From Candidatus Hydrogenedentota bacterium (GTDB taxonomy: Bacteria; Hydrogenedentota; Hydrogenedentia; Hydrogenedentales; SLHB01): 64,000 nucleotides of DNA. A model generated the notes under the pieces. The model had not been told where the DNA came from, made no database searches, and worked only from the letters and a program-made list of their open reading frames with translations. This document shows, in pieces, positions 1 to 64,000 of this stretch (within the stretch, counting starts at the first letter, position 1; every line of letters begins with the position of its first letter). Both the position numbers and the translations under genes were made by a program. Location: contig JACQVH010000157.1 in NCBI GenBank assembly GCA_016209895.1, positions 4,206 to 68,205 on the forward strand, given 5' to 3'.

Positions 1-4
1 TAAG

Positions 5-40
5 GCCGAGTCTGCGCAAAACGCCTTCGGCTTTTTGTTT
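5..40 (+). terminator. Putative rho-independent terminator (stem GCCGAG/CUUCGGC incl. one G-U, then UUUUUGUUU) for a gene upstream of the window
   Basis: Hairpin followed by T-run read directly in sequence at window start. Confidence 0.3.
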
Positions 41-141
41 CGTTTTCGGTTCAATACGCGCGTGAACGACGGCTGTTTTCATGTGGATGTTGTATCACGT
101 ATGCAACACACAGTCAAGCTTTGGCGGTCGCTCCCGTCGCC

Positions 142-999
142 TTAACGCGCGTTGACGTCTACGGTCTTGTCGTCTTTCACGTTGAGGAAGTCGCGTTGCG
201 CGTGGACTTCGAGGCCCTTGGCTTTGATGGCGGAGTCCGGCACTTTGACCAGGGGTGTATAGCGTGGATGGTGGCTTTCCCGGTAGGGGTTGTTGTGCTT
301 GGTGTTGTAGCAACAGATGAGCGCAAGTCGCGGCCGGTCCGAGCGGTTCTGGTCCGAACGGTGCAATAGGTTCGAGTGAAAAAACAGCGTATCGCCGGGG
401 GCCATCTCGCAGTAGACCAATTCAAGGAGCTTCATCGCCTGTTCGACCCGCTCCGGGTCGGCTCCGGTCTGGCTGCCGACACGGAGATGTTCCACGCGGC
501 CCATTTTGTGCGAACCTTTGAGCACCTGTAAGCACCCGTTCTCGCGGGCGGCACGGTCCACGGCGATCATGGCGCTGGCCATGTCGGGGAAGAGGCAGGC
601 GTTCTGATACCAGTAGCCGTAGTCCTGATGCCAGGTCCACGCCCCGCCGGTTCGCGGCTCTTTCAACATCACTTTGGAATGATAATGATACACCTCGTCG
701 TCCAGGAGTTGTTCCATCGAGTTCACCACGCGCTCGCACCGCGAGAACATGCCGTACAGGTCATCCGAAGGCTGATTCCACAGGGTCAGGCGCGACGTGC
801 CGCCTTCGCCATCTTGCAGCGAGATGGCGTGCCGGACCAGCGTCGGGTCTCGGTCGCAGGCCTGCTGGAGCAGGTCAATCTCCTCTTCGTCGAACAGTCT
901 TTCAACGATCAGATACCCGGTATCGTGGAATTCAGCGACTTGGCGCGAACTCAAACCCGGAAAACCCATCGTTCCACTCCTCTCTGGCAATTCGACCAA
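142..999 (-). CDS. Phytanoyl-CoA dioxygenase (PhyH) family Fe(II)/2-oxoglutarate-dependent oxygenase
   Basis: WHQDYGYW (HxD) and distal FFHSNLLHRS...R motifs; ~285 aa typical of PhyH/ectoine-hydroxylase-like proteins. Confidence 0.75.
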   Translation of the reverse strand: MVELPERSGTMGFPGLSSRQVAEFHDTGYLIVERLFDEEEIDLLQQACDRDPTLVRHAISLQDGEGGTSRLTLWNQPSDDLYGMFSRCERVVNSMEQLLDDEVYHYHSKVMLKEPRTGGAWTWHQDYGYWYQNACLFPDMASAMIAVDRAARENGCLQVLKGSHKMGRVEHLRVGSQTGADPERVEQAMKLLELVYCEMAPGDTLFFHSNLLHRSDQNRSDRPRLALICCYNTKHNNPYRESHHPRYTPLVKVPDSAIKAKGLEVHAQRDFLNVKDDKTVDVNAR

Positions 1000-1181
1000 G
1001 AATCCGTATCGCGGGGCGCTTATCTGCTGAACACGCGTTACTGGGTACGAACGTACCGCAGAGTAAACACTGGCACACCCAGGCCTGAATTCCCGATGCC
1101 AATTTGCACTCGGAAAAAGATCCCCTCCCTTGTAGACACTGACGCCAAGGCCGTGTAGAATTCAGGTGAGGAGATACCAAC

Positions 1182-1700
1182 ATGAGTGGCACCAAAACCG
1201 GTGGCGGCGAGCATGGCACGCATCGAGCCAAGGAATACACAGACCTGCTCGAGAAAGCGATGAGCCAGCCGGGAATACAAGTGGTCATGGCGGTCTACGA
1301 AAATTGGAAGCGATTCGACGCTGCCATACAGCCGCACCGTCAAGTCATGGCTGTGAGAAGGATCGTGTTCAAAGCGGACCCAGACCGGAGGGAGAAAGCA
1401 CGTGATGTTGCTAATTGGCTATCTTCTCATGGCCGCTTCAAGAGCCATAGCGGGCACATTCCCCGATCAGAATTGGAAAAGAAGGGATTGAAGATCGATT
1501 ATCTCGAGCGTGATCAGAACTTGCAGGATTGCCTGCTGTCAGTGTTTCACGCGACCACCCATACTTTTAACGGTACGTCTGAAGTCAAGATAATCGAGAA
1601 TCATTTGGGAAAGGCTTTTATCAAACAGTCTCAGGCGTTGCTCGTTCCTCTTTCCAATCCACAAGGTCTCCCGCAGCCACCCGCTCCGGAGCCAGGATAA
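1182..1700 (+). CDS. Hypothetical protein, markedly lower GC (~50%) than neighbours
   Basis: 172-aa ORF divergent from PhyH gene; protein-like composition; no recognisable domain; lower GC suggests foreign origin. Confidence 0.4.
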   Translation: MSGTKTGGGEHGTHRAKEYTDLLEKAMSQPGIQVVMAVYENWKRFDAAIQPHRQVMAVRRIVFKADPDRREKARDVANWLSSHGRFKSHSGHIPRSELEKKGLKIDYLERDQNLQDCLLSVFHATTHTFNGTSEVKIIENHLGKAFIKQSQALLVPLSNPQGLPQPPAPEPG

Positions 1701-1893
1701 TTGCCTTTGCAGGTTACCGTTATGGGGCGGGTACGTGCTTCTGAGAGTTTGTCTTGTATCTTGGCAGTTCTCCGGAAAGCTAATCGAGACCCAAGTACCG
1801 GCCTTTTTTTGACCCGCAACCCGTTCCACTACTAGTCTTAGGGTCAAAGCGGCGTTTAGGGGAATTGGGCCCGTCATCCAAGAGGGAGTCGTC

Positions 1894-2412
1894 ATGACGA
1901 AGCATCGTACGGATTATATCTCGTGGGCGGATTATTTCATGGGAATTGCGATTTTGTCGGCGCATCGCAGCAAGGACCCGAGTTCGCAGGTGGGCGCGTG
2001 CATCGTGAATGCTCAAAACCGGATTGTGGGGATCGGCTATAACGGCTTTCCGACCGGGTGCAGCGATGAGGAGTTGCCTTGGAACCGCGAGGCCCAAAGC
2101 TCCTATGACACCAAATATCCGTACGTTTGCCACGCCGAACTTAACGCCATCTTGAACACGAACACCGCGAACCTGAAGGGCTGCCGCATGTACGTCACGC
2201 TTTTCCCTTGCTGCGAGTGCACGAAGCTTATCATCCAGGGCGGCATCTCCAAGATCATCTACTTGAGTGATAAGTACCACGACACGGATAGTGTCAGGGC
2301 CGCGCGGCGCATGCTGGATATGGCGGGAATGGAATATGAGGCGTTCGACCCCGGAATGGACCGGATCGTGATTGACTTTGCGAAGGAAGCCGAGGCTGCG
2401 ACCAAGGTTTAG
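1894..2412 (+). CDS. dCMP (deoxycytidylate) deaminase, zinc-dependent CDA fold
   Basis: CHAELNAI and PCCECTKLI zinc-binding motifs; RBS GGGAG upstream of ATG. Confidence 0.8.
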
Positions 2413-2515
2413 TGTCGGAGTATTGGACATCCCCCGGCCCTATGGGGCACCCCCTTCGAAGGAGGACTGAATAGCAGGCCCCCCGTATACTTTGATGCGG
2501 GGACAAGCATGAACT

Positions 2516-2612
2516 TCGATTACGATTGGCGATTACGATCCTCGATTACGATTCCCGATTACGAGCACGCGCACGAATCTCGATTATGAAGCTCGATTAC
2601 GATTATGAGCTG
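2516..2612. repeat. Array of ~6 tandem (T)CGATTACGAt(t) units (period ~13-14 bp); copy 1 of a dispersed ~80-100 bp element
   Basis: Read directly: cgattacgattgg/cgattacgatcc/tcgattacgattcc/cgattacgagc.../tcgattatgaagc/tcgattacgattatgagc; inverted copy at 59291-59365. Confidence 0.7.
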
Positions 2613-2691
2613 AAAGGCGGAAGAAGTTTCGCTGCATCGCACATCATGGCAGAGTCAAGAGGAATCGCGGGAACGGTGAAAGCCTTAGGTC

Positions 2692-3840
2692 ATGCCGCAA
2701 CGGAGCTATGATGTGATTGTGTTGGGGTTGGGGGGTATGGGTAGTGCTGCGCTGTATCATCTAGCGAAGCGGGGCGCGCGGATATGCGGGGTTGAACGGC
2801 TCGGGGTGGCGCATGATCGCGGGAGTTCGCACGGTTCGCTGCGCATGATCCGCAAGGCGTACTTCGAGCATCCGGACTACATTCCGTTGGTCGAGCGGGC
2901 ATACGAACTGTGGCGGGCACTCGAAGTCGAGAGCGGGAAGTCGTTACTGACCGAATGCGGACTGCTGTTGTCGGGCAGGCCGGACTTCACGCTAATTCGC
3001 GGACTCGAGGAGTGTTATGGCCAGCATGACCTGCCGCATGAACGCCTCACGGCCGGCGAGGCCATGCGGCGGTATCCACAATTCCGGTTGCCGGAAGACC
3101 ATGCCGCTTTCTGGGACCCGGTGGGTGGATATCTGCGCGTCGAGGAGTGTGTCGCGACGCACCTCGCATTGGCGCAACTGCACGGCGCTGACGTGCTGGC
3201 TCACGAGGACGTACTATCGTGGAGTTCAGCAGACGATCTCGTCACGGTAACGACGGACCAGCGCACGCTGCAAGCGAAGTGCCTCGTGCTGACCGCGGGT
3301 GCGTGGATGGGCGCCGTTTTCGCAGAGTTACGGGCGCCGTTCCGGGTGTTGCGCAAGGTTCAATTGTGGTACGATTCGCCGAACCGCGCGAGGTACGAGG
3401 CGGGAGCATTTCCGGGGTTTTACGTGGATACAGACTATGGGGGCTTCTATGGCTTTCCAGCAGTGGACGAGACCGGTATGAAGATTGCCGAGCATACCGG
3501 TGGGGAGGAGGTCTCAAATCCTGACGAGTTGGATCGTGGCTTGCACTCCCAGGACGAGGCGAAGATTCTAAAGTTTCTCGGCGAGACATTCCTGGGAATG
3601 CAACCGCGAAGGACGAAATTCAGCGCGTGCATGTACTCGATGAGCGCGGACGGGAATTTCATAGTTGATCGCCACGCCCGTTTTGCGAACGTGGTCTTGG
3701 CGGGCGGATTTTCCGGCCACGGGTTTAAGTTTGCATCGGTCATCGGCGAAATTCTTACGGACTTGGCCCTGGAAGGCAGGACCCGACATCCCGTCGAGTT
3801 TCTAGGCTTGAGTCGTTTCGCGAATCATGCGGCGCGGTGA
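2692..3840 (+). CDS. solA: FAD-dependent N-methyl-L-tryptophan oxidase / monomeric sarcosine oxidase family (MSOX/MTOX; could be a fructosyl-amine oxidase-like)
   Basis: N-terminal DVIVLGLGGMGSA dinucleotide fold; C-terminal GGFSGHGFKFASVIGEI closely matches E. coli SolA GLSGHGFKFASVLGEI. Confidence 0.8.
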   Translation: MPQRSYDVIVLGLGGMGSAALYHLAKRGARICGVERLGVAHDRGSSHGSLRMIRKAYFEHPDYIPLVERAYELWRALEVESGKSLLTECGLLLSGRPDFTLIRGLEECYGQHDLPHERLTAGEAMRRYPQFRLPEDHAAFWDPVGGYLRVEECVATHLALAQLHGADVLAHEDVLSWSSADDLVTVTTDQRTLQAKCLVLTAGAWMGAVFAELRAPFRVLRKVQLWYDSPNRARYEAGAFPGFYVDTDYGGFYGFPAVDETGMKIAEHTGGEEVSNPDELDRGLHSQDEAKILKFLGETFLGMQPRRTKFSACMYSMSADGNFIVDRHARFANVVLAGGFSGHGFKFASVIGEILTDLALEGRTRHPVEFLGLSRFANHAAR

Positions 3841-5014
3841 TTCTGACAAGCGCCACGTTGCAAACTCGGAGAGTCAGAAATTCTCTCGTCGAGGGTTTCT
3901 GAAATCTTCCGGACGGGCCGTGGTGGGAGTGATCGGAACCAACATAGGGTGGAGATCCTCGTCGTCATCCAGTCGGAGTACGGAAGTGTTGTCGGACGAA
4001 GAGAGCATGAGCATGCTTGAGAAGATCAGAACGCCGTTCAAATGGCAAAGACTAGTTCTGGAACCTTCCTATACCCCAAGCGCGTTCGACAGTCTCGCGG
4101 TAGACGCGCCGTTTGTCTTCAGCCATGACGGCCGGTACTACATGACCTTCATCGGATACGACGGTATTGGCTATCGGACGGGACTGGCCGTGTCCGACGA
4201 CCTCTTGGAGTGGACGAAGGAGCGAGTGATCGTGGACCGTGGGCCGAAAGGAAGCTTCAACGAGTTCAATGGGGCGCTGACGTGGATTCTACGCGAAAAC
4301 GAACTGTTCGGTTCGGGACAAATCAGGAAGGTGCGAGGCCGGTTCCTGGGTACATACCACGCCTATCCACGTGCCGGTTACGAAGAAGGCCCGGCCGTCA
4401 TTGGCCTATGCCGGAGTGGGAATCTTCGCTCCTGGGAACTTGAGGAACCGGCGTTATGTGCGTCCGACTCGAACGCGAGCGAATGGGAACGGGGTGGACT
4501 TTACAAATCATGCATATTGCAGCACCGGGGTCGGTATTACCTCTTTTACAATGCGAAGGACACCCCCGAGAACTGGGTCGAACAGATCGGCGTCGCCACA
4601 TCCAGCGATTTGCAGCACTGGACGCGGTACGCCGGCAATCCGATAATTTCGGTAGGATCGCCCGGTCGCTTCGATGACCGCTTTTGCAGCGACCCGTATG
4701 TCGTACGCCACGGGGAAGTCTGGCTTATGTTCTTCTACACTTTGTCGAGCGATGGGAAGGCACGCGACACGGTGGCTTTCTCCCGTGACTTGCTGCACTG
4801 GGAGAAATCCAACGAGATTCTAATCGAGCCTGGACCTCCGGGAAGCATTGACGCCCGCTACGCGCACAAACCTTCGGTATTCGTCAAAGGCGGGACGTTT
4901 TACCACTTTTATTGCGCGGTGTCGCCAGACGAAAGAAAGATCGGTGACCTGGACCTTAGTGAGTGCCGCGGCATCGCAGTGGCAGCGTCGAGACCAGTGG
5001 GACCTTCTACGTAG
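3827..5014 (+). CDS. Tat-secreted five-bladed beta-propeller glycoside hydrolase (GH130/GH43/GH32-like)
   Basis: Twin-arginine motif SRRGFLKSSGRAVVGVIG; repeated blade motifs GRYYMTF, GRYYLFYNAKD, GEVWLMFFY, GTFYHFYCA; adjacent AGE epimerase fits GH130 pairing. Confidence 0.5.
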   Translation: MRRGDSDKRHVANSESQKFSRRGFLKSSGRAVVGVIGTNIGWRSSSSSSRSTEVLSDEESMSMLEKIRTPFKWQRLVLEPSYTPSAFDSLAVDAPFVFSHDGRYYMTFIGYDGIGYRTGLAVSDDLLEWTKERVIVDRGPKGSFNEFNGALTWILRENELFGSGQIRKVRGRFLGTYHAYPRAGYEEGPAVIGLCRSGNLRSWELEEPALCASDSNASEWERGGLYKSCILQHRGRYYLFYNAKDTPENWVEQIGVATSSDLQHWTRYAGNPIISVGSPGRFDDRFCSDPYVVRHGEVWLMFFYTLSSDGKARDTVAFSRDLLHWEKSNEILIEPGPPGSIDARYAHKPSVFVKGGTFYHFYCAVSPDERKIGDLDLSECRGIAVAASRPVGPST

Positions 5015-5044
5015 CTTCCGTTCAGAACGAGGAATCTTCGGAAT

Positions 5045-6313
5045 ATGCAGCTAAATTCGGACATCAGAACCCGGCTCCAGCTCATTTGCGAACGGGCGGA
5101 ATCGAATCTCTCTGACAACCTCATGCCGTTTTGGGCAAACCACACTTGGGACACGGAGTACGGCGGCTTCCTGACACGGCTGGACCAGAGAGGCCGAAGG
5201 CTGGAAACAGACGAAAAGATACTGATTATGCAGGTTCGCATGATCGCGAGTCTTTCGCTGGCGCATCGTTTTGGTCTCAACGATAGAGGTTACCTGGAAC
5301 TGGCTGGAAAGGGATTCGATTTCCTCGTCAGAAACATGTGGGACCCACAAGAGGGCGGGTTCTATTTCTCAGTAACCCGAGATGGGAAGGCGAAAAGCCA
5401 GCGGAAAAACACCGATTTTCATGCTTACGCAATACTCGGATTGACGGAATATTATCGCGCTTCCGGTCGGAAAGAGCCGTTGGAATGGGCCGAGCGCGTT
5501 TTCGATTTACTTCTGACGAAGGCCGCTGACAGAGACCGGGGTTTTATCGAGGACTTCGACGACGCTACGTGGCCGGTATTGAACGACGACCAAATGAATC
5601 TCGGCGGTCGGCAGGGAATCAAAACGATTGACATGCATACCAACGTAATGGAAGCGTTCATGTATTTATCCCGCGTCACACATTCGCCTCGGCACTTGGA
5701 GGCGCTAAGAAATGTGGTAACTCTTGTCAAGGAGAAGGGCATTCATACGGAACATGGATGCAGTATCACAGCGCTTGATTATGACTGGAACCCGATCCCT
5801 GATGGCAGGGGAAAAACGACAACCTCGTATGGCCTGAACGCGGAAATAGCGTGGCTGATGCTGGAAGCCGTGGACGTACTGCAGGAGCGGCGCGAGAGAT
5901 ACCGCAGAACCATTTTGGTGTTGGTTGACCATGCGCTCGAGTTTGGATTCGATCACGAGCGTGGGGGACTTGCGGCGTACGGTCCCATGGCCGGTCGCGT
6001 GACCGAGGCCACAGACTTGAACGAGAACCGTCTGCTCAAAACCTGGTGGGCCCAGGCGGAAATGCTGAATGCTCTAGTTGATGTGTATCAATGGACCGAG
6101 CATCCGAGATATCTGGAGGCATTCATCAAGCTCTTTGATTGGATTTGGACCTTTCAGATCGACCACGAGTACGGGGACTGGTATCAAGAAACGTTTTGGG
6201 ACAGCGGCCAAGCCGTCACAACGCACAAGGGCGGGGAATGGAAGACCGCATTCCATGCCAGCCGGGCGCTGGTGCGCGTTGCGACCACGTTGAGGAAGAT
6301 GTTGGCTGAGTGA
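5045..6313 (+). CDS. N-acylglucosamine 2-epimerase (AGE) family protein (cellobiose/mannose 2-epimerase-like)
   Basis: (alpha/alpha)6-barrel AGE-like sequence, 422 aa, WANHTWDTEYGGF start region typical of AGE/CE family. Confidence 0.7.
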   Translation: MQLNSDIRTRLQLICERAESNLSDNLMPFWANHTWDTEYGGFLTRLDQRGRRLETDEKILIMQVRMIASLSLAHRFGLNDRGYLELAGKGFDFLVRNMWDPQEGGFYFSVTRDGKAKSQRKNTDFHAYAILGLTEYYRASGRKEPLEWAERVFDLLLTKAADRDRGFIEDFDDATWPVLNDDQMNLGGRQGIKTIDMHTNVMEAFMYLSRVTHSPRHLEALRNVVTLVKEKGIHTEHGCSITALDYDWNPIPDGRGKTTTSYGLNAEIAWLMLEAVDVLQERRERYRRTILVLVDHALEFGFDHERGGLAAYGPMAGRVTEATDLNENRLLKTWWAQAEMLNALVDVYQWTEHPRYLEAFIKLFDWIWTFQIDHEYGDWYQETFWDSGQAVTTHKGGEWKTAFHASRALVRVATTLRKMLAE

Positions 6314-6321
6314 CTGCAAAC

Positions 6322-6388
6322 GCCTGACGGCGTCACTACGAACCTGGCGATCACCGAGGACGCAGTTTGTAGTGTGCCCGTCAGGGCA
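6322..6388. terminator. Nested imperfect hairpin (outer CCTGACGG/CCGTCAGG, inner CACTACgAAC/GTTtGTAGTG) between convergent genes; putative bidirectional terminator
   Basis: Inverted repeats read directly between AGE gene end (6313) and minus-strand gene end (6394). Confidence 0.4.
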
Positions 6389-6393
6389 TAACC

Positions 6394-9012
6394 TCACGGT
6401 CTTGCCGTCCAGGGCATTTTTTCTTTTCGCATCAGCCATATTTCCTGTAGACCGGTAATGGCCAGCCGGTCGGATTTAGGAACCATTGAAATTTGAACGT
6501 GTCCATCTTTTGTGATGGCCCGTGGGAGATCGAATTCGTAAAGGGCGATGTCGCCCATAGGAATTGGGAATCCGTCGCTAATCACCTGGCCATCCGCCTC
6601 GAGGCCTTCCGCCAGCTTAATCCCCTGCAGCATGGACATCTCCTCGTCCAGATGGCCGCCGACCGACACGCGCACGACATATTGCGCTTTCGGGCTCAAA
6701 CCGTCGTAAACGAAGGACACGCCGCGTCCGGGTGTTCCGAACGTGTAGGCCAGGTTGTAGTGCGATAGTTTGGCGGGACCCGGGAAGGGCATGAAGCCCC
6801 AAAGTGTGTCGCCGAAAACGAGATGCTCGGACTTTTCAGGCCAACCGAGATCATCGTAGTAACCGCCGGGTCCTGGTTCCGCGTAGTGGAGCACCATCTT
6901 CGCGGCGTTGCGCATCTTCCGTTCACTCTCTGTCGCTAGGGCATCCTGAAGGGCCTTCTTCCACCAGCCGACCTCAGTCAAGTCCAGCTTTTCGATGAGG
7001 AAGCACGCGGGTTCACGATATCCGATGATATTGTTGGATTCCTCGCCCACAGCCTTTGCTTCATCCATGACGGCCTTCATTTGAGCGGTTTCCAGTGGCT
7101 GCGCCAACAGTTCGAGCGCTTCAGTCAAATCCGCGGCAGGGTTCTTGGATTTCGCGATGCGACGGAGTATTTGGGCGGCCGCATCCTTCAACTCGCGACC
7201 TCGCTGTAGCTCCAATTGGAGGTAACGATCGGTGAGCGCCTTTTGAAGAATGACGCGCCAGCGATAGTCATGCTTGAGCAAATTTTCGGGAATCCGCCGC
7301 CCTGCGGACCGGAGTAACTCGACTGCCTTAGCGATTCCCGGATTGTCAATCACCGGTCGGTCGAGCGTCTCTTCCATCAGGAAGATCGCTTGGCTTATCT
7401 CCTCCTGCGCCTGTGGGCCAAACCAGTATCGGCAATACTCCTTGGTGACATACTCCGCATCTTGGTTCGGGTCCCAGAGCGACCGGTACCAGAACCACTT
7501 GTTGAAGTCGTCGTGCATACCCTCACTGTAATGCATGTCGCCAACCGCGTAGTGAAGGATTTCTTGGGCTACCGCGTGAAAGTTGTTGGGGCGAGCATTC
7601 CATGACCGCCGATCATAGACGGCAGCCAAGGCCACATCCGGGTGTGGGACCGCGAATTGGGCCTGCATCCAATGGGTGACGTCGGTGTACAGGGCGATGG
7701 TTGTGGCTCGCGGAAGTTCATGGTGCATGAACTTGAGGTAGTTGCCGAGCGGCCCGAATCCCTCGTATTCAAACCAGCGCGGATTAACCGGACCGCGAAT
7801 ATACTCTTGCATTTCGTCGGCACCCGGCCCGTACCGTATCGCGTAAAGCCAACTCGAATCCGTACTGTTCAGATAGTCAAAAATGGCTTGGTTGCCTTCG
7901 TTGGTCAGGTCCTGATTGGTGGCCAGAACTTTCGTATTTGGATGATACTTGTGAAGAATATCGGCAATATCGTGGACGAGGCGGATATACTTGTCTCCCC
8001 AAGGCATGCATCTGTCGCAGCGGCACCCGCCTTCGTCGCCGGAGTTCGTTGTGAAGAAGTCGTAGTCGGGCATCTCGCGGAACATCTTGTCAAAAGAATC
8101 GAGCAGCGCCTGCCTCGCTTCGGGAATCGAGGGGCAGACGTATTTGGGCGAGCGTCCACCGTCCGCGCTCCATTCCTTGGGAAACCCGGCCGGCATCTCA
8201 TTGGCCGTCCGCCCGAACACCGTCATCATGCCATACGAATGCACATAGTCAGGCTCCCCTTCGAAGATATTCGTACCCAGCAGCATCAAATCTTCCATAA
8301 CTTCTTGAAGCTCTTCCGCCGTCTGTGGACGCAAGTTCCCATATTGCCGGGCGCGGCTCCCGGGACCGGTCGGTCTTCCGCCGCGCAGCGGAAACGCGGG
8401 CTTCTCGCTGTGGTTGCCGATGTAGCCGGGAAACCACAGGGCATCCGGCCAGAACGTAATGGCTCGGAGCAACCAGCCGACGCCGTAAATCGTGCCGCGT
8501 TCATCCGCCCCCGCGACAACGATCACATTTTTGCCGTCAAAAACCCTAAGTTTGGCGGGAACATCCTCGAAGCCCGGTTGCACTGCACGGGGCGAAACGT
8601 AGCGGGACTTTACCGCGAAACCTTCCGGATGGATTTGGTCAGAGTTTGGAAGGACAGGCAAGCGCATATCCAGCCAGGCCATCAGTTCTGACAAGTATCG
8701 GTGATGGCCGCGCGAGCCAACCACGAGCACCAACTCTGCTTTCTTCAGGACCTTTTGAAGATTCGGGACATCCTCTCGGACAATCTCGACCGTGACGCCG
8801 CTCCGCTTCAGGATACGCGCTTGGAGAATCTCGGCCGCCTTCACTTCCGGAATGGTGCTTTGTTCTCCGGTCACGATTGCCAATGCCTTGAAGGAAGGGG
8901 CCACCTCGCTGGTACGCACTTGGCCAAATACCGAGGCACCTGAGACCCAGAGACTGCCAATTAGCACCGCGAAGATAACCAAGAAAAGGGTACTCACGAA
9001 TCGCTTGTTCAT
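6394..9012 (-). CDS. Large secreted protein, probable glycoside hydrolase-like (N-terminal alpha/beta domain reminiscent of GH115/GH67/GH89/GH20 N-domains)
   Basis: Signal peptide MNKRFVSTLFLVIFAVLIGSLWVSGASVFG; 872 aa; family assignment by loose similarity only. Confidence 0.4.
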   Translation of the reverse strand: MNKRFVSTLFLVIFAVLIGSLWVSGASVFGQVRTSEVAPSFKALAIVTGEQSTIPEVKAAEILQARILKRSGVTVEIVREDVPNLQKVLKKAELVLVVGSRGHHRYLSELMAWLDMRLPVLPNSDQIHPEGFAVKSRYVSPRAVQPGFEDVPAKLRVFDGKNVIVVAGADERGTIYGVGWLLRAITFWPDALWFPGYIGNHSEKPAFPLRGGRPTGPGSRARQYGNLRPQTAEELQEVMEDLMLLGTNIFEGEPDYVHSYGMMTVFGRTANEMPAGFPKEWSADGGRSPKYVCPSIPEARQALLDSFDKMFREMPDYDFFTTNSGDEGGCRCDRCMPWGDKYIRLVHDIADILHKYHPNTKVLATNQDLTNEGNQAIFDYLNSTDSSWLYAIRYGPGADEMQEYIRGPVNPRWFEYEGFGPLGNYLKFMHHELPRATTIALYTDVTHWMQAQFAVPHPDVALAAVYDRRSWNARPNNFHAVAQEILHYAVGDMHYSEGMHDDFNKWFWYRSLWDPNQDAEYVTKEYCRYWFGPQAQEEISQAIFLMEETLDRPVIDNPGIAKAVELLRSAGRRIPENLLKHDYRWRVILQKALTDRYLQLELQRGRELKDAAAQILRRIAKSKNPAADLTEALELLAQPLETAQMKAVMDEAKAVGEESNNIIGYREPACFLIEKLDLTEVGWWKKALQDALATESERKMRNAAKMVLHYAEPGPGGYYDDLGWPEKSEHLVFGDTLWGFMPFPGPAKLSHYNLAYTFGTPGRGVSFVYDGLSPKAQYVVRVSVGGHLDEEMSMLQGIKLAEGLEADGQVISDGFPIPMGDIALYEFDLPRAITKDGHVQISMVPKSDRLAITGLQEIWLMRKEKMPWTARP

Positions 9013-9154
9013 CGTTGATTCTCCCCACATAATCCGACCTTAGCCTTCCTATTCAGGAGCAGTCTAACAGGTTGTCTATACACCGCCAAATGCCGTCGTC
9101 CGTTCGAGAAGCGTTCAGATGTGAAGCTCACATTTCGAATGGAAGTCATACGCC

Positions 9155-9189
9155 CGTTGCAAATGGGCGCTACATCGGGCACTACATCT
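9155..9189. repeat. Three direct repeats GGGC(G/A)CTACA at 12-13 bp period upstream of putA
   Basis: gggcgctaca(9155) gggcactaca(9167) gggcgctaca(9180) read directly; GTTGCA motif just upstream (9146-9151). Confidence 0.6.
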
Positions 9190-9337
9190 GGGCGCTACAA
9201 TTTCCTGACGGTTTTCCGTGCCGTGGAAGCCCGCTGATTCGCGGGCGGAACAGGAATATTGCATCGGGCGGCGGCGTAATTCTTTGATGAAGGAACCGGT
9301 GCGCTGCCGCGCATAGGCGAATCGGAGAATTAAAACT

Positions 9338-12322
9338 ATGGCAACAACTTCTCCCACGATTGCCGAAGCTGACCGGGTTCGGGCGACTGCCGCCGAACTT
9401 CTGCGCCACATGCACGATACGGCGCCCAGCGTCTTTCAACCGCGGGCGTTGACGGGGCGTCTACTGAACTGGGTCATGCACGACCCGGAACTGAAGGTGG
9501 ATTTGTTCCGTTTGGTGGATGTGCTGCCCTCGCTTCGTTCAGCTAGGGAAATCCAGGCGCATATTTCGGAATATCTGCGACCCAACGCGCGCAAGCTGCC
9601 GTCTTGGCTGGGGCCGATCCTGAAATTCGCCACCGGCGGATTGACCGCGGGTCTCACCGCCGGCGCAGTACGGAAGATGGTCGAGGAGGTCGCGCGGCAG
9701 TTTATTGTTGGCGAGGACTGGACACACGCGCTGCCACGCCTGAGGAAGCTACATGAATCGGGTTTGGGCGCTACCGTTGACTTGGTAGGGGAAGTGACGG
9801 TAAGCCATGAAGAGGCGGATGCGTACCAGTCCAGCTACCTGGGACTCATTGACGCGCTTAGCGAGGAATCGCAGCGTTGGCCGTCCCGTGACGTTCTGGA
9901 TCGAAACCATCTCGGACTCATCCCACGGGCCAACGTGTCTCTGAAGCTGTCCGCCCTGGAACCCTTCCTCGATCCCGTGGACACAGCGGGCAGCATCGCA
10001 CGCTTGCGGGAGCGCGTTATTCCAATTCTGCTCCGAGCGCGCGAAAGAAACGTGTTCGTGAATGTGGATATGGAGACATGGGCGTTACACGGCATTATTC
10101 TGGGGTTCCTGGAAGGTGCGTTGCGGCATCCCGAGCTACGCGCGTGGCCGCACGTCGGGGTGGCAGTTCAGGCATACTTGCGGAACGCGCAGACAGACTT
10201 GGATACGATACTGGAAATGGCGCGGCAACGCGAGGCGCCGATCACGGTGAGGCTCGTGAAGGGCGCCTATTGGGAACAGGAAGTAATTCGCGCGCGACAG
10301 CACGGTTATCGGGTGCCGGTATGGGAATCCAAATCCGCGACCGATCGCAATTTCGAGAGGCTATCAACATTCCTGTTCGAACATTGCGAACACCTGCTAC
10401 CGGCATTCGGCAGCCATAATTTACGCTCTGTCTCATTTGCGCTGACACAGGCCGAAGCATTAAACGTTTCCGACGAGGCGTTTGAGTTCCAAATGTTGTA
10501 CGGTATGGCGGAGCCGCTGCGCGACGCATTGCGGGAGAGGGGTCATCGTGTGCGAGTGTATGCGCCGATTGGCGAACTCATCCCCGGCATGGCGTACTTA
10601 GTGCGCCGACTCTTGGAGAACACTTCGAACGAAGGTTTTCTGCGACAATCCTACTTCGAGAGGGTAGATCTCGAGGCGCTTCTCGCAGCGCCAGAAACGT
10701 CGCCGTCGCCGTCGAAGCCCGCGTGGGAACCACGACCTGATCTTTCGCCGCCGTTCACCAATTGTCCGCATCGGGATTTCACTGACACCGAGGAACGACA
10801 GCGATTGGCCGCAGCGGTGGAACGCTCTTCCGGTTTGCTACCGATGAAGGTTCCGGTGCGTATTTCCAGAGATGGTCAACATCCGAAAACCGTGATGGAA
10901 CGGTTCTCCCCCAATGACCGGAACCAATGCGTGGCGTTGGTGGAGATGGGGACCAAAGACGACGCCGAACGGGCGGTCGAGGCGGCGATGGCCGCGTGGC
11001 CTTCATGGCGCAATACCTCGGTGGAATACCGGGCACACCTCCTTGAAACGCTCGCGGGCGGTCTCTGGGAGGATCGGGTGCGGCTTGCCGCTCTCGAAGT
11101 GCACGAAGTGGGAAAGCCTTGGACCGAGGCCGACGCGGACGTGGCCGAAGCGATTGATTTTTGTCGGTACTACGCGCGTCGAGCGTTGGCCGAGTTGCTG
11201 CCCGAACAGATCGGCGAAGCGCCGGGGGAAATCAACCAACTTATTTACGAAGGCCGCGGCCCCACCGTCGTCATCGCGCCCTGGAATTTTCCGCTTGCGA
11301 TCTTGTGCGGCATGACTACGGCAGCGCTCGTCGCCGGCAACACCGTCATCATGAAACCGGCGGAACAATCCAGCGCGACTGCAAATGCGCTCCACGAGCA
11401 CTTACTCGACGCCGGCTACCCACCGAACGTAGTGCAGTTCCTCCCGGGCCGTGGCGAAGACGTGGGACCCACTTTGGTCGAGCACCCGCTGACGGCGCAA
11501 GTGGCCTTTACAGGAAGTCGCGGCGTGGGACTTTCGATCTGGCAGCGCGCCGCCGTGCATCGGTCCGGCCAACGACTGCTCAAACACGTTATCTGCGAGA
11601 TGGGAGGCAAAAACGCGATACTCGTGGACGAAGACGCCGACTTGGACGAAGCGGTGCAAGGGGTGATGATCAGCGCGTTTAGCTACGCGGGCCAGAAGTG
11701 TTCGGCGTGCTCGCGGGTGATCGTGCTCCAAGACATCGCGCACAACTTCCTCGACCGGCTGGTAGAAGCTTGCCGCAGCCTTGTAGTCGGTCCGAGCACT
11801 GAACCGTCATGTCAACTGGGACCGGTGATAGACGAGGAGGCATACCTCCGTTTAATGGAGATTATCGAGGATCCGGGTACCGACGTGGAAGTCTTGTATC
11901 GAGGAAGTGCTCCTTCGGATAACGGGTACTTCGTACCACCACTCGTGGTGAAGGCTACAGATTGCCAGTGCCGTCTAATGCAGGATGAGTTATTCGGCCC
12001 TATCCTGTGTGTGCTCGTCGTCAGCTCGTTTGACGGGGGGTTGGACACGGCGTTGTCGAGCGACTTTGCTTTGACCGGCGGTGTCTACTCGCGCCGGCCG
12101 AGCCACATTGAGGAGGCTCGGCGACGGTTTCGGGTCGGAAATCTTTACGTGAATCGGCCGTGCACGGGCTCCATGGTTGGCCGACAAGCCTTCGGTGGTT
12201 TCGACATGAGCGGCGGCGGGACGAAAGCCGGGGGACCGGGGTATCTGCGCCATTTCGTCAACCCGGTATGCATCACTGAAAACACGGTACGCCGCGGCTT
12301 CGCTCCAGACCTGACCACGTGA
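9338..12322 (+). CDS. putA: Bifunctional proline dehydrogenase / L-glutamate-gamma-semialdehyde (P5C) dehydrogenase PutA (short form, no RHH DNA-binding domain)
   Basis: 994 aa; C-terminal ALDH signatures FTGSRGVG, ICEMGGKNAILVDEDADLDEA, catalytic Cys region QKCSACSR; N-terminal PRODH barrel. Confidence 0.9.
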   Translation: MATTSPTIAEADRVRATAAELLRHMHDTAPSVFQPRALTGRLLNWVMHDPELKVDLFRLVDVLPSLRSAREIQAHISEYLRPNARKLPSWLGPILKFATGGLTAGLTAGAVRKMVEEVARQFIVGEDWTHALPRLRKLHESGLGATVDLVGEVTVSHEEADAYQSSYLGLIDALSEESQRWPSRDVLDRNHLGLIPRANVSLKLSALEPFLDPVDTAGSIARLRERVIPILLRARERNVFVNVDMETWALHGIILGFLEGALRHPELRAWPHVGVAVQAYLRNAQTDLDTILEMARQREAPITVRLVKGAYWEQEVIRARQHGYRVPVWESKSATDRNFERLSTFLFEHCEHLLPAFGSHNLRSVSFALTQAEALNVSDEAFEFQMLYGMAEPLRDALRERGHRVRVYAPIGELIPGMAYLVRRLLENTSNEGFLRQSYFERVDLEALLAAPETSPSPSKPAWEPRPDLSPPFTNCPHRDFTDTEERQRLAAAVERSSGLLPMKVPVRISRDGQHPKTVMERFSPNDRNQCVALVEMGTKDDAERAVEAAMAAWPSWRNTSVEYRAHLLETLAGGLWEDRVRLAALEVHEVGKPWTEADADVAEAIDFCRYYARRALAELLPEQIGEAPGEINQLIYEGRGPTVVIAPWNFPLAILCGMTTAALVAGNTVIMKPAEQSSATANALHEHLLDAGYPPNVVQFLPGRGEDVGPTLVEHPLTAQVAFTGSRGVGLSIWQRAAVHRSGQRLLKHVICEMGGKNAILVDEDADLDEAVQGVMISAFSYAGQKCSACSRVIVLQDIAHNFLDRLVEACRSLVVGPSTEPSCQLGPVIDEEAYLRLMEIIEDPGTDVEVLYRGSAPSDNGYFVPPLVVKATDCQCRLMQDELFGPILCVLVVSSFDGGLDTALSSDFALTGGVYSRRPSHIEEARRRFRVGNLYVNRPCTGSMVGRQAFGGFDMSGGGTKAGGPGYLRHFVNPVCITENTVRRGFAPDLTT

Positions 12323-12538
12323 GACGAGAGGGCCTCAAAACGTGCGAAAATAGGACGCACGATGGGAGTACGAATAAGGCCCAAACAAATACCAGTGCGA
12401 ACTTCTGAAGAGCCTTGTGCCTACTCCGGATTGAATGGGCTTCTTCGGTCCGAGGGGTCCTCGCGGAATAGTGCGAATCAGGTCGCTTGTTGAAAAAATG
12501 ACGGGTAGGACGGTTGAGGGGCGGGATTAACGGGTCCG

Positions 12539-13615
12539 ATGGACGTTAAAAAAATGACCGCAATGAAGCGGGAATCGGGTGGGGCCGTTTCGTATCCCGC
12601 CGAATCGAGTCAGGAAATCCTCTATAAAATCTTCGAGAACGCACCCGACGCGATTCTATTGGTGGATATGGAAGGGCGGATTACGATGGCCAATGCCCAA
12701 GCCGAAAACATGTTCGGCTACCGGCGGGAAGAGTTATTGGGCCAACCAGTTGAAATATTGATCCCCCCGAGACTCGCCGCGCGTCACGTCAAATACCGGG
12801 CGGAATACGGCGCGGCTCCACGCATTCGACCGATGGGAGCCGGTTTGGAATTGTTCGGGCACCGCAAGGATGGCTCGGAGTTCCCGGTGGACATCATGCT
12901 CAGTCCGCTGGAGGTCGAGGGAAGTAGTCTATTTCTGGGGGTGGTCCGCGATACTACGGAGCGCAAACGGATCGAGACGCAGGCGGCGCGCGTCCGGGAG
13001 ATGTATCTGAAAGAGGTTCACCACCGTGTTAAGAACAATCTCCAAGTTATCTCTTCCCTGTTCTATCTACAATCTACCTATACGTCCGACCCGAGAATTC
13101 TCGAGATTCTTCTGGAGAGCCAAAGCCGGGTACGGTCGATCTCGCTTATCCACGAGAAACTCTACCGTTCGCCCAGACTGGGAAAACTGGATTTCGGCGA
13201 ATATGTCCAAGACCTGGTAGCCGACCTTCTGCGGACCTACGATATCCAGCGAGAAAGTCTTGCCGTACACACGAGCGTTGACGATATTCATTTGGGGGTG
13301 GACACCGCAGTCCCGTGCGGTCTGATCATAAATGAACTGATAACGAATGTGTTCAAACATGCCTTCCCGGCCGGGCGCGTGGGAGCAGCCGGCGTTGAAT
13401 TGTTTCCATTGGGGCTCACGGATTTTCGCCTCGTGGTCTGGGATAACGGGGTGGGTTTACCACCCGATTTCGATTGGCGGACCACGAACTCACTGGGCCT
13501 GAAATTGGTCCACGATTTGACACGTCAACTGGAAGGCACGATGGAGGTGCGTTCCAACCATGGCGCGATGTTCTTAATTCGGTTCAAGGAACTGCAATAC
13601 AAAGACAGGAGTTAG
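12539..13615 (+). CDS. PAS-domain sensor histidine kinase, HisKA_2/HWE type
   Basis: PAS (ILLVDMEGRITMANAQAENMFGY); H-box EVHHRVKNNLQVISSLFYLQ typical of HisKA_2; C-terminal HATPase_c. Confidence 0.75.
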   Translation: MDVKKMTAMKRESGGAVSYPAESSQEILYKIFENAPDAILLVDMEGRITMANAQAENMFGYRREELLGQPVEILIPPRLAARHVKYRAEYGAAPRIRPMGAGLELFGHRKDGSEFPVDIMLSPLEVEGSSLFLGVVRDTTERKRIETQAARVREMYLKEVHHRVKNNLQVISSLFYLQSTYTSDPRILEILLESQSRVRSISLIHEKLYRSPRLGKLDFGEYVQDLVADLLRTYDIQRESLAVHTSVDDIHLGVDTAVPCGLIINELITNVFKHAFPAGRVGAAGVELFPLGLTDFRLVVWDNGVGLPPDFDWRTTNSLGLKLVHDLTRQLEGTMEVRSNHGAMFLIRFKELQYKDRS

Positions 13616-13619
13616 CATC

Positions 13620-16028
13620 ATGCCTAGAACCAAAATTCTCATCGTAGACGATGAGATTCTCATTGCGCGGGAATTAGAAGCGCGGTTGACCAGCATGGGA
13701 TATCAAGTTTCTGGGATCGCTGCGTCGGGAACGGACGCGATCCGGCTCGCCGGCGAAAGTCATCCGGACGTGGTGTTGATGGATATCGTTCTAAAAGGGG
13801 ACATGGATGGCGTCGAGGCGGCTGGAGAGATTCGTCGGAACTGCCAGATTCCCGTCATCTATGTGACGGCCTATACCGACGACCGGACGTTGGAACGGGC
13901 AAAGATTACCGAACCGTTCGGCTACGTGGTCAAGCCGTTCTCGGAGCGCGAATTGAAGGCCAACATCGAAATGGCTCTGTATAAACACCAGGCGGAAGCG
14001 CGGCTACGCAAGGTCGAGCAATGGTTCGCGGACGCGCTCGAAGAACCGGCCGACGCCGTGATCGCCGCGGATCGCGAAGGGCGTATCACGGTGTTCAGCC
14101 CCGCGGCGGAGGCGGTGACCGCCTGGGCGAAAGAAGAGGTAATCGGACGGAAGCTGGGGGACGTCCTGCGTCTGGTCCACCGTGGCAACGGCCAGCCCAT
14201 ATCGCTGGAAGACGCGGCGGACGGACCGGTGGTATGCCTGGCCAAGGATACGCTTCTGGTGGACAAATCGGACGAAACGATTCCGATTGACAGCATGACC
14301 AGTTGTCTGCGCGACGACGAAGACCGTCCAATGGGTACGGTCTCGGTCTTTCGGGACGTCATGGGTCAGCGGCACGGCGCCTTGGTCGCACTCAATTGCG
14401 AGGTGGCGCTAATTGTCGCGGAAGCCGTTTCGCTTCAAGGCATGCTTCAACTCTGCGCCGAGTCGGTAGCGCGGGGTACCAACGCCGCCTTGGTACGTAT
14501 TTGGACACTGGATGAACTGCGCAATGTCTTGGAGCTCCAGGCGGGCGCGGGTGCGTATACCGTGTTGCACGGACCCCGAAGTAAGATTCCCCTCGGTCAC
14601 TTTGAGATCGGGCGAATCGCGATGGAACGGAAAGCCATCCGAACCAATGATTTGTTCCGGGGGCCTCACGTGAGCGATCCGGAGTGGATTCGTCGGGAAG
14701 GAATTATCGCGCTGGCGGGATATCCGCTGCTGGTCGGCGGCCGATTGCTGGGCGTATTGGCCGTGTTCTCCCGGCGGACTTTTGCGAGCAATACCTTCGA
14801 CGCGCTGGAGTCAGCGGCACGCACAATGGCTCTCGGAATCGAACGGAAGTTGCTCGAAGAGCAACTCCGTGAAAGCCAGAAAATGGAAGCGATCGGCCAA
14901 CTGGCGGGCGGGGTGGCCCATGATTTCAATAACCTGCTGACCATCATCTCCGGATGCAGTGACCTCCTGATGCGGCAGAACGGTCTGGACGAAACCGCTC
15001 GTCGCCACGTGGTCGAGATTGTCAAAGCCGCCGAACGGGCCGCCTCTCTTACCCAGAAGCTGTTGGCTTTCAGCCGGAAGCAATTGCTGCGGCCCCTCGT
15101 ATTGAACTTGAATTCGCTCGTCTACGAGATGGTGAACGTCTTAATGCGATTAGTTGGCGACCGGATCGTCTTGTCCCTTTCACTCGATCCGAGTCTGTCC
15201 AATATCGTGGCCGACCCCGGAAATCTGGAACAGGTCATAATGAATTTGACGATCAACGCCCGCGACGCCATGCCGGACGGGGGCAAGCTCACTCTCGAGA
15301 CGCGCAATCTGCGCGCGGACGAAGCACCCGTGCAGGCCCGCCAACAATCAACCGTGGAGAATTTTGTGATGCTGGCGGTCAGCGACACCGGGTGCGGAAT
15401 GACGCCCGAAGTCTTGGCCCACGTTTTCGAGCCGTTCTTTACGACGAAGGAACGTGGAAAGGGCAGCGGCCTGGGCCTGTCCACGACTTACGGTATCGTT
15501 ACCCAAAGCGGCGGTCACGTAGAGGTCCAAAGTCAACCGAACGTGGGAACATCCGTGCGCGTGTTTTTGCCGAGTACGGAAAAGCCGCTCCCTTCACGGC
15601 CGCCGGATCAGGTGGAGACACTGACCGAAGGCCGGGAGACAATCCTGGTCGTGGAAGATGAAGACACCTTGCGGAGCCTTATTTCGAGTGTCCTAAGCGT
15701 ATGCGGATATACCGTGCTGGAGGCCTCGAATGGAAATCAAGCGTTGCAGATGGTAGAGGGTCATCCGGAACCCATTGACCTGGTCTTAACCGACGTGGTC
15801 ATGCCGGAGATGGATGGGCGACGCCTCGCCGAGCAACTCACGCACGTGCGGCCCGACGCCAAAGTGCTGTACATGACGGGGTATACGGAAGAAGCCGTAA
15901 TTCGCGACCAAGTGCGGGAAGCGTCGGCAGACTTCGTCCAGAAGCCGTTTACGCCGGGCGTCTTAACGAAGAAAATCCGAGAGTTCCTGGACAAGTCTCT
16001 GACGCCGCACCCTGCGAGAAAGCGTTGA
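13620..16028 (+). CDS. Hybrid sensor histidine kinase / response regulator (REC-PAS-GAF-HisKA-HATPase-REC)
   Basis: N-terminal REC (KILIVDDE...D), His[16 protein letters not shown], HATPase DTGCGMTPE...GSGLGLS, C-terminal [11 protein letters not shown]...[13 protein letters not shown]. Confidence 0.85.
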
Positions 16029-16089
16029 ATGTGCCCGTGCAACTCACGCTTCATGCAAGAATGTGCCGGGAGCGGGAATCCGGCGACGA

Positions 16090-17490
16090 CTAGACTTGGC
16101 TCGCGATTTCGATATTTCGGTCTCTCGGGTCCAGCGACCGGACAATTGAGCGGAGATACGAGCCGTCCGACGCCTTTTCGCTGAGATTAATCAACTCGTT
16201 TCCGCCGCGCCCATTTACGGATGCCGATACCGGCCGCACCCACGGACGAAACACGTCGTCGGGATTCGGCTTACACACGGCCGCGACTGCACCGTCATCC
16301 AGTTCTACGACGCTGCCCACGGGATAGACCCCCGACAACTGTACAAACACTTTAGTCAACAGCGGGTGGAAGGTCGTGCCGCGCCCATTCAAGATGATTT
16401 GCATGGCCCGGTCGGGGAGCAGCGCTTTGCGGTAGCTACGATCGGAGGTGAGGGCGTCAAACACGTCGGCGATGGTCACCAAGTGGCTCAGGAAATGGAG
16501 CCTGCCAAGTCGCTGAAAATTCGGATAACCCGTCATATTGTAGTGAGCATGATGCTGCGCGGCGATGGTAATGGCGAGTCCGTCAACGTCTTCCTGCCCC
16601 GCCAGGATTCGGGCGCCGTCCACGGGGTGTTTTTGCATGATTTTGAACTCGGCCTCGGTCAAGCGTCCCGGTTTGTCGAGGATTTCCATGGGGGTCTTGA
16701 CCTTCCCGATGTCATGCAGCAGCGCTGCGACCCCGAGCCGGTGCATTTGGCGATCACCGAAATGTAGCTTGGATGCGATGAGCAGACTGAGGATGGCGAC
16801 GTTCGTGGAATGAAAAAAGGTATACTCATGAAAGCTCTTCACGCGACTGAGGTCCAAATAGAGATCGGCCTGCCGCGCGATACCTGCGACCACTAAGCCA
16901 ACCGTGTTCTCGAGGACGGATACGTTCACTTTTGACTTGTCGGTGGCATCCATGAACGCAGCGATAACGGTCTGCACGACGGTGCGATAGATGTCGCGTG
17001 ATACGCGAACTGCCTCGCGAGCCTTAGGACCCGCGGCCACCATTCCGGGCAGTACCAGCGTCTTCTGGTCGAGGGCAATGCGACGCACACCGTCGCGTTC
17101 GAGGAGGGTCCGAATGCCGCCGGCCTCCTGAAGATCGGAAGGCTTCCCGACGCTCAACGTGATGAACTTGCTTAGTTCCTCCTCGGTCACTCCCCGGCGA
17201 AACGTAATGGCGCTGACTTTCCGAGCGGCAAAGTCCTTCACCAAGGCCAGAAAGGCGGCCTGTTCATCAATCAGTCGGGCACCGTCAAAGTACAGTTCCT
17301 CGTCGGCGACGGAGAGCGTCACGTCGTCCTTTTCGTGAAGGAACCGCGCCAATTCCTGTAGAAAGCCCCGCAGCGAATCGAGCACGTAAGGATGGTCGCT
17401 GGGGTACATCCGGGCCTTTTTTCGGGCGGCGGTAAGGTGCTGCAGGAGTGTCTTGACTCCCCCCGCCATCTCTTGAATCGCCTGGACCAT
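16090..17490 (-). CDS. HD-GYP domain c-di-GMP phosphodiesterase with N-terminal regulatory region
   Basis: HD...HDIGK and GYP-region motifs (ALLHDIGKVKTPMEILDKPGRLTEAEFKIMQKHP). Confidence 0.8.
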   Translation of the reverse strand: MVQAIQEMAGGVKTLLQHLTAARKKARMYPSDHPYVLDSLRGFLQELARFLHEKDDVTLSVADEELYFDGARLIDEQAAFLALVKDFAARKVSAITFRRGVTEEELSKFITLSVGKPSDLQEAGGIRTLLERDGVRRIALDQKTLVLPGMVAAGPKAREAVRVSRDIYRTVVQTVIAAFMDATDKSKVNVSVLENTVGLVVAGIARQADLYLDLSRVKSFHEYTFFHSTNVAILSLLIASKLHFGDRQMHRLGVAALLHDIGKVKTPMEILDKPGRLTEAEFKIMQKHPVDGARILAGQEDVDGLAITIAAQHHAHYNMTGYPNFQRLGRLHFLSHLVTIADVFDALTSDRSYRKALLPDRAMQIILNGRGTTFHPLLTKVFVQLSGVYPVGSVVELDDGAVAAVCKPNPDDVFRPWVRPVSASVNGRGGNELINLSEKASDGSYLRSIVRSLDPRDRNIEIASQV

Positions 17491-17492
17491 GC

Positions 17493-19889
17493 TTAGTTCG
17501 ACGCCTTTCCGAGTCTGCCGGCTCGTGAGAGGTCCGTGACCTCGAGTTTCGCGATGGCCTCTTCACAGGCTTGCAGCATCTCATCGCGCCTCTTCGCCAG
17601 CGAGCGCCGGAGTCGTGCGGCCAACTTCCGAACCGCCGTCGCCTCGTCTTCGGTACCAAGGTTTGCAATCGCCCGAACCACTCCGATCACGAGGTCGGGG
17701 CGTCTTCTGCGAGTCGCCTTGTGCTGCTGATCGAGCACTTCTCGGAGCACCGGCAACGCGTTAGCTGCGCCCATCACCCCGAGCCATTCCGCGGCCAGAC
17801 CCTGAATGACGGGGTGATCATCTTCCAAGCAACGAAGCAGGATGGTTTCCGCGCGATTGCCGCCAATGGCCGCCAAGCCGCGCAACACTTCCCGCCGAAC
17901 GCGCATATCTGCGTGATACAACACGCGCTCCAACGCATCAATTCCAGTTTCGGAACCGATCTGGCCGAGGAGATAGGCGACATTGCGCACCACATACCAT
18001 TCTCGCTGCTCAACATTTCGGCTTAAGAAGAAGACCGTGTCCTCCCCGAACCCCACAAACACGGTAAGCAAAAACTGGCGAAGTTTTCGGTCCGGTTCGT
18101 GGGCGATACCATCGAAAACGACCTCGTAGGCGGGTTCGCCGATCTGCCGCAAGAGCTTGGTCAAACGCTGAGAGGTGGGATGCGCCAATCCGACCGAATA
18201 CATCTGATCGAGAATGCGCGCTATGTTCTCGACCGAAGTTAAGACAGCGATGAACGGACGAAGTATTTTGAGGGTAGTCTGGTGTGCCTTGCGCTCCGGA
18301 CCATCCAGTGTCTTTTCGAGGAACTGCGAGACAAAATCGTAGCGTTCTTCGTTGAGCGCGGATTGTAGCGCCCTCGGGAACAATACGGCGACTTCCCGGT
18401 CCGTGGCACTAAAGTCCCCTTCTTCGACCAGATTGAGCGCCACGAGCGCCGCTTCCTCGAGGTCCGGAGAATCATTCGCGGCGCGTACCAACGTGTCTAA
18501 TTCGTAGGCCTCGCCACCGTTCAGGGCCAATTCGTGCGCCAGATACGCATGGTCGTGACTCAGAGGTTCTGATGCCCGAGCGCGCGGCGCTTGATCGCGG
18601 GCGGAAACGAAGTCGTCGCCCGTAACCACCGGCCCCTCCTTGAATAAGCCGGCAATCTTCTGGGCGCGCCGATCACCGGTCTGGACAAGGTTCTCTATGA
18701 CGAGTTGCCGGACCGTCGTACGACGTTCTTCATCGCCGGTGAACTCTTCCAGGAAGTTGGACACGGTGTTGGCGGTGCCGTTGTGCAGGCGCACGTGAGC
18801 GCTCAACAGTCTCGCGACTTCCTCCGGGGGCAGAGCGCCGCTGATCTCGTCGTTGATTCGGTCTCTCCCGATTTGTTCGGCCAAGGCCGAGTCACGGACT
18901 TTAACCCTCGTGTTCGTGTCCGTATTTAATACGGCCTGCGCGATCAACTGTGCGGTTTTCTTCCGATCGGCCTCGGGAAGCGCTCGAATGTTGTCAGCGA
19001 TATGCTGCAACATCTGCTTGAGGACATCAATGGGGACCTCGTCGCTCGTGTCCTCTCCGGGGCCGGACGTGGTCGCGACCAGATCGAATGTCTCGGCCAG
19101 CCTTGCGGGGTTGGCTAGAGTGTTAAACAGATATTGCCGCTTCTCATCTGAGCCTTGGGCGATCTCGAGGAAGAACTGCAGGAGATCGGAGATATCTTCC
19201 GACTGGTCTTCCGGTAATTCATGTAGTTCCTTCCCCGAGGCTTCGCCGGGGCGGCGCCGTAGAGCCTGCCTTTGCCGCAGATATTCCAGCAGGTCGAACG
19301 GGACCGCGCCCGCATCGCCTTCGACCACGCTCAACTGCCTAATGACTTCGAATCCAATGTGGACGAATGGGCGCTCGGCGCCCGAACGTTCCGCGGCCGC
19401 GCCGGTGGCGCGTAAGGCCGCCGCGCGTACGAACTGTTCGAGCTCATCGGGAGTCAGGCTGCGACGAAACCAGAATACCTTGACTCCTTGACGGTAAAGT
19501 TCCCGCGCGTATTGCCCAACCAGTACCTGTCGCGTCCCCAGTGTCTTCCCTTCAAATTGGAAGGCATCGCGACTGACCGTAAGAAGAATCGTTTCGTCGG
19601 TTTCGGATTGTGACCGCGACCCTTGGCCGGCGCTCGGTTCGCCGCGAAATTGAATCCCCGGCGCTCCGGAATTCGCCGACCCGTCCTCCGAGTCGCTAAA
19701 CGACTCTTGGACGGCTTTGGCGGCGGCTTCCACCGTTTCACGGATTTTGGGATTCCCGGTCGGATAAAGCTGGGCCAGCTTGCGCGCTCGGACAAGCAGG
19801 TTCAGCACTCGGTCAACTTTCTTTACCTGCGCGGTCGGCACTCCTGGCTTCCTTCTCCGTCTTTGCCGAGTGAGGTTGCCGATGGGCAA
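17493..19889 (-). CDS. HEAT-repeat protein (PBS-lyase-like HEAT repeats at C-terminus), co-operonic with HD-GYP gene (3-bp gap)
   Basis: C-terminal repeats DMRVRREVLRGLAAIGG / DDHPVIQGLAAEWLGVMG; probable TTG start; function unknown. Confidence 0.5.
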   Translation of the reverse strand: MPIGNLTRQRRRRKPGVPTAQVKKVDRVLNLLVRARKLAQLYPTGNPKIRETVEAAAKAVQESFSDSEDGSANSGAPGIQFRGEPSAGQGSRSQSETDETILLTVSRDAFQFEGKTLGTRQVLVGQYARELYRQGVKVFWFRRSLTPDELEQFVRAAALRATGAAAERSGAERPFVHIGFEVIRQLSVVEGDAGAVPFDLLEYLRQRQALRRRPGEASGKELHELPEDQSEDISDLLQFFLEIAQGSDEKRQYLFNTLANPARLAETFDLVATTSGPGEDTSDEVPIDVLKQMLQHIADNIRALPEADRKKTAQLIAQAVLNTDTNTRVKVRDSALAEQIGRDRINDEISGALPPEEVARLLSAHVRLHNGTANTVSNFLEEFTGDEERRTTVRQLVIENLVQTGDRRAQKIAGLFKEGPVVTGDDFVSARDQAPRARASEPLSHDHAYLAHELALNGGEAYELDTLVRAANDSPDLEEAALVALNLVEEGDFSATDREVAVLFPRALQSALNEERYDFVSQFLEKTLDGPERKAHQTTLKILRPFIAVLTSVENIARILDQMYSVGLAHPTSQRLTKLLRQIGEPAYEVVFDGIAHEPDRKLRQFLLTVFVGFGEDTVFFLSRNVEQREWYVVRNVAYLLGQIGSETGIDALERVLYHADMRVRREVLRGLAAIGGNRAETILLRCLEDDHPVIQGLAAEWLGVMGAANALPVLREVLDQQHKATRRRRPDLVIGVVRAIANLGTEDEATAVRKLAARLRRSLAKRRDEMLQACEEAIAKLEVTDLSRAGRLGKASN

Positions 19890-20078
19890 CTCACACCTTA
19901 ATATTGTGTATTATACATCATCGCGATACTGAATCGCCGCGCTTTACGGCAGCGCGTCCAGGCAGTGTCAGCAATCTCTCCTCATACTACCACAGATTGC
20001 CTGATCTGCGGGCGGGCGTATAATCCACCCGCGCTCCCGTACGAGGGGGTCGCGTTGGGAAAGAAGGAGGATATTCTT

Positions 20079-21893
20079 ATGTCGGCGAATCCCGAGTGCG
20101 GCTTTGCCGTGACGACACCGCGCGTTGGTCGCATTGTGGCGAGACTTTGCTTGTGCGCGGCGTTGTTTTCAGGATGGTGCGCGTCGGAAGACACGGTTGC
20201 CGAGGTAATGGATGCGGTAGTTACGCGGCTGTACGCGACCCAAAGCGAGGAAGACCTGTACGCGCTGGACGATGCCAAAGTGCAAAAGTTCCTGAGGCCG
20301 GCAGAACTTCAAGTGCTGGCCACCAAACACTGGTACTTCAATGCCGACGTGCCGGTCGTGGTATCGGTACTTCGAAACGTGGAACAGAAGGTGGCGCCGT
20401 TCTGGCTGGAGCAAGCCGGCTTCGCGCGAACCGACTTCGTCGTCAACAACATGGAGGGATGGTCCTACGAAGTGTGGCAGAAATCCTTTCCCCCCGGCCT
20501 TATCGGACTAGGGGTCAACGGATTTGATAATTTCCGGCCGCACTATCTGGTCTGCGTGGGACCACAGCAGCCAGGCGCCAAAGTGACGCTGTCCGGATTT
20601 CATCCTGCAAAGCAGACCGTGGAGGAGATGAAACCCGGCGCGATGACCTATTACGACTGGAGCGAACTTGTTCTAACGGACGTGCCCGAGGTCTTGCGCG
20701 GACAGCAGTTGCTACCGACGAGTCGCGGACGGGGCCGAGAGGCGAGTCTGGTGGGGGCGTTCCGGAAGACGCCTTTTCCCTCGTCGGATATGCCCGGACC
20801 GGTGTTCCTGACCTGGAGCGAGGACCCCTCCACTACCCAAAATATCCAATGGCGGACCAGTGCGGCGGTAACGGAAGGAGTCGTCCGGTTTCGCAAGAAG
20901 GGATCGGACACCGCCTATCAAGAAGTGAGCGCTCAGCCCAAGAAGATGGAAGACCGGATGCTGGCCAACGACCGGTATTGCCATTGGTTCACGGCCGTGT
21001 TGCGGCGTCTCGAGCCGGACACTACCTATGAGTACCAAGTGGGCCTCAAGTCGGGCCAACAATGGAACGAACCGGCCGAATTCAGGACCGCCCCAGCGAT
21101 TCCCAAACCCTTCAGTTTTCTCTACTGCAGCGATACGCATAGCCGAAAGGAGTGGGCCGACCTCCTGAAGTCGGTCTTCGAACTGCATCCCGAGGCGGCG
21201 TTCTGCACGGTATCGGGCGACTTGGTGGGTACCGGTCTGGAGCGGGAAAACTGGGATTTGTTCCTGACCTACGGCGAACCCATGTTCCGACAACGCCCGA
21301 TTATGCCCGCCATCGGCAACCACGACGCCCAGTACGGGCTTGGCGCCGGCATGTATCTGGACATCTTCGGCCTGCCTGAGAACGGCCCCAAAGATTTAGC
21401 GCCGGAATGTGCCTACACGTTCGCCTATAGCAACACGCAGTTTTTCATTCTCGACGTGATGAGCGACGCCCAACCGCAACAAGCATGGTTGCTGGATAAA
21501 TTGGAGAAATGCACTGCCACGTGGAAGATTGCCGTTTTCCACTTCCCGATCTACAGCGTGGAAGAAGCGTATCCTGAACTCGAGGCAATGTGGGGGAGCC
21601 TATTCGATCAGTACCATGTAGATCTTGCGCTCACGGGCCACGTGCATACGCATCTGCGCACGTACCCATTGCACGCCGGCAAGCGGGTGGAATCGGCCGC
21701 GGAAGGAACTGTCTATGTCACGTCCGTCTCCATACCAAGCCGACCGGTTCGGTTGCGCAAGCCCGATTATGCCGAGGTGTGGCTGGGCGGAGGCTCTTTC
21801 TGCAATGTAATCGCGGTGGAAGACCGAGTTCTTACCTTTCGAGCTACCACGGCCGATGGCACGGTAAAGGACGAGTTCGTATTGCGGAAATAA
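20079..21893 (+). CDS. Purple-acid-phosphatase-like metallophosphoesterase (PAP N-terminal FN3-like domain + calcineurin-like domain)
   Basis: Metallophosphatase motifs GDLVGTG, GNHD, GHVHTH; signal peptide; RBS GAAGGAGG before ATG 20079. Confidence 0.7.
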   Translation: MSANPECGFAVTTPRVGRIVARLCLCAALFSGWCASEDTVAEVMDAVVTRLYATQSEEDLYALDDAKVQKFLRPAELQVLATKHWYFNADVPVVVSVLRNVEQKVAPFWLEQAGFARTDFVVNNMEGWSYEVWQKSFPPGLIGLGVNGFDNFRPHYLVCVGPQQPGAKVTLSGFHPAKQTVEEMKPGAMTYYDWSELVLTDVPEVLRGQQLLPTSRGRGREASLVGAFRKTPFPSSDMPGPVFLTWSEDPSTTQNIQWRTSAAVTEGVVRFRKKGSDTAYQEVSAQPKKMEDRMLANDRYCHWFTAVLRRLEPDTTYEYQVGLKSGQQWNEPAEFRTAPAIPKPFSFLYCSDTHSRKEWADLLKSVFELHPEAAFCTVSGDLVGTGLERENWDLFLTYGEPMFRQRPIMPAIGNHDAQYGLGAGMYLDIFGLPENGPKDLAPECAYTFAYSNTQFFILDVMSDAQPQQAWLLDKLEKCTATWKIAVFHFPIYSVEEAYPELEAMWGSLFDQYHVDLALTGHVHTHLRTYPLHAGKRVESAAEGTVYVTSVSIPSRPVRLRKPDYAEVWLGGGSFCNVIAVEDRVLTFRATTADGTVKDEFVLRK

Positions 21894-21981
21894 GCTCCGT
21901 GCGCCGCCCGGTTAAGGAACAGAATCGTATCCCTCCCGCGTTACGTTATCCAGCCGATGGGGCGGCCGGAAGGAGTTGGAA

Positions 21982-22881
21982 GTGCCTGCGGAATGCGTCG
22001 CATACAAAACCGTCCACCGGGCGGCGGGTTCACTGTTCCCAGTCTTGACCACGGAAGCGCAACGACTTTTGTTCTCGCTGACCGAAGCGCAGGTGGCCGA
22101 ATACCGTGCCCGGGGCTTTATCAAGGGTCCGCGGGTCCTGGATGACCACCAAATTGCCGTGCTGGCGGAGGCCTTGGAACGTGTTCGGACGGGTGACCAT
22201 CCGCGGCTGAACGAGCTGTATGAGATTGATGAAGCGTATACCCGTGCGCCAGGAGAGAACGTATTCCACTTCCTGGGAGCATGGATGATTGAGGAGGCGT
22301 TTCACGATGTCCTGTTTCATCCGGCGGTCGCGGTGCCGGTCAGTCAACTCTTGGGCTGTTCGAAAGTGCGTTTTTGGCACGACCAAGTATTCTACAAACC
22401 GGCGCGTCATCCGGGCGTGGTAGCTTGGCATCAGGATTACGCATATTGGACGCGGAGCGTGCCAGCCCGCCATCTCACGGTATGGATCGGACTCGACGAC
22501 TCGACCAGAGAAAACGGTTGCGTTCACTTCGTACCGGGCAGCCATCGCTGGAACCTCTTGCCCAAGGGAGCGCTTCTCGAAGACATGGAGGCGATCAAGC
22601 AGCGGCTGACCCGGGAGCAGGTGGCGTACTTCATGCCGGAACCCATGATATTGCGGGCCGGCGAATGCTCCTTTCACCATTGCATGACGCTGCACGGGTC
22701 GTACGGAAATACTTCGGACCGGCCACGCCGCGCCGTGGTCATCAACTACATGCACCCGGATTCGCGCAGCGCCGACGGCACCAATCCGTTGCTGCTGCAC
22801 ACGCCTATTATCCCCGAAGGCGAGATCATTCAGGGGGAGAATTATCCCATCGTATACGACAGTTCTCTGAGATTGGCTTAA
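21982..22881 (+). CDS. PhyH-family Fe(II)/2OG dioxygenase (paralog 2; first of tandem triplet)
   Basis: WHQDYAYW and FHHCMTLHGS...R motifs; start uncertain (TTG 21976 or GTG 21982). Confidence 0.75.
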   Translation: MPAECVAYKTVHRAAGSLFPVLTTEAQRLLFSLTEAQVAEYRARGFIKGPRVLDDHQIAVLAEALERVRTGDHPRLNELYEIDEAYTRAPGENVFHFLGAWMIEEAFHDVLFHPAVAVPVSQLLGCSKVRFWHDQVFYKPARHPGVVAWHQDYAYWTRSVPARHLTVWIGLDDSTRENGCVHFVPGSHRWNLLPKGALLEDMEAIKQRLTREQVAYFMPEPMILRAGECSFHHCMTLHGSYGNTSDRPRRAVVINYMHPDSRSADGTNPLLLHTPIIPEGEIIQGENYPIVYDSSLRLA

Positions 22882-22911
22882 GGTCCGCAGGAACGACACG
22901 ATCCGACCACG

Positions 22912-23826
22912 ATGAATGGAGCGAATACACACGATGAGATTGTGAGCTGCGCGTCGGTGATTACGGACGAGCAGGCCAAGTTTTTCTTGAATAACGGCTT
23001 CCTCATTCTCCGCAATATCATACGGGGAGAAGAACTCCGCCGACTCCGAGCTGCGATGGACGATTTGACGGCTTCCGGGAGTGAGACGGTGCGGGAGCAT
23101 CCGGACTTCGCGTACGGCTCCGGGCATAGGACCGGTCGCTCGGTCCTGCGGCGAATCGAGTATGTAATAGACAAGGCGGATGAGTGCAAGGCGCTGCTCG
23201 GTCACCCTTTCATCCTTCGCTCGGTCGAAAAGCTTATGGGGCCGGATTACATCCCCACTTGGGACTCGATGGTCCTGAAGCTGCCGCGCGAAGGGATTGA
23301 AGTGCCGTGGCACCGGGACGCCGGCACGGAGTGCGTCGGCGATACGCCGATCTTCAATGTGGATTACTACCTCGACGCGGCCGATGAAGACACTTGTGTG
23401 TGGGTCATTCCGGGAAGCCATCGGTGGTCCCGGGCGGAGGTGGATGCCATTGTTCAGCAAAGGGACTTCCACCAGGAAACCGCCGTACCGGCATTGATGA
23501 GACCGGGCGACGTGATGTTTCACAATATCCTGGTGCTGCACGGCTCGCCGCGGAACGGTTCCGATAAATTGAGACGCGTAATTTACTACGAATTCCGCGC
23601 GGCACATGTCGAGGCCGCCTTGGGACCGCACATACCGGAGTACATCCCGTTGAAACAGCGTGTATTGTTGGATTGTATTGAGAGACGAAAGACCACCGAG
23701 TACATTGCCCGGACCGAAGAGCCTTACGAGTATCAACCGCCCGCTCCGTGGAATACGGTTGTACGTGAGGCCGCGTCGAAACCAAAAACGCATCGGTATC
23801 CGCACGGCGCATACTGGAGACGATGA
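22912..23826 (+). CDS. PhyH-family Fe(II)/2OG dioxygenase (paralog 3)
   Basis: WHRDAG and MFHNILVLHGS...R motifs; VIPGSHRW. Confidence 0.75.
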   Translation: MNGANTHDEIVSCASVITDEQAKFFLNNGFLILRNIIRGEELRRLRAAMDDLTASGSETVREHPDFAYGSGHRTGRSVLRRIEYVIDKADECKALLGHPFILRSVEKLMGPDYIPTWDSMVLKLPREGIEVPWHRDAGTECVGDTPIFNVDYYLDAADEDTCVWVIPGSHRWSRAEVDAIVQQRDFHQETAVPALMRPGDVMFHNILVLHGSPRNGSDKLRRVIYYEFRAAHVEAALGPHIPEYIPLKQRVLLDCIERRKTTEYIARTEEPYEYQPPAPWNTVVREAASKPKTHRYPHGAYWRR

Positions 23827-24575
23827 AGGATTGGGATATGTCACTTGCCTACAATCAGATTGAACAGTTTAAGCTTGACGGTTACGTCTACGTGGGTCCA
23901 ATCGTAACCTCCGACGAACTGGTAGCGTTGCGCACCGCATATGACCGTATTTTCGCCGCTAAAGAACGTCCAGCATCATTTCGCGAGCTGGGTTTGAAGG
24001 AAGGGGAAACTACGGCGAAGCTATCCGTAATGCAAGTCATTGACATGTGGAGACTCGACGATACCTTCCGGGCCGTCTTTTCCAAATCCGAAGTCCTGGA
24101 TATGGTCGAAATATTGATGGGCACTACCAACATCCGGCTATACCATGACCAGGCGCTTTATAAACCGGCATTCCACGGCGATGAGGTCCCATGGCACCAG
24201 GACAACAGCTATTGGAAGTTCGACCCGGCGAACGCTGTCAGTTGCTGGATGGCCCTGGACGACGTGGACGAAGAAAACGGTTGTATGCGGATAATTCCCG
24301 GCAGCCACCGAAACGGTGGAATCGGCCACCAGACTGCAGGGCGCTCGCTGGCGTTGCTCGCGACCGAAGTGGACGAGAGCCAGGCGGTTCCCCTGCCCAT
24401 GCCCGCCGGTTGCGCCATGTTCCACCACTGCCTGACCCTGCACAACACCAAGCCCAATCGCACCCCCCGCCAACGCCGCGCCTGGGCCATCCACTATATC
24501 CCCGCCGACGCCAAACAAAACGGTAAACCCCTGCCGGAGCGGCTGCTGGTACGCGGAGAGGCACTCGTTACTTAG
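23823..24575 (+). CDS. PhyH-family Fe(II)/2OG dioxygenase (paralog 4)
   Basis: WHQDNSYW, IIPGSHRNG, MFHHCLTLHNT; start overlaps previous stop (ATGA). Confidence 0.75.
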   Translation: MKDWDMSLAYNQIEQFKLDGYVYVGPIVTSDELVALRTAYDRIFAAKERPASFRELGLKEGETTAKLSVMQVIDMWRLDDTFRAVFSKSEVLDMVEILMGTTNIRLYHDQALYKPAFHGDEVPWHQDNSYWKFDPANAVSCWMALDDVDEENGCMRIIPGSHRNGGIGHQTAGRSLALLATEVDESQAVPLPMPAGCAMFHHCLTLHNTKPNRTPRQRRAWAIHYIPADAKQNGKPLPERLLVRGEALVT

Positions 24576-24767
24576 AGTCCGACGCGTTGCGTAAGAACGG
24601 TCGTGCGACTGAGTCAACCTATACATTCTTTTTACATTCTTCTCAACTCTGTCTGACCACCTTGGCATCTTCTCCTGATAGGCTGCGGTTGTGAGCTTGA
24701 ACGCAACCAACCATGCCGCATAATGGTATCCTGCAACGGGCGAGATATCGCGGCGGAACAGGAGGAC

Positions 24768-26108
24768 ATCATGAACTCGAAAACACGTGCCATCGCAATT
24801 CGCTGTCTGGTCGCGCTTATTACCGCCGTGGGGATGCTCGCTACGAAGGCCATGGCCGAGCAAGTTCAACTGGACGTCGCACTGGGAACGCCCACCATGC
24901 TCGCCGGACAAAAGCAGACGACTTACCTGCGCGTGGCCATGACGGGAATGGATGTCAAGGACATGGGGAGGCGCGCGCCGGTCAACGTGGCATTCGTGAT
25001 TGACAAGTCCGGGTCCATGTCCGGGGAGAAGATTCAGAAGGCCAAAGAAGCGATGCGGATGGCCATCGAGAAACTCCGCGACGACGACATTGTGTCCGTT
25101 GTGGCCTATGACTCGTTCGTGCAAGTATTGGTGCCGGCGACGCGTCTCACGGACCGGAATGCCGTGTATGCAGCGTTCGAAGGTTTGACCGCCAACAACT
25201 CGACGGCCCTCTTCGCAGGAGTCAGCAAGGGGGCAGCGGAACTGCGCAAGTTCTTCGACCGCGAACGCGTCAATCGCATCATCCTGCTGTCGGATGGTCT
25301 GGCTAACGTCGGGCCGAGCTCGCCGGCCGAACTTGGCGAATTGGGCACGTCGCTGGGACGCGAGGGCATCTCGGTCACGACGATAGGTCTCGGACTAGAC
25401 TATAACGAAGACCTCATGACGAAGCTCGCGCTGCGGAGCGACGGCAATCACATGTTCGCAGAAAGGGCGGAAGACTTGGCCCAGGCGTTCGCGCGCGAGT
25501 TTGGCGACGTGCTGACGGTAGCGGCACAAAACGTAACCCTCCAGATCAATTGCAGCGGGGGCGTGCGTCCGGTGCGAGTGTTGGGCCGGGAGGCCGATAT
25601 TGTGGGACAGACCGTGCGAACCGCGCTCAACCAGCTCTACGGTCAACAGACGAAGTATCTCATCCTGGAAGTCGAGGTCCCCGCCGGAACGTTGGGCTCC
25701 GAAATGACGGTGGCCAGCGTAGACGTCTCTTACCAGAATATGGCGGCCGGCGCGCCCGAAACCTTACAGCGTACGGTTGCCGCCTCATTCACGGATTCGC
25801 CCGCAATCGTCGAAGCGAATACAAAGAAAGACGTGATGGCCGCAGCCGCCTATCAGGTCGGCGTCGAACGCAACATTCTGGCCACGCGCCTGCGCGACGA
25901 GGGCAAAATCGAGGAGGCCCGGCAAGTGCTCATTTCCAACACGAGATTTCTCGACGAGAACGCAAAGAAATTCGACGACACCGCCCTTCAGAGTTACGGT
26001 TACAGCAATAGAGCCGCCGCCGAGAATCTGGATGACACCAAGTGGGTAAAACAGCGTAAGCTGATGCGCATGGAACAACACGAGATTATTACGCAACAAA
26101 GCAAATAG
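24768..26108 (+). CDS. Secreted von Willebrand factor type A (VWA) domain protein
   Basis: MIDAS motif VNVAFVIDKSGSMSGEKI; signal peptide; RBS AGGAGG. Confidence 0.75.
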   Translation: MMNSKTRAIAIRCLVALITAVGMLATKAMAEQVQLDVALGTPTMLAGQKQTTYLRVAMTGMDVKDMGRRAPVNVAFVIDKSGSMSGEKIQKAKEAMRMAIEKLRDDDIVSVVAYDSFVQVLVPATRLTDRNAVYAAFEGLTANNSTALFAGVSKGAAELRKFFDRERVNRIILLSDGLANVGPSSPAELGELGTSLGREGISVTTIGLGLDYNEDLMTKLALRSDGNHMFAERAEDLAQAFAREFGDVLTVAAQNVTLQINCSGGVRPVRVLGREADIVGQTVRTALNQLYGQQTKYLILEVEVPAGTLGSEMTVASVDVSYQNMAAGAPETLQRTVAASFTDSPAIVEANTKKDVMAAAAYQVGVERNILATRLRDEGKIEEARQVLISNTRFLDENAKKFDDTALQSYGYSNRAAAENLDDTKWVKQRKLMRMEQHEIITQQSK

Positions 26109-26161
26109 CGAGCGGCATAAAGGAAGAATTCAAGGCAGAACAAAAGAGAAAGGGGAGACTT

Positions 26162-26911
26162 ATGCGCACGAAAACTTCAATGCTTCTGATAGTCGCTCTG
26201 AGCGTCGCGACGGTGTGTTGGGCGGCGACGCCGGAGAATGATATCCCTCAGATATCAGTCTCGGGGACAGCCGTAACCCAGACGGTTCCAGACGTCATCC
26301 AGTGGTCAATCACGATCACGGACGAAAACAAGGACCTGCAAGAGGCAAAGAGAAATTCCGATGCGAAGATGGCGGCGATTCTGACGCTGGCCCGGGAATT
26401 GGGCGTGCGCCCGGAAGACCTTCAGACCGGCTATCTGAACGCGAACCGTGAGTATAATCAGGATGAACGCGGCCGTCGCCTGGATTTCAAGGGCTTTAGC
26501 GTGCGTCGGGGTGTGACCTTAAAACAGCGAGACTTGAAGCGATTTGATGAGTACCTGACGAAACTGGTGTCCAGCGCGGAAATGGAAGTCAGTTTCAGTT
26601 TTGATTCCAGCCGAATGACCGACCTTCGGTGGGAAACGCGCCTCAAGGCCCTGAAGGCTGCGAAGGAAAAGGCCGAGGCCATGGCGAAAGTGGTAGATGC
26701 GACGGCGGGGAAGGTCATACGGATAGAAGAGCCACTGCCGCCGGAAGGACGCTACGGTGGTGGAGCATACGGATCTTTCGCCAATACTAGTTTTGCAGAC
26801 CCACAGGCGGCGCGACCCGCCGATGTCGCCCAAGGCACCTTTGCGCCGGGGGCGATTGAAGTCAAAGTAACGGTGAACGCCATTTTTGAATTAGAATCGC
26901 GTCGGGATTAG
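26162..26911 (+). CDS. SIMPL/DUF541 family periplasmic protein (YggE-like)
   Basis: ~250 aa, signal peptide, ISVSGTAVTQTVPDVIQWSITI pattern typical of SIMPL domain. Confidence 0.55.
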   Translation: MRTKTSMLLIVALSVATVCWAATPENDIPQISVSGTAVTQTVPDVIQWSITITDENKDLQEAKRNSDAKMAAILTLARELGVRPEDLQTGYLNANREYNQDERGRRLDFKGFSVRRGVTLKQRDLKRFDEYLTKLVSSAEMEVSFSFDSSRMTDLRWETRLKALKAAKEKAEAMAKVVDATAGKVIRIEEPLPPEGRYGGGAYGSFANTSFADPQAARPADVAQGTFAPGAIEVKVTVNAIFELESRRD

Positions 26912-26948
26912 CGGGTTGCCATCAAGAAGAATCCCGGTATGTGATTGA

Positions 26949-28556
26949 ATGAAGCCAGACCTTAGACTGCTCTTTGTCTGTTTGCTGCTCGTGGTTTTGC
27001 CGCTGGTTGTCGTCGGCTTCTTAGGAGTTGCGCTGGCGCGCAACGAGCGGGAGATGACGGGCGTGCGGTTCCGCGAAGTGCTGGTATCCCAACTCAGGGA
27101 TGTTTCCGAAAGGATTACCGGTCTGCTTGAAGAGCGTGAACGAGCGCTCATGGCGCAGCCCAACTTGTCGGGATCATCGCCCGAACAACTACGGAGCTTG
27201 GCCCGTAACTCCGGCCTCGTGCGACAGTATTTCGTGCTCGACCGCGAAGGGAATCTGGTGTATCCCGATCCGGCAGGCGAATTGACCGGCGCGGAAGAAG
27301 ACTTTCTGGTCCAGACTCGTTCGATATGGGTGAACGGTGAAATCCCGGCACCTGAGGCGGATGTATCGGCCGCACCACGGCAGACCAAACTGCAGGGAAA
27401 GGGTCCATCTGCGGCGAAAGGCTGGCACGCTGCATACTGGGGCCGAGGTCTCAGTTTGATTTTCTGGTGGCGGGACGAATCCAGCCATGTGGCTGGCGCG
27501 GAACTGAATGAAGCGCGGCTAATGGCCGACATCATCGCGATATTGCCGGAGGCGTGGCCGGAGATATCCTCGGAAGCGTCGCGGCTGCCGAACGGGCGCA
27601 TCGCACTGACCGATGCCAAGGGTTCGGTCATTTATCAGTGGGGCGGCTATCTGCCCGCGCAGAATGAACGTCCGCAGGCGCAATTGTCGCTGTTGCCGCC
27701 GTTGAACGCGTGGACGCTAAGCTACTACACGACGCCCGAAGGAACCGGCTCGGCCGTACTGTTCAACATCCTCGCGGGAACCGCGGCTTTGGCCATCGCG
27801 CTTGCCGGAATGGCTTTTTACCTGTATCGCGAGAATACTCGAGCCATGCGTGAGGCGATGCAACGGGTTACGTTCGTGAATCAGGTATCGCACGAACTGA
27901 AGACTCCGCTAACCAATATTCGGATGTACGCGGAACTGCTGGAAGGGGAGCTTGCGGAAACCACCGATGGGCTGCGCGGCCGACTCGACGTGATCGTTTC
28001 CGAAAGCCAGCGACTAAGTCGCCTGATTAACAACGTGTTGACCTTTGGCCGGACTCGGCGGAACCTGCTGACCCTGCACAAAACGGCCGGCAACGTGGAC
28101 GAGGTGCTGCGCACGGTACTGACGCATTTCGAAGGCGCGCTGCGCGCGCACGGGATGGAAATGGTTTTCGAGGGCAACGCCGCACATGAGGCCGAGTTCG
28201 ATGCCGACGCCGTACAACAGATTCTCGGCAATCTTCTAAGTAACGTGGAGAAATATGCCGTTAACAGCGACCGCGTGACGATCAGTAGCCAGCAGGAGGG
28301 CGATCACGTGACCATTACCGTCACCGATAACGGCCCGGGCATTCCGCCACGTTTCCGCGACCGGATTTTCGAGCCGTTCTACCGCGTCAGCGACAAGCTG
28401 ACGGATGGCGTCGCGGGGGCCGGCATCGGACTGACCATCGCGCGAGACCTAGCGCGCCTGCACGGCGGCGACGTAACCCTCGAACCCTCGGCGCAGGGGT
28501 CGTGTTTCAAGGTAGTGTTGCACGCGCCGACGCGCCACTCGGGAGAAGCGACATGA
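26949..28556 (+). CDS. Sensor histidine kinase (periplasmic sensor, TM, HisKA, HATPase_c)
   Basis: H-box VSHELKTPLTNIRMYAELL; HATPase ITVTDNGPGIP...GAGIGLTIA. Confidence 0.8.
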   Translation: MKPDLRLLFVCLLLVVLPLVVVGFLGVALARNEREMTGVRFREVLVSQLRDVSERITGLLEERERALMAQPNLSGSSPEQLRSLARNSGLVRQYFVLDREGNLVYPDPAGELTGAEEDFLVQTRSIWVNGEIPAPEADVSAAPRQTKLQGKGPSAAKGWHAAYWGRGLSLIFWWRDESSHVAGAELNEARLMADIIAILPEAWPEISSEASRLPNGRIALTDAKGSVIYQWGGYLPAQNERPQAQLSLLPPLNAWTLSYYTTPEGTGSAVLFNILAGTAALAIALAGMAFYLYRENTRAMREAMQRVTFVNQVSHELKTPLTNIRMYAELLEGELAETTDGLRGRLDVIVSESQRLSRLINNVLTFGRTRRNLLTLHKTAGNVDEVLRTVLTHFEGALRAHGMEMVFEGNAAHEAEFDADAVQQILGNLLSNVEKYAVNSDRVTISSQQEGDHVTITVTDNGPGIPPRFRDRIFEPFYRVSDKLTDGVAGAGIGLTIARDLARLHGGDVTLEPSAQGSCFKVVLHAPTRHSGEAT

Positions 28557-29239
28557 AGATTTTGGTGGTCGAGGACGACGCCCATACTCGCGCGGGACTC
28601 GTGGCCGTGCTCCAACGCGAAGGCTACGACACGGTGAGCGCGGCGAACGGGAGGGAGGCCCTCGAGGTCTTCGAGCGCGAGAAACCCGATTTTGTCTGTC
28701 TGGACATCATGATGCCCGGAGCGGACGGCTACGAAGTCTGCCGGCAAATCCGCCGTCGAAAATCCGAGGTCCCAATGGTCTTTATCAGCGCCAAGTCCGA
28801 AGAGATTGACAAGGTGGTGGGACTGGAACTTGGTGCCGATGATTTCATCACCAAACCCTTCGGCGTACGCGAAGTGGTTGCGCGAATTCGCGCCGTCACG
28901 CGGCGCTACCTAGCCGCCCGCGATCCGGGCAATGCGCCGCGTTCATTCCAGCTCGATGATTTGGAAGTGTTCCCCGCTGAACTGCGGGCACGACGCGGCG
29001 AATCCGCGCTCGACCTCAGCCTGCGCGATGTCAAGATATTGGAGTTGCTGCACCGCAAAGCCGGCGAGGTCGTGGACCGCAACACCTTCTTCGACGAGTG
29101 CTGGGGCCTCGACTTCGTCCCCAACAGCCGCACCCTCGATCAACACATCTCCCAACTGCGCAAACGCATTGAACGCGACCCCCAACACCCCACCATCATC
29201 CGCACCGTCCACGGCGTCGGCTACCGCTACGAAGGCTGA
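28553..29239 (+). CDS. OmpR-family response regulator (REC + winged helix)
   Basis: MKILVVEDD...LDIMMPGADG receiver; C-terminal trans_reg_C; ATGA overlap with kinase gene. Confidence 0.85.
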   Translation: MKILVVEDDAHTRAGLVAVLQREGYDTVSAANGREALEVFEREKPDFVCLDIMMPGADGYEVCRQIRRRKSEVPMVFISAKSEEIDKVVGLELGADDFITKPFGVREVVARIRAVTRRYLAARDPGNAPRSFQLDDLEVFPAELRARRGESALDLSLRDVKILELLHRKAGEVVDRNTFFDECWGLDFVPNSRTLDQHISQLRKRIERDPQHPTIIRTVHGVGYRYEG

Positions 29240-29341
29240 GGAAGTGATGCTTCCCGTTCGTATCGGCATCAAGCGGATGAACGCCAAACGTAGCAATCTC
29301 GTGGTGGAAAAAGTCCTTCCGTTTCTTTCGCGTCACCGTGT

Positions 29342-29749
29342 TCACCGCAGCCACATTATCTTTATCTCGCCTTCGAGTGCCTTGAATTCGCGGTCGCCGG
29401 TAACCAATTCCGCCTTGCGGAGTTTGGCCAGTGCGGCGGCAAAGGCGTCGGCGTAGGACACTTTCTTGGATGCCTTGTAGGTCGCCGCTTGGCGCACAAG
29501 GTTTAGGTCCAGGTCTACGGGGACCAACTCGATCGGCATACCGGCAATTTCTTGGACGGTTTCTTCCGCTAATTCCTGCGAAGCGCCACGCATTACTGAG
29601 TAGTAAATCTCGCCCCAATTCACGACCGTCATAAGCAGCTTCGGGTTACCGGACTCGGCACTCAACAATAGTTTCTCCACAACTTCGGCTCCGGCTTCGT
29701 CATTGAAAAAGGCCATCAGCGCATGACTATCCAGGACTTTGGTGGCCAC
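29342..29749 (-). CDS. vapC: PIN-domain toxin VapC (type II TA)
   Basis: 135 aa, PIN acidic residues (LDSHAL..., VTGDREF); directly downstream of AbrB/MazE-type antitoxin with 1-bp gap. Confidence 0.7.
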   Translation of the reverse strand: MATKVLDSHALMAFFNDEAGAEVVEKLLLSAESGNPKLLMTVVNWGEIYYSVMRGASQELAEETVQEIAGMPIELVPVDLDLNLVRQAATYKASKKVSYADAFAAALAKLRKAELVTGDREFKALEGEIKIMWLR

Positions 29750-29750
29750 G

Positions 29751-29996
29751 TTACAGGTTCCGCTCTCGTTTGCGCTCGGCTTTGAACACGTCCATCGCCT
29801 TGGTGCCTTTCAACGAACCCCGCAGTCGTCTGTAGAGTTGGGCGGTAATAGGCTTAAGGACGATATGGTCCTCCTTCTCGTAGACTAACGCACGAGTTCC
29901 GTTCGCGATCTCGAATTGTTTGCGCAGCCACCGCGGAATCACCACCTGACCCTTAACCGAGAAAGAAATCGTGTCAATCTTCCGAGTGTCTTTCAT
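29751..29996 (-). CDS. vapB: AbrB/MazE/SpoVT-family antitoxin VapB
   Basis: 81 aa, swapped-hairpin motif SVKGQVVIPRWLRKQFEIANG. Confidence 0.65.
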   Translation of the reverse strand: MKDTRKIDTISFSVKGQVVIPRWLRKQFEIANGTRALVYEKEDHIVLKPITAQLYRRLRGSLKGTKAMDVFKAERKRERNL

Positions 29997-30135
29997 AGGA
30001 AATAATCATACCAGATTGTAGCCAGTAAGTCAAGAGATCGATAGTAAGACCGAGTTCCTGGTGCTTTACATCAACTAATCGCGGTGATTGAGCTTCGGCG
30101 CAACCGCAGGCTACCTTCAACCTAGTAGTTGGGAC

Positions 30136-32274
30136 TTAAGAAACGGTCAGCGGCAATGCCTGGAGCGGCGTCCCCGTGGCGTGGTGGAGGGCGTTGGCGA
30201 TAGCGGGGGCGATGGCGATGATCGGGGTTTCGCCGGCGCCGGCCGAGGGGAGGTCGGGACGATTGAGAATGACTACGTCAATTTCCGGGACGTCTTTGAA
30301 GCGGGGGACGCGGTACTGCTTGAAGTTGTTAGTCGTGATTCTTCCGTCCTGGAACTGAATGGTTTCGAAGAGGGCTGCGCCGAGACCCATGATGAGGCAG
30401 CCTTCGATTTGTGATTTGAGATTGGCAGGATTTTGGACTGCGCCGCACTCGAACGCCGCGCAGACGCGGCGCACCTGGATCTCCTTCGTCGGCGCGTTCA
30501 CGTGAATTTCGACGCATGTCGCGATAAAGGAACCTTTCTCCGTGCCGCAGGCAATGCCATATCCCGTGTCAGTCGCCTTGTCTTGTCGGCGTTCCGTCCA
30601 CTTGAACTGTTTGGCAACGGCATTCAACACCTCTTTCAGTTGTCCGTCCTCCAAATAGGCCAGACGGAAGGCGAGCGGGTCTGCGCTGGTCTCCGCCGCT
30701 AGTCGGTCTATGAAAGCTTCCCGCGCAAAATTATTAGCGGTGGCGGCGAGTGCGCGGTAGGACCCTTGCCGGAGTGGGGAATCGCAGGGCTGAGACTTGA
30801 CGCGCTTATTGGGAAATGTGTAGGGACAATCGAGGGCGGAACCGCCGGAATTGTAGTTGGTGAAGTCCCACGCCGTCACCTTTCCTGCGTTATCAATAGC
30901 GGCTGCCACTTCCAGCAGTCCGGCAGGACGGAAATACGCCCACGTGAATTCCTCTTCGCGGGTCCAATGCACCGCTACCGGGCGTTTCACGGCTTTGGCG
31001 AGGCGAGCCGCCTCGACTGCGGCATCGCCCCGGTGCTTGCCGCCGAAACCACCGCCCGCGTCGGGCATGATCACGCGGACGTTCTCTTCGGATATGCTGA
31101 ACGCCTCCGCCAACTCGCCCCGTACGTTGAACGGCGTCTGCGTGCCGGTCCAGACCGTTAGCTTCCCGTCCACCCATTCCGCCACGGCCGCGCGCGGCTC
31201 CATGGGCGCGTGCTGGATGTACGGCACTTCGTACGAGGCGAGGACCACCTTATCCGCAGCGGCCATAGCAGCGCCCACATCACCCTGCTCGGACCCGCGC
31301 GGGCGATCCCGTCCTGAGCCAGAATTCGCGGTTTCCTTGAGGACGCGAAACAATTCCGAACTCGAGGGGTGCGGTTTGGTATTCCATCTGGCGGTTGCGA
31401 CGAGGGCCTCGAGAGCCTTCCGGGCCTGAAAGGTTGTCGGGGCCGTGCATCCGACGAAACTCCCGTCGCGAACCACGGTGACACCCTCGAGCGACTCTGC
31501 GGCCTTGCTGTCGAGGTCAACCAACTCGGCGTCAAACGATGGCGGGCGAAGCACTTTCCCATAAAGCATGTCCGGGCGCTTGATGTCGGAAGGAAACCGG
31601 TGTTTACCGGTCACCAACTCGATGGCCGCCACTTTCCCTTCAAGTTTTCCCAGCACGCGCCAAGCGTCGGCAGGGGTCAACTCGATCCTCTCACTGGTTT
31701 TGCCAGCTAGCGCCGCTCCGACATCGCCTACCTTAGCGACCAGCTCGGCCAGCGTCATCTTCCGGCCGTCGGAATGTTCAATTACGCCGTCGCGCATAGC
31801 GGTGGAATCGGGTTTGACGCCCCACTGTTCGCAGGCCAACTCGACGACCAGTTCGCGCGCGGACGCAGCAGCTTGCCGAACGGTCGGTACCGTGCGCGGC
31901 GTGGTCTGGCTGCCGTACGTACCGCCGTCATTGGGAACCGAGTCGGTATCGCCCATTATCAGCCGGACCTGCGATAGCGGCACGCGAAGTTCTTCGGCAA
32001 CGGCTTGCGAGAGTTGCGTGCGCGCGCCTTGACCCAATTCAACCTTGCCCGTCAGCGCCATGACGATGCCGTCCTTATCGAACAGGAAGCGCCCCGCAAC
32101 AGCCCGGCCTTTGCCAGCGCGCTCCTGGGCCCGGCCGAACTTGCCGAACGACGTGATGAGCAGTCCGGCGCCGACCGTCTGGACAAAAGCCCGCCGCGAC
32201 AAGCTGAAGCGATAGCGCGGCTTCTCTTCGAGTTCGTAGCGCTCCAGTTCTATGGGATTCCTTTCCGCACTCAT
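30136..32274 (-). CDS. Xanthine dehydrogenase/aldehyde oxidase family molybdopterin-binding subunit (IorB/CoxL-like) with Tat signal
   Basis: 712 aa; Tat motif SRRAFVQTVGAGLL; Moco-binding family hallmarks; coupled to 2Fe-2S subunit. Confidence 0.85.
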   Translation of the reverse strand: MSAERNPIELERYELEEKPRYRFSLSRRAFVQTVGAGLLITSFGKFGRAQERAGKGRAVAGRFLFDKDGIVMALTGKVELGQGARTQLSQAVAEELRVPLSQVRLIMGDTDSVPNDGGTYGSQTTPRTVPTVRQAAASARELVVELACEQWGVKPDSTAMRDGVIEHSDGRKMTLAELVAKVGDVGAALAGKTSERIELTPADAWRVLGKLEGKVAAIELVTGKHRFPSDIKRPDMLYGKVLRPPSFDAELVDLDSKAAESLEGVTVVRDGSFVGCTAPTTFQARKALEALVATARWNTKPHPSSSELFRVLKETANSGSGRDRPRGSEQGDVGAAMAAADKVVLASYEVPYIQHAPMEPRAAVAEWVDGKLTVWTGTQTPFNVRGELAEAFSISEENVRVIMPDAGGGFGGKHRGDAAVEAARLAKAVKRPVAVHWTREEEFTWAYFRPAGLLEVAAAIDNAGKVTAWDFTNYNSGGSALDCPYTFPNKRVKSQPCDSPLRQGSYRALAATANNFAREAFIDRLAAETSADPLAFRLAYLEDGQLKEVLNAVAKQFKWTERRQDKATDTGYGIACGTEKGSFIATCVEIHVNAPTKEIQVRRVCAAFECGAVQNPANLKSQIEGCLIMGLGAALFETIQFQDGRITTNNFKQYRVPRFKDVPEIDVVILNRPDLPSAGAGETPIIAIAPAIANALHHATGTPLQALPLTVS

Positions 32275-32750
32275 TTGGCCGGCGCCTCTTGGGTGAGTTC
32301 TGCCGCACGCTCGATTGCCCGAAGAATGTTTGAATAATTATTGCAGCGACAGAGGTTGCCGTTCATCCATTCAACAATCTGCGCGCGCGTAGGTTTTGGA
32401 TTGGTTCGGAGCAGCGCCACCGCCGTAAGGACCATGCCTGGTGTGCAATAGCCACATTGCATCGCGTTTTCGGCAACGAACGCTTCTTGGACAGCGTGCA
32501 GTTTGTCGCCCGCCGCCAGTCCCTCAATGGTGGTGACTTCTTTGCCTTGGACTTTGGCGATTGCCAGTTGGCACGAGGCTACCGGCCGCCCGTCTACGAG
32601 CACCGTACACGCCCGGCAGCTTCCTTCGCCACACCCGTATTTGGTGCCGGTAAGGTCCAATTCCTCCCGAAGCACGTCCAATAACGGACGCTCCGGTTCT
32701 GTGGCAACCGATTTTGAAACACTATTGGCAGTAAACGTGAATGTGGCCAT
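32271..32750 (-). CDS. (2Fe-2S)-binding small subunit of Mo-hydroxylase (IorA/CoxS-like)
   Basis: CGEGSCRAC and CGYCTPGM cysteine motifs. Confidence 0.85.
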   Translation of the reverse strand: MATFTFTANSVSKSVATEPERPLLDVLREELDLTGTKYGCGEGSCRACTVLVDGRPVASCQLAIAKVQGKEVTTIEGLAAGDKLHAVQEAFVAENAMQCGYCTPGMVLTAVALLRTNPKPTRAQIVEWMNGNLCRCNNYSNILRAIERAAELTQEAPAK

Positions 32751-32835
32751 ACTTCGCCCCAAATGTTAGTGGGACACCGTCACGCTGAACGTGGCTTATT
32801 TCAGATGTCGGAGGCCACCGGCCTCCAGCGGATAA

Positions 32836-33156
32836 TCAGCGACCGCGGCCGCGGGGACGTCCACCACCGCCCCTGGGCCCGCCACCGCCGCCACCACCAC
32901 CGCCCCGCCGGTCCTCGCGCGGCCGGGCTTCGTTGACGTTGAGGGTGCGTCCACCCAGATCCTGGCCGTTAAGTCCGCTGATCGCGGCGACGGCCTCGGC
33001 CTTTGCGGGCATTTCCACGAACGCAAACCCGCGCGAATCGCCGGTAAACTTGTCCCGGATGATGGTAACGCTGTCCACCCGGCCGAAGGCTTCAAAAGCG
33101 CGCCGGAGTTCGTCTTCGGTGGTGCTGGTTGATAGGCTTCCCACATAGATGTTCAT
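32836..33156 (-). CDS. RRM-type glycine/arginine-rich RNA-binding protein
   Basis: RNP2 IYVGSL, RNP1 RGFAFVEM, C-terminal RGG/GGGG tail. Confidence 0.85.
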   Translation of the reverse strand: MNIYVGSLSTSTTEDELRRAFEAFGRVDSVTIIRDKFTGDSRGFAFVEMPAKAEAVAAISGLNGQDLGGRTLNVNEARPREDRRGGGGGGGGGPRGGGGRPRGRGR

Positions 33157-33341
33157 GGTGCAGCGTGTCCTCTCTGTTTGGCTAATCCTTTACCAGTTTT
33201 TTCGCACAAGGTAACCCATTCCTCGTCCGTCAACTCATCGTACCTACACGATTCCAGCGCGAATCGGCATAACGCCTGTTCACGATGCGTGGCCTCCGAC
33301 CCGTGCCGAATCGTGGTTTCTCGTTGATCTTTCTTACTCAT
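33153..33341 (-). CDS. Small 62-aa ORF (3 Cys) translationally coupled (ATGA overlap) to RRM gene; possible uORF/small protein
   Basis: Stop TGA overlaps RRM ATG; protein-like composition; no SD seen. Confidence 0.3.
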   Translation of the reverse strand: MSKKDQRETTIRHGSEATHREQALCRFALESCRYDELTDEEWVTLCEKTGKGLAKQRGHAAP

Positions 33342-33388
33342 GGAAAAAGCAGCATAGCATAGCCAAGGGACCAGATGGAATAGCGGGC

Positions 33389-33417
33389 TTGACTTTCAGT
33401 GTTTCCCCGTGTATAGT
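33389..33417 (+). promoter_or_regulatory. Near-consensus sigma70 promoter TTGACT-N17-TATAGT driving DEAD-box helicase with ~183-nt 5'UTR
   Basis: TTGACT 33389-33394, 17-nt spacer, TATAGT 33412-33417. Confidence 0.5.
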
Positions 33418-33606
33418 CCATACAATTTGTAGAACTTTAATGCTGCTGGTTAGGTAGCAGACGACTCTTGGAAGCCGTTCTCTCTACACTACGTTCACCT
33501 CGAAGCTTGGCCACTCACCTATGTGTTGTTTCCCACTTTGCCGGTGTTCAGCAGACAAAACCGAAGCTTGACTGGTTTGATCCGGCAAGACTAAAGGGAA
33601 ATCAAC

Positions 33607-34827
33607 ATGTCATTTGAAGAATTCTGTATTGACCGACGGTGCCTGAGTATACTCCAACGCCAGAGCATTTGTCGGCCGACCCCTGTCCAGGCACTGGCCA
33701 TTCCGGTGGCGCTGGAAGGAAAGGACGTAGTGGCGATTGCGCAAACCGGAACGGGTAAGACGCTCGCTTTTGCCCTGCCCGCACTGACGCGACTCGCCGG
33801 CGCACCGGTGGCGCAGACTTCGATGCTCGTCCTCACACCCACGCGTGAATTGGCCGTGCAGGTGCACGATGTACTCCGGACGTTGGCGGAACCGCTCGGA
33901 CTGCGCACCGCATGCATCTACGGCGGTGTCGGCCTCGGACTGCAAGCACAGGCGCTCCGCCGCGGGTGCGCCATTGTGGTCGCCACACCCGGCCGGCTCC
34001 TCGATCACCTTTCGCGCGGCAACGTGCGACTGGACCGCGTGGCGATACTGGTGTTGGACGAAGCCGACCGAATGTTGGATATGGGGTTCCTGCCGGACAT
34101 TCGGCGAATTGTCGGCCGACTGCCGCGCGAGCGCCAGACCCTGATGTTCTCGGCCACGTTCCCGAATGAGATCGCGCGGTTGGCCGGCCAAATGCAGCGT
34201 GACCCGGCGCGCATCGAAGTAGGACCGGTCGCGACGCCCGTGGAAACGGTGCGTCAGGGCATTTACACGGTTGATCAGACCGCCAAAGTGGGACTGCTCT
34301 CGAAGCTTCTCCGCGCTCCCGACGTCCGGTCCGCACTGGTCTTTCTGCGGACCAAGCATCGGACGGACCGCGTGGCTCGAACCTTGCACCAAGCCGGCTT
34401 TAAGGTTCAAGCGCTTCACGGCGATCGGTCTCAAAGCCAGCGCGAGCAGGCCCTCGACGGGTTTCGTAAGGGCCGCTATAACGTACTCGTCGCCACGGAT
34501 ATTGCCGCCCGCGGCCTGGACATTCAGGGTATCAGCCACGTCATAAACTTCGATGTCCCGAAAACCTCGGACGAATACATCCATCGCATCGGCCGCACCG
34601 CCCGCGCAAGTATGACGGGGGACGCGATCACTTTCGTATCGCCGGATGAATGCGTGGCGCTAGGCACGATCGAGCGCGCTTTGGGCAAGAATTTGCCGCG
34701 CCAAGAGTGGGAAGGCGCGGTACCGGTTCTCTCGATGTTCCAGTCGGCCGGTATACAACCCGCCGGCGTCAAACGGAACGGCATTCGTCGCGGTGGAAGG
34801 CGCTTGCTGGGCCGACGCGGCAGATAG
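33607..34827 (+). CDS. DEAD-box ATP-dependent RNA helicase
   Basis: Q-motif/Walker A AQTGTGKT, DEAD (VLDEADRM), SAT, HRIGRTAR motifs. Confidence 0.9.
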   Translation: MSFEEFCIDRRCLSILQRQSICRPTPVQALAIPVALEGKDVVAIAQTGTGKTLAFALPALTRLAGAPVAQTSMLVLTPTRELAVQVHDVLRTLAEPLGLRTACIYGGVGLGLQAQALRRGCAIVVATPGRLLDHLSRGNVRLDRVAILVLDEADRMLDMGFLPDIRRIVGRLPRERQTLMFSATFPNEIARLAGQMQRDPARIEVGPVATPVETVRQGIYTVDQTAKVGLLSKLLRAPDVRSALVFLRTKHRTDRVARTLHQAGFKVQALHGDRSQSQREQALDGFRKGRYNVLVATDIAARGLDIQGISHVINFDVPKTSDEYIHRIGRTARASMTGDAITFVSPDECVALGTIERALGKNLPRQEWEGAVPVLSMFQSAGIQPAGVKRNGIRRGGRRLLGRRGR

Positions 34828-34903
34828 GATAAAACAAACCGAATTGGTGTACCCTGCCGCAAGAATTGGATACGGGAACTCTGGGTAGCGTCTCTGATTT
34901 ACC

Positions 34904-36268
34904 CTAGAAAGGTTGTAGGTCCTCATGGGCACACCAAGTGATGACATTGCCCAAGTGGTTGATGACCTGGTGAATCTTACCGGTCTTTGAATCATGATAA
35001 AGCAGCCGGTACTTCTCAAACTCTTCGCTAGTCAGCGGACTGCCCTTTGACCGGGTTCTCAGCTCTTCCAAAGTCGGTCCTGCCTGCTGCCACACGATGC
35101 GGGTTCCGTCCGGCGAAACCCACCAGGCGGGTCCGACGTATGCCATTCCAGTCTCGTAGCCAATCACGGTGTCGCCGGAGTAGAGCGTGCCAGGGCGGCG
35201 CAAGAGGACACGCTTTTCGTGTTCTGAAGGCTCCCGGGTAACATAGCGGTATGGTCCACCGAGAGATTCTTCGGGCACTAATTTTCGCCCTTGCACGTCC
35301 ACCGTATAGCACTTCTCGGCAAGCGTTACGCGTTCGCGACGGCCAAACCAAACCGCAAGGTTTATGGCTTGCGAAATGGCATTCCTGAACAGAATGACTT
35401 CCATTTCGAGCGGCTGGTGCTCCGTGCCAGGGAACCGGATTTGATCCGGCGAGAAGAGGTCCTGAACCTGGCTGGTCTTAAGATCAAGCAATGCAATGGC
35501 GAGACAGGGCGAGTCGGAAGGAGGGCAATTCGCGGCACGCAGGAGGAGCAAGTGATCCTCGTCATACCAAGCGAAAGGCAACTTGGACTGTGGCTCGCCG
35601 AACGGCATCATCAACGGCGACGCGGGAATGATTTTTCGGACCGTGCCTTGGAGGCGGTCTACGATGAAGAATAGGCGTGATGTCATCGAACCGCGGTTTT
35701 CAAGGTGGTCCGGATTCTTCTCGGCGGTCCACGCGAGAAACGCCAGTCGATCGCGGCGAGGTGACTCGATGAAGTTTACGTCAAGCGCTTCGATGCCGAC
35801 CGCGAGCTGGGCGATATTCCGTTCCTTGTCCGAACGCAGGTTGCGGGCTTTCAGGAGCGTTGCGTCGGGGTCGGGCACAAGGTAAAGAAACTCGTCGTCG
35901 AGACGAGCGCCCTCCCTAAAACCCTCGAATACGGCTTGCGCCTTGCCCGTGGTGAGGTCTAAACTCGTAAGAATTCGCTTGCCGCCCTGCAAATCAACGT
36001 ACCAGAAGTACCCGCCCAAGACCCATCCACCTGGCACCCATGCCCGTTCCGGCAAGAGTACTTCCCGCAAATCGAGGCCGTCGGTTTTAACCTGCCCGAT
36101 TACGAGCTTTTCTAGTGGCGAATTCTCATCCGTGCTCGTCTTGACCACAAAGACGTCGTAATTTGCCGCGGCGTAGCAAAGTCGAGCCGACAACCCTATG
36201 AGTGCCATGAGTATGACGACTTCCACCGCCAATCCAGGATATGATCCCCGCGACTTGGTCTCGTTCAT
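34904..36268 (-). CDS. Secreted hypothetical protein (possible beta-propeller)
   Basis: Signal peptide after MNETKSRG; no recognisable catalytic motif. Confidence 0.45.
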   Translation of the reverse strand: MNETKSRGSYPGLAVEVVILMALIGLSARLCYAAANYDVFVVKTSTDENSPLEKLVIGQVKTDGLDLREVLLPERAWVPGGWVLGGYFWYVDLQGGKRILTSLDLTTGKAQAVFEGFREGARLDDEFLYLVPDPDATLLKARNLRSDKERNIAQLAVGIEALDVNFIESPRRDRLAFLAWTAEKNPDHLENRGSMTSRLFFIVDRLQGTVRKIIPASPLMMPFGEPQSKLPFAWYDEDHLLLLRAANCPPSDSPCLAIALLDLKTSQVQDLFSPDQIRFPGTEHQPLEMEVILFRNAISQAINLAVWFGRRERVTLAEKCYTVDVQGRKLVPEESLGGPYRYVTREPSEHEKRVLLRRPGTLYSGDTVIGYETGMAYVGPAWWVSPDGTRIVWQQAGPTLEELRTRSKGSPLTSEEFEKYRLLYHDSKTGKIHQVINHLGNVITWCAHEDLQPF

Positions 36269-36475
36269 GATCCCCTCTCCCGCTTTATGCACCCCAGGAA
36301 TATTGAACACTTATTACGTTACTCGATCGCGTAGACGCTGTCAACGCCGCGAACCAAGACATGCAGGGCCTTGCTAGGCGCCCGGATGAGAAGTTCGGTA
36401 TTCGGAAGAGGTAGCGCCCGCCCCTCCACGGCGGGCAGTGGAGAACTTTCCACTTGCGTTTCGAGATCGAAGCCG

Positions 36476-36500
36476 CTATAAATTGATCAGGATTGATCAA
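36476..36500 (+). promoter_or_regulatory. TATAAAT -10-like box followed by two tandem TGATCA palindromes immediately upstream of Phd/YefM gene (candidate autoregulatory operator)
   Basis: gctataaATTGATCAGGATTGATCAAgg read directly; start codon at 36515. Confidence 0.45.
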
Positions 36501-36514
36501 GGTTAAACAAGTAG

Positions 36515-36820
36515 ATGAGTTACGTGAACCGGGTCAGCCCGAATGTCTACCGCATTCCGATTACGAAAGCACGAGTGAATCTCGGACAAGTGGTGCGGCG
36601 CGCCCATTTGGACAAGGAGTGCTTCATTCTCGAAAAAGACGGCATTCCTCTGGCAGGGATTATTGATATTGACGAACTCGAACACTATCTCGAATTCCGG
36701 GATCCCAAGCTTCGGACTCAAGTTCGGGCGAGTTACCGCGCCTACCGGCATGGGAAGGCCAAGCCGCTTGACCACCTACTTGCTGAACTCAAGCCTCACA
36801 CCCGGAAGCAGCATCGGTAA
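36515..36820 (+). CDS. Phd/YefM-family type II antitoxin, apparently orphan (no toxin ORF in 260-bp downstream gap)
   Basis: 101 aa; N-terminal ITKARVNLGQVVRRAHLDKECFILEKDGIPLAGII typical Phd/YefM fold. Confidence 0.55.
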   Translation: MSYVNRVSPNVYRIPITKARVNLGQVVRRAHLDKECFILEKDGIPLAGIIDIDELEHYLEFRDPKLRTQVRASYRAYRHGKAKPLDHLLAELKPHTRKQHR

Positions 36821-37080
36821 AAGCTTGAGCAACGGATGTTCACTATTCTTCCTGTCCTCACCACTCCACTTTTCGATCTCGCTGCCAAGAAGGGCAGTAG
36901 TGCGTCCGAATCGGCGATTACTGACAGCGATAGAAAATTGTGGTTAACGAGGTAGTTCTGCACTCACTCCATCCCCGTGAGCGCGCCTACTAAAGCGGGG
37001 AGCCGTCCCGTTTAACACGGCTTGAACGCACATGTTATATTGTCCAAAAAAAAGACGCCGAGTGTCGGGAATTGTGAAAC

Positions 37081-37374
37081 ATGACGAGTGCAGAGATAAG
37101 AAGGCGCATAGCTGAGCACCGGCGCGAACTCGAAGATTTGGAAGTATCTTCGCTGGCACTCTTTGGGTCCGCTGCGAGGAACGAAGCCTCAGAGTCCAGT
37201 GACATAGACCTTCTAGTCGAGTTCCGGCAACCTGTCGGGCTGTTCACATTCTATCGCGTGCAGGAGTATCTCGAGGATCTGCTCGGCACGCCGCGTGTGG
37301 ACTTGGTGCTCCGTCGCGCGGTAATTGACGAATTGAAGGATCGAATCTACGGGGAAGCGGTCCCATGCCTGTGA
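37081..37374 (+). CDS. MntA-type minimal nucleotidyltransferase (antitoxin of HepT/MntA TA)
   Basis: LFGSAARNEASESSDIDLLVEF = GSx10DxD NTase motif. Confidence 0.75.
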   Translation: MTSAEIRRRIAEHRRELEDLEVSSLALFGSAARNEASESSDIDLLVEFRQPVGLFTFYRVQEYLEDLLGTPRVDLVLRRAVIDELKDRIYGEAVPCL

Positions 37375-37775
37375 GGAATTGGAAGTTCCGGATCAGGCAC
37401 ATCATGGACAATATCGCGCGTATTGAAGTTTTCATTCGCGGAATGACATATGCGACATTCTGCGCGGACGACAAGACGGCTTTCGTGGTGGTGACGTGTT
37501 TCTCAATCATCGGGGAGGCGGCGCGGCTGATTCCGGAAGATATCAAGAGTGCCCATCCCAACGTTCCCTGGAATCAGATGATCCGCATGCGGAACGTCCT
37601 TGTCCATGAGTATGACAAGATTGACCTAGAGATTGTTTGGAGCACGGCCACCAAAGACCTGCCGGTGGTTCTGCCGAAGCTGAAAGCAGTTCTCGAGGCG
37701 TCGGTCGAACGGCGTGAGGAAGACGCAGCATCAGACTTGAACGTTGACCAGCCTCCACAGGGTACCACCACGTGA
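37365..37775 (+). CDS. HepT-like HEPN (DUF86) toxin
   Basis: R-X4-6-H HEPN motif RMRNVLVHEY; 10-bp overlap with MntA gene. Confidence 0.65.
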   Translation: MPVRNWKFRIRHIMDNIARIEVFIRGMTYATFCADDKTAFVVVTCFSIIGEAARLIPEDIKSAHPNVPWNQMIRMRNVLVHEYDKIDLEIVWSTATKDLPVVLPKLKAVLEASVERREEDAASDLNVDQPPQGTTT

Positions 37776-37797
37776 ATAACCGAGCGCGCGATGCGCG

Positions 37798-38652
37798 CTA
37801 TGGTTTGGTGAGCTTTTTCAGGAACTCGATAGTCAAGGGCCAGGCTTGTTCGCTGGCTTTGCGGTTGGCGTCTTCACGGCCGTCCTGTTGACGGAGGAAA
37901 CCGTGGCCGGCGTTGTCATATACGGCTTTTTCATAGGACTTTCCCAGACGCTTCATCTCGGCTTCGGCGGCTGGAATGGTTGAATTCACCCGCTCGTCCA
38001 TCTGGCCATACAGTCCGAGTACGGGGGCGCTAATCTTGGACAACGCCGCCGTGTCCGGTGACGTCCCGTAATACACCACTGCCGCGTTCAATTTCGGTTG
38101 AACGGTCGCATATAGGAAACTCGTCGCGCCGCCCCAACAAAACCCGATACTGGCACATTTCCCATTGGAGGCCGGCAATGCCAGGCCATAATCGAGCGCC
38201 GCGTTCAGGCGTTTTATAGTCTCTTCTTCAGTGAGTTTGCGGATCGCTTCACGTGGATTGGCCTCGGCACCCACGATGCCGGCAATGAGGTCCGGCGCAA
38301 CGGCGATAAACCCTTCTTTGGCAAGGGCATCCGCGATGGCCTGAACCCACTCCGATAGTCCGAAGATTTCGTGAATTACCAGCACCACCGGGGCTTTTTC
38401 AGCCCGTTCGGGGTACACCACCCAAGTCTTCATCTTGGTTTCGCTGCCCGGCAAGGGGATGTTCGCATACTCGCCATGGCGCGGTGACGATTCCAGGGCC
38501 TGTTTCGCCGTGTCCGCAGATGGCGGAAGGTTGGATTCCTGGGCAGCAAACCCCGGAAAGCAAATGCCGCCGCAAATCACGGCGATTGCCAGAACGGAAA
38601 TCGCAGTTCCTTGAAACATAGCCGGTCTCCTCTTAGTCAAAGAATTGCGCAA
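37798..38652 (-). CDS. Secreted dienelactone hydrolase family protein
   Basis: DLH-like VVLVIHEIFGLSEWVQAIADALAKEGFIAVAPDL; signal peptide. Confidence 0.7.
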   Translation of the reverse strand: MRNSLTKRRPAMFQGTAISVLAIAVICGGICFPGFAAQESNLPPSADTAKQALESSPRHGEYANIPLPGSETKMKTWVVYPERAEKAPVVLVIHEIFGLSEWVQAIADALAKEGFIAVAPDLIAGIVGAEANPREAIRKLTEEETIKRLNAALDYGLALPASNGKCASIGFCWGGATSFLYATVQPKLNAAVVYYGTSPDTAALSKISAPVLGLYGQMDERVNSTIPAAEAEMKRLGKSYEKAVYDNAGHGFLRQQDGREDANRKASEQAWPLTIEFLKKLTKP

Positions 38653-38794
38653 CGGGTCTCGCTCCTGAACACCAGCGGAAGGGTAACTTATGCCTCGGCT
38701 TGGTCAATATCAGGCTCCTACCTCTGCTTATTCTGGAACGAGGGCGCGGGAATTGGGTTTTATCAATGGTAACGGGTTAACAGGAGAAGAGATT

Positions 38795-39490
38795 ATGTGG
38801 ACTATGTGGAAACGAGAGAGTAAACACCTCATGAATGCGAAACTCATCATAGCGGCCGGCGTCGTCCTCGTGTGTGTATGGGCGGCGCAAGCCGTGGCTC
38901 AAGGCCAAGGTGCGGCACAATTGACCCCGGAGAAACGTGAAGCGGCCTGGACCCTCGAAGCCAAGGGCGTGGCTAAGACCGCCGGCCTTTCTGCGGAGGC
39001 GACCGGTAAACTGGTAGATGCCTACAAAGCCAGTCGCAAAAGCCTCCAGGAAGCTGCTGAGAAAGCAGCCCCGAGCGGTGGTGGCGGCGGCGGAAGAGAG
39101 GCGTTCGACGCTCGTCTGAAACTAGCTGAAGAAGAGCGAGGAAAGTTCAGAAAGGCTCTGGAAGGGTTCCTGAGCAAGGAACAGGTAGACAAGGCCATCG
39201 CCCCTCTCGGAACCTACAACCGCCAGTGGGACCGCCTGGTAGACGCCCTGGCCAGCTTCCAAGTCGGCGATGAAAAACAAGATAAGGGCTTGGCGCTAAT
39301 TGCCACCTACGTTGTGGATTCGGATGCCGCGCTCGCCAAGGCAAGGGCCGCTCAGGATATGGAAGGCATGCGGACCGCCATGCAGGAATTGAAGACCAAG
39401 CTCGACACGGCCATGGCCGACGTCCTCACCCCCGAACAACTAACCAAGTGGAAAGAAGCTACCGCGCCTCGTGGCGGACGTCGTGGCTAA
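38795..39490 (+). CDS. Periplasmic LTxxQ-motif protein (Spy/CpxP-like)
   Basis: Signal peptide; LTPEKREAAW and LTPEQLTKWKE motifs; RBS AGGAGAAG. Confidence 0.45.
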   Translation: MWTMWKRESKHLMNAKLIIAAGVVLVCVWAAQAVAQGQGAAQLTPEKREAAWTLEAKGVAKTAGLSAEATGKLVDAYKASRKSLQEAAEKAAPSGGGGGGREAFDARLKLAEEERGKFRKALEGFLSKEQVDKAIAPLGTYNRQWDRLVDALASFQVGDEKQDKGLALIATYVVDSDAALAKARAAQDMEGMRTAMQELKTKLDTAMADVLTPEQLTKWKEATAPRGGRRG

Positions 39491-39519
39491 CCCCACAACA
39501 GGGGTTCGTTCTTCCATAC

Positions 39520-39557
39520 AGAGGGGCTTGCGTGCGAGCGTGAGTCCCTCTTTCTTT
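39520..39557 (+). terminator. Rho-independent terminator AGAGGG-loop-CCCTCT + TTTCTTT after LTxxQ gene
   Basis: Stem 39520-39525/39546-39551 then T-run. Confidence 0.6.
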
Positions 39558-39566
39558 AGGTAAACG

Positions 39567-39791
39567 TCAGTTGGGTGGTGTGGGGCCGCTGAAACCTCGT
39601 ACACCGCCGGCAATGGCGATTCCGCCCTTTTTCCAAGTCTTTCCGGTAAGACGGCCATTTTCAAAGGTCATTTCCGCATAGTAGCCGCTGGGATTGACCC
39701 AACGATAGCCTTCGGACAGTCGTTGTGAACTGGTTCTCGGCTGAACCAAGGCCGCCTTCCGCTGTGCCGCGGATTGCCATTCGCTATGCAA
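39567..39791 (-). CDS. Possible small (74 aa) protein at 3' end of ECF operon
   Basis: Non-repetitive protein-like ORF immediately downstream of Gly-rich gene; weak. Confidence 0.2.
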   Translation of the reverse strand: MHSEWQSAAQRKAALVQPRTSSQRLSEGYRWVNPSGYYAEMTFENGRLTGKTWKKGGIAIAGGVRGFSGPTPPN

Positions 39792-39801
39792 AAGTTCACC
39801 G

Positions 39802-40809
39802 CTAATAGCGGACCTCTTGTACTTTGCCTTCCATCTGTTCTGGAGTCAGGGCGGAAGCGACGTCAGCCTTGTTGACTGCGAGTAGCAGACAGTCCTTGCC
39901 CTCGGCAGCCGCCCACGAAAAGCCGAACGAGACCGGTTTTCCGCCTTTCACAGAGAACCCTCCACCGAACCCACCACCTCCAATACCAAACGCGCCGCCG
40001 AAACCGCCTCCACCGCCAGCGCCACCACCAAAACCGCCCCCACCACGGACTCCCGCTCTTCTCTGGAGCACTTCGAGTTGCCCCAATTCTTCCAACTTAC
40101 TTTCTTGCGAAGTTACCGGCGCGCCGCACTTGGGTGCTTCGACGACGACCAGGATTCTCTCTGATTCTTTCACATGTTCAATTCGATAAGCGTATTTCGC
40201 CAGAGCGCCGACAATCGCCTGACGAAGCTTTTGGACTTTATCGGCGTCGAATCCCCTGTCGGGAGAAACGGCCGAAGAAGTCATAATGCCCTTATCTCCG
40301 CCAGTCCCCGTCACTGAGTTGGTCCCCACGACAATTCTTCTCCCTTTGTCGGTAACAATCACCCCTTTTCGTCCCATTGAATCTAAAGCCATCGAAGATT
40401 CGGATATCTGAACCGGCCCGGAGTGTTTCTCCCACAAGTCTTCGTCCCCCTTGGGAGTCTCAGGCTGCTCTTGGGGCGTTTCCGGTTCAACGATGCAGAA
40501 ATTGACGCGAATGGTGAAGACCGCGCCAACCGTGGGTATATATTGCGCCTTGGTCAATGGTTCGAACAGGTTTAGATCGGCGAACGGCGCCTGCCAATCC
40601 TTCAGACCCGATTGATTGATGCTATCTTCCATGACCTTCGCCATGGTAAGCACCTCGTTCTCGGCGGCCGCGGTCTGTTCCGTCGCGTCAGGGCTGGGGG
40701 GCTGGCTTGCGGACGGCACCTCCTGAGCATACGCGGCCGTGAATAGTCCACCGAATACCGCAACGCAGGTTACCGCCGACCAAATTCGATTTTCGTTCGC
40801 ATAGCACAT
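39802..40809 (-). CDS. Secreted glycine-rich protein (GGGGFGGGAGGGGGFGG tract), third gene of ECF sigma operon
   Basis: Signal peptide; 335 aa; Gly/Phe-rich low complexity C-terminal region. Confidence 0.55.
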   Translation of the reverse strand: MCYANENRIWSAVTCVAVFGGLFTAAYAQEVPSASQPPSPDATEQTAAAENEVLTMAKVMEDSINQSGLKDWQAPFADLNLFEPLTKAQYIPTVGAVFTIRVNFCIVEPETPQEQPETPKGDEDLWEKHSGPVQISESSMALDSMGRKGVIVTDKGRRIVVGTNSVTGTGGDKGIMTSSAVSPDRGFDADKVQKLRQAIVGALAKYAYRIEHVKESERILVVVEAPKCGAPVTSQESKLEELGQLEVLQRRAGVRGGGGFGGGAGGGGGFGGAFGIGGGGFGGGFSVKGGKPVSFGFSWAAAEGKDCLLLAVNKADVASALTPEQMEGKVQEVRY

Positions 40810-40833
40810 AACGTATCTCCTTTGAATAAGTAT

Positions 40834-41484
40834 TCAATTCTCGTCGTGCATTGGACTTTCCGCCGGGGCGATGCCGCTCGTCAGTTGAAGCAAACCTTGA
40901 ATATCCCAGTATCTCGCGACGCTTTCCGCCCGCTGGTTATACGCAAGGCGAACAGCCGCAGTTTGGAGCTGATCCCGGAGAGCGGCGTTCTCGACTGCCA
41001 ATATTTCGATTTGCGCCGCGACGATATTAGCGGCTTCTTCGAGCCGGTGGGTTCTGTCTTGCAGGGCGAGTAACTCCTCGCGCTGCACCGTACCGATCGT
41101 GGTGGGAACTTCTTGCCGCCATCGGAAAGTAACGTCGCCGATGCTCACCGAGAATCGTGCCTGGGACACGAGCAACCCCAGCAGTACGGCAGCGGCCGCC
41201 ACCCCATAGGACCAGCCACGCCGGAAACGCGGAGACGGTCGCTCGTTCCGGAATCCGGAGGCGGCAGCACCAGTTTCGCTCTCGAACACTTGAACGGTTG
41301 CCGGGGAGTGCGGAACCGGTTCGTTCGCCCAACGAGAGACGCCTTCCACCACGGCACGAAGCGCGGCGACCTCATCCGGGGATTGGCGCATCTCGGCTTC
41401 CACGGCGTCACGTTCTTCCGGCGGAATATCTCCTAAAAGGTAAGCGAGCCAGCGTTCACGTTGTTTATCACTAGTACTCATCAC
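40834..41484 (-). CDS. Membrane anti-sigma factor (single TM, coiled-coil periplasmic part)
   Basis: 4-bp overlap with ECF sigma gene; N-terminal cytoplasmic helix, TM YGVAAAAVLLGLLV. Confidence 0.5.
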   Translation of the reverse strand: MMSTSDKQRERWLAYLLGDIPPEERDAVEAEMRQSPDEVAALRAVVEGVSRWANEPVPHSPATVQVFESETGAAASGFRNERPSPRFRRGWSYGVAAAAVLLGLLVSQARFSVSIGDVTFRWRQEVPTTIGTVQREELLALQDRTHRLEEAANIVAAQIEILAVENAALRDQLQTAAVRLAYNQRAESVARYWDIQGLLQLTSGIAPAESPMHDEN

Positions 41485-42089
41485 TTGGGACTCCTATTTG
41501 GTAGCACCGAATGGTCCAAAGACTGGCGCAACCGCTGCAGCAACGTGTAAATACGACTCTTCATGGTCGTCTCCGGGACGCGGTGCACTTCGGCGATCTC
41601 GCGGTAGCTCATGTTTAGATTAAACCGTTGTAGCAATAGCTCACGTTCACTCGGCGCAAGCTGGCTAATGGCCATTTGTATCTGCTGATTCAATTCCGTG
41701 CGTACCGCGTGCGCACCGGGATCGAGTGCCGGGTCCACCATTTCGACCGAGGGTACCTGCGCCACTCCGGAATGCCCTTTCTTGGTCTGCCACGTCGAAA
41801 GGACGTTGCCGGCGATCCGGAAGAGCCACGTCGAAAAGGCATAGCTGGGATTGTACGTTGCGCGGTAGCGGTACAGACGCAGGAAAATCTCCTGACGCAG
41901 GTCTTTTGCCGCTTCGGGATCGCCGGTGGCCTTGGTCAAATACGCCAATAGACGATAGTCCCAGCGCCGGACCAATTCGGTGAACGCCGCCGCCTCGCCG
42001 TTCCGCGAGGCTTGCTGCATCAGTTCCTTGTCATCCAACGACTGCGTCACGGCTCCATCGGCCCCAACCGCGCCCACCAAAGTCTCCAC
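41481..42089 (-). CDS. ECF-subfamily RNA polymerase sigma-70 factor
   Basis: Region 2 (FTELVRRWDYRLLAYL) and region 4 HTH (LSYREIAEVHRVPETTMKSRIYTLLQRL). Confidence 0.85.
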   Translation of the reverse strand: METLVGAVGADGAVTQSLDDKELMQQASRNGEAAAFTELVRRWDYRLLAYLTKATGDPEAAKDLRQEIFLRLYRYRATYNPSYAFSTWLFRIAGNVLSTWQTKKGHSGVAQVPSVEMVDPALDPGAHAVRTELNQQIQMAISQLAPSERELLLQRFNLNMSYREIAEVHRVPETTMKSRIYTLLQRLRQSLDHSVLPNRSPK

Positions 42090-42157
42090 AGCTAATATAC
42101 TTCAGCAACGACGAATTCGACGAAAGTCGTCCCCGATTGTCTCACCCCGTCCTTGTT

Positions 42158-42239
42158 CCCTCCCTCGACGGGGAAGGTTAGGGAGGGGCCAACGGCGGAA
42201 ACGGACAATGGCTTCACAATCTAGTCTCATTGTAGATTG
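42158..42239. promoter_or_regulatory. Upstream of ECF sigma gene: 8-bp stem hairpin CCCTCCCT-N14-AGGGAGGG (42158-42187) and palindrome CAATCTA-N9-TAGATTG (42217-42239)
   Basis: Inverted repeats read directly 70-150 bp upstream of sigma start codon. Confidence 0.4.
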
Positions 42240-42360
42240 AATATCGGAAGTTCAAAATGCACGAAATGAGGCGCTGGAGAGGGCGGGAACGAAGACCCTC
42301 CATCCGCCGCAGAGTGCGGGCGCTACAGGGTGGGCGTCCGGGCTAATCGCGGGTACGCGA

Positions 42361-43179
42361 TCAGCGGAACGAGCGGGGTTTTTCCCAGGGACGGAAGGCG
42401 GCGGCGAAGGCGTCAAGCGTGCCTTCAAAGAAGATGATGCTGCCTCGAATAGTGGAGCGCTCGCCGACCTCGAGATCCTTGAACTTGGGGTCGGCATGGA
42501 GACACGGATGCTTTGAATTGCCGATGACGGAGACCGTATCGTCGTACCAGGTCATGGCCACTAGTCGTTGAGCGCGGTTCGATTCTGCCAACATTAGCGG
42601 CCAGTCCAGAATCTTCGGACCGCCCCGCCAGCCAAGTCCATATTGTCCCGACGCACCATTGCATTGGCGCGCATCCGGGAAGGATTTCCACCCGTGGCCG
42701 GCCACGTGCACCCGCTTGTTATTCATGGTGTAATCGGCGAATTCACGGCACGCGCGCAGGAAGAGGCACGTCTGGAGCGTGATGTTCTTCAGCGGTTGCG
42801 AGGTGCCATTCTCTATATAGAGCCGTAGCCCCGCGCAGAGATCATTTTCTTTCGTCACGCTCCCGCCGAAACACACACCGTTCGGTAATAAGCGTTCGAA
42901 AGCAATGCCCCCTTCGCAGGTCTGCCATGGCACCGCTGGCAAATCGGTGTACAGCGACCCGACGCCGGGATTCACGTGACTCAAAAACACAAGCCCCTGA
43001 TTCGTGAAGATCGCTTCGGGGAAATCCAGCCAGACGTAGTCCTGACTCGGCCAAGGCGGGCTGATCCACGCAATCTGCTCAAAGGGATAATGGGGACGCC
43101 AATGGCCCGGTAGAATTCGCAATCCTTTCGCCTGCGTCTCGTACGTCTCCCGCATTCGATACAACTCTCCTGTGCTCAA
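42361..43179 (-). CDS. Hypothetical protein
   Basis: 272-aa ORF, no recognisable motif. Confidence 0.45.
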   Translation of the reverse strand: MSTGELYRMRETYETQAKGLRILPGHWRPHYPFEQIAWISPPWPSQDYVWLDFPEAIFTNQGLVFLSHVNPGVGSLYTDLPAVPWQTCEGGIAFERLLPNGVCFGGSVTKENDLCAGLRLYIENGTSQPLKNITLQTCLFLRACREFADYTMNNKRVHVAGHGWKSFPDARQCNGASGQYGLGWRGGPKILDWPLMLAESNRAQRLVAMTWYDDTVSVIGNSKHPCLHADPKFKDLEVGERSTIRGSIIFFEGTLDAFAAAFRPWEKPRSFR

Positions 43180-43449
43180 AATCTATCCCGGAAAATAGAA
43201 GCAGGCCCACGGGCCTCTTTGAATTCTACACGACACGAGACCGAGATTCGAATTATGCTTGCCCTTCTGTCATTCTGACACTGCCGCGGCAAACGACAAA
43301 AATCTTATTCGACACAAGGTGCTAGGGATGAGCGATTGCCACGTCGCTCCCTGTGCTCGCTCCTCGCAACGACGATTTTGGCGCTTTTTTCGACTGGATA
43401 GGAACAGGGTGGGTCAAAACACTAGACGAATTGGGGTAGACTGATAAAT

Positions 43450-45759
43450 ATGAAACCGAACAAGCGCCAAAAGCGTGCCAAAGCCATCCGACCGGCACGG
43501 AAGGGAGGGCAAATTGCCGATGCGTTCGTTCTGGCGAATCGCCACTTGCGCGTGGCCATGTCGAGCGAATCCAAGGGCGGGCTGAATCGCCTCGTGGACG
43601 TCGCGACGCGACAAAACTTCATCCTTCCTGGAAAGCGGCCGCTTTACCGACTCGTGCTGTCACGAGAGGGCCGGGACCCGATGACCGTAAGCGCGTTGGA
43701 CGCGACGGACTTCCGTTTCGGCATTCTATCGTCGTCGCAAGGCGAGTCCGCGGCGCTCACGTACTGCACGCACCGGAAGCTGGCTCTCGACGTTACCTGC
43801 CGCGTGATGCTCGACAAGGATTCGCGGTTGAGTCGTTGGCGTATCGCGATTTCCAATCGTACGGAATACGCAGTACGCGCCATTCACTTTCCCATTATTG
43901 TCGCGCTGCCGAACTTGGGCAAAAACGGCGAAGACGACGTATACGTTTCCGGCGCGGGGTACGGTCTTATCGCACGGAATCCAGGCAAGATGCTGCTGGG
44001 GAAGAAGACACCAGCCCCGGAACCGCCAGAACCGGGTATCGAGGAACTGGGCAAACAGTTCTGTCAGTCGGTCTATCCCGGCCCGATCTTTGTCCAGATG
44101 CACACCTATTACGATTCGACCGCTGGAATATACATTGCCGCACACGATTCCGGGGCAAATCTCAAGAGTCTCCGATACGCGGCGGCCGAAGGCGAAGAGG
44201 GCATAGACCTCTCGCTCGTCCATTACTACGACGAGACGCCCAGCCTCTCCTTCGAACTTCCATACGATATCGTTCTCGGCACGTTTCGCGGCGATTGGTA
44301 CGACGCCGCGGATATTTATAAGGAATGGGCTCACAAACAACACTGGTGCGCCCGAAAACTGTCCGAACGGGACGACGTCCCGGCGTGGTTCAAAGAGCCG
44401 CGTCCGCACCTAATGGTCATCAGTCGCGGCGGGGTAGACCGCGCGCAAGCCACCTTGCCGTGCCCACCCTCGGAATTCCCGCTGGGAAAATTCTGGCCCG
44501 CGCGGAAACTGCCTCCGATCATGGACCGCTACGCAAAAGCGCTGGGCAGCCCGGTCATCGTCTGGCTGGAAGGCTGGGAGAAGATCGGCTCGCCGGGAGG
44601 TCCCGTCGAAATATTTCCGCCGTACGAAGGCGGAAAGAGTTTCAAAGCGGCGATTCAGGAATTGAATGACGCAGGGCACGTGGTCCAGCTCTATCTCGCG
44701 GCATTTCATTGGTGTTATCGCCGCCCGACCACCGGCTACTATGGCGAGGATCAGTTTGAGCGTGAGGGTCGCCAACTGGCGGCCGTCAATGCGAACGGTG
44801 AAATCGAGAAGTTCGTCTTTCCGAGTGGGCAAAAGCACGCGGTCAATCTTTGCGTGGGATGTGATCAAGTCCAGGAACTTTACCGGGAAAATTTCCGAAA
44901 GCTGTTGGACTATGGCGCGACTTGGCTGCAACTGGATCAACAAGGCGGCCTCTATACGCCGGTATGCTACAGCCGTGACCACGGACACCCGGCGGGTTAC
45001 GGACCGTGGATGTACCGGTCCATGCTCGAATTTACTCGCCGCATACGTGCAGACGCGCGGCGTCGCAATCCGCGAGCGGCCTACACCTGTGAATCCGCGT
45101 GCGAGGTCTGGATTCAGGAAATTGACGCCTTCATGAATCGCCCCTATTTGTGCGGCGACGTGATCGAGGCCTTGCCACTCTTCGAATACATTTATCACGA
45201 GTATGCGATCACTTACGGCGGCGACGTCTGCATGTGGCTGGCCCACCGCGACGCCGCCTGTCTTAAACACGCGATGTGCTGCATCTACGGCATGCAGAAT
45301 CTCATAAGCATCGGCGAGCCAGACTACGACATTGACGTCGAGGAAGCCAAGCATCCGGGGATCCCCTTGTTGAAGGAAATCATCGCGGCACAGCGCACTT
45401 ACGCGCGCGATTATCTGGTATTGGGCCAGATGAAACATCCGATCCCCGTCGAGGTTCAATCCATTCCCATCGAATTCTGGTGGCCGCCCACCGCGCCGAC
45501 TATCCGTATGATGTTTAAGCAGGTTCCCCTGATCGTACACGGCTCTTGGCAAGCTCAGGACGGTCGCGTCGGCCACGTCCTGGTAAATTGGAGTGGGGAA
45601 GAGGTCGAGGCCGAAGTGTCGCTCGGAGACGCGAACAGATCAATCACCAAAGTCACGAGCGGCGGACGCCAGGCGGTGCCGCGAAAGCGACTCACAAAAG
45701 ACCGCCTCCAAGTGTCGCTACGCCCACGCAGCGTAATGCTCTTGGAACAGGCCCTGTGA
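43450..45759 (+). CDS. Large hypothetical protein, possibly glycoside-hydrolase-like TIM barrel
   Basis: 769 aa; no signature confidently recognised. Confidence 0.4.
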   Translation: MKPNKRQKRAKAIRPARKGGQIADAFVLANRHLRVAMSSESKGGLNRLVDVATRQNFILPGKRPLYRLVLSREGRDPMTVSALDATDFRFGILSSSQGESAALTYCTHRKLALDVTCRVMLDKDSRLSRWRIAISNRTEYAVRAIHFPIIVALPNLGKNGEDDVYVSGAGYGLIARNPGKMLLGKKTPAPEPPEPGIEELGKQFCQSVYPGPIFVQMHTYYDSTAGIYIAAHDSGANLKSLRYAAAEGEEGIDLSLVHYYDETPSLSFELPYDIVLGTFRGDWYDAADIYKEWAHKQHWCARKLSERDDVPAWFKEPRPHLMVISRGGVDRAQATLPCPPSEFPLGKFWPARKLPPIMDRYAKALGSPVIVWLEGWEKIGSPGGPVEIFPPYEGGKSFKAAIQELNDAGHVVQLYLAAFHWCYRRPTTGYYGEDQFEREGRQLAAVNANGEIEKFVFPSGQKHAVNLCVGCDQVQELYRENFRKLLDYGATWLQLDQQGGLYTPVCYSRDHGHPAGYGPWMYRSMLEFTRRIRADARRRNPRAAYTCESACEVWIQEIDAFMNRPYLCGDVIEALPLFEYIYHEYAITYGGDVCMWLAHRDAACLKHAMCCIYGMQNLISIGEPDYDIDVEEAKHPGIPLLKEIIAAQRTYARDYLVLGQMKHPIPVEVQSIPIEFWWPPTAPTIRMMFKQVPLIVHGSWQAQDGRVGHVLVNWSGEEVEAEVSLGDANRSITKVTSGGRQAVPRKRLTKDRLQVSLRPRSVMLLEQAL

Positions 45760-45767
45760 ACTAGACG

Positions 45768-47543
45768 ATGCCCTTCGAGGGACAGAGTCCGCGTGAAAGC
45801 CTGAGCGATTTTTGTCGCGGTGTGCATTTCTGTCTGGTGCTTGTACTGTACCCACTCGTGTTTTCCTTTCGATTGATGTCATTCCTGCATGCCAAGGAGG
45901 CTCTGTTTGCTGTCGGGCTGTGCCTGGCGGCAATCCTGATTCTGTGGCGCGGTAGACTAACTACCGACGGTCTGCGCGCGTTCCTGCCGTTGTGGGTATT
46001 GACTATCACGGGTGTGGTGATTCATCTCCTGGTGCGGCCTTGTAGAGTTCCGGAGGACGCCATAATCGCGCTCGCACGACAAGCACTGGTGTTAACCGGA
46101 GTCGCGCTCGCCTTCGACCTTCTCGCCGGTACGCAATGGCGAAAGCGAATGATGCTCGCCATCGGGATCGGGACCGCTTTGACGGCCCTGTTCGGACTTT
46201 TGCAATACGCAGGACTCGTGTCCTTCATGTTTCCGAGGTTCCCCGGTTATCACCAGCCCATCTACTCCGTGTTTGGCAACCAGGACTTGTACGGAGGTTT
46301 CCTGGTATTGGGGCTGCCCGTATGGTTCGACCGGTTTCTTCGCAAAAAGAAGACCGATGGGCTCACCTTACTAGCCCTCGCACTGATCGTGCCGGGACTT
46401 CTACTTTCAGGCTGCCGGTCGGCATGGCTAGCCACGATCCCAGCCGTAATGTTGGCCGTTCCGGTCCAAGGACATTTCCCGAAAACTGCGCGGTTGGGCA
46501 CGCTGGTACTGGCACTTGCCATTGGGACGTTGGTCATCGCGCCCGCCGCCACCATCGGGCGCATCACACATACCTTCGCGTCAGACGACGAGGGGACCCG
46601 TGCGCGACTGTGGTTCTGGGACGGGACGGTCCGCATGGTCCGCGACCAGCCATTCGTCGGTGTCGGGCCCGGCAATTACGCTTATTGGAGTCCAAGCTAT
46701 CTGGGCGAAGCGCTGCACGCGCCGGACGGTGATGACCACTACCATAACGAACGGATGACCGATCACCCACATTCGGAACCGCTCCGCCTATTCGCGGAGA
46801 CGGGATTCCTGGGATTCACTTTGGCGCTCTGGATGCTGTGGCGAATTCCTCGCCGTAGAGGGCCGGAGTGGGGGGGACTAGTTGCACTTTTTGTGTTCTC
46901 ACTCTTCAACGGAGCTCTGGAAAGCCTCCCTCACGCCTTCATAGGTGTACTTTACATCGGTATGCTTCTGGCAACGCCGAATAGCCCGAAAAACCTCCCA
47001 GAGTATCCGGCAACCGCAGTAGAATCACGGCTATTACCGTTCGGACTGACAGGATTGAGTTTCGCGCTGTACGCGTTTCATGCCTGGGCGGTGCTTCTCC
47101 CGAGTCATTGGTTGCGCGCGGCGGAGGATTTGAACCTCGCGGGCAAGCCGGCCCTGTCCGCCTACGAACGTGTCCTCGCGCATGGATGGGTCAGTGCGGC
47201 CGCCCACGAAAAGTATGCGATTGCTCTCGCGGAGGCCGGTCGCAACCCCGAGGCCAAACAGCAATTCGAGGCTGCGCTCGACGGTGCGGATTGGGGACAG
47301 CTCTACCTGGGTCTGGGGTCGCTCGCCGTCGAATCCGGAGACCTCGAAGCCGCGCGAGACTGGCTGCACGAATGTCTTTGGCGTTGGCCGTCAAGTCCTC
47401 ACGCGTGGCAACTCTTGCTCCAGGCGACGCCGCCAAAAGAGCAGGGAAAACTCATGCCCGAAGCCCGACGATGGCTCAAGCCAAACGAGTACGATGAGTT
47501 GGTCCGAAAGGTCGGAGGTCTAATTCCCGAAGGAGGGCCGTAG
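45768..47543 (+). CDS. O-antigen ligase/polymerase (Wzy_C) family membrane protein fused to C-terminal TPR repeats
   Basis: ~10 TM segments, Wzy_C-like periplasmic loop (PDGDDHYHNERMTDHPHSEPLRLFAETGFLG), TPR tail. Confidence 0.55.
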   Translation: MPFEGQSPRESLSDFCRGVHFCLVLVLYPLVFSFRLMSFLHAKEALFAVGLCLAAILILWRGRLTTDGLRAFLPLWVLTITGVVIHLLVRPCRVPEDAIIALARQALVLTGVALAFDLLAGTQWRKRMMLAIGIGTALTALFGLLQYAGLVSFMFPRFPGYHQPIYSVFGNQDLYGGFLVLGLPVWFDRFLRKKKTDGLTLLALALIVPGLLLSGCRSAWLATIPAVMLAVPVQGHFPKTARLGTLVLALAIGTLVIAPAATIGRITHTFASDDEGTRARLWFWDGTVRMVRDQPFVGVGPGNYAYWSPSYLGEALHAPDGDDHYHNERMTDHPHSEPLRLFAETGFLGFTLALWMLWRIPRRRGPEWGGLVALFVFSLFNGALESLPHAFIGVLYIGMLLATPNSPKNLPEYPATAVESRLLPFGLTGLSFALYAFHAWAVLLPSHWLRAAEDLNLAGKPALSAYERVLAHGWVSAAAHEKYAIALAEAGRNPEAKQQFEAALDGADWGQLYLGLGSLAVESGDLEAARDWLHECLWRWPSSPHAWQLLLQATPPKEQGKLMPEARRWLKPNEYDELVRKVGGLIPEGGP

Positions 47544-49031
47544 CGCGCCGTACATGGTAAGAACCACCTTCGCTCCCGGATTCCCGGTAATGAGCACTTC
47601 ATACGGATGGTTGGCTTTCACCGGATATCGGAAGATTCGAAAGGGATACGACGGCATGTCTTTGTAAAGGAATGTTTGGGTACCGTCCCGGAACTCGACG
47701 GTGGGCATCGGCGAGGTAGCCTCTCCCTGAATGTCAAGCACCACCCCAGCGACCTTTTTGTCCAGCCAGTTTGATCCGCTGCTGGTCCATTGAACCCGCC
47801 ATGTTGCCGGGATGGGCATTTCCGGCGCGCGGCTGATCCCGGCGTTGGGAACCGCATCATGCGCGGCGGCGTAATGGAGCGTCTGCGGTACCTGCGTGAC
47901 AGCTTCCGTGCCTTCCAAGGCGATTACGAGCGTTACGCCGGCCGTGATCACGAACAGCATCTGGGCCACCCACACTCCCAACGCTTTCGGAAAAGATAAG
48001 CCGAACGCGAGGAGGATAATCAATAGCGACCCGATTGCCGGCAGAATTGGGGCGTATGCAAGGTACGCCATCGGCGACCACGACGACAAGTAGGCCAGCG
48101 CGGCCAAGCCGGTCCCGACGCCGACTACCCTTCCGATAGGTACCTCGTGGGCGCGGAACAAAACCACACTTAATCGAAGAACCAGGGGCCACACTATGAC
48201 CAAGGCGCCGCCGACCAGCACCCGGGTAAACCACAAGGTCTCAGCCAATTCCGCGTACACCGTCGTGTAGTCCTCCGGCGCGCCCAGGTAAACCTGCGTG
48301 TGATCTTCCGGCATGTTCAGGACAAGTTTCGACCGAGCGTACGCCTGCAGCGTGAGGAATAGTCCGGCGGCCAATAGCGCCACCGTGACCAGGCCGAAGG
48401 TAAGCGTCCAGACCCAAGGTTCAACTTTGCGCTTCCGCGCCGGCTTCGGCGTCACCGCCGATGCCGGTCCCGGAGTTGGCGCCAAGCTGCTTACAGTCGC
48501 GTGACATTGCCAGCACCGGTCGAATTCGACACTGTTTTGTGCACCGCAACTCGGGCAAATGCGCATGGCGCGAAGACTGATCCCGCTGTCGCTATCGGCC
48601 AGATGCAGTTCTTCGGAAGGTGATTCTTTCGAAGCCGTTTGGAGCCGTCGCACCGAGCGCGAAGCGAGCGGATGTTGCGGCGACATCTCGAGGATCTCTT
48701 CCCAAACTTTGCCCGCATCGAGGCGGCGCCCCGCCACCTCGAGCACGCGCGCCATTTGCTCGCGCAGCGATACGTCGTTGGGCCAGATGGCAATCGCCGC
48801 CTCCAATTCGGTCACGGACTCCTCGTAACGACCGAGGCGGTAGTAGGTCGCCGATAAATAGCGCAGGACGTTGAGTTTCCGGGTCCATTCCTTCTTGAGC
48901 ACCTGCAAATGTTCCAGCGCCAGGCGATATTCCCAGGCCATATACAGCTTCTTGGCCAGCCGCCAGCGTTGGGCAAAATCATTGGGATGCGCTTCAACGT
49001 AACGCACCAGTTCCCAAAGCTCAGCCATCAA
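47520..49031 (-). CDS. TPR-repeat / zinc-ribbon / multi-pass membrane protein
   Basis: N-terminal TPRs, CPSCGAQN...CWQC ribbon, C-terminal TM bundle; 24-bp convergent overlap with O-antigen ligase gene. Confidence 0.5.
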   Translation of the reverse strand: MMAELWELVRYVEAHPNDFAQRWRLAKKLYMAWEYRLALEHLQVLKKEWTRKLNVLRYLSATYYRLGRYEESVTELEAAIAIWPNDVSLREQMARVLEVAGRRLDAGKVWEEILEMSPQHPLASRSVRRLQTASKESPSEELHLADSDSGISLRAMRICPSCGAQNSVEFDRCWQCHATVSSLAPTPGPASAVTPKPARKRKVEPWVWTLTFGLVTVALLAAGLFLTLQAYARSKLVLNMPEDHTQVYLGAPEDYTTVYAELAETLWFTRVLVGGALVIVWPLVLRLSVVLFRAHEVPIGRVVGVGTGLAALAYLSSWSPMAYLAYAPILPAIGSLLIILLAFGLSFPKALGVWVAQMLFVITAGVTLVIALEGTEAVTQVPQTLHYAAAHDAVPNAGISRAPEMPIPATWRVQWTSSGSNWLDKKVAGVVLDIQGEATSPMPTVEFRDGTQTFLYKDMPSYPFRIFRYPVKANHPYEVLITGNPGAKVVLTMYGALRPSFGN

Positions 49032-49501
49032 TCGTCCCCAAAAATCCGGGCATCACCCGGCTCGTAAACCAGATCATAATTGCGCGCGCCGTCTGACGTT
49101 TCGAGTTGTTTCATGAGTTTCGCCGAGCCCGTAGCGCACACCATACCGCCATCGCGGAGTAAACGACCCTGGGTGTAAACGACGCGCCCGCGGGATTTCA
49201 CCACGTCCGCGTCAACGAGCAGCTCTTCGCCTACGGGAGTCGGATGCCGGAAACGCACCTGGATTTCCCCGGTGGCAGTGGCGCCGCGCGCATAGCAATT
49301 GGCCGCCCAGCCCATAACTTCATCCAACAGAGCAACGACGATCCCTCCATGCGCCACTCCTTGATACCCAGCTAACCAATCCGGCAAAGTCACCCTCGTA
49401 AACACGCGCTGGCCGTCCCGATAGAACTTGAGTTTGAGTCCGGCGGAGTTGTCCACGCCGCACAGAAAACAGGTGCGGCTATTGGGAAGCTGCTGTGTCA
49501 T
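49028..49501 (-). CDS. PaaI-family hotdog-fold thioesterase
   Basis: GVAHGGIVVALLDEVMGWAA hotdog motif. Confidence 0.65.
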   Translation of the reverse strand: MTQQLPNSRTCFLCGVDNSAGLKLKFYRDGQRVFTRVTLPDWLAGYQGVAHGGIVVALLDEVMGWAANCYARGATATGEIQVRFRHPTPVGEELLVDADVVKSRGRVVYTQGRLLRDGGMVCATGSAKLMKQLETSDGARNYDLVYEPGDARIFGDD

Positions 49502-49761
49502 TTCCTCCTCTTCGCGGCTTTTCGCGCCGCCAGCTTGGCTCGGTTAACTCGTGATTGAAGCACCGTGTTCACCGCCCATGCGACCACTCCGGCGATGGCC
49601 GCGGCAAAGATGGCGCCGAGCCCGACCGCGTAAGACCAAGGGTGAAAGTCATACTTAATTTTCCATGCCGCATAGATACACGGCCCGGACAAGACCACCG
49701 CCACGATCAGGTAAAACCCCCAACCGACCGACTCTAATCTCCTTGCCTCACTCTTATTCAA
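49498..49761 (-). CDS. Small two-TM membrane protein with basic C-tail
   Basis: 87 aa, 4-bp overlaps with flanking genes. Confidence 0.4.
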   Translation of the reverse strand: MNKSEARRLESVGWGFYLIVAVVLSGPCIYAAWKIKYDFHPWSYAVGLGAIFAAAIAGVVAWAVNTVLQSRVNRAKLAARKAAKRRK

Positions 49762-49778
49762 GACGTAGCCTCGCTTCG

Positions 49779-51044
49779 TTAATTCGTCGTTTCCAGCTGA
49801 GGGAGTGTAATACGGAAAAGGGCACCTCCTTCGGGACTGCGTCCAACGTCGATCTTACCGCCGTGTTCCTTCACGATTTTCCGCGTTACGGCGAGACCGA
49901 GCCCTGTACCCTGGGAACCTTTGGTCGAAAAAAACGGCTCAAAAATCTTGTTGAAATTCACTTCCAGGACGCCCGGGCCATTGTCCGACACTTCTAGTTG
50001 CAGCGATCGGTCGGACGTAAAGCACGCCGCTACTCGAATATAGCCGGACGGTTGCGAGACGGCGTCCGCCGCATTCGTAAGTAAGTTCAAGAGGCATCGG
50101 AACAACCCGCGTGAATCCACGAGGACCGGCCCCGTCACGCCGTCCGTGTTCACTTCCAGCGTCAAATTCCGGCGAATCAGGAGACCCCAGAAGGTTTGCG
50201 CGACCTCATCTATCAACATGCGCAAATCGCACGATTCAATAACCGGACGGCGAGGTTTGGAAAAGGCCAGCATGTCCTCCACAAAATGCGCGATTCGCTT
50301 CGTGCTCCGTTTGAAGATAGGCCAGCTCTTCTTGAGGAATTCCAAGTTATCCACCTCCAGACCCTGGTCAATCAGGTCCACACTGCCGCTCATTCCGGTG
50401 ATGATATTCTTGGTATAGTGCGAGAGTCCGGCCACCGCCTCGCCGATGGCGGACAGGCGCTCGGCACGAAGGTTCTCCTCGATCAGCCGCGCGTTTACGA
50501 TGACCGTCGCGACCACGGTCGAAAACATCTCCAACACGCGCATGTCCATTTCGGAGAACGGTCCGCCGTCCGTCTTATTCAGGACTTCGAGCACGCCCAC
50601 GAGCTTATCGCGGTCCACCAGAGGCACGGCCAACAGGCTCCGGGTTTCGAAACGGCTGGTCTCGTCGGCCAGGCGGTAGAAGCGCGTATCCCGGCGCACG
50701 TCCGGTACATTGACCGATTCGCGCGTGACGGCGGCAACCCCGGCGATGCCTTGGTTCAGCTTCAGTCGCACTTCGCGTTTGAGCGCCTGCTGGTCGCCCG
50801 TCTCACCCAGCGCCACCTGAAAGTAAAGTTCTTCCGTGACCGGATCGTAAAGTATCAACGAACACGCCTCTGCCTGGGCCACGTGCTTGCTTTCTTCCAT
50901 GATGCGTTCGAGGAGGGTATCCAAGTCAGTGATAACCGAGATGAGGTGGTGTACCCGGTACAGCGCGTCCACGATCCGCTGCATTTCGCGAGCCGGAATA
51001 TCGGTCAGCCAGGATACACTTTCATCCACTCGGGGTGCCACCAC
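49779..51044 (-). CDS. GAF-domain sensor histidine kinase
   Basis: GAF region, H-box LSHYTKNIITG, HATPase DNGPGV...GTGLGLA. Confidence 0.8.
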   Translation of the reverse strand: MVAPRVDESVSWLTDIPAREMQRIVDALYRVHHLISVITDLDTLLERIMEESKHVAQAEACSLILYDPVTEELYFQVALGETGDQQALKREVRLKLNQGIAGVAAVTRESVNVPDVRRDTRFYRLADETSRFETRSLLAVPLVDRDKLVGVLEVLNKTDGGPFSEMDMRVLEMFSTVVATVIVNARLIEENLRAERLSAIGEAVAGLSHYTKNIITGMSGSVDLIDQGLEVDNLEFLKKSWPIFKRSTKRIAHFVEDMLAFSKPRRPVIESCDLRMLIDEVAQTFWGLLIRRNLTLEVNTDGVTGPVLVDSRGLFRCLLNLLTNAADAVSQPSGYIRVAACFTSDRSLQLEVSDNGPGVLEVNFNKIFEPFFSTKGSQGTGLGLAVTRKIVKEHGGKIDVGRSPEGGALFRITLPQLETTN

Positions 51045-52056
51045 TGCTCCGTCCCGACGCCTCTAGATAGGCGTCAATTCTAGGAAGCGCATGATAAAGC
51101 ACTTCGCCGACGGCCTGCAAACTCTCGGGACATACCCGCTCAATAGTGTCGCGTGCCGTGTGCCAGTTGCGTTGGTGATCGAGGATGCTGCCACCGTAGG
51201 AGAAATCAATAAGATTCAGGGCCGGAATACCGGCCCGGCGAAACGGGATATGGTCGTCTTCGATCCGCTGTCGCATCTTCAGAAAATGCGCGCTGTAGCC
51301 CATCGCCCGCGCCTGATCCCACACCAGCTTCATTAACCATTCCGGCGCGCCTTGGTCTTGTCCGATGCCGAGGTAACAGTCGCCGATCATATCCACGTTG
51401 ATCATGGCATGGACCTCGGACAGCGCTCCCCTCGAGCGCAAGTCGGCGACAAACGAGCGGCTCCCGTACAAGCTGTCGCTTTCGGACCACTGTCCGAACG
51501 CCTCTTCACCATCGAAGAAGCAGAGCCAGACGCTGCGTCCTTCACGTCGAGGGCCGAGCGCGCGCGCCATCTCGATCATCCACGCGGTGGCAGAACCCCC
51601 ATCGTTAGCACCAACGAACTCGATGTCCGGCAGATATTTCGTGTCGTAGTGATTCCCCACAACAATCACGCCTGGGCGCGTCCCTTCGACGATTCCGTAT
51701 AGGTTGACCATCCGCCGTGGCCCAACGGGTGTTCGGGCTTCAAAAACCTGTTCTTTGACCCCCAATCCCGCCCCAGCAAGTTCCTTTCGAATCATACTCC
51801 GGAGTCGCTCCGAAGCCGATGAGCCGGGTGGTCGTGGCCCCAAAGCGACAATAACATTCAGGTCAGCAAATGCGCGGCGGCTGTCAAAGGGCGAAAGTGC
51901 GGTGTGCGTCTTGACCCGCTGCGACACGTCGGGCCGCAATGATCTCTTCAGTACTTGGGCAGCGAAAAACAAGACGACAAAAGCCGCAAACCCCATCAAC
52001 GCTAGGAGTTTCAGCACACGAGTGTTTCCGACTTTCAACCTGACTCCTTCGATCAA
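51022..52056 (-). CDS. M28-family membrane-anchored metallopeptidase
   Basis: Zn ligand regions HYDTKY, DGGSATAWMIE, FFDGEE; N-terminal TM. Confidence 0.7.
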   Translation of the reverse strand: MIEGVRLKVGNTRVLKLLALMGFAAFVVLFFAAQVLKRSLRPDVSQRVKTHTALSPFDSRRAFADLNVIVALGPRPPGSSASERLRSMIRKELAGAGLGVKEQVFEARTPVGPRRMVNLYGIVEGTRPGVIVVGNHYDTKYLPDIEFVGANDGGSATAWMIEMARALGPRREGRSVWLCFFDGEEAFGQWSESDSLYGSRSFVADLRSRGALSEVHAMINVDMIGDCYLGIGQDQGAPEWLMKLVWDQARAMGYSAHFLKMRQRIEDDHIPFRRAGIPALNLIDFSYGGSILDHQRNWHTARDTIERVCPESLQAVGEVLYHALPRIDAYLEASGRSSGGTPSG

Positions 52057-52215
52057 TGATTACAGTAATTTGTCGAGCAATTCGCGCATGCTTGCGGATG
52101 CGAGTATGACGGAGCTTCGATGCATGCTGCAAGCCGCCATTCTTCTCCAAGGAAGTTCTTCGGGAGGGGCAACCTTGGAACTAAACGAGTTATCTTAGGG
52201 TTTATATACGGCAGA

Positions 52216-52238
52216 TTAGGATTGCGACGATCCTAATA
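52216..52238. promoter_or_regulatory. Perfect palindrome ATTAGGAT-N7-ATCCTAAT inside a ~180-bp AT-rich island upstream of PilZ gene
   Basis: Read directly; third CCTAAT half-site at 52262-52269. Confidence 0.45.
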
Positions 52239-52350
52239 GCGGATAGATTTGTCTGATTGCTCCTAATAAATCGCATATTTCTGAGCAAAACGTAATAAGA
52301 TTAAAAATCGTGTATTTTGAACTTTTCGATGGATTTTCGAGGAGACCGGT

Positions 52351-52359
52351 GTTATAATG
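52351..52359 (+). promoter_or_regulatory. Extended -10 element TGtTATAAT 18 nt upstream of PilZ start, SD AGGTAGGA
   Basis: tgttataat at 52351-52359; no good -35. Confidence 0.45.
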
Positions 52360-52377
52360 GTTTCAAGGTAGGAAAAA

Positions 52378-52806
52378 ATGCCGGCCGCGTACACCATAGA
52401 TATGACGTGGGACGACCCTTATGAGCATCGTGAGGACCGCCGCAAAACGCCGCGTGCCGAGTGGAAGCGAAAAATCTCAATTGCGGTGGACAATCCGGCC
52501 GGAAAGGGACGCCTTGTCGGTCCCGGACTGGTAATGAATCTGTCTTCGCATGGTGTTCTCGTCAACACTAAACATCGCCTCCAGCCGCAACAGCCGGTTA
52601 CGGTGGCCATGCCGACGGAACCCGCCCCCAACGATATGTGTCTGCCGGAAGTGTTTGCCGGCCCAGCTACGGTCGTACGTGTAGAAGCCCTTGATGACCG
52701 GCATTTCCGCGTGGCGCTGCGGTTTGGCGAGACCCTCTCCCAGAACATGGAATTCGCCATGTTCGTGGACTTCATGCAGACCGTGGTGAAGGCCCTCGGC
52801 GCCTGA
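52378..52806 (+). CDS. PilZ-domain (c-di-GMP binding) protein
   Basis: RRKTPR (RxxxR) and NLSSHGVLV ((D/N)xSxxG) PilZ motifs. Confidence 0.5.
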   Translation: MPAAYTIDMTWDDPYEHREDRRKTPRAEWKRKISIAVDNPAGKGRLVGPGLVMNLSSHGVLVNTKHRLQPQQPVTVAMPTEPAPNDMCLPEVFAGPATVVRVEALDDRHFRVALRFGETLSQNMEFAMFVDFMQTVVKALGA

Positions 52807-52838
52807 AAACTGTCTAATCCCGCCTCGTAATTTTTCCG

Positions 52839-52960
52839 CTCCGAAACGGTAAGGTTTTTCATGAACAGGTATGCTGTGCGCGGCCGATTTACACCCCGTG
52901 TTGGGCAGACTTTGTGGTCTGCCCAACTGTCTTCTCCGAAACGGTGAGGTTTCTCATGAA
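52839..52960 (+). repeat. 27-bp direct repeats CTCCGAAACGGT(A/G)AGGTTT(T/C)TCATGAA (52839-52865, 52934-52960) flanking a perfect 11-bp-stem hairpin (52900-52927); contains a 27-codon mini-ORF with SD
   Basis: Read directly; hairpin GTTGGGCAGAC-tttgtg-GTCTGCCCAAC. Confidence 0.6.
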
Positions 52961-53065
52961 GTAAGATTTACGCCCGGTCGCGTTATGAACCATGAATACC
53001 ACCGAAACATCAATGAATCTTAACTTGAGTGACCGAGGATTTATCTCCCAGAAAGGACTCGAAGT

Positions 53066-54448
53066 ATGTTCTTGACTCTGGTTGTCGGATGGGTTGCGAT
53101 CAGCGCTTCGCCAGTCGTTCCAATCCAAGCGAAAACGTTTGTCTTGCAGACCGGTCTCGATGTGTGGGACATAGCCGTCCAGGACGTCAATGGCGATGGC
53201 AAGAACGACATACTCGCTCTCGGCTGCGATGAGAAAAGTTATCCGCTGAACAAACGGGTATTCCTGTTCTTGGCCGAAACACCTGGCGGATATCCGGAGA
53301 AGCCATCTACGGAGCTGCGACTGGAAACCGAGGCGAGCGTGCTTTTCCTGGCGGAGGTAGACGGCAAACCGCCTAAAGAATTAGTCGCCGCGCATAGTCT
53401 TGGGGCGACCGTATTCGGCCACGAGGACGGGAAATTCACCGCGCTCCGCACCCCGCAGTTTCGCTCGCTGTTTCCCGATAGCGCTAAACAGCCGACGTTC
53501 CTCAAGGACACTGCAATAGACCTGGACGCCGACGGCATCGAGGAGTGGATGATCCCGGTTCCCGGTGGATACGAGATTCGCAAGGCGGACCGGGCGGTAT
53601 GCAACGTCCCGTGCGACGTGGTCAGCCAAATTCGCAGTGGCAGCAGTGTCTCGATCGCTTATCGGCTGCCCGCGTATCAACTGGTGGACCTCGAGGATCA
53701 ATCGCACAAGGCCCTCGCCTTTCTCAGTGATGAGTTCGCGGACTTTGCCTACGGGGAAAACTGGACGCAGCGTTCCCGATTCAAGATTCCGCTAACCCTC
53801 GAAGAGAAATGGGAAGCCACAACCCAAATGAAGGACATCAATGCCGACGGTTGGCCGGACCTGGTGGTCTCGCAGATGCGCGGTACCGCCAATCTTAAAG
53901 TCCTCACGCAGGTGTATCTGGCCAACGGACGGTTCACATATCCTGAAAAGCCCACGGCCACCTTCGAGGCCAATGGCGCGCTGGCCAGTCCCGTCCTCGT
54001 TGACGTCAACAAGGATAAGAAGCTGGATATCCTATTCGTGACCGTGCCGTTTGGCGTCCGGTCCTTGATCAATTTCTTCATCCTGCGCAAGGTCAACGCG
54101 CAGGTGGATGTCTATATGTTCACTGGATCGGGATTCAACACCCAGCCCGATTTTAAGTCGAGCGTTTCCCTCGATGCCCCCGAAGGACGCGAACAAGTCG
54201 CCTACACGCTCGGCGATTTCACCGGCGACGGGCGCATTGATCTCGCTTTCGGAGAAGGTTCGAACAAGCTGGTCGTTCACACCGGCGCAGCCAACCGATT
54301 CATCTCATCGCGCCCCGCCCTCACCCTCGCGCTGCCCGCTTTCGGCATGGCGCGCACGTATGACCTCGACGCCAACGGCCGTGAAGACATCGTGCTCTTC
54401 CATCCCGGCGGCGATAATAAACAACGCGTGGAAGTAATTGCGTTCTAA
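53066..54448 (+). CDS. FG-GAP repeat (integrin-alpha-like beta-propeller) secreted protein
   Basis: Repeated DxDGDGxxD-like Ca-binding loops: NGDGKNDILALG, DADGIEEWMI, NADGWPDLVV, FTGDGRIDLAF, DANGREDIVLF. Confidence 0.6.
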   Translation: MFLTLVVGWVAISASPVVPIQAKTFVLQTGLDVWDIAVQDVNGDGKNDILALGCDEKSYPLNKRVFLFLAETPGGYPEKPSTELRLETEASVLFLAEVDGKPPKELVAAHSLGATVFGHEDGKFTALRTPQFRSLFPDSAKQPTFLKDTAIDLDADGIEEWMIPVPGGYEIRKADRAVCNVPCDVVSQIRSGSSVSIAYRLPAYQLVDLEDQSHKALAFLSDEFADFAYGENWTQRSRFKIPLTLEEKWEATTQMKDINADGWPDLVVSQMRGTANLKVLTQVYLANGRFTYPEKPTATFEANGALASPVLVDVNKDKKLDILFVTVPFGVRSLINFFILRKVNAQVDVYMFTGSGFNTQPDFKSSVSLDAPEGREQVAYTLGDFTGDGRIDLAFGEGSNKLVVHTGAANRFISSRPALTLALPAFGMARTYDLDANGREDIVLFHPGGDNKQRVEVIAF

Positions 54449-54543
54449 GACGAGAACGCAACGAAATTTTCGACTTGTCCGCTTCCGGCGGATTTGCGAT
54501 TCTTAATCCTGCTTTGCGTTGTGGTAATCGCGAAAGGTTTGCA

Positions 54544-55422
54544 ATGAATCAAACGGCGGTGGTGGGAGTAGTGGGTCTGGGACTAGTGGGGACAGCAGTC
54601 GCGCGGCGGCTGTTGGGGGCCGGACGTCGCGTTCTTGGCTATGACATTGCCGGCGAGGCCTCGCGAAAAGCTCGTGACTTTGGCGTACAAACGGTGGATC
54701 GCCTATCCGATTTGCCGGGGAAAACAGGATTGTTCATTCTGAGTCTGCCGGCCGCCGACGCGGTCGACGCCGTCCTCTGGGGCAGCGACGGCATCGGGGA
54801 ACGATGCGGTCCCGGAAGCATCATTCTGGACACAACGACCACTCGGGCCGAGGATACGGTGAGACACAATCAGCGGATTGCAAAGCGCGGCGTCCGATTC
54901 GCGGACGTGACGTTGGTCGGTTCCAGCGCCGAGATCGCGGAAGGGCGCGCGGTTGCATTAGTCGGCGACACGGCGGAAGCTGCGAATGCCTACGCGGACC
55001 CAATAAAGACCTTCGCAACTCACTTGTTCTTCTTGGGTGGACCCGGGAAAGGAAACCAAGCGAAACTGTTGGTGAACTTGGTGCTTGGCCTGAATCGGCT
55101 CGTGTTGGCGGAAGCGCTGGCCTTTGCCGAAAAAACTGACATTAAGCCCGGGCAACTCTTGGAGATTCTCAAGGCCAGTGCAGCCTATTCACGCGTAATG
55201 GACTCGAAGGGCGAGAAAATGCTCACCGGCAACTTCGAACCCGTGGCCCGTCTCGCCCAACACGCCAAAGACGTCGGCCTCATACTCGAACTGGCCAAAC
55301 AAGTCGGCGGCAACACCCCGCTCAGCGAACTCCACGCACGGATGCTCCAGGAAGCGATTAAACACGGGTGGGGAGAGTTGGATAACTCCGCTATAATACG
55401 CGCGTTTCAACTGAACGCATGA
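54544..55422 (+). CDS. NAD(P)-dependent oxidoreductase of 3-hydroxyisobutyrate dehydrogenase/6PGDH-like family
   Basis: GVVGLGLVGTAVARRL Rossmann motif, ~290 aa. Confidence 0.75.
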   Translation: MNQTAVVGVVGLGLVGTAVARRLLGAGRRVLGYDIAGEASRKARDFGVQTVDRLSDLPGKTGLFILSLPAADAVDAVLWGSDGIGERCGPGSIILDTTTTRAEDTVRHNQRIAKRGVRFADVTLVGSSAEIAEGRAVALVGDTAEAANAYADPIKTFATHLFFLGGPGKGNQAKLLVNLVLGLNRLVLAEALAFAEKTDIKPGQLLEILKASAAYSRVMDSKGEKMLTGNFEPVARLAQHAKDVGLILELAKQVGGNTPLSELHARMLQEAIKHGWGELDNSAIIRAFQLNA

Positions 55423-55435
55423 GAGAAGGGTGATT

Positions 55436-58400
55436 ATGCGATGCGCGTTGGCGATCTCAATGACGATAATGTTTGCGCCTCATGTTCACGCGTCGGCCGC
55501 GGGGGACTCTGTGCATCCGCGGCCTGATTGGATGCGGCCCGTGGTAAGTTTGAATGGCCCGTGGCGTTTTGATCTTGATCGTGATGACGTGGGTGTCGGC
55601 CAACAGTGGTTTGCCGGGCATACGTTCACGCGCACGATCAACGTGCCATTTCCCTGGCAGAGCGAGCTGTCCGGGGTTCACGACCTCGCTTACCAAGGCG
55701 CTGCGTGGTACGAGCGCGACGTGACGATTCCGGGCGAGGCGAAGGAGTCACGCGTATTCGTGGTATTCGGCGCAGTGGACTGGCACGCGACAGTCTGGGT
55801 AAACGGTCAGAAAGTGGCCGAGCACGAAGGTGGCTATACGCCGTTCGAAGTCGAACTGACTGGCTTTGCCAAACCCGGCGAGACCGTTCGTCTTACGCTC
55901 CGCGCCTACGATGTGACCGACCCGGAAACGCCCAACGGGAAACAGACGGGTTGGTATACGCCGACGGGCGGAATTTGGCAGACCGTCTATCTGGAGACCC
56001 GCGGGGCGGCGTTCCTGCAAAGCGCGCAAATCTACCCGGATATTGACGGCGAGCGGGCCACCGTCCGCTACTCGATCGATGCCGCCGAGAAGGGAACGTA
56101 CAAGCTACTCGTTTCGGCCCGGGAAGAAGGGACGGGACGCGAATTCCGTGAGGAACGCGCAGTAGGATGTTCACCGGGTATCACCACGGACCAATGCACG
56201 ATCAGCATCCCCGAACCTCGGCTCTGGACCCCGGACACGCCGCGTCTCTACCCGACGCACTTGGAACTGCGGCTGCAGGACAAGGTCGTGGACGCGGTGG
56301 ATACCTACTTCGGCATGCGTAAAATCTCGCGGGGGACTTACGGCGGTAGTACACAAGAGTATCTCCTCCTGAACAACCAGCCCATTTATCTTCGGGGCGC
56401 GCTGCACCAGTCGTTCAATCCGAAAGGCATTTATTCGCATCCGGATGACGATTTCCTGCGCCGCGATTACGAGAAGGCCAAGGAATTCGGCCTGAATTTC
56501 CTCCGTATACACATCAAGGTAGACGAACCCCGGGCGCTCTACTGGGCCGACCGGCTGGGAATCATGTTGATGTGCGACATGCCCAATTTTCAGCATAAGA
56601 CCGACCGCGCCAAGCGCCTCTGGGAGGAAACGCTGCGACGCGCGGTAGCACGTGATTTCAATCACCCCGCCGTTATCGCGTGGTGCAACTTCAACGAGAC
56701 CTGGGGTATCGGCGACGGCGGCTATGATCGCCCGACGCAAGAGTGGGTGCGCGACATGTACCTGCTGGCCAAACAACTCGACCCGACGCGCCTCGTGGAA
56801 GACAATTCGGCTTGCAATTACGACCACACGGTAACGGACATTAACTCGTGGCACTTCTACATGGACGACTACGAGCACGCGCGGCGGCATATCGCGGAGG
56901 TGGTGGACCAGACGTTTCCCGACTCGCAGTTCAACTACGCGCCCGGCTGGAAGCAGACTACTGAGCCGCTGCTCAATTCCGAATACGGCGGCGTCAGCGC
57001 CGGCTCCGGCGATCGCGACATTTCCTGGGTCTTTCTAATTCTGACCAATCTCCTGCGCAAACACGGAAAGATTTGTGGCTATGTCTACACCGAACTCGAG
57101 GATATCGAATGGGAACACAACGGTTTCATGAACTACGACCGCTCCGACAAAGTGTACGACTACCCAGCCGAAATCAAATTGAAGGACCTGCAGCAAGACG
57201 ATTTCCCGGTGTTAGATTGTCCGCCTTACCAGAAAATCGCTGGCGGCGCCAACGCAAGTATCCCAGTCCTGGTCAGCCGCTGGTCGGAACGTCAGAACCT
57301 GGTCTTGCGACTGTCCGTGGATGGCAAGACCGTTGACGGGACAAGCTGGAATTCACTGGTCTCGCCCCAGGAACGAAACGTAGAAGGTTCGGCGTTTGCG
57401 GTTACGTCTCAAGGTACGTTCGACTTGCTCATTCCGAATATGCAGGGTCTGGTGTACGTGATCGCGGAATTGTTGCAGGACGGCAAAAGGTACGCGGCGA
57501 ACTATTGCGTGTTGCACGTCGCTGACGGCATGGCTTGGTCAAAGCCGGACCAGTTTGCCGTCTCCTTCCCCGTGGACAAGTTTTCCGCCTACTCGTTCGG
57601 CGCTGATCGCCATTTCATTCCGGAGCGACCCGGCAAGGTTTTTGGCTACGGTCCCGGATACCTCGAATATCGGCTGCTGCTCCCGGAAGACCTCGACCCC
57701 GAAGCGGTGCTGAGTTGCCGCCTGGTTGCCGAGATTGGCGCGAAAGCCGATCGCGCGCGCGTGGATTGGCCCGAACACATCCATCCTCAAGACTACCCAC
57801 AGACCGACGGGCGCGCTTGGCCCACCGACGTAGGCGTCTCTCTCAATGACGTCGAATTCGCAAAGTTGCACATCGAGAACGACTTTGCCGACGCACGAGG
57901 CGTCTTGTCGCATGTAGCCGGCTACCATCATGGTTCGCACGGCGTGGTTGCGGACTTGCCCCTCGATGGTCTCGCGCTCGAAGAAATCAAGCGCAGTCTG
58001 CAGCAAGACCGCCCAATCGCCGTCCGATTCGGTGTCGCCCCCGGTGATCGCTCCGGAGGACTCGCGCTGTATGGCGCAGAACTCGGCGCTTATCCGGCCG
58101 ACCCGACCTTGGTATTCTCCCTCAGACCCGGAACACCGTTACCGAAACGGCGCGGCGAAACCGTGGACCTGGCCGACGAACGCATCGTGAATTTGATCCA
58201 ACGCGGCCCGCGGGGTCACGTGTGGCGGTATACCGAAGCCGATCCGGGACGGGATTGGTACGGGGTGCAATTCGACGACCGGAATTGGAAGACTGGGCCC
58301 AGCGGATTCGGCCGAGAAGATACTCCCGGCGCGAGGATTGGCACGCCTTGGCTCACGTCCCATATTTGGTTACGCACGACGGTCGAGGCCCCGAGGACCT

Positions 58401-58633
58401 TCGGCGTCGAGCCGGTATGGATGCAGTTGCATCATGACGAAGGCTCGGAAATCTACGTCAACGGCAAGTTGTTGCTGGAATTTGGTGGGTATCTCACCGA
58501 CTATCAGCGAATCGTATTAAAGCCCGAGCAGATAGCGCTGTTTCGCTCCGGTGGGAAAAACGTAATCGCCGTCCACTGTTCCCACACTGGTGGCGGACAG
58601 TTTATAGACTTGAGTCTTTCGACCGTGCAATGA
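55436..58633 (+). CDS. Glycoside hydrolase family 2 protein (1066 aa) with extra C-terminal domains
   Basis: GH2 N-terminal sugar-binding (WYERDVTIP...VDWHATVWVNGQKVAEHEGGYTPFEV), TIM-barrel region; signal peptide. Confidence 0.7.
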   Translation: MRCALAISMTIMFAPHVHASAAGDSVHPRPDWMRPVVSLNGPWRFDLDRDDVGVGQQWFAGHTFTRTINVPFPWQSELSGVHDLAYQGAAWYERDVTIPGEAKESRVFVVFGAVDWHATVWVNGQKVAEHEGGYTPFEVELTGFAKPGETVRLTLRAYDVTDPETPNGKQTGWYTPTGGIWQTVYLETRGAAFLQSAQIYPDIDGERATVRYSIDAAEKGTYKLLVSAREEGTGREFREERAVGCSPGITTDQCTISIPEPRLWTPDTPRLYPTHLELRLQDKVVDAVDTYFGMRKISRGTYGGSTQEYLLLNNQPIYLRGALHQSFNPKGIYSHPDDDFLRRDYEKAKEFGLNFLRIHIKVDEPRALYWADRLGIMLMCDMPNFQHKTDRAKRLWEETLRRAVARDFNHPAVIAWCNFNETWGIGDGGYDRPTQEWVRDMYLLAKQLDPTRLVEDNSACNYDHTVTDINSWHFYMDDYEHARRHIAEVVDQTFPDSQFNYAPGWKQTTEPLLNSEYGGVSAGSGDRDISWVFLILTNLLRKHGKICGYVYTELEDIEWEHNGFMNYDRSDKVYDYPAEIKLKDLQQDDFPVLDCPPYQKIAGGANASIPVLVSRWSERQNLVLRLSVDGKTVDGTSWNSLVSPQERNVEGSAFAVTSQGTFDLLIPNMQGLVYVIAELLQDGKRYAANYCVLHVADGMAWSKPDQFAVSFPVDKFSAYSFGADRHFIPERPGKVFGYGPGYLEYRLLLPEDLDPEAVLSCRLVAEIGAKADRARVDWPEHIHPQDYPQTDGRAWPTDVGVSLNDVEFAKLHIENDFADARGVLSHVAGYHHGSHGVVADLPLDGLALEEIKRSLQQDRPIAVRFGVAPGDRSGGLALYGAELGAYPADPTLVFSLRPGTPLPKRRGETVDLADERIVNLIQRGPRGHVWRYTEADPGRDWYGVQFDDRNWKTGPSGFGREDTPGARIGTPWLTSHIWLRTTVEAPRTFGVEPVWMQLHHDEGSEIYVNGKLLLEFGGYLTDYQRIVLKPEQIALFRSGGKNVIAVHCSHTGGGQFIDLSLSTVQ

Positions 58634-59232
58634 CTCCGGTACACCCAGGCATACAAGCCGCGCGACGATTTGCGCGCGAGCACGACTCCGAGCCGGAGCA
58701 CGCGTTCCAGGTTTGTAAGACTAGTCTGCAACTCTTTGACGGTCTCGTTGAACGGCATGGTCTGGGTGCGGCAGAGCGCCGGCTACTGGAGGCCGCCGCC
58801 TTGCTTCATGACACCGGCTACGATGTGGATCCCGTCCGGCACCACAAGATTTCTCGAGACCTGATTGTGGACTCACGACTGGAAGGCTTCACCAAGGAGC
58901 AATTAGCCATCGTGGCCTGCGTGGCGCGATATCATCGCAAGGCTCATCCGGACCAGACGCATCGTGTTTACCGAGACCTGAGCCGACGGGCCCGCAGCGT
59001 TGTGGACCGTTTGGCCGCCATCCTGCGCGTGGGGGACGGCCTGGACCGTTCTCATTCGGCGTGCACGTGCGGAGTGCGCATCGAGCAGAAGGGAACCGCG
59101 CTCCGCCTGTTAGTACAGCAACGGCGTCCGAATCCCATTGACATCGAAGGCGCCCTCCGCAAGCGGCAATGGTTCGAGGAAGTGTTTAAGGTGCGCCTAG
59201 ATATCGTGCCAGTGCCGATGGAACGCGGTTGA
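58630..59232 (+). CDS. HD-domain protein resembling the C-terminal HD domain of Ppx/GppA phosphatases
   Basis: LLHDTGY...HH; 4-bp overlap with GH2 stop. Confidence 0.55.
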   Translation: MTPVHPGIQAARRFAREHDSEPEHAFQVCKTSLQLFDGLVERHGLGAAERRLLEAAALLHDTGYDVDPVRHHKISRDLIVDSRLEGFTKEQLAIVACVARYHRKAHPDQTHRVYRDLSRRARSVVDRLAAILRVGDGLDRSHSACTCGVRIEQKGTALRLLVQQRRPNPIDIEGALRKRQWFEEVFKVRLDIVPVPMERG

Positions 59233-59290
59233 TGCGGATGAAACGGATTTGCACGGATATTGGTATTTCATGAGAACTCGTAGTCGACGT

Positions 59291-59365
59291 CTCGTAATCG
59301 CGATTCGTAATCGTAATCGAGGTTCGTACTCGTGCTCGCAATCGGTGACTCGTAATCGTAACGAA
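59291..59365. repeat. Inverted copy of the CGATTACGA-rich element (TCGTAATCG units x~6), overlapping the start of the YiiX-like gene
   Basis: Reverse complement aligns with 2558-2612 (e.g. CGATT(A/G)CGAGCACG(C/A)G(C/T)ACGAA(T/C)CTCGATTA). Confidence 0.7.
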
Positions 59366-60049
59366 CCACTTTTCACTTTGGTCCTCCTATGCGTGCTACT
59401 GAGCGCATGTGCAACCTCGCCTTCCGGGCATCCTACATCATTCAGGCTTCGTCCGGGGGACCTCCTCTTCCAAGACCTGGACGGCAGTCCGCTGTGCGAT
59501 GCGATCGAGACCGTAACTCACGGGGTGAACGGAGCCAAGTTCTCCCATGTGGGAGTCGTCTGTGAAGTAACGCGTGACGAGGTCAAAATAATCGAGGCCG
59601 TATCACGCGGCGTCGTCGAAACGAACCTGGACGAGTTCTTGGGTCGCAGTAGGGACGACGCGGGCCGACCCAAGGTTTTGGTCGGAAGACTCAAGCCGGA
59701 ATACCGGCGTTACATCCCCGAAGCCCTCGACGCCGCGCGTAAGTTCCTGGGAAAGCCGTACGACTCCGTGTACGTCATGGGCAATGGGTCACTTTATTGC
59801 TCGGAACTGGTCTACGAGGCCTTCCACGCCGTGGCGCCGAAGACCTCGATGTTCGAAATCACACCCATGACTTTCAAGGACCCCTTCACGCGGCAGACCT
59901 TCCCCGCCTGGACCGAGTACTACTCCATTTTGGGTCTTTCTATTCCCGAAGGCGAACCCGGTCTTAATCCCGGCAGCATTTCCCGTTCTTCCGCAATCAC
60001 CATCGTGCACGCCTACGGTCGCCCCACCGGCTGGCGCGGCCCTGATTAG
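59345..60049 (+). CDS. YiiX/DUF830-like permuted-papain-fold lipoprotein
   Basis: Putative GTG start; lipobox LLSAC; motifs GDLLF, HVGVV, YCSELVYEAF. Confidence 0.45.
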   Translation: MTRNRNEPLFTLVLLCVLLSACATSPSGHPTSFRLRPGDLLFQDLDGSPLCDAIETVTHGVNGAKFSHVGVVCEVTRDEVKIIEAVSRGVVETNLDEFLGRSRDDAGRPKVLVGRLKPEYRRYIPEALDAARKFLGKPYDSVYVMGNGSLYCSELVYEAFHAVAPKTSMFEITPMTFKDPFTRQTFPAWTEYYSILGLSIPEGEPGLNPGSISRSSAITIVHAYGRPTGWRGPD

Positions 60050-60050
60050 T

Positions 60051-60108
60051 CCCTGGTCCCTGGTCCCTGGTCTCTGCTTCTCGGTTTCCAGTTTCCGGTT
60101 TCCAGTTT
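60051..60108. repeat. Short tandem repeats (CCCTGGT)x3 then (GTTTCCR)x3.5 upstream of Tmk-like operon
   Basis: Read directly. Confidence 0.6.
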
Positions 60109-60265
60109 AAGATTGCTCGGAACTCGGTACTTGAAAGTCGGTACTCGTTGCTCATTGCTTGGGTTGACAGCCCCCCGCCGCCGGATGCTAGAGTAGACAG
60201 TTTCCAGGGTCTCCGATGTCGCCTCTTCGGTGGCAGGATCCCCTTTTGTGCGCAGGAGCAGAGTT

Positions 60266-61033
60266 ATGGCGGGGCTGCACGAGACACACAGCTATCCAGG
60301 CATGTTGATCGTCGTCGAAGGCATTGACGGCTCCGGCAAGTCTACGCAACTCGACCTGATTCGGTCATGGCTGATCCAGGAAGGCTATGACGTCTTCTTT
60401 ACGGAATGGAACTCGTCCAAACTGGTCAAGGAGACAACCAAACTTGGCAAGAAGCGCCAAATTCTTACTCCAACCACTTTTTGTCTTATTCATTGCACCG
60501 ATTTCTCGGACCGGCTTCAGAGGACAATCATTCCTCCGCTTCAGGCCGGGCAGATCGTTCTGGCCGACCGTTACGTATACACGGCGTTCGGTCGTGACGC
60601 CGTCCGTGGGGTAGACCGGCAGTGGCTTCGAGACCTCTACCATTTCGCGGTACGACCCGATATCGCCTTCTATTTCTCGGTGCCGCTCGAGATCGCCATC
60701 CAGCGTATCTTCCGGGGACGCGCCGCGCTCAAATACTACGAGGCTGGGTTGGACCTCGGCCTGAGTCGGGACCCGGCGGACAGTTTTCGAAAATTCCAAA
60801 CCCGGATCGTCGAAGAGTACGAACGGTTGGTGGATGAATACGGCCTCGTGGCAGTGCATGGCGATCATCCCATCGAGAAGCAACAGCGCCGCATTCGAAA
60901 GATCGTCATGGAGCACATCAATCGCAAAAAGATGAAGTCCAACGAGGATAGAAAGCATGAAGGCCAGATTCTATGGGGCGGGTATCCCCTCACACCTGAA
61001 CACCGAGTTACAGGGGCGCCTGATCGTCCTTGA
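60266..61033 (+). CDS. Thymidylate-kinase-like P-loop kinase (paralog 1)
   Basis: P-loop VVEGIDGSGKSTQ, DRY motif LADRYVYT, lid arginines, DIAFYFSV; RBS AGGAG. Confidence 0.65.
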   Translation: MAGLHETHSYPGMLIVVEGIDGSGKSTQLDLIRSWLIQEGYDVFFTEWNSSKLVKETTKLGKKRQILTPTTFCLIHCTDFSDRLQRTIIPPLQAGQIVLADRYVYTAFGRDAVRGVDRQWLRDLYHFAVRPDIAFYFSVPLEIAIQRIFRGRAALKYYEAGLDLGLSRDPADSFRKFQTRIVEEYERLVDEYGLVAVHGDHPIEKQQRRIRKIVMEHINRKKMKSNEDRKHEGQILWGGYPLTPEHRVTGAPDRP

Positions 61034-61700
61034 GGGGCCGGATTGCGTCGGTCGCACCACGCAAATCCGTCTACTACAGGATTGGCTCGAAAACCTCGGT
61101 TACGGTGTGGTGATCACCTCGCTATGTCGTTCCGAGTTGGCGGAAGAAGGGCTTACCAAGGCCAAGAAAGGCAATATCATCGGGCGCCAGACCCTCGCCC
61201 TGTTTTACGCCACGGACTTCGCGGACCGGCTCGAACGGGTGATCTTGCCCGCACTCGAAGGCGGCTTCATCGTGCTCTCCGACCGGTATACGTATACGAT
61301 CTTCGCCCGATATGCCGTGCGTGGCATTAGCCGATCCTGGCTGCGTAAGGCCTATGGCTTCGCGCTCATCCCACACCTGGCGCTTTACCTGGACGTGGAC
61401 CTGGACAGCCTCGTCCGCCGAGCCCTCAAAGCGGAAAAACTCGGGTTCTGGGAGTGCGGCATGGACTTGAGCCTCTCCAGCAACCTTTACGAGAGTTTTC
61501 TACTCTATCAGAAGCAAATGCTTCGAGAATTCAAGAAGATCGTCAAAGAGTACAATCTCGTCAGCGTCAGCTCGCTCGGGTCGGTCCCGGAAGTCCAGGA
61601 CCGTCTCCGCAAGAAAGTCCGCGCGTTGCTCGATGTCAAGGACACGGAGATGGACGCGCGAGAGTCCCAGGAGCCTATCGTCGAGGGGGCCTCCGATTAA
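60957..61700 (+). CDS. Thymidylate-kinase-like paralog 2 with degenerate P-loop (GPDCVGRTT), overlaps paralog 1 by 77 bp
   Basis: LSDRYTYT, HLALYLDVDLD conserved; Walker A lysine replaced by Arg. Confidence 0.5.
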   Translation: MKARFYGAGIPSHLNTELQGRLIVLEGPDCVGRTTQIRLLQDWLENLGYGVVITSLCRSELAEEGLTKAKKGNIIGRQTLALFYATDFADRLERVILPALEGGFIVLSDRYTYTIFARYAVRGISRSWLRKAYGFALIPHLALYLDVDLDSLVRRALKAEKLGFWECGMDLSLSSNLYESFLLYQKQMLREFKKIVKEYNLVSVSSLGSVPEVQDRLRKKVRALLDVKDTEMDARESQEPIVEGASD

Positions 61701-61703
61701 CCC

Positions 61704-62654
61704 ATGAACATGACAATGGATGCCGAAGCGCCCTGCACGCTGGCGGAAGAGTCCGCCTCGCGCCTACTCAAGATGCAAGTGCGCGCCATGCGGAAGCATC
61801 TGAAAACGGCGCGCACGCAGGACCTAGATGGCATCCACGACCTGCGGGTGGCTTCACGCCGACTGCGAGCGGTGCTGACCGAACATGCCGCGCTGTTTGA
61901 GAAGGCCGCTTTGAAACGATTTCAGCGTCGGACCCGGAGGCTTACGAATGCGTTGGGTAAGCCGCGCGAATTGGACTCGTTGCTGGTATTGCTCGAGAAG
62001 CTTCGCGACGGAGCGCGGGGCACGATGCGCGAAGCAATCCTATACGTCACCGGCTGGCTGAAGGCGCATCGGGATGCTGAGGCCGACCACGTTGCCGAGG
62101 GAGTCAAGTTGGTCGAATCGCCCAAGTTCGACAAATCTCTCATGGCGTTATTCGAAAGCCTGAACGCGGACAATGCCTGTTACATCGAAACGGCAGCGAG
62201 CAACCTCGACGAGCAGTTCCGGAATCTCGCGCTGCGGTTCGACCTGTGGCAAGGCAGTCACGCCGAAGAAGCGCTCCATAAGGTTCGGGTCCAACTCAAA
62301 AAATTGCGGTACTCCTGCGAAATATACGAACCGCTGTACGGCGCCGAGATGAAAGACTTCCTTGCGATGCTCCGGGAGGCGCAGGAGCATCTTGGCAATT
62401 GGAATGACTGTCGCGTGTTGCGTGGCTATCTGCAACAGGCCGCAGAAGGTGCGCCTGAAAAAGCTAAGAAGGGCATACCTAAAGTCTTGGCATCGTTGGA
62501 CCAGGCCAACGGGCAGCATTTGGAGAAGTTCAATGCGCAGGCCGCAACGCTCTTCGCCCCGGACCGGGTCGCAGATTTTCTCGCTTCGTTTAAGAGCATC
62601 AAACGCGTTTGCTGTCGAAAATCAGCGAAGGAAGACACGCCCGCGGAAGGCTGA
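61704..62654 (+). CDS. CHAD (conserved histidine alpha-helical domain) protein
   Basis: IHDLRVASRRLRAVL and later H/R-rich helices typical of CHAD; starts 4 nt after Tmk-like 2 stop. Confidence 0.6.
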   Translation: MNMTMDAEAPCTLAEESASRLLKMQVRAMRKHLKTARTQDLDGIHDLRVASRRLRAVLTEHAALFEKAALKRFQRRTRRLTNALGKPRELDSLLVLLEKLRDGARGTMREAILYVTGWLKAHRDAEADHVAEGVKLVESPKFDKSLMALFESLNADNACYIETAASNLDEQFRNLALRFDLWQGSHAEEALHKVRVQLKKLRYSCEIYEPLYGAEMKDFLAMLREAQEHLGNWNDCRVLRGYLQQAAEGAPEKAKKGIPKVLASLDQANGQHLEKFNAQAATLFAPDRVADFLASFKSIKRVCCRKSAKEDTPAEG

Positions 62655-62717
62655 GGGCTTTGTCATCCCTCGCCGGGCTCCATCGGGCAGTCTGTCATTC
62701 GGAGGACTACCAGCGTG

Positions 62718-63548
62718 ATGATTCTAGTTGGCCCGACCTTGACGCTTGCCGCCGCAGAAACGATCCTGACCGTCATGTCATTCAACATCCGCTATGGCAC
62801 CGCGCCCGACGGCGACAACGACTGGGAACACCGGAAAACCATCGTCGTCGAGATGCTTCGCGCCTACGGACCCGACGTCATCGGGACCCAGGAATGCCTG
62901 GAGTTTCAGACAGAGTATCTGGTTCAGCAGTTGCCGGAATACCGCTGGTTCGGCGTGGGCCGCAACGCCGACGGCGGCGACGAACACGCGGCCGTCCTTT
63001 ACAAGAAATCAGTCCTGAGTCCCCTCGAAACGGGCAACTTCTGGCTCTCCGAGACCCCCCATGTTCCCGGCACGAAGTCCTGGGGTTCGCACCACAACCG
63101 GATGGTGACTTGGGCTCGCTTCCGCCATCTGCAAACCGGCGAAACGTTTCATTGCTTCAACACGCACTTGGACAACGGGAGCGAACCGGCGCGCCAGAAC
63201 GGGGCCCGAATTCTGGCCGACTGGGTGCAACGGCTGCCACGCGACCTACCCCTTGTACTTACCGGAGACTTCAACGCGCCGGCGGAAGCCAGCGTTTCCT
63301 GGAACATCCTGACTGGCCAAGGATTGGCCGACGCCTGGCTGGTGGCCAAAGAGCGCGTGGGACCGGAAATCACTTTCGGCGGGTTCAAAGCACCCGAACG
63401 CACCGAAAAAGACCGCATTGACTGGGTTTTGGTACGCGGAGGGGTGATGGTGGAACGCTGTGAAACGAGTCTGTTTCAAATGAACGGGCGCTTTCCGTCC
63501 GACCACTATCCGGTCGTGGCCAAGCTGGTCTTGCATTCGCATGAATAG
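62718..63548 (+). CDS. Endonuclease/exonuclease/phosphatase (EEP) family protein
   Basis: MSFNIRYG...GTQE, LTGDFN, SDHYPV motifs. Confidence 0.7.
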   Translation: MILVGPTLTLAAAETILTVMSFNIRYGTAPDGDNDWEHRKTIVVEMLRAYGPDVIGTQECLEFQTEYLVQQLPEYRWFGVGRNADGGDEHAAVLYKKSVLSPLETGNFWLSETPHVPGTKSWGSHHNRMVTWARFRHLQTGETFHCFNTHLDNGSEPARQNGARILADWVQRLPRDLPLVLTGDFNAPAEASVSWNILTGQGLADAWLVAKERVGPEITFGGFKAPERTEKDRIDWVLVRGGVMVERCETSLFQMNGRFPSDHYPVVAKLVLHSHE

Positions 63549-63566
63549 GAAACGCAGGGAGGTAAC

Positions 63567-64000
63567 ATGGTGCGAAAAGAGATCGTAGTGGAACTGAGTG
63601 TGTTCTTCCTGATTTTCGCGTCGGCTTCCGCCGAGTTTCCGCTCGACGCCGGGCGGTTTGGCGTGGCTGGGGACGGGAAGACCGACATTACCGCGAGCCT
63701 GCAGCAAGCCCTGAACGCGTGCAAGGACCAGGGAGGAGGAGGCGTCCAGCTTGCCCAAGGCACCTTTATTGTTCGAGGCCATTTGCTTATCCCCGACAAC
63801 GTCACCTTGGCCGGCGTATTCACTGCACCCACCGCATGGACGGAAGGCAAAGGCACGTCGCTCTATGCCTACGAGGGCCACGGCAGCGAGGAGGGCACGC
63901 CGTTTATCACTTTGGGCGCCAACGCCGTACTGAAAGGCCTCACCATCTACTATCCGGAACAGACTGGCGACACCGTTGTGCCCTATCCTTGGTGCATTGC
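63567..64000 (+). CDS. Partial (5' part) secreted right-handed beta-helix protein (pectate-lyase/GH28/GH55-like)
   Basis: Signal peptide; GDGKTDITASLQQALNAC...GGGGVQLAQGTFIV pattern typical of pectin-lyase-fold N-termini; truncated by window. Confidence 0.4.
   Translation, partial: MVRKEIVVELSVFFLIFASASAEFPLDAGRFGVAGDGKTDITASLQQALNACKDQGGGGVQLAQGTFIVRGHLLIPDNVTLAGVFTAPTAWTEGKGTSLYAYEGHGSEEGTPFITLGANAVLKGLTIYYPEQTGDTVVPYPWCI

What the first reader, a model, noticed from the sequence alone, without database searches (positions are those of the whole stretch)
2516..2612. CGATTACGA-rich repeat element, copy 1, in the 5' region of the solA-like gene
About six tandem 13-14 bp units containing CGATTACGA. 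An inverted, about 85%-identical copy lies 57 kb away (59291-59365). The match extends beyond the simple repeat (CGATT(A/G)CGAGCACG..ACGAA.CTCGATTA), so this is a dispersed element rather than two independent microsatellites. Both copies sit directly upstream of, or overlapping, the start of a + strand gene. It could be a transcription-factor binding array, a REP/MITE-like element or a small RNA.
Basis: seen in the sequence. Interest (0 to 1): 0.55.

Follow-up and report, generated by a model that had tools for sequence, protein, structure and literature searches.

The report
Dispersed CGATTACGA short tandem repeats
The two CGATTACGA arrays are real, but they are compound short tandem repeats (6-7-base units) gained recently in gene spacers of one Hydrogenedentes lineage, and nothing found here marks them as a mobile element, regulator-binding array or small RNA.

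Summary
Site 1 (2516-2612, + strand) and site 2 (59278-59358, - strand) carry 9 of the window's 13 exact CGATTACGA copies, against 0.65 expected. They are the only arrays in 64 kb with CGA recurring every 6-7 bases.

The similarity "beyond the repeat" consists of variant repeat units such as CGAGCA and CGAAC. Arrays from unrelated phyla align to each window copy as well as the two copies align to each other. The flanks share nothing.

The window is from a Candidatus Hydrogenedentes genome bin. Relatives lack both arrays. In four relatives the HD and C92-peptidase genes overlap or nearly abut exactly where the window has a 112-base spacer holding site 2.

Neither region folds better than shuffled sequence. 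There is no Rfam, promoter or terminator hit and no recurrent neighbouring protein family.

Across 317 related arrays from other genomes and metagenomes, arrays are enriched between convergent genes and depleted between divergent ones (p = 4e-5). They show no strand bias, a broad range of unit numbers, and copy-number differences between samples.

Best reading: an intergenic long simple-sequence-repeat family, comparable to cyanobacterial STRR, Xanthomonas GGGAATC and Beggiatoa TAACTGA repeats. Its function is probably nil or structural. What remains unexplained is why the motif recurs across phyla and why the 9-mer is conserved.

The parts
2516..2612 (+). Site 1 array. Units read CGATTA|CGATTGG|CGATTA|CGATCCT|CGATTA|CGATTCC|CGATTA|CGAGCA|CGCGCA|CGAATCT|CGATTA|TGAAGCT|CGATTA|CGATTA|TGAGCT. 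This gives a 13-base super-period (9-mer CGATTACGA plus a 3-4-base variable spacer) at 2517-2567 and a degenerate tail to about 2608.
   Evidence: The 9-mer has 4/63 mismatches against 9/23 in the spacers (Fisher p = 6e-4).
59278..59358 (-). Site 2 array, read on the - strand: CGATTA|CGAGTCAC|CGATTG|CGAGCA|CGAGTA|CGAACCT|CGATTA|CGATTA|CGAATCG|CGATTA|CGAGACGT|CGACTA|CGAGTTCT. Spacing is irregular (6-8 bases). On the + strand the stretch 59348-59362 supplies codons 2-6 (T R N R N) of the C92 lipoprotein signal peptide.
1894..2412 (+). dCMP/cytidine deaminase gene. Its stop lies 105 bases upstream of site 1.
   Evidence: Pfam PF00383, E = 8e-25.
2692..3840 (+). solA-like FAD oxidase (DAO family; named N-methyl-L-tryptophan oxidase by NCBI). 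Its start lies 84 bases downstream of site 1. Orthologues in relatives have no array upstream.
58630..59232 (+). HD / Ppx-GppA domain III gene. Its stop lies 46 bases from the nearer end of site 2.
   Evidence: Pfam PF21447 and PF01966. Its place in the GH2-HD-C92-CHAD gene order follows from the relatives' Pfam-annotated genes and the window's Pfam hits.
59345..60049 (+). C92 (YiiX-like) permuted papain-like peptidase, a predicted lipoprotein (MTRNRNEPLFTLVLLCVLLSAC). The GTG 59345 start is inferred from orthologue lengths and their signal peptides.
60049..60108 (+). Second simple-repeat block in the same neighbourhood: (GTCCCTG)x4 then (GGTTTCC/AGTTTCC)x3.6, in the 180-base spacer after the C92 gene. 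Relatives have no such repeats at this position.

Best explanation
Both sites are compound short tandem repeats (long simple-sequence repeats). Their basic units are 6-7 bases beginning with CGA. CGATTA is the dominant unit, and in this genome it alternates with a variable unit to give a 12-14-base super-period.

They belong to a repeat family that is scattered through intergenic DNA of many uncultured bacteria. Inferred: such arrays arise and change length in place by slipped-strand mispairing or unequal recombination, and variant units are themselves amplified.

Shown: the arrays sit in spacers and are absent at the same positions in relatives. At site 2 the array-bearing spacer separates two genes that overlap or nearly abut in all four relatives examined. 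Inferred: the array's end now encodes the first residues after the start codon of the C92 lipoprotein.

Inferred: the arrays have no sequence-specific function in this genome. At most they act as unstructured spacers that uncouple neighbouring genes. Arrays of this family persist mainly at the 3' sides of genes, which would fit insertions being better tolerated there.
For: Tandem structure and excess over chance.

The two copies resemble arrays in unrelated phyla as much as they resemble each other, and their flanks are unrelated.

Lineage-specific gain.
- solA orthologues (66-69% identity) have no array upstream.
- The gene order GH2 - HD - C92 - CHAD - Exo_endo_phos seen in relative L528 is kept in the window (L530 keeps it through CHAD).
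- HD and C92 overlap by 4-17 bases or are separated by 2 bases in L528, L530, L652 and L653. The window instead has a 112-base spacer holding the array.

Behaviour typical of simple repeats in the wider family.
- Unit numbers are broad with no preferred value.
- Copy number differs between samples at what appear, from shared flanks, to be the same loci (L541 against L556; L551, L615, L626).
- Variant spacers are amplified in blocks.
- Co-occurring perfect tandem units are one- or two-substitution derivatives of CGATTA.

Location. Gaps with arrays are convergent/co-directional/divergent 56/92/23 against 88/280/121 for array-free gaps in the same loci (p = 3.9e-5). In co-directional gaps the strand split is 43:53, p = 0.36.

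No structure and no RNA family. No recurrent neighbouring protein among 443 flanking ORFs.

Published parallels with the same properties are PMC4692102 (read) and PMC4679880.
Against: The 9-mer CGATTACGA is much less variable than the 3-4-base spacer in site 1 (p = 6e-4). Slippage followed by uniform mutation does not predict this.

Two of about four simple-repeat blocks in the window share one motif. Given roughly 350 hexamer classes, this is unlikely by chance (my estimate, about 2%).

The family shows a consistent 5'-to-3' polarity: CGATTA to CGAGCA 40:15, and CGATTA to CGACAA 32:12 (counts, p-values). Inverted pairs prefer the head-to-head arrangement, 24:9.

The motif recurs across very distant phyla. 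These points leave room for a constraint or a dedicated generating mechanism.

No length polymorphism could be shown for the window's own arrays. The only other copy found (L119) is identical and is likely the same population.
Confidence: 0.6

Rival explanations
1. The arrays are binding sites for an oligomerising nucleic-acid-binding protein that recognises CGATTACGA or (A)CGA every 6-7 bases. This could act on DNA, like the heptad arrays bound by the omega repressor or ParG-type centromere/operator arrays. It could instead act on RNA, like TRAP or HutP triplet repeats, or the S1/Csp/CsrA binding proposed for TAACTGA repeats.
For: The 9-mer is conserved while the spacer varies. In metagenome arrays the spacers differ (ATTA, TTGA, GTGA, ACCA and others) and mostly end in A, giving a recurring ACGA. 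Both regions are less structured than shuffles, as expected for single-strand binding sites. The motif recurs across phyla in many copies per genome.
Against: The constancy of the 9-mer was imposed by the search pattern, so it is not independent evidence. Relatives' orthologous genes lack the arrays. The two window copies have opposite orientation relative to co-directional genes, and the family shows no strand bias, which argues against an mRNA-level site. The family is depleted in divergent gaps, which argues against operators. There is no preferred unit number and no recurrent neighbouring regulator. In PVC-group genomes the variant units change the first base (AGATTA, GGATTA), so CGA is not universally kept.
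Confidence: 0.15
2. The arrays are elements of gene 3' ends, acting as transcript-end, insulator or mRNA-stabilising elements. They would work as long hairpins when two arrays lie inverted, and the window's lone arrays would be half-elements or decayed ones.
For: The family is enriched in convergent gaps and lies close to stop codons (median 65 bases from the array's 3' end to the stop of the converging gene). There are 33 inverted array pairs within 200 bases, with short loops in several, for example L113, L078 and L117. Both window arrays lie 46-105 bases after a stop codon.
Against: Neither window array has an inverted partner nearby, and neither folds better than shuffles. No terminator-like site was found. 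Site 2 sits inside what is a tightly coupled operon in relatives, where a terminator would be harmful. Enrichment at 3' ends is equally expected from tolerance of neutral insertions.
Confidence: 0.1
3. The arrays are copies or remnants of a small non-autonomous mobile element (MITE-, REP- or PATE-like) that carries the repeats.
For: The arrays are insertions relative to related genomes. The family has many copies per genome. Acidobacteriota carry a modular composite with a fixed order of modules. Chromatiaceae loci have a conserved core of about 52 bases between inverted arrays.
Against: In the window there are no shared ends, terminal inverted repeats or target-site duplications, and similarity stops at the repeat itself. 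No transposase or RAYT-like family recurs next to arrays. Array lengths and unit orders differ from copy to copy.
Confidence: 0.07
4. The arrays are translated. Site 1 would be a 26-codon upstream ORF (ATG 2509 to TGA 2589, rich in CGA and TTA codons). Site 2 would be a long N-terminal extension of the C92 protein starting at ATG 59270.
For: Both reading frames are open. The CGA strand of such arrays has no stop codon in any frame. Site 2's last unit very probably does encode residues 2-6 of the C92 signal peptide.
Against: The 13-base and irregular periods break any reading frame. Orthologues have short (about 18-25 residue) lipoprotein signal peptides and total lengths of 228-245 aa, matching a GTG 59345 start. 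No homologue supports the upstream ORF.
Confidence: 0.04

Closest known systems
Intergenic heterogeneous heptamer repeats of Xanthomonas (GGGAATC) and Nostoc (GGGGAYT), Rehm et al. 2015, PMC4692102; 'long SSRs' of Mrazek et al. 2007 as cited there
   Same: Tandem 6-7-base units with some positions conserved and others free. Many dispersed copies of one motif per genome. About 90% are intergenic, closer to the 3' end of a neighbouring ORF, and rarer between divergent ORFs than control intergenic regions. They occur on both strands and vary in length between relatives. These properties match.
   Different: The motif is not G-rich and cannot form a G-quadruplex. The window's arrays have a compound 12-14-base super-period. 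In Xanthomonas most repeats sit between the same genes in two species, whereas the window's arrays are absent from all relatives examined.
TAACTGA heptamer direct repeats of marine Beggiatoaceae, Thiocystis, cyanobacteria and Bacteroidetes (MacGregor 2015, PMC4679880)
   Same: An abundant intergenic short direct repeat with a patchy distribution across phyla and no evident transfer mechanism. [quoted passage not shown]
   Different: TAACTGA sets have 2-6 copies and lie mostly within a few bases upstream of start codons, which prompted a translational-regulator hypothesis. The CGATTA family shows no strand bias and favours 3'-3' gaps.
Cyanobacterial STRR (short tandemly repeated repetitive heptamers; Mazel et al. 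1990, from my own knowledge; three tandem heptanucleotides in Calothrix PCC 7601 are mentioned in PMC4692102)
   Same: Dispersed tandem repeats of a few motifs in many copies per genome, with unknown function.
   Different: Different motifs and a different phylum. STRR units are heptamers only.
Phase-variation (contingency) simple repeats of host-adapted pathogens
   Same: Tandem short units near a gene start whose number can change by slippage.
   Different: Contingency loci use near-perfect repeats placed in the promoter spacer or reading frame, so that unit number switches expression. The window's arrays are imperfect and irregular, and no length variation was seen.
REP/BIME elements and MITEs
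   Same: Short, multi-copy and extragenic, often at the 3' ends of genes.
   Different: REPs are imperfect palindromes and MITEs have defined inverted ends and target duplications. The window's arrays have neither.

Membership tests
Intergenic long simple-sequence repeats (STRR / GGGAATC / TAACTGA kind) | Head-to-tail tandem units of about 5-11 bases | tested here: met
   TRF periods 6, 13 and 19. The unit parse shows 13-15 consecutive 6-8-base units starting with CGA at each site.
Intergenic long simple-sequence repeats (STRR / GGGAATC / TAACTGA kind) | Location in intergenic DNA | tested here: met
   Site 1 lies wholly in the 2413-2691 spacer. Site 2 lies in the 59233-59344 spacer with 14 bases overlapping the C92 start.
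Intergenic long simple-sequence repeats (STRR / GGGAATC / TAACTGA kind) | Many dispersed copies of the same motif in one genome | tested here: inconclusive
Intergenic long simple-sequence repeats (STRR / GGGAATC / TAACTGA kind) | Unit-number variation between strains or relatives | tested here: inconclusive
   The window's only other copy (L119) is identical. Variation is seen at family loci (L541 against L556; L551, L615, L626). Relatives lack the arrays altogether.
REP/BIME | Imperfect palindrome able to form a stable stem-loop | tested here: not met
   Folding energies are weaker than shuffles (z = +1.03 and +1.42). No local inverted repeat was found.
MITE | Defined ends with terminal inverted repeats and target-site duplication, with copies sharing their boundaries | tested here: not met
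   Similarity between the two sites is confined to the repeat units and the flanks are unrelated.
Transcription-factor operator array / iterons | Sites kept upstream of orthologous genes, or a cognate regulator encoded nearby | tested here: not met
   The arrays are absent upstream of solA and C92 orthologues. Neighbouring genes are enzymes. No recurrent flanking family was found, and the family is depleted in divergent gaps.
Transcription-factor operator array / iterons | Actual protein binding | not testable with these tools
   Needs EMSA, pulldown or ChIP.
Structured small RNA / riboswitch / leader | Match to a known RNA family, or structure more stable than chance together with a promoter and terminator | tested here: not met
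   Rfam gave no hit at gathering thresholds or at E <= 1. The z-scores are positive. No promoter-like or terminator-like sites were found; that scan covers sigma-70-type promoters only.
Phase-variable contingency locus | Near-perfect repeats whose number differs within a population and gates expression | tested here: inconclusive
   The repeats are imperfect (85% matches over 3.7 copies) and the one independent assembly is identical. Read-level polymorphism was not testable.
CRISPR array | Repeats of 23-50 bases separated by unique spacers of similar length | tested here: not met
   The repeat is 9 bases and the spacers are 3-5 bases.

The most novel reading that the evidence does not exclude
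Arrays of 6-7-base units starting with CGA, led by CGATTA, may be a previously undescribed class of functional cis elements shared across phyla. They show a fixed 5'-to-3' polarity (CGATTA, then CGAGCA or CGACAA, then CGAAC) and a preference for head-to-head pairing. They would be either written by a dedicated repeat-generating activity or read by an unknown oligomeric DNA- or RNA-binding protein. On this reading the window's two arrays are working copies rather than junk.
Probability: 0.12. Interest if true: 0.65.

Novelty: new member of a known kind. Interest (0 to 1): 0.3.

Why it matters
For this window it matters little. The arrays are best treated as repeat-filled spacers and should not be annotated as a regulatory site, mobile element or RNA gene. 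They do mark where a compact operon (HD-C92) was pried apart, and where a repeat appears to have been co-opted into the first codons of a signal peptide. That is a small but concrete example of simple repeats remodelling gene junctions.

More broadly, families of identical short tandem repeats scattered through bacterial intergenic DNA have been known for decades (STRR, GGGAATC, TAACTGA), and the papers read here give no demonstrated function or origin for them. The CGATTA family adds an example that spans Acidobacteriota, the PVC phyla, Hydrogenedentota, Chromatiaceae and others, with measurable polarity and positional bias. If those regularities survive proper controls, they would give a handle on how such families arise. 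These arrays also occur at contig ends, which suggests they break metagenome assemblies.

Tried and rejected
1. Inversion or recombination between the two inverted arrays. Gene order is collinear with relatives on both sides of site 2, so site 2 is not an inversion breakpoint.

2. The arrays as inverted ends flanking an ancestral DAO-HD unit. Relatives do have DAO followed by an HD gene. That HD gene is PF13328 HD_4, unrelated to the window's Ppx-GppA-type HD gene (BLASTP E = 0.005 over 37 residues). Rejected.

3. A conserved 5' leader of solA. No array lies upstream of orthologues.

4. A structured RNA. Rfam gave nothing in three searches and folding was no better than shuffles.

5. Sigma-70 promoters or intrinsic terminators. 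None were found. The sigma-54-like TCGCAC-N5-TTGCA in the Chromatiaceae core lacks the essential GG, judged by eye only.

6. Treating cross-phylum recurrence as evidence of function. Recurrence of a hexamer repeat in huge databases is therefore ordinary.

7. A ring protein with fixed stoichiometry, like TRAP. Arrays show no preferred unit number.

8. Association with a gene family. All-against-all BLASTP of 443 flanking ORFs gave clusters of at most 5.

9. Literature search for the repeat itself, six 12-mers covering both strands. Only primer or incidental hits were returned.

10. Fetching other strains of this organism. One Logan contig was identical. The HD and C92 proteins are not on record as exact sequences.

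Full report

Yes. Site 1 (window 2516-2612, + strand) contains CGATTACGA exactly five times (2517, 2530, 2543, 2556, 2594) and twice with one mismatch (2581, 2600). Tandem Repeats Finder gives period 13 x 3.7 copies at 2517-2564 and period 13 x 1.9 at 2575-2599.

Site 2 carries the motif on the - strand, exactly at 59292, 59305, 59311 and 59350, and with one mismatch at 59278, 59324 and 59336. It therefore spans 59278-59358, a little left of the coordinates given.

The window holds 13 exact 9-mers against 0.65 expected from dinucleotide shuffles. Nine of the 13 lie in the two arrays. These are also the only two runs in 64 kb of five or more CGA triplets spaced 6-7 bases apart; shuffles give a mean of 0.38 runs of four or more.

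Aligning site 1 to the reverse complement of site 2 gives 53 matches, 7 mismatches and 7 gap columns (score 62).

**2. Anatomy**

Parsed at the lowest level, both arrays are chains of 6-8-base units that begin with CGA.
- Site 1: CGATTA CGATTGG CGATTA CGATCCT CGATTA CGATTCC CGATTA CGAGCA CGCGCA CGAATCT CGATTA TGAAGCT CGATTA CGATTA TGAGCT.
- Site 2 (- strand): CGATTA CGAGTCAC CGATTG CGAGCA CGAGTA CGAACCT CGATTA CGATTA CGAATCG CGATTA CGAGACGT CGACTA CGAGTTCT.

The 13-base period is therefore a hexamer plus a heptamer.

**3. Surroundings and organism**

The solA-like protein is 100% identical to an NCBI protein from a Candidatus Hydrogenedentes genome bin, on a 68-kb contig.

Site 1 lies in the 279-base spacer between a dCMP-deaminase gene (stop 2412) and the DAO-family oxidase gene (ATG 2692). 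It is 105 bases after the stop and ends 84 bases before the start.

Site 2 lies after an HD / Ppx-GppA-III gene (stop 59232) and abuts a C92 (YiiX-like) peptidase gene. Orthologues of that peptidase are 228-245 residues long with short lipoprotein signal peptides. This fits a GTG start at 59345 (MTRNRNEPLFTLVLLCVLLSAC). On that start, the last array unit encodes residues 2-6 (T R N R N). The start position is an inference.

**4. The arrays are lineage-specific gains**

Orthologues of the oxidase at 66-69% identity (L120, L122-L129) have a different upstream neighbour and no array.

The C92 gene gives a cleaner comparison. Relative L528 keeps the order GH2 - HD - C92 - CHAD - Exo_endo_phos, as does the window; L530 keeps it through CHAD. 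In L528, L530, L652 and L653 the HD and C92 genes overlap by 4-17 bases or are 2 bases apart. The window instead has a 112-base spacer that holds the array.

After the C92 gene the window has a 180-base spacer with two further simple repeats, (GTCCCTG)4 and (GGTTTCC/AGTTTCC)n. The closest relative that has the same downstream thymidylate-kinase-like gene (L652) has a repeat-free spacer there.

A Logan assembly contig with the identical oxidase gene carries an identical site 1. It is probably the same population, so it says nothing about variability.

**5. Are the two copies a dispersed element?**

Only in a weak sense.

Against a discrete element:
- The flanks are unrelated.
- 12 of 118 loci from unrelated genomes align to site 1 with a score at least as high as site 2 does. 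The best is an Acidobacteriota locus with 86 against 62. Six loci do so for site 2.
- L107 (Acidobacteriota) matches both 31-base 'cores' at the same 27/31; L058 (Victivallales) matches the site 1 core at 27/31.

In favour of a connection:
- It is unlikely that two of the roughly four simple-repeat blocks in the window would share a motif by chance.
- The same vocabulary is present in many copies in other genomes.

These came from Acidobacteriota, Planctomycetota, Verrucomicrobiota, Kiritimatiellia, Lentisphaerota, Hydrogenedentota, Riflebacteria, Sumerlaeota, Chromatiaceae, Desulfobacterales, Chloroflexota, Methanoperedens and an uncultured archaeon. Several genomes contributed many loci.

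**6. A caution on how much that recurrence means**

Finding a hexamer repeat in many taxa in databases of this size is ordinary.

**7. Properties of the family**

These rest on 317 de-duplicated arrays. Gene calls are my own ORF calls filtered on third-codon-position GC, so they are approximate. The set is dominated by a few Acidobacteriota genomes.

- *Location.* Intergenic gaps holding arrays are convergent/co-directional/divergent 56/92/23. Array-free gaps in the same loci are 88/280/121 (chi-square p = 3.9e-5). Arrays thus favour gene 3' ends and avoid promoter-rich divergent gaps.
- *Strand.* There is no strand preference in co-directional gaps (43 sense, 53 antisense, p = 0.36). The window's two sites are one of each.
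- *Length.* Unit numbers are broadly distributed with no preferred value.
- *Variability.* Copy number differs between samples at what appear, from shared flanking sequence, to be the same loci (L541 against L556; L551, L615, L626). Spacer variants are amplified in blocks.
- *Neighbours.* No protein family recurs among 443 flanking ORFs; the largest cluster has 5 members.
- *Unexplained regularities.* CGATTA precedes CGAGCA 40:15 and CGACAA 32:12 (counts; p-values). Inverted pairs prefer the head-to-head arrangement 24:9. In site 1 the 9-mer is much less variable than the spacer (4/63 against 9/23, p = 6e-4).

**8. RNA and signal tests at the two sites**

Rfam gave no hit at gathering thresholds over the window, nor at E <= 1 over either region. 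The + strand RNA folds less stably than shuffles at both sites (z = +1.03 and +1.42). No sigma-70-like promoter or intrinsic terminator was predicted. That scan does not cover other promoter types.

**9. Most likely mechanism**

The arrays are compound short tandem repeats that arose in place, by slippage or unequal exchange with amplification of variant units. They sit in spacers of this Hydrogenedentes lineage as members of a genome-dispersed simple-repeat family.

- Shown: tandem structure, absence from relatives, lack of RNA structure, the family-level positional pattern, and length variation at related loci.
- Inferred: the slippage mechanism, neutrality in this genome, and co-option of the last unit of site 2 as the first codons of the C92 gene.

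I put this at 0.6. The rivals are:
- A protein-binding array on DNA or RNA (0.15). The 9-mer against spacer contrast favours it. Absence in relatives, lack of strand bias, depletion at divergent gaps and lack of a partner gene argue against it.
- A 3'-end or hairpin element (0.10). The window arrays have no inverted partner, and site 2 lies inside an operon.
- A MITE- or REP-like element (0.07). There are no common ends.
- Translation of the arrays (0.04).

**10. Comparison with what is known**

The closest described kinds are:
- The heterogeneous intergenic heptamer repeats of Xanthomonas and Nostoc (PMC4692102). They show the same mix of conserved and free positions, the same bias towards 3' ends and away from divergent gaps, occurrence on both strands, and length variation.
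- The TAACTGA direct repeats of Beggiatoaceae, Thiocystis, cyanobacteria and Bacteroidetes (PMC4679880). They show the same patchy cross-phylum distribution without a known vector, but sit just upstream of start codons.
- Cyanobacterial STRR (from my own knowledge).

A full-text search for six 12-mers of the repeat, covering both strands, found no description of a CGATTA family. I therefore file this as a new member of a known kind, not a new kind.

**11. Verdict**

Interest for this window is low to moderate (0.3). The residual interest lies in the family-level regularities, which need controls I could not run.

Noticed in passing
window 60049-60130: The 180-base spacer after the C92 peptidase gene holds two more simple repeats, (GTCCCTG)x4 and (GGTTTCC/AGTTTCC)x3.6, followed by CTCGGAACTCGGTACT..GTCGGTACTCG. 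Similar units (GGTCCCA, GGTTTTCCAG) adjoin CGATTA arrays in Acidobacteriota loci such as L111, L541 and L569. The closest relative with the same downstream gene (L652) has no repeats there.
   Followed up: partly
window 60230-61700: Two tandem thymidylate-kinase-like genes (PF02223) lie between the C92 and CHAD genes. In relatives L528 and L530 C92 and CHAD are adjacent, whereas L652 also has a Tmk-like gene after C92. This looks like an insertion into a conserved GH2-HD-C92-CHAD-phosphatase cluster. One homologue (P0128, 405 aa) fuses the HD/Ppx-GppA-III and C92 domains, which suggests the two act together.
   Followed up: partly
window 36097, 36558, 47921, 56464: Four isolated exact CGATTACGA 9-mers lie outside the arrays, all on the + strand and, by my crude ORF map, all within ORFs. 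Only 0.65 exact copies are expected in the whole window.
   Followed up: no
window 9164-9199: A 12-base tandem repeat (TGGGCGCTACATC-like, 2.8 copies) lies in the 307-base spacer between the genes ending at 9030 and starting at 9338.
   Followed up: no
window 52839-52865 and 52934-52960: A 27-base direct repeat, 93% identical and 95 bases apart (CTCCGAAACGGT(A/G)AGGTTT(T/C)TCATGAA). On the - strand it would read as two similar gene starts (ATGAAAAACCTTACC...).
   Followed up: no
L013, L068, L079, L104, L116 (Thiodictyon genome bin): A conserved core of about 52 bases (..GCGCCC(C/A)GGATTCTCTCGCA(C/A)GCCAAATTGCA..) is flanked by inverted (CGACAA)n(CGATTA)3 arrays that read outward from the core. 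It looks like a dispersed element or a long hairpin with a conserved loop.
   Followed up: partly
L034, L043, L046, L084, L089, L099, L107, L115, L118 and most of L532-L651: Acidobacteriota-type modular composite with a fixed order: GGGAACGAGCCTCGAG(TCTCGAGCCT), then CGATTA/CGATCA/CGAATTA units, then CGAGCACGAAC, then (CTCAACC / ATCAACC / CTCCTAT)n. It occurs in very many copies per genome, and the heptamer copy number differs between samples (L541 has 4 and L556 has 3 ATCAACT).
   Followed up: partly
L026 (Desulfosarcina chromosome OY771548.1, locus positions 750-1530): Repeats of about 300 bases in tandem, in which arrays of opposite orientation alternate with spacers of 111-128 bases.
   Followed up: no
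L533, L542, L544, L558, L577, L579, L581, L605, L608, L641 (metagenome contigs): Very long (CGATTACGATTGA)n arrays, with 26 copies of the 9-mer in the longest (L641), run to contig ends and share a conserved flank (..CAATCGATTACGATTACTCAAAAAACTGTAATCGATTGTAAT). These arrays evidently break assemblies.
   Followed up: no
L015, L040, L074, L085, L080, L038, L103: Some pattern hits are ordinary coding sequence: FG-GAP-like DYDHDYD motifs in Bryobacteraceae proteins, and D/Y/N-rich low-complexity proteins whose repeat variants differ by synonymous codons (L038). Raw counts of the motif therefore overstate the number of intergenic arrays.
   Followed up: partly
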